This document shows, in pieces, positions 1 to 22,920 of a stretch of 22,920 nt of DNA. The position numbers and the translations under genes are program-made. The stretch lies in contig CAVXZB010000008.1 in the NCBI GenBank assembly GCA_963765895.1, positions 1-22,920 on the forward strand. Direction: 5' to 3'. The stretch's first letter is position 1, and each line of letters begins with the position of its first letter. The stretch is from an uncultured Nitrososphaeraceae archaeon (lineage in GTDB: Archaea > Thermoproteota > Nitrososphaeria > Nitrososphaerales > Nitrososphaeraceae). The notes under the pieces were generated by a model that worked only from the letters and a program-made list of their open reading frames with translations, made no database searches and was not told the origin of the DNA.

Positions 1-826
1 TCATCTCTCTTACAACAACAACAACAAAACCAGACCAAATAAATGAGACTAGATATAATACAATACTATAATACAATACTGACAGTCAGTCAAACCTTCG
101 GTACTGTAGAAATTATGGCAAGACATGACGCATACCTGTTCTGACTCCAGTCCTAGTACCAGATGATGCACTAGTAGGCTAGCGAATGTAATAACATGTC
201 GACGAAGGAGCTACATGAAGTTATAACACACAGGTCTTGTTTTCAGTATCATGGCTCAAAGTATGCTGGTTATACCTGCAAGGCGACCCCTTTTGGAGAA
301 TCGCAGCCATGGTGAGGCCGTGTGCTAGTCCGGGTCTTGTCTTCTAGTACCATAGCTCGCAACATGCCGTAGATATAGATGAAAAGGACCGTCGGAGATT
401 ATGGACACATCGGATCTTATTCTTTAATTCTACTGGCTGCAACATATCGACAAGAGAACTACATAGTGAGAGAACACTGTCTTGCATTCAGTATTATAGA
501 CTGCAACATCGTGCCGAGAGGGGGGTGATATACCATCAAAATAGTCTATTGTACTACTTGTCACATAAGACATCTACTATTTTCCTAACTCTTCTTACTA
601 TGCTATAATAATGCCATTTCGTTAGCCAGATCTACAGGGAGATAAATTCAACCATTTAACCTTAAACTTGCAATCCTTTCATAAAGTTATTACAAATAGG
701 AATAATATCTTCATAAAAGAAGAATAATGAATCAAATTATTATTTCTCTTTTGTGTATCATTATAGCAAATTTCCGTAGGCAAAACCGGTCCTTATCTTT
801 TGTTGTATTACAGCGTAAACTCTGTC

Positions 827-833
827 CTTATAT
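827..833 (+). promoter_or_regulatory. Putative archaeal TATA box for htpX (leaderless transcript)
   Basis: CTTATAT lies about 26 bp upstream of ATG 859, the spacing typical of leaderless archaeal mRNAs. Confidence 0.45.
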
Positions 834-858
834 GTTCGTTGTGAGTATTAAATAATAT

Positions 859-1782
859 ATGAATACAATGACGAGGGAATGGCAGAAACGAGACAAAGGT
901 CTAACTGCTAGAATGATTTTCTGTTTTTTTATATTAGCATTGCTTTATGCTGTTTTCATAGGTGTTTTAGCCTATGTTGGAGTGGGCTTTATTCCAATTG
1001 TTATAGCGGCATCAGCTATGATTGTAGCCCAATGGTATTTCTCAGATAAGATAGTACTGTGGAGCTCCGGGGCAAAGGTAGTCAGTAGTGATCAATTTCC
1101 AAAACTTCACGAACTAGTCGAGAGAATAGTTGCTAGAACCAATTTGCCAAAACCAAAGATAGCCGTAATTAATACTAAGATACCTAACGCTTTTGCAACT
1201 GGCAAAGGACAAAAGAGCTCAGTGGTAGCAGTAACTACTGGTCTTTTAGATCTATTGGACACCGAAGAGCTAGAGGGAGTATTGGCCCATGAACTCACTC
1301 ATATTAGAAATAGAGATGTCCTTATTCTAACGCTTGCAAGCATATTTTCGACAGTCGCGGCTTATTTGATGCAATTTGGTTTCTATGGCGGATTATACGG
1401 AGGAGGTATGGGAGGCAGTTATGGTGGTAGAGATGATCGAAATAATGGTAGCGCATTTATAATTATGTTGTTAGTGGCAGCTTTGACTTGGATAATCAGC
1501 TTTCTTATTATTAGAGCGATTTCGCGATACAGAGAATATTCCGCAGATAGAGGCTCAGCACAGATGACAGGAAAACCTTCAAAATTGGCAAATGCGTTAG
1601 TTAAAATTAGCGGTGAGATGTCTCGTGCACCCAAAAAAGATTTAAGGCAAGTAGAAGGACTAAATGCTTTTTTTATTGTTCCAGCTATCTCTGGCAGTTC
1701 TGTCATAAATCTTTTTTCCACTCATCCACCGGTAAACAAGAGAATCCAAAAACTACTAGAAATGGAGGCCGCGATGAGTTAA
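859..1782 (+). CDS. htpX: Zinc metalloprotease HtpX (peptidase M48)
   Basis: N-terminal TM helices, PNAFATG, HELTH (HExxH), SRYREYSAD third-ligand motif and FSTHPP motif. Confidence 0.95.
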   Translation: MNTMTREWQKRDKGLTARMIFCFFILALLYAVFIGVLAYVGVGFIPIVIAASAMIVAQWYFSDKIVLWSSGAKVVSSDQFPKLHELVERIVARTNLPKPKIAVINTKIPNAFATGKGQKSSVVAVTTGLLDLLDTEELEGVLAHELTHIRNRDVLILTLASIFSTVAAYLMQFGFYGGLYGGGMGGSYGGRDDRNNGSAFIIMLLVAALTWIISFLIIRAISRYREYSADRGSAQMTGKPSKLANALVKISGEMSRAPKKDLRQVEGLNAFFIVPAISGSSVINLFSTHPPVNKRIQKLLEMEAAMS

Positions 1783-1821
1783 TAAAAATGCATTATTCTT
1801 AGATATTTTTCAGATTCTGAT

Positions 1822-2277
1822 TTAATTAGGTATAATACCTTCCCCTTTAAATAGATCCTTTGCGTCATGGATAGATAAATCGTTATTTGGAAGTATTATA
1901 TCCGATTTAACTATTTCACTATCTTCTAATTCTTGACCATCCTTCGAAACTAGCGAGTGTATTTCTTTAAGTTTCTTCTTAAATTCTTTCTCATCTTTTA
2001 TAATCCTCTTTACGATATCGACCATGGAATTATCAAGAGCATTTATTTTTGTCGCTGTTCTTCGGTTAATCCTAAACTGACCCTTTCCCATTACTCTTAC
2101 GATCATCTGATCGTGATTTCGTAATTTGGTATCCCGAAAAGATGATGCTGAATTATTAATACTTTTCCTATTGTTTCTTATTACAGATGATCTTCGTGAT
2201 CTACTTGACTTTCTATGTGATTTTGAGATCCTCTTGACACGACTGCTCTTGCGTGTTATTCTATTTTTAACCATCAT
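1822..2277 (-). CDS. PspA-associated protein PspAA with Arg/Lys/Ser-rich N-terminal extension
   Basis: The C-terminal ~93 aa (MIVRVMGKGQF...LNxLD-like...SDIILP..DLS...LFKGEGIIP) match the PspAA family as I recall it. The neighbourhood with htpX and the pspA remnant fits. Confidence 0.8.
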   Translation of the reverse strand: MMVKNRITRKSSRVKRISKSHRKSSRSRRSSVIRNNRKSINNSASSFRDTKLRNHDQMIVRVMGKGQFRINRRTATKINALDNSMVDIVKRIIKDEKEFKKKLKEIHSLVSKDGQELEDSEIVKSDIILPNNDLSIHDAKDLFKGEGIIPN

Positions 2278-2817
2278 GAGATAACCCCGGGCTTTTCTTT
2301 ATTCTCATCTTTATTTCATTATGTGATCCTCCCTCTATTGTCCTCTTTCTGGCACAAATCTCATTAGCTTTATCTAATATATCTAATACAATTTTCTCTA
2401 TATATTCTGGTCCATCTTGTCGCATCTGCATATCTGCTATTGTTTAAGATCTTGTATTTGCATGTTTATAATCTTATGTAGTGAGGCACGTCCACCATTT
2501 CCTATGCTTGTACACAAACTGATATCTGTCTTGCTTATATGAAATGCTGGCGTTATCCTATATCCTAGAATCCTATTGAGGCTTTTTCATTATGTTCCAA
2601 GATAATTTTAACAATCTCATTATCAAGAATATGAACAATTACATTTTAATCATGACCAGCCACGCACTTTTCCGGGAATTTCAATATTTGCAGCGATATT
2701 TGTTTCTCGCATAACTAAGTTAGAATGTGACTGGAAGATCCCAATTTAATTTTTATTTAGTATAGTGATCCTTTACCATTAAATCTCTAAATAAATAATG
2801 TATGACAAGAATCCAAA
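2267..2817 (-). pseudogene. pspA: Decayed PspA/IM30 family gene
   Basis: Manual minus-strand translation gives colinear PspA-like fragments across frames: FGFLS, TILNK, LSY/EKQISL, NMQIQDLKQ/IADMQMRQD, ARKRTIE and MRIKKSPGLS. There are several stops and frameshifts. It lies immediately upstream of PspAA. Confidence 0.55.
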
Positions 2818-3020
2818 TTGTGAATTCTAGAAGTTATTGACCTTAAAATAACTGGTCCACCTATTTGTTCCCCGCTGATCGAGTAGAATCGATTTAGCAT
2901 TGTAACGAAGGCATACTCTACTACACTAAATCCAGATGATTCTGAACTACTCCTATATTTGTCGGGTTTGTTTTACTAGGATACGTGTAAAAAAAAAAGA
3001 TTTTCTTCACATATTACTTG

Positions 3021-3794
3021 CTAGTAGGAGGAGAAGGTGTCATTACCCCTGCTATTATTACTATTAATCTTGTTACCATTATTGAAATACGGCTTAGTGA
3101 TTGATAGAGATGATGGTAAGTCTGGAATTTTATTTGTACTATTTTCTCCAACTATTGCCGAAGCCTCTTCTAGTATCTTATTTATTTCTTCGCCGCTATC
3201 AGAATAAGACGCCACACCTTCTAGCACATTGGTAGGCTCTGCTATAGTACCATTCAACAATTCCCCCAATGTATCGGAGATTTCACTGAGGGAGTGATCT
3301 GCGTTCGGGATTACCTCTGATAAACCCCCTTTTAGTTCTTTAATTGTAGATGTTGCAGGACCTAATGTGAACATTACATCTCCCAATTCAGTTACAGTCT
3401 CTAGTCTTATTTTTACTTGCTCAGTTGTCATCCTCGTAGAATCAACTACTTTATTTATTCTTCGAATTTGAGATAGCTCATTAGATAGCGATCTGGCTTG
3501 TTGCATGTTGTGATTTTGTAGTGCTTCGGTAACATTATTAAATACCCGATGATCCTTATCTTTGAGATTGCTTGATGTTTTTTCCATTTTTGATATCTGA
3601 ATCTCTAATTTTTTCTGCGTTCTTTCGAGGCGAGATCTCAGAGGTTCAGAAGGTTTGATGTTATCCAATATCTTCTCCTTCATCCCTTCTCCTTCTCTAC
3701 GAAATGTGCTCTTACTCTTTTTGTCTGACCAATTTGTGTAGAATGTTGGCAAGGTAATACCCATACTAAAATGATTCAGAATTGTTAATCTCAT
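3021..3794 (-). CDS. cdvB: ESCRT-III / Snf7 family protein (CdvB-like paralogue)
   Basis: Coiled-coil Snf7 core (KLEIQISKME...ELSQIRR...IRLETVTELGDV..TLGPA), KILEEAS and a proline-containing IPDLP tail. No C-terminal wH domain is evident. The true start may be downstream (ATG ~3765 or TTG at LPTF). Confidence 0.85.
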   Translation of the reverse strand: MRLTILNHFSMGITLPTFYTNWSDKKSKSTFRREGEGMKEKILDNIKPSEPLRSRLERTQKKLEIQISKMEKTSSNLKDKDHRVFNNVTEALQNHNMQQARSLSNELSQIRRINKVVDSTRMTTEQVKIRLETVTELGDVMFTLGPATSTIKELKGGLSEVIPNADHSLSEISDTLGELLNGTIAEPTNVLEGVASYSDSGEEINKILEEASAIVGENSTNKIPDLPSSLSITKPYFNNGNKINSNNSRGNDTFSSY

Positions 3795-4151
3795 AGTACA
3801 TTAAGAAAATTTGTTTACAAGCTTAACATATACTATCCAGAAAGTTGTGTACTAATGCAAGAACTAGAATTCTTTGCGATTAATGAAATTCGATCCTTCT
3901 CATTCATATCTAGACTCTGAAATCAGATGTTCTGTCTACAACGTCTTTAGTACAGTCGAGATGAGATGTTGAGGTTTAACTTGTCGGCGCTAATTATCTC
4001 ATCTATATTAAAGTTGTTATATATACAATAATAATCCCAGAATGACTGCCGCATTTTATTTCATCAACAAGCTTTACTGATGTGTCTTTTTGGTCAAAGA
4101 TAACTCAGTAGTTATAACACTTTTTAAATCTAAGCGTATATTAACTATGTT

Positions 4152-4542
4152 ATGGACTATAAAAAAATAGATTATAAAAAACTATATGAAGATATTATTA
4201 ATATTGATCCAAAGATCCGACTCGTTACTGTATGCGATTCGAATGGTAGAATAATGTATTCTGAACATAATCAGGGTGTAACAAATTTATTGACCGCGGA
4301 AGAAAGTAAACAATCTCTTGAACTCGCCGTAAATTCATGGAAGCTACGTAGTGACCTTGAACCAAAAATTGGAAAGGGGAAATATGTCTTGGCAGAATAT
4401 GAAAAGATTAAACGTATAACTATGCCAGTACCCTGATGATGCTGATCATCATCTCCTGTATATTACTACAGAAGTAGAAGCCGATCATTCAAAAGTTATT
4501 CGTATGATAAGTCAGGTATCAATACGAAAATTGTTGTTATAA
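4152..4542 (+). CDS. Roadblock/LC7-like (DUF6659-type) thaumarchaeal protein, split by a +1 frameshift at 4431-4436
   Basis: The ORF ends ...RITMPVP* at CCC-TGA. The +1 frame continues DDADHHLLYITTEVEADHSKVIRMISQVSIRKLLL* to TAA 4540-4542, completing a ~129-aa protein. TTTAAA lies ~24 bp upstream. Confidence 0.65.
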
Positions 4543-4929
4543 TTCTTATGCGACTGTACGCTTAGGATGCTGCATTTAATGTTACATGAAATATCGTAAG
4601 TTTCAGAAATCCACACATATTTTCAATCGAAAGATTTCAAGAGAAAAATAGAATTTACATTCTTGATGACCTACTAATAAAACATTAAATACATAATGAC
4701 ATAAGAAATGTCATCTGTCGGCAAAGATATGTTAAACCATTATCATGTATCCCTAGGATGATAGAAAATAGAATTTAGAAGGATCCACTTCGTAGGTACA
4801 AACTAATTTCAAGATACGCTACCAGCCCAGGGACAAATCTAAATGGATCCTAATATTCGACCAGTATCATAAAGAAATACTGTTTAGTGGAGCAATATTT
4901 GATTCGCCAGATAGCTAGGGTGTATGCCC

Positions 4930-5223
4930 TTAGTCATAGTTACTGAAGCGTATGGTAGTTTTCCTATTTGACTTTATTGCAAATTTCTCATATTCGCGCA
5001 TGTGGCCAGTAATTTGTCGTATAACTTGTAACGATATTCGATTGACGTTTGCAATGAATTCATCCGTGTCCTTAACCTTAATGTATTTTCCGGCCTCTTT
5101 TGTGATGGCTTTACAAATAGCAGTAATCGCTTTGTCCAGTTCTCTACTTGGACTGTACATGACCTTCAATAATCTAGGAAGTTCTTCTGATGGTTTATCT
5201 ATTGACATTCTTTTTGTGTTCAC
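4930..5223 (-). CDS. Small basic helical hypothetical protein, third gene of the nuclease-helicase operon
   Basis: GTG start 33 bp after the helicase stop, preceded by purine-rich AAGAGGGTAGAAG. Same strand as the helicase, 97 aa, predicted amphipathic helices. Confidence 0.6.
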   Translation of the reverse strand: MNTKRMSIDKPSEELPRLLKVMYSPSRELDKAITAICKAITKEAGKYIKVKDTDEFIANVNRISLQVIRQITGHMREYEKFAIKSNRKTTIRFSNYD

Positions 5224-5256
5224 CTTCTACCCTCTTAAATATGCTGGAAAGCGCTT

Positions 5257-6583
5257 CTAATTTCGCCATATAAAAAATCCATCTTTTCTAGTCACGGTAT
5301 CTATTGATTTTGACAAAAACTTACTCTTTATCAGCGTGTTTTGATCGCCTACAATTATTGTCTTCCTTTTACTCCTAGAAAAAGCAACACATGATCGAGG
5401 AATATTTACAAAACCTATAGCCTTTTCGATATCGGCTTCATTATTTGACCTCACCATAGATACTATTGCAACCTCTGATTCCTGTCCTTGGAATTCATCT
5501 ATAGTTCCTACACGTATTTTTGTATTATTCCTATTACTAATATGGAACTGCAACATTCTCTCCTGTTGTTTGTAAGGAGTAGTAATTATAATATCATCAA
5601 TACCCATGCTGAGAAGTCCATCAATGAGTTCTTTGATTACAGAAATCTCGCCAATATTTATAAAATGCTTTTGCTCTTGGCTATTACTGTTTGTATCTAC
5701 AAATACTATTTTCTTTTCATGATTTAGTATTTTGATTAGGTTGTTACTTGTTCCGTCGTAGTCCTTTTTTGCTATATCTGCTGTTGAAATTTCTTTAACC
5801 GAATCGTGTGCCTTTAGCTGATATTGATAATTTGGATTTATTAGATCTAAAATATCCTTATTAAATCTGTATTCTGTTTTCAATAATGTAGTTTCATATT
5901 GCTTCAGGATGGAACTAAACAGACTATATCCAATAAAATCATGGGATGCAGGAGGCAACTGCTTGTCATCTCCTATAACAAGAATTTTTCCACTATCATG
6001 TCGTAGTGATGAGAATAGCATCGCCATTGTATCAAGCCCGACCAGACCTGTTTCATCCACTATGACCGCTCCAACTTTCATGATTTTTACCAAGTCTTTT
6101 GCGCTATAGGTAGTAGTAAGAATAATTTGTGCATTTTGAAAATATTTTCTCGCTATTTCAGCTTTATTAAACGAATTCATTTCATTACTATCTATGAAGA
6201 TATTATCCAGGGTATAATTTCGAAGATGTGGATATGAGAATTCTAGATCTACAGTATTGCCGTATCTAATTATTGGCCCTTTTAGAAATGGCAACCTTGC
6301 TCTCTTACAAAGAGAATCTATCTTTGCCAGTATGCTATTGACCATAACATTAGTGGGGGCTGTGACCAGAACTGGAGAATTTTCGGCCAATAGATCAAAG
6401 CAGCAATGAGAAATAACCGTTGATTTACCTGTTCCGGGAGGCCCGGTAACCGGAACAGTATTTTCCATATTTATTCTATATCTGGCGGCTTTCTGATCGG
6501 CATTTTCATATTTTAGAAACTTATCTAAAGAATAGATATTATCATTATGGTTGTTGTTGTTTGTTGTTGTTGTTGTTGGTCAT
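5257..6583 (-). CDS. SF1B helicase, Upf1/Dna2/NAM7 type (AAA_11/AAA_12); N-terminus interrupted by one extra base in an AAC repeat
   Basis: Walker A GPPGTGKS, Ia TAPTN, Walker B IVDETG, III GDDKQLPP, IV EYRF, TPYKQQ, V TIDEFQGQE and VI VAFSRSK. The frame stays open for 31 codons upstream of 6468 and includes a Q-motif-like ENADQKAA. ATG 6583 joins this frame if the extra base at 6562 is removed. Confidence 0.9.
6550..6577 (-). repeat. (AAC)5-A-(AAC)4 microsatellite encoding poly-Asn
   Basis: The plus strand reads (GTT)4 T (GTT)5. Confidence 0.95.
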
Positions 6584-6589
6584 ATCTAT

Positions 6590-8131
6590 CTAAATATCAT
6601 ATTCCTCTTCAATTGTCTCGCCACTATGCTCTTTGTTTCTCCGTCTGTCTATTCGATTATTAGATATTGGATCAATGATGTCATTTCCTTGTTCATCAGT
6701 TCTGCTATCTGTTCTTTGTATCAGAACTGAATTCCGATATTGAAGTATAATATCGGCATGAGGTGATCGCCTGAAGAAATTATCCAGAAATCGCATGCTA
6801 GTGAGTCCTCCACTAAAGTTAAATCTATCTATGGTAAGTTTGGTCGATTGCCCTCTGTTTTCATGTGTCAGGTAGTACATATCACCTCTGTGAAACCTGA
6901 GCCTAACTGATTTTTCGATGAGGTTTATATCTATAATCATTGCAGTAGGGTTGCTGCCCAGATTTGGATTGCCGTCAGATACAGTTACGTGGTCGCCTAC
7001 ACTAAAATCTATGAATTGACCAAACGATTTATCTCCAATTAATGTAACTGTCTGATTAGGGAAATCAAGAGTATTCCAATCTAAATAGAGATTAGTTATC
7101 GCAGATCCCTCAGCCTGCCGTTGTTTTGCATTCCTCGAGTCGACGTATACCTTCCATCTATCCTCATAAGATATTTCTTCTCTAATCCTTTTTGAAAGAT
7201 TGAATTCTGTTTTCCGTCTCATTATTTCACTTTCATTAAGATTGCTGCTAGGTGCAAAAGCCCATCCTAAGCAGCCTTCTTTTAATGAACAATTCGGACA
7301 ATAGCCAGTAATAGAAGGAGATAATTCAGACTTCCAGAACCGTACATATTTGTCAATGGATTCGTAAACCTTTGTAAAATTAAATTTCTTTCTATGACAA
7401 TCTCTGTCTGCAAATTGCCAGATGTATTCAGGGGGAGACTGTAAATTTAGTGCCTTCATCAGTAAGAGTATTTCAGCATCGGCTTGGAGTTTCCACGTAG
7501 GCGGTGGAGTCTTAAACCTGCCAGTCTTGATCTGTATTATTAGTACATGACTTTTTTCCAAATTCTGGAGACATTCAGAGCTGATGTATGAGTTTTTTTC
7601 AATAGACGGAATCTTAATTTTTATTAAATCAAGTCTTCCTTCAAGTGGAATATGAATATTGCGTATTGTGAATTCTGGTCTGAGTAGTGCTTGCTTATTT
7701 TCTTCCTCTTCCACAATAAGATTATCTACTAGTCTATCTCCTCTGGTATATAGATCATCCATAATAGGATCAAATGGTTTATCAATTCCCGCGAGCAGAA
7801 ATCTTTTCCAGTTTGTATCGATATCAGCCTTAGCATTTTGTTCAAATATTCCAATACCATATTCTTTTTCTATATGGTGCCCTTTTTTTGAAAGGTCTAT
7901 TATTTCCAATATTGATTTCACAGTGATTCTATGAACAGCATTTCCTATCTCACCACTAGCGGTATATTCGTTTGATTCCATCCCAAAAAAAGAGATATTA
8001 TATGCCGCGCGTTCGCAAAAAGCCATTTGCGCAAAGGCACTGACTCTAGGAATAATCGTGGGCTCGAGGTGTCTTATTATATCATTTGAACTTAATCCTG
8101 AATTTGTATTACCAAGAGCAAAATCCATCAA
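6590..8131 (-). CDS. Cas4/AddB/Dna2-like PD-(D/E)xK nuclease with Fe-S cluster motif and C-terminal Dna2-like stalk/beta-barrel
   Basis: N-terminal Cys (FCER), GNAVH, RPEF, GRLD, QIKTG and CPNCSLKEGC (Cx2Cx5C) give the four-Cys iron-staple layout. The following helical segment and FSVGDHVTVSDG resemble the Dna2 barrel. Confidence 0.8.
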   Translation of the reverse strand: MMDFALGNTNSGLSSNDIIRHLEPTIIPRVSAFAQMAFCERAAYNISFFGMESNEYTASGEIGNAVHRITVKSILEIIDLSKKGHHIEKEYGIGIFEQNAKADIDTNWKRFLLAGIDKPFDPIMDDLYTRGDRLVDNLIVEEEENKQALLRPEFTIRNIHIPLEGRLDLIKIKIPSIEKNSYISSECLQNLEKSHVLIIQIKTGRFKTPPPTWKLQADAEILLLMKALNLQSPPEYIWQFADRDCHRKKFNFTKVYESIDKYVRFWKSELSPSITGYCPNCSLKEGCLGWAFAPSSNLNESEIMRRKTEFNLSKRIREEISYEDRWKVYVDSRNAKQRQAEGSAITNLYLDWNTLDFPNQTVTLIGDKSFGQFIDFSVGDHVTVSDGNPNLGSNPTAMIIDINLIEKSVRLRFHRGDMYYLTHENRGQSTKLTIDRFNFSGGLTSMRFLDNFFRRSPHADIILQYRNSVLIQRTDSRTDEQGNDIIDPISNNRIDRRRNKEHSGETIEEEYDI

Positions 8132-8268
8132 TATACACCATTTTATTCTGTAACATTCGATAGGAATTTTACATTAGCAATAAATATAAGGATTAACATC
8201 TAACCATACTTACTACACTGACCAAACAGACTAAGTATACTAAACTTACGATCGATAAATCCTTAGAA

Positions 8269-9001
8269 ATGCTACGCGTTCACATTGCGCCAGTTGGATT
8301 TGAGGTCGACCGAATAGTCCTACCAGCAAGTAATATGAGAGCTGATAGGGTTTGGTTAATAATTCACAGTGACTCTATCGATGATGCCGGACAACCATTT
8401 AGTAAGTTAATATCCGAAAGGTTAGAGAAGGATCAAATCGAATTTAAGATGGAGTATGCAGATCGTACAGATTTATTTGATACACTTCGAGTTTTGAGAA
8501 GGATAATTTTGAAAGAAAAGAATAATGCTATACTTGTTAATGTTTCTGTAGGAAGCAAGATTCAAGCAATTGCCTCAATGATGGCATGCATGATGTTCAA
8601 AGATGAAGTAGATATTTTGCCTTATTATGCAGTACCCTGAAAAATACGTCAACATCCCAAGAGAACAAGAGACCACTGGTTTAAAGAAAGTATTGAAGCT
8701 TCCAGAATACAAGATAGAAACGCCCCCTAATCATCTGATCCACTGCCTAAAAATAATTCATGAAAGATCTGATAACAGAATTGCAAATAAAGACTTGAGA
8801 GATCAAGCCCTTGCACGGGATCTTATTCATGTAGAGCGTGACAAAAACTACGATCAGTCTGCATATATGGCGTTGAAGACAAATCTGATTGAGCCATTAC
8901 TAAAATGGAAATTTGTAAGAGTCGAGAAAATTGGTAGACGTCATGATTTAGTTCTAACAGAAGATGGATTAAATGCGTTGAAGTTCCTTCATCCTGTATG
9001 A
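8269..9001 (+). CDS. HFX_2341/DUF6293-type transcriptional regulator (Csa3/CARF-like N-domain + wHTH), split by a +1 frameshift at 8635-8640
   Basis: RVHIAPVGFEVDRIV...ADRVWLI...VNVSVGSKIQA...PYYAVP then, in +1, EKY...LPEYKI...LIEPLLKWKFV...GRR...LTEDG (wHTH). The two ORF-track pieces join into ~243 aa. Confidence 0.8.
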
Positions 9002-9102
9002 TGTATGAAAATAACAAAAGCAATATTTTCATGTTTTTGTTCCTAAGGAACGGCTTGATAAAAGTGTGAAGGTTATTTTAATGGATTGATTGATTAAATG
9101 GA

Positions 9103-9340
9103 CTATTTTTGCTCAAGCTCCTGTAGCCTTGTAAATATTGCCACAAGCTGATCGGATAACTATGCTATAGCATCATCTTTTACCTTGTCTGTTTCTCTTA
9201 GCGACCTATTTAGATCTTCTAGTTCTTTTACCTTGCTCTGTATATCTGAACCTTGTCTTTCTCACTCATGTAACATTTAAAACTTAAGATAAGGCCTGAT
9301 TTTACAAAATATCCCAGTTTTATCAAATTCCTCTTTAACT
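9103..9340 (-). pseudogene. C-terminal remnant of a Nitrososphaeraceae tyrosine-recombinase/integrase-like gene
   Basis: Translates as KTGIFCKIRPYLKF/...ERQGSDIQSKVKELEDLNRSLRETDKVKDDAIA*LSDQLVAIFTRLQELEQK*. This resembles the coiled-coil tail I recall from such integrases. It has internal stops and abuts the IS. Confidence 0.5.
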
Positions 9341-9362
9341 AATTTTGTCTCACAAAATCTAA

Positions 9363-10289
9363 GAGCCTGTCCCAAAATTATTCTCCTATAGATAACTATA
9401 CAACAGCATAAACATACTAACGCAAAATAGCTTTCTAACTTCTTCTCATACCTAACCAAAAGTTTTCTGAACCTGTTGTGCCAGGAGTTGGTTCTTTCAA
9501 CGACCCATCTTCTAGAACGATGATGATGAAAATGATTTGTTAGTACTCGTTTCTCTCTATGTCGAATATGTGGCAAGTATTCCTTCTTGATAACTTCAGT
9601 CTCAATCTCTTGAAAGTCATATCCTTTATCAAGATGAAGATTCTGTCTCTCTTTATTAACCTTGGAGGACGGTCTTTTAACTACGGTATTATCCAGCGTG
9701 TTTATAGCAGCCTTTCATATCATGCGTATTGGCCGCAGTGATAACAACAACAGATAATGGAATACCTTGTCTATCAGTCAATACATGATGACGTTTTGTT
9801 CCTAACTAACTTACCTCTGTCTGTAGGATTAGGTCCAATCAGGTCATTTTTTGCCTAGAGATGCCTTTATCGATATACTACTACTATCAAGTGACTGCCA
9901 TCTCCATTGAATTCCTACTACATCATCATACACTTTTAGCAGTCTAGCCCATAATTTTCGAAATACCTTAGATGAGGATCATTGTTGGAATCGTCTATGA
10001 CAGGTTGATCCAGAGCCATATTCCTTTGGCAACATCTATCTTCTATTGACATCCAGTTCTTAAGACATACAAGATGCCATCCAATACCTTCCTAAATGAT
10101 ACAACTGCAGCTGGACGTTTTATGGAATTATTTGATTTTTTCTGATGGGAGTATCAACAACCTGGCCTCATTCCATAACGCATCAGGGATTCTTTTGTGA
10201 CAGTTAGAAGATACTCTGACTTTATCATAAGCCACACTAAGAACAAAACCCCTCACAAGCTATACTCTATCTATTTTTGGAATGGGTTC
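9363..10289 (-). mobile_element. Degenerate IS5-family element (IS1031-like) with pseudogenised transposase
   Basis: Imperfect terminal IRs GAGCCTGTCCCAAAA and (rc) GAACCCATTCCAAAA, with TAA on both flanks (9360-9362, 10290-10292). Transposase motifs RWVVERTNSWHNRFRKLLVRYEKK, GPNPTDRGK and LDKGYD are present, with many frameshifts. Confidence 0.85.
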
Positions 10290-10391
10290 TAAGTATTCAA
10301 GTGGCTTCTGATAGTCATGTTAGAAAAATAATACTAATGCATTAAGCATTTATAATATGAATATTAAGAAGTAATAATACAAGATTCTATA

Positions 10392-10793
10392 ATGAAAAGA
10401 CCATTTCTAAGATCCACTTTCGAATTAGAAGTTAATGCATATGTAAATGTATCCGAGTCTTCAACTAAGGTAATTAATGCAGTTACCAGTATTATATTAC
10501 ATTGTTCCCCTGAACTAAAATATGGTAATCAAGTTATTGGCAAATCAGTTAACGCTAACTCACTAGAGATAATTTATGAGCAAATACGTTCTAGATCTGC
10601 TCAGAACGTTTTCCGAAGAGTACTAATCTGGAACCGTAACAAAAATACCACTTGGTTTTTTTCAAATAAGCAGGCAGCCAGTGTAGGTGTTGTGGCAATT
10701 ATCGAAAATGAACAAGAATCTCCATTAGGACCTATACGGGTAACTCTAAATTGTGAAGATTTAGATACTCTTATTAGTTGGTTGGTTGACTGA
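10392..10793 (+). CDS. UPF0201 / archaeal RNA-binding domain protein
   Basis: ELEVNAYVNVSESSTKVINAV, NKQAASVGVV and ESPLGPIRVTL motifs, with a size typical of the family. Confidence 0.8.
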   Translation: MKRPFLRSTFELEVNAYVNVSESSTKVINAVTSIILHCSPELKYGNQVIGKSVNANSLEIIYEQIRSRSAQNVFRRVLIWNRNKNTTWFFSNKQAASVGVVAIIENEQESPLGPIRVTLNCEDLDTLISWLVD

Positions 10794-11182
10794 AAAGTAC
10801 AATTACATTATATCCATGACAAATTATCTAGGTCGCATTTATTGCGGCAACTGAAGCATACCGCGAGAAATAGTTTTATACCATTTTTATGATATCTAAT
10901 TATCCTAATTTTAGTATTTTTTGCAATAGCTTCTCACTGCCGCTCATACAACGAATGAGCGTCAAAATCTATAGCTATGCATGACTGGTGGTACTAGTAA
11001 TAACAATTCAAGCGATGGTTACCAGCTTTTCATTTGGGCTATTTTCAAATTAATAGGCTTTCAATCGATTCAAATTTGAATATTGTACATTTTATTGTAA
11101 TTACTGACTATTATAGTTAATGAATTATTGTGAACGAATCAAAATCAAATATATTATCAATTGTATTAATCTTCATGTTTGA

Positions 11183-11362
11183 ATGGCAATAACAAAGAAG
11201 GTAAAACTTGACATAGAAATTGAAGTAGACATGCCGCTTGACATAATTGAAGACAGAGAACGATTTAAGGTTGTAGAAACTGGTTTAGTAAGAAGCATTT
11301 CCAAAGGTCTCTATGAACAGGGGGTCTCATTCAGTATAGGTAAAGTAAAATTTGAACCTTAA
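11183..11362 (+). CDS. Small hypothetical protein (59 aa), absent from the ORF track
   Basis: MAITKKVKLDIEIEVDMPLDIIEDRERFKVVETGLVRSISKGLYEQGVSFSIGKVKFEP*. It has a beta-alpha-beta pattern, purine-rich coding bias, an AT-rich box upstream and a T-tract downstream. Confidence 0.75.
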   Translation: MAITKKVKLDIEIEVDMPLDIIEDRERFKVVETGLVRSISKGLYEQGVSFSIGKVKFEP

Positions 11363-11645
11363 AAATAAGTGAAAGTGATCACTCAGTGCATTTTTTATTG
11401 ATATTTGTATTGTCATGCCATAATACCATGAACTCTTTTTCACACCTTTTATTATAAAACCCCTTGTTGATGAGAACTAGATTTTTGAATACCTGTAGAT
11501 ATTAGATAGTAGTCAAGAATAGTTAGTCTATATTTGTTCAGATTAGATGATGGAAAGACTCCAATGTAACAGAATCTTGTCTCTGGATGCAAGACACGCA
11601 TTTGCTGTAATTTGGGTTTAATTGCATGTTCATATAATAGATTAA

Positions 11646-12005
11646 ATGAATATGTATAATAAGAGAAAAAAAGATAGTTGTAGTGATTTCACGGCGATGA
11701 GTAGTAATGAGCAATATCTTTATGGGCCATTGTTATGGATTGGCATCTCGCTTGGTATTATTTTTGCTATTTTATTCTATATCCCATATCCTTTATCTAT
11801 AATCTTGGCGATAGCGTCTTTCATTTTGCTGAACTTTTATTTTAGAAAAAAAGTTATTAAAAGAGTAAATACTAGGTTTGGTAATGCTAGCCGTTATCCA
11901 TCCTCATCCTTAAGCTATTCTTGCATTAATTGTGGAACAGAGCATAATGAATTTGCTTGTCCCAAATGTGGTTCAAAGATGAAAAGAGCAGATTTTAAAT
12001 TCTAA
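11646..12005 (+). CDS. Small membrane protein with C-terminal zinc ribbon
   Basis: Two TM helices, then CINCG...CPKCGSKM. The start may be the downstream ATG (MSSNEQ). Confidence 0.8.
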   Translation: MNMYNKRKKDSCSDFTAMSSNEQYLYGPLLWIGISLGIIFAILFYIPYPLSIILAIASFILLNFYFRKKVIKRVNTRFGNASRYPSSSLSYSCINCGTEHNEFACPKCGSKMKRADFKF

Positions 12006-12127
12006 TGATATGAAGAATACTAATTATTATAACTATGTAATTTCTGGAATGTACTATCACAGCTGGAGTAGATTAGCTTATCCATCTAGTATTAGAATTT
12101 GTCATATTTAATATTAATATAATAGAT

Positions 12128-13076
12128 GGCTATGTAGAAAACATCATCAATATTACAAGATTAGTCAGTCTATGCATATTGTAGGTGATACATCTAAATG
12201 ATAACTCTCTGTTCTGCATTCTAGTCAATCTAGACATAAGATGCTCTCCAAATAGTCGTTTTATGACTGATATTATGGTTTCATCTTTGTTTCGTTGATT
12301 GTACAGCAATTTGGAGTAACCACGCTTCATCTGCTTTCTGTACTTACCATGTGTTCTCCACATCGGTACATGTTCATATCGAGCAGGAATAATACTGAAT
12401 GCATGTAAGTCCTCTCTTACGAGAAGGTGATTATCTTCACTATCGTAACCCTTATCAGCTGTAACTACAGATAATGGAAGAATATTTGATGTCCTTGTTA
12501 TAATTGGCCTGAAATCTACATTATCATGCCTTGTTGGAGCTCGTCTTATCTTAATTGTACATATGATTTGTTGTAATACATCTACTCCAATAGATAATTT
12601 CGCATATTTTCTTCTCAATTCTGTTCGATCAGTATAATATTGTGATGCATGAGTTATCTTAAATCCTGTTGAATCTATTCCTGCAAAGATATGCTTGGTA
12701 CCAGCTAATTACAATGAATGACGAAATTATCTTTTCAAGCAATGAATTATTGATTCTATCTGTAAACTTTTGCAATGTTGTAAAATGAGGAATACGTGAC
12801 AACCGTAGAAATGACCTTAGGTAATAGGCTTCAATTAACCACTCGACAAACATTCTATAACTCTTACCTTCATACTGTCGTATAGCAATTAGAACTATGT
12901 GCTGCCATATTGTAAATATGTGATTACTTTTCCTGTTAGAAAATAGAGGAATCCTTGCATGCTTCAAAACACGGAACATAGTACCTGCAAGTCTGACGTA
13001 CATTGATTCTTTCAATAGACTATTGGTATTATACTCTTACAAAGCTTTGACTGTATGAGATGGTTTCTACACAGCC
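12128..13076 (-). mobile_element. IS5-family insertion sequence (IS903-like ends), 949 bp
   Basis: 18-bp TIRs GGCTATGTAGAAAACATC and (rc) GGCTGTGTAGAAACCATC with 2 mismatches. Perfect 9-bp TSD ATAATAGAT at 12119-12127 and 13077-13085. Confidence 0.93.
12130..13015 (-). CDS. IS5-family DDE transposase, split by a single +1 frameshift near 12700
   Basis: IPHFTTLQKF...SFIVIS/GTKHIFAGIDSTGF (D1)...ADKGYDSE (D2)...YNQRNKDETIISVIKR (E). Removing one base gives 294 aa. Confidence 0.88.
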
Positions 13077-13156
13077 ATAATAGATATGTTCTACATCCAG
13101 CTTTTAGCGTTATCTAGAAACATAACGAACTATCGTTTTAAACTCGACCAATGATT

Positions 13157-13793
13157 CAACTTCTGAAAAAACAACTAAACCAATTCTCCGCAAGCTTTAT
13201 GGTGTTTATGAACAATTCTCTATATATTTCCAATAATTCAGAACACTCGTCTGCCAAAGAGCCACGGCCGATAGAAAAGGATTAGGTATGTATTTTTCAT
13301 AATTATCATATATTTGGACTCACTTAAATCAGTTACATTCTCTACTACTTCTTCCACGATTTTCTCCACAGCTTCTGCGACTGATTCTGTAACTGATGCG
13401 TCTGACACTATTTCATTTTGTACGTTGCTAGTGTGACTATCATCTTTTGCAGAGAAATCTTGTGGTCGGGAAGATGATGATGCTAATACGGATACTGATG
13501 GTGGTTTATCAAGACTATTCTTATCATTTAGATCCGGTTCTTGTGAAATATACTTATCTTAGATTTTATGGCATTATCATTTAGATCCGGTTCTTGTGAA
13601 ATATACTTATCTTAGATTTTATGGCATTATCATTTAGATCCGGTTCTTGTGAAATATACTTATCTTAGATTTTATGGCATTCCTCTCTTCACGTTTTGTC
13701 TCTAGATGATGTCTTTTTCTCTATCATCGAATCTCCATTTACATTTTCTGTACTTGATTCACTAGATTCGATGTAATCTTGGTTTATGGTCAT
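13157..13793 (-). pseudogene. Fragmented acidic low-complexity protein with aromatic amphipathic C-terminus
   Basis: MTINQDYIESSESSTEN... then DKYISQEPDLNDKNSLDKPP...EAVEKIVEEVVENV, then IPNPFLSAVALWQ, then YRELFINTIKLAENWFS, in shifting frames. Disrupted by the tandem repeat. Confidence 0.5.
13521..13681. repeat. Perfect tandem repeat, 3 x 53 bp
   Basis: TTATCATTTAGATCCGGTTCTTGTGAAATATACTTATCTTAGATTTTATGGCA starts at 13521, 13574 and 13627, with no spacers. Confidence 0.97.
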
Positions 13794-14015
13794 GTAACTA
13801 TGTATGGTGCTAATTTCGCACCATATATACTAAATTGGTACATATTTCAGTCTGCCAAGATAGAACTCCCGCAGGCTAATCTGTATGTTTGGTGAGGAAT
13901 TAAATTAATTATTAGCCAACATTCATATCATTATATTAAAGTCATCTAAATATCCATCATGTCTCTCAATGCTTAAATGTCGAATGTGTATAATTAAATC
14001 CATTATCGAACTAAT

Positions 14016-14750
14016 ATGCGATATTACATTAAATGTAAGCTAAATCCCGAGGCAAAGGATAGATTAGCTGATTCTATAAAGTCTGGTTCTTTAGCACATG
14101 GTAATGTATTCTATGAAGGTATGCAGACTGCATTAAGAGAAGGAACAATAGATGAAAATGACATAGTACATTTCGTTGAGATATGCTATTGCCTAGAGGG
14201 TGGATTATATCCAATGGCTATGGAGATTCCAGTATTGAATAAGTATTTTGATGATGTTATTGAAGTTAAAGATGCACGTTTAAGAGAACAATGCACAATG
14301 GAGTGTGAGTTTTGTGATTGTACACGTAATATAAAGCTGCCAGGAAAATCATTGGCCAACGAATTGAATATCAATAAAATAAAAGAAGAGGAAGAACAAT
14401 TAGGAGGAGATGATGATGATGGTTTCCTTGATATAGGAAGAATACAACTTAACAGAAAGAAGCAAAAGGAAGGTCTAGAAGGACTGAAAAGTCTATCTGC
14501 AGACAATGGCAATGGTAGTAACAACAGCAAAATAAAACCAATATTTGTAGGAGCTGCTATTTCTGGTCTTTTCGCAATCTTTCATGACGGTGATAATTAC
14601 TTTAGAATAAAAAATGTTCCAGATAACAAAGAGTCTAGACAGCTTTTATATAATTTGGGATTTGGGCAACTTAATGGAGATGTACCATCTATGAAGATGA
14701 CAGCAATGGACTCGTTTGCTAAAAGTGACAAGCGTTCGAACGTAGTTTGA
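14016..14750 (+). CDS. Cys-rich hypothetical protein, possibly metal-binding
   Basis: 244-aa ORF with EICYC and CTMECEFCDC, an acidic linker and a second domain. TATA-like sequence lies upstream. Confidence 0.85.
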   Translation: MRYYIKCKLNPEAKDRLADSIKSGSLAHGNVFYEGMQTALREGTIDENDIVHFVEICYCLEGGLYPMAMEIPVLNKYFDDVIEVKDARLREQCTMECEFCDCTRNIKLPGKSLANELNINKIKEEEEQLGGDDDDGFLDIGRIQLNRKKQKEGLEGLKSLSADNGNGSNNSKIKPIFVGAAISGLFAIFHDGDNYFRIKNVPDNKESRQLLYNLGFGQLNGDVPSMKMTAMDSFAKSDKRSNVV

Positions 14751-14824
14751 TATTGTTATTGTAAGCCTTGATAAATATATACTCATTATTTTTAATTTAT
14801 TAACATAGCAACAGTTTTGACTTA

Positions 14825-15350
14825 GAGCATATCCCAAAGTTATCCTCCTATAGATAACTATACAACAGCATAAACATACTACTAACGCAAAATAGCTTCC
14901 TAACTTCTTCTCATACCTAACTAAAAGTTTTCTGAACCTGCTATGCCAAGAGTTGGTTTTTCTACAACCAATCTTTTTCTAGCATGATGACAATGATTAT
15001 TACCACATTTAATCTTTATAACCGATTGTTCTCCTCTATGTCAAATATGTGGTAGACGTCCTTTATTGGTTCTTGGACCTCGATCGTTTGAAAGTCATAT
15101 CCTTTATCAAGATAGATAAAGATTCTGTTTTTCTTTATATGTCCTAGACGATCTTTTAACTACGGTATTATTATCCAGCGTGTTTATAGCTGCCTTTAAT
15201 ATCATTATGCGTATTGGCCGCAGTTATAACAACAACAGATAATGGAATACCTTGCCCTCAGTCAATACATGATGACGTTTTGTTTCTAACTAAACTTACC
15301 TCTGTCTGTAGGATTAGGTCCAATCAGTCATTTTTGCCTAAAGGTGCCTT
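14825..15350 (-). mobile_element. Truncated second copy of the IS1031-like IS5 element (transposase 3' half and one end)
   Basis: Colinear similarity to 9363-9867 (e.g. TATGCGTATTGGCCGCAGT-like, ATAACAACAACAGATAATGGAATACCTTG, TTACCTCTGTCTGTAGGATTAGGTCCAATCAG). The end GAGCATATCCCAAA is preceded by TTA. Confidence 0.85.
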
Positions 15351-15463
15351 GCCCTCTTAGTATATCAAAATTATTCTGATGGGTATTTCCAAAATCACTT
15401 TTACCTTCTAGAAATACTAACTCTTGTATATAATTTAAAAAGTTTAAGTACTGGTATAGCATC

Positions 15464-15814
15464 TCATTTGAAAATTACTGTATCTTGTCTTCTTCTCTCC
15501 ACTTCTCTCCACTCTCTCATTATCCAGACCACAGTAGATAAAGTATATGTTGGGATCAAATCTCCTACGAACGGAATAAATTCAAGTGTATTTATGGCGG
15601 TGGACACTTTACTTCTCGTGATCCTAAAGAGAAGACTGGTCAGTATAACGTCAAAGATATCTCCGACAAGAGGTACATCAAAAATTGGAGCTGCAATATA
15701 GTCTAAAAGATCGCCAATTAAAGATATTGTTAATGCACTTGCCGCTCTCAATTTAAATGTTGTATGATGATATTCGCTATTATCGTATTTGTTAAGTGAC
15801 ATTAATTTTCGCAT
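15464..15814 (-). CDS. Small membrane protein with duplicated (I/V)PxVGD motif
   Basis: DVPLVGDIFD and FIPFVGDLIP hydrophobic hairpins. TATATA lies ~25 bp upstream. Confidence 0.75.
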   Translation of the reverse strand: MRKLMSLNKYDNSEYHHTTFKLRAASALTISLIGDLLDYIAAPIFDVPLVGDIFDVILTSLLFRITRSKVSTAINTLEFIPFVGDLIPTYTLSTVVWIMREWREVERRRQDTVIFK

Positions 15815-16231
15815 GTTATAAGTTATACATTAAAGAATATATAGCTATCACTAGAGATATGTATAATGAAAGAGATATTACTCCCATACTCCTTTGTTAG
15901 AAAAAATCTGGTCTATGTATTCAAGCATATATTTGTCTTTAGTTAGCACTTTCCAAATAGTTACAATATCTTTTTTATTGATATATAAGAAATGCAATAA
16001 TGAATTGAATTGTAAAAATAGTTATAATAATATATACCAAATAAATTAGCATCAGCGTGGCCTTTAGAATAAAGCATAAAATAACACCCGTATTGTCGAT
16101 ATATACTTTGATAATGGATGTAATCAAGTAATGACGGAATTGATTTAAACTTGAAATAATGATCGCCGTCCGGATCAATGGATCGAATATTTAATAATAA
16201 GTACTAAACTCAAGAGATGATATCTACAACC

Positions 16232-16381
16232 AATTTCGAGAGCAGGATGACCGATATCACAACTGACTCAAATGACAACAACTTGTATGTTCTAACATAT
16301 TTCGAAGGCAAGATATCTAGAATTAAGCTAGTTGGTAAATATACACATAACACATTGAGCAGATCGTTTTTGCAAAGTTAA
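16232..16381 (+). pseudogene. C-terminal remnant of a second PQQ-dependent sugar dehydrogenase
   Basis: NFESRMTDITTDSNDNNLYVLTYFEGKISRI aligns by eye to the end of the neighbouring gene (GFNSITDIKTGPDGMLYVLSFDDGTIYRI). Confidence 0.65.
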
Positions 16382-16478
16382 TAATGCAGTTTTCTCATTA
16401 ATTCTTTCTATTTCGTAATTCCTTACTTATTTTATTTTATGCTTAAAACCTATCTGACGCTGCTCGAAAAATTCGTTG

Positions 16479-17750
16479 CTATTGTGAAGCCCGACTTATT
16501 CTATAAATAGTTCCATCGTCGAATGATAAAACATACAGCATTCCATCTGGCCCTGTCTTAATATCGGTTATACTATTAAATCCCATTCCAAACCTTACTG
16601 CGTCTAATTCACTCTTGTTATCTGCTACTAAGTCCGATAACCCTGCAGATTTTTGATTTATATTAAATTCTATTCCAGTTCTATCTTTATTAACTTTAAA
16701 GAAATATAGATTGCCATTATTGTAGTCACCCACAAAAATGTTACTATCATAATTAGGACCTAGTTTTGAAGATTTCAAAAATTCTATTGCGGTGACTGCG
16801 ACAGGATTAAGCCAACTAAAAACGGGATCAGCATAATGAGATCCAGGAAAATTAACTAAATCGTTTTCAGTTATACCGTCACTTCTAGAAAGAGGACCCA
16901 TAATTACTTTCCAGCCGCCATTAAATCCTGGTTTGACCAAATTAATTTCGTCATAAGTGTTTTCTCCATTCTCCGTTTCCCAAAGATTACCTGTCACAGG
17001 ATCAATAGCGATCCCAAAGCTGTTTCGAATGCCGTATGCGTAATATTTATGCATTGCAGCAATCTCATTATTTGCAAAAGGATTACCTTTTGCTGCAGAA
17101 CCATCCATAGGACTCACTCTAAAAATGACACCTGTATCATCAGGATCGGACCCATCTCTGATATTTTGAAGCTTGCCATTGTGTCTTAATTCACCAATTA
17201 TGGCATATAGATAACCATCATTACCTATGATTAGTTTTCCGCCATCGTGATTGGGTCCCGGCAATCCAGGAAGATCTAGGAATAATTTTGGATTAACAAG
17301 TGTTTGACCATTCCAGTCATAACGATAAATCCTATTTCTAATGTCTTCCCCTTGTGACTCCGTATAGTACAGGAATACCTCTTTATTATTAGTGCTACCA
17401 GTTGTATTCATAATCGCAATTCCAAGTAAACCACGTTCGCTCCTTACATCAACTGGCGCGTGTAAGATAGGTTGCTGTTGTAGTTGACCATCAGATACTA
17501 GCCTGACATTTCCATCTTTCTCCAAGACCAGAATATTATTGTCATTTAAAAATGCCATACTAGTAGGAGAAGACAAACCACTGACTACTGATTCTACTTT
17601 TAGGGTAGGATCGTTTACAATCGTTGGTTGTGCTGACACATACTGAATCGTAGCGGAATAACCAAAAATAAATCCAAGAGTAACGGCAATACTTGTAATG
17701 AGAACGGTTATTATGAGAGTTGTTAGATATGATACTCCTTTCTTTTCCAT
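16479..17750 (-). CDS. PQQ-dependent sugar dehydrogenase (GSDH beta-propeller), secreted or membrane-anchored
   Basis: Signal/TM segment, GLSSPTSMAF, ERGLLGIA, NHDGG, YAYGIRNSFG, DEINLVKPGFNGGW and TGPDGMLYV. Confidence 0.92.
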   Translation of the reverse strand: MEKKGVSYLTTLIITVLITSIAVTLGFIFGYSATIQYVSAQPTIVNDPTLKVESVVSGLSSPTSMAFLNDNNILVLEKDGNVRLVSDGQLQQQPILHAPVDVRSERGLLGIAIMNTTGSTNNKEVFLYYTESQGEDIRNRIYRYDWNGQTLVNPKLFLDLPGLPGPNHDGGKLIIGNDGYLYAIIGELRHNGKLQNIRDGSDPDDTGVIFRVSPMDGSAAKGNPFANNEIAAMHKYYAYGIRNSFGIAIDPVTGNLWETENGENTYDEINLVKPGFNGGWKVIMGPLSRSDGITENDLVNFPGSHYADPVFSWLNPVAVTAIEFLKSSKLGPNYDSNIFVGDYNNGNLYFFKVNKDRTGIEFNINQKSAGLSDLVADNKSELDAVRFGMGFNSITDIKTGPDGMLYVLSFDDGTIYRISRASQ

Positions 17751-18041
17751 GCTTATTATCTAGTGTGTTTTTATGCTCTATAAATGCTATCATCAGTCAT
17801 GCTGGCTACAATGTTAACATTACTATTGTTATTAAATATAATTCATAAGTTTCGGATCAAAGACTACTGAATGACGTGTGTGTAACATATAAACAAATAA
17901 CGGTTGAAGGCTGATTCTCGCGGAACTCATTTAGTATTGTTTATTGCTTATTTCAATCGCCGATGATATCTTATTTGAAAAAAGTTAAACAGTTCAAGGT
18001 TATAATTGTAGGCCTAGTTAAATACAAATAGTTATAGCTCA

Positions 18042-18785
18042 TTACCTTTCTTGAGCAGTTGGTCTTATCAGTATCTCATTTACATTAACATGACTTGGTG
18101 TTTGTATGGCATATAATATCGCATTTACGATGTCTTCTGACTGTAATGTTTCCATCTTCTTTGTAGCTTGTATGAATCCTGTCATTGATTTATCCGTTAT
18201 TGATTCTAATAATTCGGTTGAGACAGCTCCTGGTTCAATACATGTAACTCGTATGTTGTACTTCGGACTTAATTCTTTTCTCAATCCTTCGCTAAATGCA
18301 GTTATTGCATGTTTAGTTGCGCAGTAGACACTTCCTCCAGCAAATACTACTCTACCTGCTACCGAAGATATGTTGATTATGTGTCCTGATTTTTCATCTA
18401 ACATATAAGGGATTACCGCAGAGGTACAGTAAAGGACTCCTTTAATATTCACATCTATCATACGATCCCATTCAATCACTTTACCATTTTTGAAATAACT
18501 TAAAGGCATTAACCCAGCGTTATTAATTAGAATATCAATCTTCCCCCATTTTTCGGCGACGGCATTAACAAATGAATTACAAGCTGAATTATTTGAAACG
18601 TCTAGCTTTTGAATAAAAACTTCTCTGTGGCTGTTTCTGTTTATGATCAGACGTTCTAATTCTTTTAGCCGATCTGTACGTCTAGCTCCAAGTGCCACTC
18701 TTAAACCGGCTTCTGATAGCGCTAAAGATGTTGCATATCCTATACCGCTGCTCGCACCGGTCACTACTGCTACCTTATTTTTCAA
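18042..18785 (-). CDS. Classical SDR oxidoreductase (NADP-dependent, YdfG-like)
   Basis: TGASSGIG, ARR, NNAG, S...YCATK and IEPG motifs. TTG start. Confidence 0.95.
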   Translation of the reverse strand: MKNKVAVVTGASSGIGYATSLALSEAGLRVALGARRTDRLKELERLIINRNSHREVFIQKLDVSNNSACNSFVNAVAEKWGKIDILINNAGLMPLSYFKNGKVIEWDRMIDVNIKGVLYCTSAVIPYMLDEKSGHIINISSVAGRVVFAGGSVYCATKHAITAFSEGLRKELSPKYNIRVTCIEPGAVSTELLESITDKSMTGFIQATKKMETLQSEDIVNAILYAIQTPSHVNVNEILIRPTAQER

Positions 18786-18856
18786 TGTTTGATTGTATGC
18801 ATGATATCTTAAGAATCTTCTTTCCCAAATGTAGTGCTCTTAAAGGATAGTAATAC

Positions 18857-19138
18857 TTACAGATCCTTCTTTTTCTGCATCTCCCTCATAAAGCTCATCT
18901 CTTCCTTTATCATTTTGTGCATTTCATTAATCATTTTGTGTTGTGTATGAATTATTTCGTGAAGATTGCGATCTTGCCTTTTGTCTACCACTAGTATCAA
19001 TAAACCAATTCCTAATGAGATAATAATATTCATCTCTCTGGTCTCTATTTGCAGAGGTACCAGGTCTGTGAGATAGAAAAATATCATCGATAAGGTCATT
19101 GCTATTAATCCTATCAGTACTAATTGTATTTCTTTCAT
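18857..19138 (-). CDS. Small two-TM membrane protein with helical C-tail
   Basis: Two hydrophobic segments followed by a charged Met/His-rich helix. Confidence 0.75.
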   Translation of the reverse strand: MKEIQLVLIGLIAMTLSMIFFYLTDLVPLQIETREMNIIISLGIGLLILVVDKRQDRNLHEIIHTQHKMINEMHKMIKEEMSFMREMQKKKDL

Positions 19139-19163
19139 GTTATATTCATTTTGCGTAGACGTA

Positions 19164-19243
19164 TTTTTATGTCTTAATGTATGAAAATGCTTTTCTGTAT
19201 TTCTTTTCTAAATGCTGTGTCCTTTTTTATTAAGACATAAAAA
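19164..19243. repeat. Perfect 15-bp inverted repeat with 50-bp spacer
   Basis: TTTTTATGTCTTAAT (19164-19178) and ATTAAGACATAAAAA (19229-19243). Confidence 0.9.
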
Positions 19244-19338
19244 CCATATTTATTAAGGCCTCATAAACGTTTTCTAGAGATCAATTTGAGAGTAAATAAA
19301 CGAAGTTAAATTCTACTTTTAGATGAAATATGGGAAAT

Positions 19339-19761
19339 TTATTCCTCCTCTTTGTGTTTGTGTTCGTGTGAAGCTCCTCTACCTGTGAGAGTACCTGTGT
19401 AATCTCCAGTGACTTCCATTACATCGTCAGAATTACATATTTCCTTAAGGGCCTCCAAAGTTAGTCTCTGATTTGTTACATAATGAGTGCCTTTATCATA
19501 GATAGCGGGAACCATTCCTGTTCTTTCAAATATCCTGTCCTTCATGACCTCAGAATCTGTTTCAGGTCTTGTAAATATCTCAACCATATAAAACGGTGCA
19601 CGTTCGGATTTCTCGTGTTCTCGCACAAGCAAATCATGAATCAGTATCGGATCGACTTTAGGGAGGTAAGTTTCATAAAGGGTTTGAAGTCCCCTAAAAA
19701 CCAATCTCATTTCTTGGAGTTCGGAAGTTCTATCGCCACTACTGGTAGATGCAGAAGACAT
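19339..19761 (-). CDS. Hypothetical protein of a Nitrososphaeraceae-type family
   Basis: 140-aa ORF (YLPKVDP.LIHDLL...PFYMVEIFT...TGMVPAIYDKGTHYVTN) with a canonical promoter upstream. Confidence 0.85.
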   Translation of the reverse strand: MSSASTSSGDRTSELQEMRLVFRGLQTLYETYLPKVDPILIHDLLVREHEKSERAPFYMVEIFTRPETDSEVMKDRIFERTGMVPAIYDKGTHYVTNQRLTLEALKEICNSDDVMEVTGDYTGTLTGRGASHEHKHKEEE

Positions 19762-19785
19762 TTATGTGGATTTATCAAGATTTAG

Positions 19786-19800
19786 TATATAAAAGATTTC
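19786..19800 (-). promoter_or_regulatory. BRE-TATA promoter of the 19339-19761 gene
   Basis: The minus strand reads GAAATC-TTTTATATA about 25 bp upstream of the ATG. Confidence 0.65.
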
Positions 19801-20113
19801 TACAAGTTGTTACATTAATACGTCGGTCCATTTCCTCTTGGTTACATAATCAAGTCCAAATCGAAAATATGAGGATGTAATATTGCTCACTTTTACCCCT
19901 GATCATAAATTTGATTAATGAAAAGTGAGCCTATCGTGACTAATTACTTACCTCGATATTGGAAAGACATGTCATGGTAGATTATATTTGTAGTAAATAT
20001 TTAGAACTCTGTAAAACCTCCTTATAGCTTAAATCGTCTTGAATTTGTCAAATTATAATAAGAATATAGATAAATGAATAAAAAATAATAAAAAGATAAA
20101 AGGCCCTACAAAC

Positions 20114-20921
20114 TTAACTTGTCTTTGATTGTAAGAAACCTAATTTTACGGCAGTTCTATGTAATATTGTATCAAATTTACCTGATTTTTGTACATAGAC
20201 GTATAGATCAATATCATTTCCACTACTTGTACCAGTTTGTTTTATTATGTTGCTATCAGCAGCATGATATCCAAGTGTGCTGAAATGTTTATCAAAATAT
20301 GCCTTGTCTCCTGCTGGAACTACGAACAATCCTGCGGTTGGCATTGTTGAATTGGTAGATCCATTATCGGGAGCATTTTGTGGGCTTACGACATCAATCG
20401 TTCCTGGAGTCGAAGATGGAGACATTGGATCTGAAAATGTATATTTTCCTATCGTATCAAATGTAAACTGTGTCCCATTTTTTGTACGGAATTGTCTGAT
20501 TAGAAAACGCAGATTGGCCATTACTATTCTTAACTGTCACACCATGATTTCCTGCTGGATCGCCATTAACCCAGATAACATTTGTACCTTGAACTATACT
20601 TGCACCCAGAGGAAGAAAAGTCTGATCTACAAGTTTCTTGTTCGGAACCAAAATAACTAAATTCTTAACGTCGGCATCAGTCTGTATGTTATTTGAGTCA
20701 GAAATGGTCTTGGCATTAAATCCAGGAGATCCAGTTCCACCAGTCGTTCCACCAGTCGTTCCGGTAGATGGTTTTTCTGGCTGCGTCCCAGGGAATACTG
20801 AAACCTGTGCATTAGCTGATTGGAAAGTATGCGATCCTGACTTTCCGTCTATTCCTACTATAACTAACAAAATAGCTAACGAAAATGTAGTTACAGCTAT
20901 CGTAGTTGCTATCAATTTCAT
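20114..20921 (-). CDS. Secreted protein with a cupredoxin-like domain, split by a +1 frameshift at 20478-20483
   Basis: Signal peptide, G/T-rich linker, GTNVIWVNGD..NHGVTV...IPYK/NGTQFTFDTIGKYTF...GTIDV. Removing one A from the A6 run gives 268 aa. Confidence 0.7.
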
Positions 20922-21588
20922 AACAACTTGTTTTATTTTTATGATATTTAAATTAAATTGTGTTTGTAGTTGTTGACCCCTGAATCATATTGATATAATA
21001 CATCTATTACTAATCTGGACCTACAGGTTAGACCTAGATATACTACAATATGTTTTAGAATAGTTATTATATGCATACATTTGTAAAAGATTTTGTAGTA
21101 ATTTTACCATGTATCTCTAATTCTTTGTCAAGAAAAATAAAGTCAAAATCTGGAGAGACATTCCTGATTATATATCAAACCCAAAATCTGTTTTTATTAT
21201 TAGTTGTTGTTATTTTGAATATTTTCAAGCATAAAGGATGACGAAGTTATTTATTATGTATTAGCATATCAGGCATTTTTAATCTTTTTTCATCTTTTTC
21301 GAATCCTTATTAATATCCTGTTATTAAAGAGATAAAACCTACACCTTATCCACAGTAATTTTTTGGTAAATATAGGACTGGTCACAATCAATCTCCTGTC
21401 CATTCTGTTGCTTTTAAGAAAAATATTTTAAACCAACCGGCAATATGGAAAGCTAAGCAGTTAAGCTAATAAGAAAAGTTTGATTCGATTTAATTTTTAA
21501 TCTACATAGTGAATTATTTGTTTTTTACTCTAGCACAATTAATAGCCTGTATAGCATGACGACTTGATACAGTAGTAGTTGTAGTAGG

Positions 21589-21614
21589 AATGAATCAATG
21601 AATCAATGAATCAA
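21589..21614. repeat. Short tandem repeat (AATGAATC)x3
   Basis: AATGAATCAATGAATCAATGAATCAA read directly from the sequence. Confidence 0.85.
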
Positions 21615-21734
21615 CTAGGCAGTTCGACATAAACTTGATCTAGAACTGATCGGACTCCTATTGGCTTGTGTTGACAAGGTTCCATCGATATAATTTTTAT
21701 TAATATGTGTAATAAATAATATATAATATAAAAT

Positions 21735-22892
21735 ATGAAATTTGTAATAATTATGATTTTTATGATTGAAATTAGCGTTATTATGCCAACATTTTGCTCT
21801 GCATATTTACCAATATTTGCTGATGGTTCCGGGAGTTCAATATTTAATATCATTGCGAATAGAAATGATATTTCTCTGTATCCTCTGTTTAGCCAACTGA
21901 GCAGATCTGTTGTTCAGGTTGTAAGTATAAACCCATCCACTACTAATCTTCCATCTCAAAACACAACAACTGAAGTAGCCGCAGGATTTGCCTATGATAC
22001 TTTGGGTCATATAGTTACCGCCAATCATGTTTTAGGTGGAGCAAACGAGGTAACTGTTATTTTTGAGAATGGCGATACGCATAATGCCACTGTTATAGGA
22101 AGGGATACTTATACAGACATTGCTGTACTCCGTGTTGCTGATCTATTTGGGAGTTATGGTACTGAAAGAGCTAATGAGTTACTTGTGCCAGTAATCTTGG
22201 CAAATTCATCCAGAGTAAAGATAGGAGACTACGTTACAACCATTGGTTATCCCTTTGCATCGAAAGTAGCTATGACATCAGGAATAGTGAGTCAAACCGA
22301 TTTCCTTTTATCTTTTTCTTCGCTAGGATACTTAGTTCCAGATACGATTGAAACTGATGTTGCAGTTAATCCTGGTAATTCCGGAAGTCCTTTGATTGAT
22401 ATAAATGGTGAAGTAGTGGGATTAATTTATGGTAGACTAAATCCCACCACGGCTCCTTTAGGGCAGTTTTCTGGGCTGAGTGTAGCTATACCATCTAATG
22501 CAATAAAGAAAATTGTGCCATCACTTATTCACAATGGAACATACATTCACCCAGACGTCGGAATTATAGGATCTACTCTTACTGTGGATTTAGCAAAACA
22601 TTTTCAAAATATTCCAGATAACTTGAAAGGGGTGGTAATAAATTCAATATTGCGAGGAGGAACGGCGGATAAAGCGGGTATAAATGCTGCAACTACGGAC
22701 AAATATGGTCAAAGACAGCTAGGTGATATAATAACTTCTTTAGATGGACATAAAATTCCTGATATTGAAAGTTTTCTTTCATACATTCAAGAACATAAAA
22801 GAGTAGGCGAAATAATTTCTTTTATTGTTTATAGAGATGGAAACTACATGAATCTGAATGCAACTTTACAAGCTGTAAACCAGATACAGTAA
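21735..22892 (+). CDS. HtrA/DegP-like trypsin serine protease with PDZ domain (S1C)
   Basis: Catalytic triad VTANHV, TDIAVL and NPGNSGSPL, a C-terminal PDZ domain (ADKAGI...GDIITSLDG) and an N-terminal hydrophobic segment. Confidence 0.93.
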   Translation: MKFVIIMIFMIEISVIMPTFCSAYLPIFADGSGSSIFNIIANRNDISLYPLFSQLSRSVVQVVSINPSTTNLPSQNTTTEVAAGFAYDTLGHIVTANHVLGGANEVTVIFENGDTHNATVIGRDTYTDIAVLRVADLFGSYGTERANELLVPVILANSSRVKIGDYVTTIGYPFASKVAMTSGIVSQTDFLLSFSSLGYLVPDTIETDVAVNPGNSGSPLIDINGEVVGLIYGRLNPTTAPLGQFSGLSVAIPSNAIKKIVPSLIHNGTYIHPDVGIIGSTLTVDLAKHFQNIPDNLKGVVINSILRGGTADKAGINAATTDKYGQRQLGDIITSLDGHKIPDIESFLSYIQEHKRVGEIISFIVYRDGNYMNLNATLQAVNQIQ

Positions 22893-22920
22893 ATCACTAG
22901 ATTGGGAATGCATTAAGCAC

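Follow-up and report, generated by a model that had tools for sequence, protein, structure and literature searches.

A nuclease gene, a helicase gene and a regulator gene lie side by side in the window (the whole 22,920-nucleotide stretch of DNA analysed here), and they raise the question of whether their products form one DNA-processing enzyme under dedicated control, and what such an enzyme would do in the cell. We think it likely that the cassette encodes a lineage-restricted (Nitrososphaeraceae), accessory helicase-nuclease with the architecture of Dna2, divided over two subunits and accompanied by a divergent CARF-wHTH regulator. The spacing given in an earlier note on this DNA was confirmed, with gaps of 33 bp (5224-5256) between a small downstream ORF and the helicase, 6 bp (6584-6589) between helicase and nuclease, and 137 bp (8132-8268) between nuclease and regulator. 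The decayed insertion sequence that it placed nearby is also there, as DDE transposase fragments at 9280-9714 and 12130-13015 (Pfam scans of window ORFs). As it had stated, the window contains no array-like CRISPR repeat (Tandem Repeats Finder), and Cas1 (PF01867) has no match in the whole assembly, which is 88% complete.

The nuclease gene is an uninterrupted ORF of 513 aa (6590-8131, minus strand). Its N-terminal part (aa 1-300, 7232-8131) is a Cas4/RecB-family PD-(D/E)XK nuclease domain, whose AF2 model (pLDDT 78.6, pTM 0.77) aligned best with Dna2 (5ean_A; VIA-align Z 12.9, 231 aa, 4.2 A), followed by AdnA (Z 12.6), Cas4 (12.4), AddB (12.3) and SSO0001 (10.1). Every one of the best 21 VIA rows was a RecB/Cas4/lambda-exonuclease-kind nuclease, and Foldseek placed Cas4, Dna2, ACE1 and AddB on top with probability 1.00. 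Cysteines C39, C278, C281 and C287 (C...CxxC...C) are invariant in all 17 nuclease sequences, a pattern that fits a putative 4Fe-4S cluster. In family searches with the 513-aa protein, Pfam returned 0 families at E up to 0.01, with neither Cas_Cas4 nor PF08696, the family of Dna2 itself; NCBIfam had no family for it, a profile search of PDB sequences gave no match, and profile-profile probabilities were low. PADLOC matched Cas4c (9e-6) and Cas4 (3.4e-4) without a Pfam Cas_Cas4 match, and ESM Atlas neighbours bearing PF08696 scored 0.85-0.91, which we treat as leads only.

Besides the cysteines, the residues conserved across the 17 aligned sequences are H67, D168, Q200-x-K202 and Q216/D218/E220. 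D168 and K202 are retained, and position 200 is Gln in 17/17, so that the protein departs from the catalytic D...(D/E)xK motif. The earlier note had passed over this replacement. A paralogous nuclease, which we call type 2, has DWK (DxK) where the type 1 nuclease of the window has QxK; the corresponding residues of P0174, a fused relative, are ExK, and motif III of Dna2 is likewise ExK. Because its second PD-(D/E)XK acid is an invariant Gln, the type 1 nuclease may be weak, altered or inactive.

The C-terminal part of the same protein (aa 301-513, 6590-7231) comprises stalk helices, a 1B beta-barrel of Upf1-like helicases and a variable tail. In a model of all 513 residues, where overall pLDDT is low (50.2, and 60-85 in the C-terminal part), residues 334-439 matched the 1B domain of Ighmbp2 (4b3g_B; VIA Z 10.4, rmsd 2.1, 84 residues). 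In this low-confidence model the barrel also matched the 1B barrels of Sen1, ZNFX1, SETX and Upf1, and the alignment with Dna2 5ean_A ran from residue 62 to 440 (Z 12.5). The motor follows in the next gene, an SF1B (Upf1/IGHMBP2-like) helicase reading frame (5257-6579, minus strand) that matches Pfam AAA_12 (8.9e-36) and AAA_11 (1.2e-19) and has conserved helicase motif residues (alignment A3). It is 89.6% identical to an uninterrupted 435-aa protein of genome G005, an orthologue that matches the NCBIfam IGHMBP2 family at 9e-50, under the cut-off.

By fold and family matches, the succession of nuclease, barrel and SF1B helicase is Dna2-like, as had been proposed. Eukaryotic Dna2 (PDB 5EAN) likewise runs from an Fe-S RecB/Cas4-type nuclease through a beta-barrel and stalk to an SF1B Upf1-like motor, but it is one polypeptide, whereas here there are two, divided between barrel/stalk and RecA1. 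This split is stable: the helicase lies directly downstream of the nuclease as a separate gene at 15 of the 16 related loci with downstream DNA, with a gap in G005 of again 6 bp. Among longer relatives of the helicase, the best matches are fusions of 894 aa with Cas4 and PDDEXK_1 domains (P0174, E 3.7e-25), and the nuclease profile is collinear with the N-terminal part of P0174, all landmarks matching, though with weak statistics (E 0.0056).

Is the helicase gene intact? It had been described as starting 6 bp past the nuclease stop. The spacing holds for the ATG at 6581-6583, which is the helicase start in relatives, but this ATG and the helicase body are in different frames, and reading from it gives MTNNNNNKQQQP and then a stop. 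From 6579 on, the frame of the helicase is open yet offers no ATG, GTG or TTG ahead of the ATG at 6468, the first usable start as assembled (403 aa); the assembled ORF therefore begins at Walker A, without the Q-motif segment. That segment is conserved in all 14 relatives listed and is encoded in the window by the open frame up to 6579; relatives start 34-40 residues before Walker A (69 in the over-long L012 ORF). The frame break falls in an (AAC)n poly-Asn tract that, with the ATG, spans 6550-6583 (TRF: period 3, 9.3 copies, 7% indels). Short-read contigs of runs X1 and X4 break at 6536-6586, and contigs that bridge the tract differ in length by 16 letters (X6, once the gap at 8635 is deducted) and by 4 letters (X14). 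Both differences equal -1 mod 3 and restore the helicase frame; they presumably lie inside the (AAC)n tract.

The regulator has a similar defect. From its domain matches it is assigned as an HFX_2341/DUF6293-type CARF-wHTH protein, with a predicted CARF-like Rossmann half (HFX_2341_N; 8269-8640, plus strand; PF19810 1.3e-33, Csa3_N 1.2e-5, PADLOC CARF3 1.6e-36) and a winged-helix half in another frame (DUF6293_C; 8627-9001, plus strand; PF22665 6.3e-17). The claim of a head-to-head CARF-like wHTH regulator was right as to domains and the 137-bp gap, but in the window a single surplus base at 8635 spreads the protein over two overlapping ORFs, whereas G005 (259 aa), G018 and G021 each encode it in one ORF. 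Since it reaches 17.6 bits against a cut-off of 500 for the NCBIfam equivalog NF051475, it is no orthologue of haloarchaeal HFX_2341.

Two frame breaks in one cassette (helicase start and regulator), both missed in the earlier note, could mean that the locus is a decaying remnant in which the breaks are real mutations and the cassette no longer functions. A third break in the neighbouring gene 4152-4436 (the sites on the contig being 4431, 6550-6578 and 8635) and the IS fragments flanking the locus fit such decay, as does genome G004 of the same genus, where nuclease and regulator are deleted along with the helicase's 5' part and IS remnants are present. We nevertheless judge decay rather unlikely. 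Differences from G005 by codon position are 58/55/154 in the nuclease, 36/20/165 in the helicase, and 17/10/50 and 26/10/48 in the two regulator halves; the third-position bias is strong in both regulator halves and the helicase body, and in nuclease and helicase it points to selection. The extra base at 8635 is missing from all four public runs compared, and the lengths of both bridging contigs restore the helicase frame. Moreover, the same sequence context, CAGTACC[C]TGA, surrounds two single-base insertions, suggesting a context-bound sequencing error. However, the genome as a whole does not show the motif to be generally prone to this, with GTACCTGA occurring 150 times and GTACCCTGA 17 times. 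Two GTACCCTGA sites lie on the contig, and among the 17 only that at 8631 is flanked on both sides by open frames of at least 60 codons; at 4427 the flanking frames are 100 and 35 codons. Half or more of the sampled words from the locus were present in 19 runs from 13 studies, six being RNA libraries, and RNA-library contigs of X14 map to 5603-8961, which is no proof of transcription. The intact form of the cassette is the common one in environmental populations.

In contrast to these genes, the small 97-aa ORF downstream (4930-5223, GTG start), which had been proposed as an accessory or inhibitor subunit, does not belong to the cassette. A search of 21 related loci turned up no equivalent of it, G005 lacks it too, and G004 has kept it despite the deletion of nuclease and regulator there; its substitutions by codon position (6/6/1) indicate no coding constraint. 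On the other side, the 137-bp divergent intergenic region (8132-8268) contains a conserved AATATAAGGA block at 8183-8192, a TATA-like element and repeated ACTAAAC/ACTTA words (alignment of the window, G005 and L016), as well as an inverted 8-mer (8187-8194 / 8258-8265). The conserved elements are a putative promoter and operator.

How widely is this arrangement kept? As the earlier note had anticipated for a locus that is accessory and not universal, the nuclease occurs in 5 of 36 genomes of the same family and in none of 24 genomes that belong to other families within the order, and its 53 matches among 1.84 billion cluster representatives are all close relatives or fragments. The cassette is restricted to Nitrososphaeraceae and patchy. 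Methylase, restriction and IS fragments are found near such loci. The predicted link between the regulator and the pair also recurs: at 10 of the 13 regulator loci read, the regulator gene stands opposite a Cas4-like nuclease gene, with an SF1 helicase next in line where the DNA extends far enough (3 type 1, 6 type 2 and 1 type-2-like), and these nucleases come from two very divergent nuclease-helicase families. The proposed four-gene unit, however, failed, since a larger sister clade of the same pair has two other genes in place of the regulator at 16/16 loci; the regulator is thus not obligatory.

In G018 (type 1 cassette) and G031 (type 2), the cassette occupies the same chromosomal place, next to tRNA-Met and an integrase. 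This, the IS fragments in the window, and the abundance of Cas4-like nucleases and SF1 helicases in thaumarchaeal integrated elements, as excerpts of PMC6563490 describe, would suit a replication or recombination module serving an integrated mobile element rather than the host. We find this very improbable. The tRNA gene separates the integrase from the cassette, so that the cassette is probably outside the element of that integrase, and the window has no tRNA gene. Pfam scans of window ORFs, moreover, showed no integrase, capsid, primase or conjugation gene, and hence none of the integrase-like remnant that had been reported.

Comparison with known systems sets the cassette apart. Dna2 is essential in eukaryotes, whereas the present pair is accessory, patchy and paired with a CARF-wHTH regulator. 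AddAB/AdnAB and Cas4 share the nuclease fold and four-cysteine pattern, but the motors of AddAB/AdnAB are SF1A UvrD-like, as UvrD-Cas4 fusions also use an SF1A motor, while ours is SF1B Upf1-like; Cas4 is a single domain that works with Cas1-Cas2, and the genome has no Cas1 match. With Mokosh, only the generic helicase core is shared (PADLOC MkoA 2.9e-49, profile 613-1081 of 1112): Mokosh pairs the MkoA helicase with a PLD nuclease (MkoB) or uses fused MkoC, but Pfam scans of window ORFs revealed no PLD nuclease, and no YprA helicase or methylase partner either. In agreement with the suggestion of an undescribed system, PADLOC recognised no named system, only generic profiles for helicase, Cas4 and CARF. 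The UvrD-Cas4 fusions and the DNA2-like fusion of BRIGADE type I are other helicase-nuclease defence components akin to this pair, and portions of PMC5704561 treat Cas4-like nucleases joined with SF1 helicases as predicted defence components. The regulator has the two-domain CARF and winged-helix build of Csa3a/Csa3b and HFX_2341. HFX_2341, in the relevant parts of PMC11434293 a repressor found also in CRISPR-negative species, is a stand-alone global regulator, whereas ours is dedicated to the neighbouring cassette.

These likenesses suggest how the enzyme might work. One subunit would supply the four-cysteine Cas4/RecB-fold nuclease together with stalk and 1B barrel, which are usually helicase parts, and the other the SF1B motor, RecA1 and RecA2, from the Q motif onward. 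Because the nuclease chain carries barrel and stalk, the two proteins would have to assemble into one enzyme. If it works as Dna2 and other SF1B enzymes do, it would thread single-stranded DNA from a free 5' end, move along it 5'->3' and cut or degrade that strand. To judge from its family, the CARF-wHTH regulator would most likely keep the shared 137-bp promoter region repressed and release it on receiving a signal. Cyclic oligoadenylate made by CRISPR systems is an unlikely signal, because profile searches of the genome found no match to Cmr2-type Cas10, nor one to Cas1.

On what DNA would it act? We tentatively favour action against invading or mobile DNA, at somewhat less than half of the whole. 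Next comes regulated end resection at double-strand breaks, at about a third of it: a damage-induced machine under the CARF-wHTH protein, an alternative or supplement to HerA-NurA and not antiviral. Beyond the Dna2 architecture itself, two observations point to repair over defence. First, in G008 the regulator and a Zn-ribbon gene are divergent from NurA (PF09376), HerA (DUF87), Mre11-like and Rad50-like genes, although this link was seen at one locus only. Second, the sister-clade operon, which several MAGs carry between one and the same pair of genes for a nitroreductase and an FMN-reductase, encodes a protein with weak matches to HhH glycosylases. In addition, passages of PMC7480081 on Sulfolobus islandicus report that csa3b overexpression raised nurA-rad50-mre11-herA 2.4- to 3.0-fold and that Csa3a couples cas and DNA-repair genes. 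Type 2, in favour of resection, is present in 6/6 genomes of the genus, but type 1 is patchy (5/36), congeners have different cassette types in one locus, copies are deleted or decayed in G004, G020 and G027, and methylase, restriction and IS fragments lie nearby. There is also no repair gap to fill, because genome G000 has a NurA-family match on contig C24.

A broader scheme is offered here as speculation, and we hold it to be doubtful. Soil Nitrososphaeraceae that oxidise ammonia may keep interchangeable DNA-end-processing cassettes, namely split Dna2 in two very divergent types and, in a single genome, NurA-HerA-Mre11-Rad50. Each would be coupled to a dedicated regulator, the same CARF-wHTH protein throughout, and often to a small Zn-ribbon protein as well. 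The type 1 active site would be a remodelled one, with Gln for the second acid and invariant E220 for the Tyr of QxxxY. Such cassettes would give these archaea a signal-inducible response to broken or foreign DNA without CRISPR-Cas or Cas10.

The locus encodes a helicase-nuclease of the Dna2 type, restricted to Nitrososphaeraceae, that is divided over two genes, bears a QxK motif and is probably controlled by a CARF regulator. Its nuclease ORF (window 6590-8131, minus strand, 513 aa) was assigned to no family by Pfam or NCBIfam, PADLOC gave weak Cas4 matches (best 9e-6), and a search of solved-structure sequences with A1, the profile of the nuclease family, yielded nothing at E values up to 1. 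An AF2 model of the full-length protein is poor and was relied on for the barrel only, where pLDDT is 60-85. In the PDB, this model (overall pLDDT 50.2) matched Dna2 best (Z 12.5 over model residues 62-440), together with the 1B domain of Ighmbp2 (Z 10.4, rmsd 2.1 A, 84 residues); Sen1, ZNFX1, SETX and Upf1 came after these. A second AF2 model, of residues 1-300, was built from a 48-row alignment including type 2 paralogues (from a second, very divergent nuclease-helicase pair) and two fused relatives, and reached a pLDDT of 78.6 and a pTM of 0.77. Each of the best 21 VIA matches of this model is a RecB/Cas4/lambda-exonuclease-type nuclease; the list is led by Dna2 (Z 12.9, 231 aligned residues, rmsd 4.2 A), AdnA (Z 12.6, 233 residues, 4.2 A), Cas4 (Z 12.4, 177 residues, 3.6 A) and AddB (Z 12.3, 255 residues, 4.3 A), with RecE, ACE1, MGME1, SSO0001 and Exo5 ranking below these four. 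Foldseek agreed with VIA, and an ESM Atlas feature search, which provides leads only, placed the nuclease near PDDEXK_1 and Dna2 clusters; its lead for Dna2-like forms in other archaea is a Methanobacteriota cluster of 519 aa. These fold matches identify the protein as a nuclease of Cas4/RecB fold in which four cysteines are conserved and which continues, after the nuclease domain, into a Upf1-like helicase stalk and 1B barrel.

The family is narrow. A word-indexed search recovered 233 nuclease-family proteins, and every source name that carries an organism is Nitrososphaeraceae; among 1.84 billion cluster representatives there were only 53 matches, all close relatives or fragments. In a 17-member alignment, the invariant residues are C39, C278, C281, C287, H67, D168, Q200-x-K202, Q216, D218 and E220. 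The invariant Q200 is the chief caveat on nuclease activity. E220 occupies the position of the Tyr in the QxxxY motif of relatives, and we hypothesize that it might supply the acid missing at Q200.

The helicase, assembled as an ORF at 5257-6468 (minus strand, 403 aa), matches AAA_11/AAA_12, the MkoA helicase core and the IGHMBP2 family. In Upf1-like helicases, the 1B barrel and stalk usually come before RecA1; at the window locus both are carried by the nuclease chain. All 14 listed helicase relatives begin 34-40 residues upstream of Walker A (69 in one over-long ORF), and the segment before Walker A contains a conserved Q-motif stretch and nothing else. The best relatives longer than 763 aa, P0174 and P0175, are 894-aa proteins in which Cas4 and PDDEXK_1 domains are fused to AAA_11/12 domains (28-29% identity to the helicase, E 3.7e-25 and 4.1e-23). 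The A1 profile is collinear with residues 1-413 of P0174, with weak statistics (E 0.0056, probability 6.5%), and the two share the first Cys, His, GxxD, xK, Q helix and CxxC...C, with Glu in P0174 where the nuclease has Q200. A1 was likewise compared with the protein P0222 (E 0.049) and with type 2 (E 0.015); in all these comparisons the profiles lack the depth for significance, and we relied on collinear landmarks alone. The helicase lies directly after the nuclease in 15 of 16 related loci with downstream DNA, the exception being genome G021, and the split is old and stable. A complex prediction for the helicase with nuclease residues 296-513 scored 0.00, which says nothing for or against binding. 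By analogy, the Dna2-like domain order may point to a role in DNA repair; the other candidate role is defence, or action against mobile DNA.

The earlier note gave spacings of 33, 6 and 137 bp between the genes of this locus, which are right as distances between ORF coordinates. As assembled, the helicase and the regulator are frame-broken. The ATG at 6583 reads MTNNNNNKQQQP, then a stop, out of the helicase frame, which is open from 6579 yet lacks a start codon before 6468; the break falls within a poly-Asn (AAC)n tract (TRF: period 3, 6550-6578). The regulator is divided into two overlapping plus-strand ORFs (8269-8640 and 8627-9001), the first ending ...YYAVP-stop and the frame resuming as (M)QYPEKYVNIP. 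In G005, a genome of the same genus, both genes are intact: the helicase is 435 aa, beginning MTNSNHNNNNNSLDKFLNYENADQKAARYRI 6 bp past the nuclease stop, and the regulator is one 259-aa ORF.

The breaks could reflect real decay of the cassette or artefacts. We compared window 4900-9100 with contigs from four public sequencing runs, none shown to be the source sample and all diverging from the window at several positions common to them. The extra base at 8635 is absent in all four. At the helicase, contigs of two runs (X1 and X4) stop at 6535 and restart at 6587; the record of a third (X6) covers the full stretch with 17 gaps, one of them at 8635, leaving 16, and a record of the fourth (X14) covers 6432-7121 with 4 gaps. 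X14 lacks coverage at 4900-5463, an absence to which we attached no weight. Since the offset is 115 bases, 16 and 4 gaps, each 1 modulo 3, would restore ATG 6583 to the helicase frame; we infer that these gaps lie inside the (AAC)n tract. A third single-base insertion, an extra C near 4431-4433, cuts the plus-strand gene at 4152-4436 to 94 aa; its homologue in G004, also of the same genus, is 129 aa, and the lost tail can be read in the window by shifting to the next frame. This base and the one at 8635 share an identical 11-letter context, CAGTACC[C]TGA, which looks like a context-bound error, but genome-wide counts show no general conversion of the motif; a systematic sequencing error at this context is a possible cause. 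Open-frame coverage, tried as a measure of assembly quality, was uninformative, being equally low at loci of other genomes. The cassette is under purifying selection: the two parts of the regulator, like the body of the helicase, retain a strong third-position bias relative to G005, and the breaks are thus either recent or artefacts. We consider it rather unlikely that they represent real decay in this organism.

The earlier note also counted a small protein (4930-5223, minus strand, 97 aa, GTG start) as a possible accessory or inhibitor subunit, a proposal that did not hold. No tblastn match was found at any of 21 related loci, an ESM Atlas search gave no usable match, and among 40 relatives a homologue occurs in G004 only. 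There, at the syntenic locus L037 (G004:C351, 2496-4988), nuclease and regulator are gone, as is the 5' third of the helicase; transposase/IS remnants sit at the junction, and the small ORF and flanking genes are kept. The two copies differ at 13 sites (codon positions 6/6/1; 11 codons non-synonymous, 1 synonymous), nucleotide identity is 95.6% versus 98.3-98.4% in the flanking genes, and an antisense ORF overlapping the small ORF behaves similarly. The small ORF is not a subunit of the system, and most probably does not represent a conserved coding gene. The gene at 4152-4436 was discarded as a sign of synteny, as its family has more than 10 copies in the window's own genome (G000). Decay and deletion of the cassette in relatives would favour defence, as would the methylase, restriction and IS fragments found nearby.

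The window is the entire contig C8 (22,920 bases) of a 4.9-Mb assembly in 88 contigs, 88% complete, with GC near 35% throughout and no compositional island at the cassette. Elsewhere on it, a perfect tandem repeat (53-bp unit, 3.0 copies) lies in intergenic DNA at 13521-13681, just past split IS transposase ORFs at 12130-13015. Within 1822-3794, a Snf7/ESCRT-III-like gene (3021-3794) and a gene for a PspA-associated protein (1822-2277) adjoin an M48 peptidase gene (859-1782), and the genes of 859-3794 may form a membrane-remodelling or stress cluster.

The cassette is accessory. Of 36 genomes from the same family, 5 have the nuclease, against none of 24 from the order's other families, and the related loci from the contig search are all titled as Nitrososphaeraceae or Nitrososphaerales MAGs. 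This patchy distribution fits defence. The nuclease loci form two clades. The window clade (the window, G005, L016, G018 and G021) has the divergent CARF-wHTH regulator; in G018 and G021, a Zn-ribbon ORF of 75 aa separates it from the nuclease. In the sister clade (~55% identity), two further genes of the operon take the place of the regulator in every one of the 16 loci with upstream DNA: one of 410 aa, with weak P-loop matches to AriA, PtuA and GajA (~3e-4) and a weak C-terminal HTH, and one of 345 aa with weak HhH-glycosylase matches. The P-loop partner would suit defence and the weakly glycosylase-like partner repair. Neither gene was found in G000. This conserved operon (410-aa gene, 345-aa gene, type 1 nuclease as in the window, helicase; L022 5581-10840 and 15 other loci) is often bordered by nitroreductase and FMN-reductase genes, and may be a separate undescribed system.

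The linkage of the regulator to nuclease-helicase pairs, proposed from the window alone, recurs in other genomes. The regulator family is wider than that of the nuclease: it was detected in 14 of the 36 genomes of the same family, and several of these have multiple copies. Among 13 regulator loci read, three face the type 1 nuclease, six a type 2 pair and one a type-2-like fragment; one faces something else and one ends at a contig edge. At the remaining locus (L066, G008:C34, 7077-14923), the regulator and a Zn-ribbon ORF are divergent from NurA, HerA, Mre11-like and Rad50-like genes, with a DNA methylase and a GIY-YIG protein on the other side; this single locus under the same regulator family would favour repair. 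Type 2 consists of a ~485-aa protein with canonical nuclease landmarks (CxC, His, EGRLD, DWK, Q...Y, CxxC...C) and a ~450-aa AAA_11/AAA_12 helicase, usually with a Zn-ribbon ORF between regulator and nuclease, and was detected in 19 of the 36 genomes of the same family, among them all six of the window's genus. In G000, the type 2 nuclease was matched at C12:30828-31974 as two pieces that overlap (residues 17-75 and 68-409), is possibly also frame-broken, and has no full regulator found beside it. In one genus, a type 1 cassette (L012, G018) and a type 2 cassette (L071, G031) occupy the same chromosomal place, bounded by a shared set of four upstream genes on one side and by tRNA-Met and an integrase (tyrosine-recombinase) gene on the other, with integrases 87% identical. 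Such exchange of cassettes at one chromosomal locus is again consistent with defence. A HerA query that was probably too narrow gave matches in 5 of the 36 genomes of the same family, with none among those of the window's genus and none in three complete genomes; a paper reports HerA in Nitrososphaera, and G000 has a NurA-family match. Given this query, no conclusion was drawn on a complementary distribution of cassette and HerA.

In the mechanism that we propose, the nuclease and helicase chains would assemble together and, by analogy with Dna2, load on 5' ends, move 5'->3' and cleave the strand, while the regulator would repress at the shared promoter region, where a AATATAAGGA block is conserved. 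Membership of the CARF family could favour defence, and the Sulfolobus Csa3 precedent (PMC7480081) could favour repair. Cas1 and Cmr2-type Cas10 had no match in the assembly (88% complete), so a CRISPR-derived signal is unlikely here, which fits the occurrence of HFX_2341 homologues in CRISPR-negative haloarchaea (PMC11434293).

PADLOC matched no system past generic profiles. Among the nearest published items, UvrD-Cas4 fusions and Cas4-helicase operons are predicted as defence or repair components (PMC5704561), a DNA2-like fusion accompanies BRIGADE type I (a preprint legend), and an archaeal Dna2 is described with its role unclear (PMC3914693). A description of the cassette was not found in the full-text literature searched; the 2020 CARF-superfamily classification, or supplementary tables of the papers cited, may already list its neighbourhood. 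The cassette family is real and conserved and, as far as that search reached, new to the literature, while its component parts are familiar.

A natural split of Dna2, with the 1B barrel of the helicase on the nuclease chain, offers a simple system for studying nuclease-motor coupling, and the QxK variant poses the question of whether the nuclease is active, remodelled or a mere scaffold. A CARF regulator tied to a DNA-end-processing enzyme, with no Cas1 or Cmr2-type Cas10 match in the assembly, would extend the range of roles known for CARF sensors. Ammonia-oxidising archaea drive nitrification in soil, and their responses in defence or repair are, to our knowledge, almost entirely uncharacterized. 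Parts of the cassette are present in 19 runs from 13 studies, and it occurs in many soil data sets, RNA libraries among them; it would be a sensible place to begin the study of defence or repair in these organisms.
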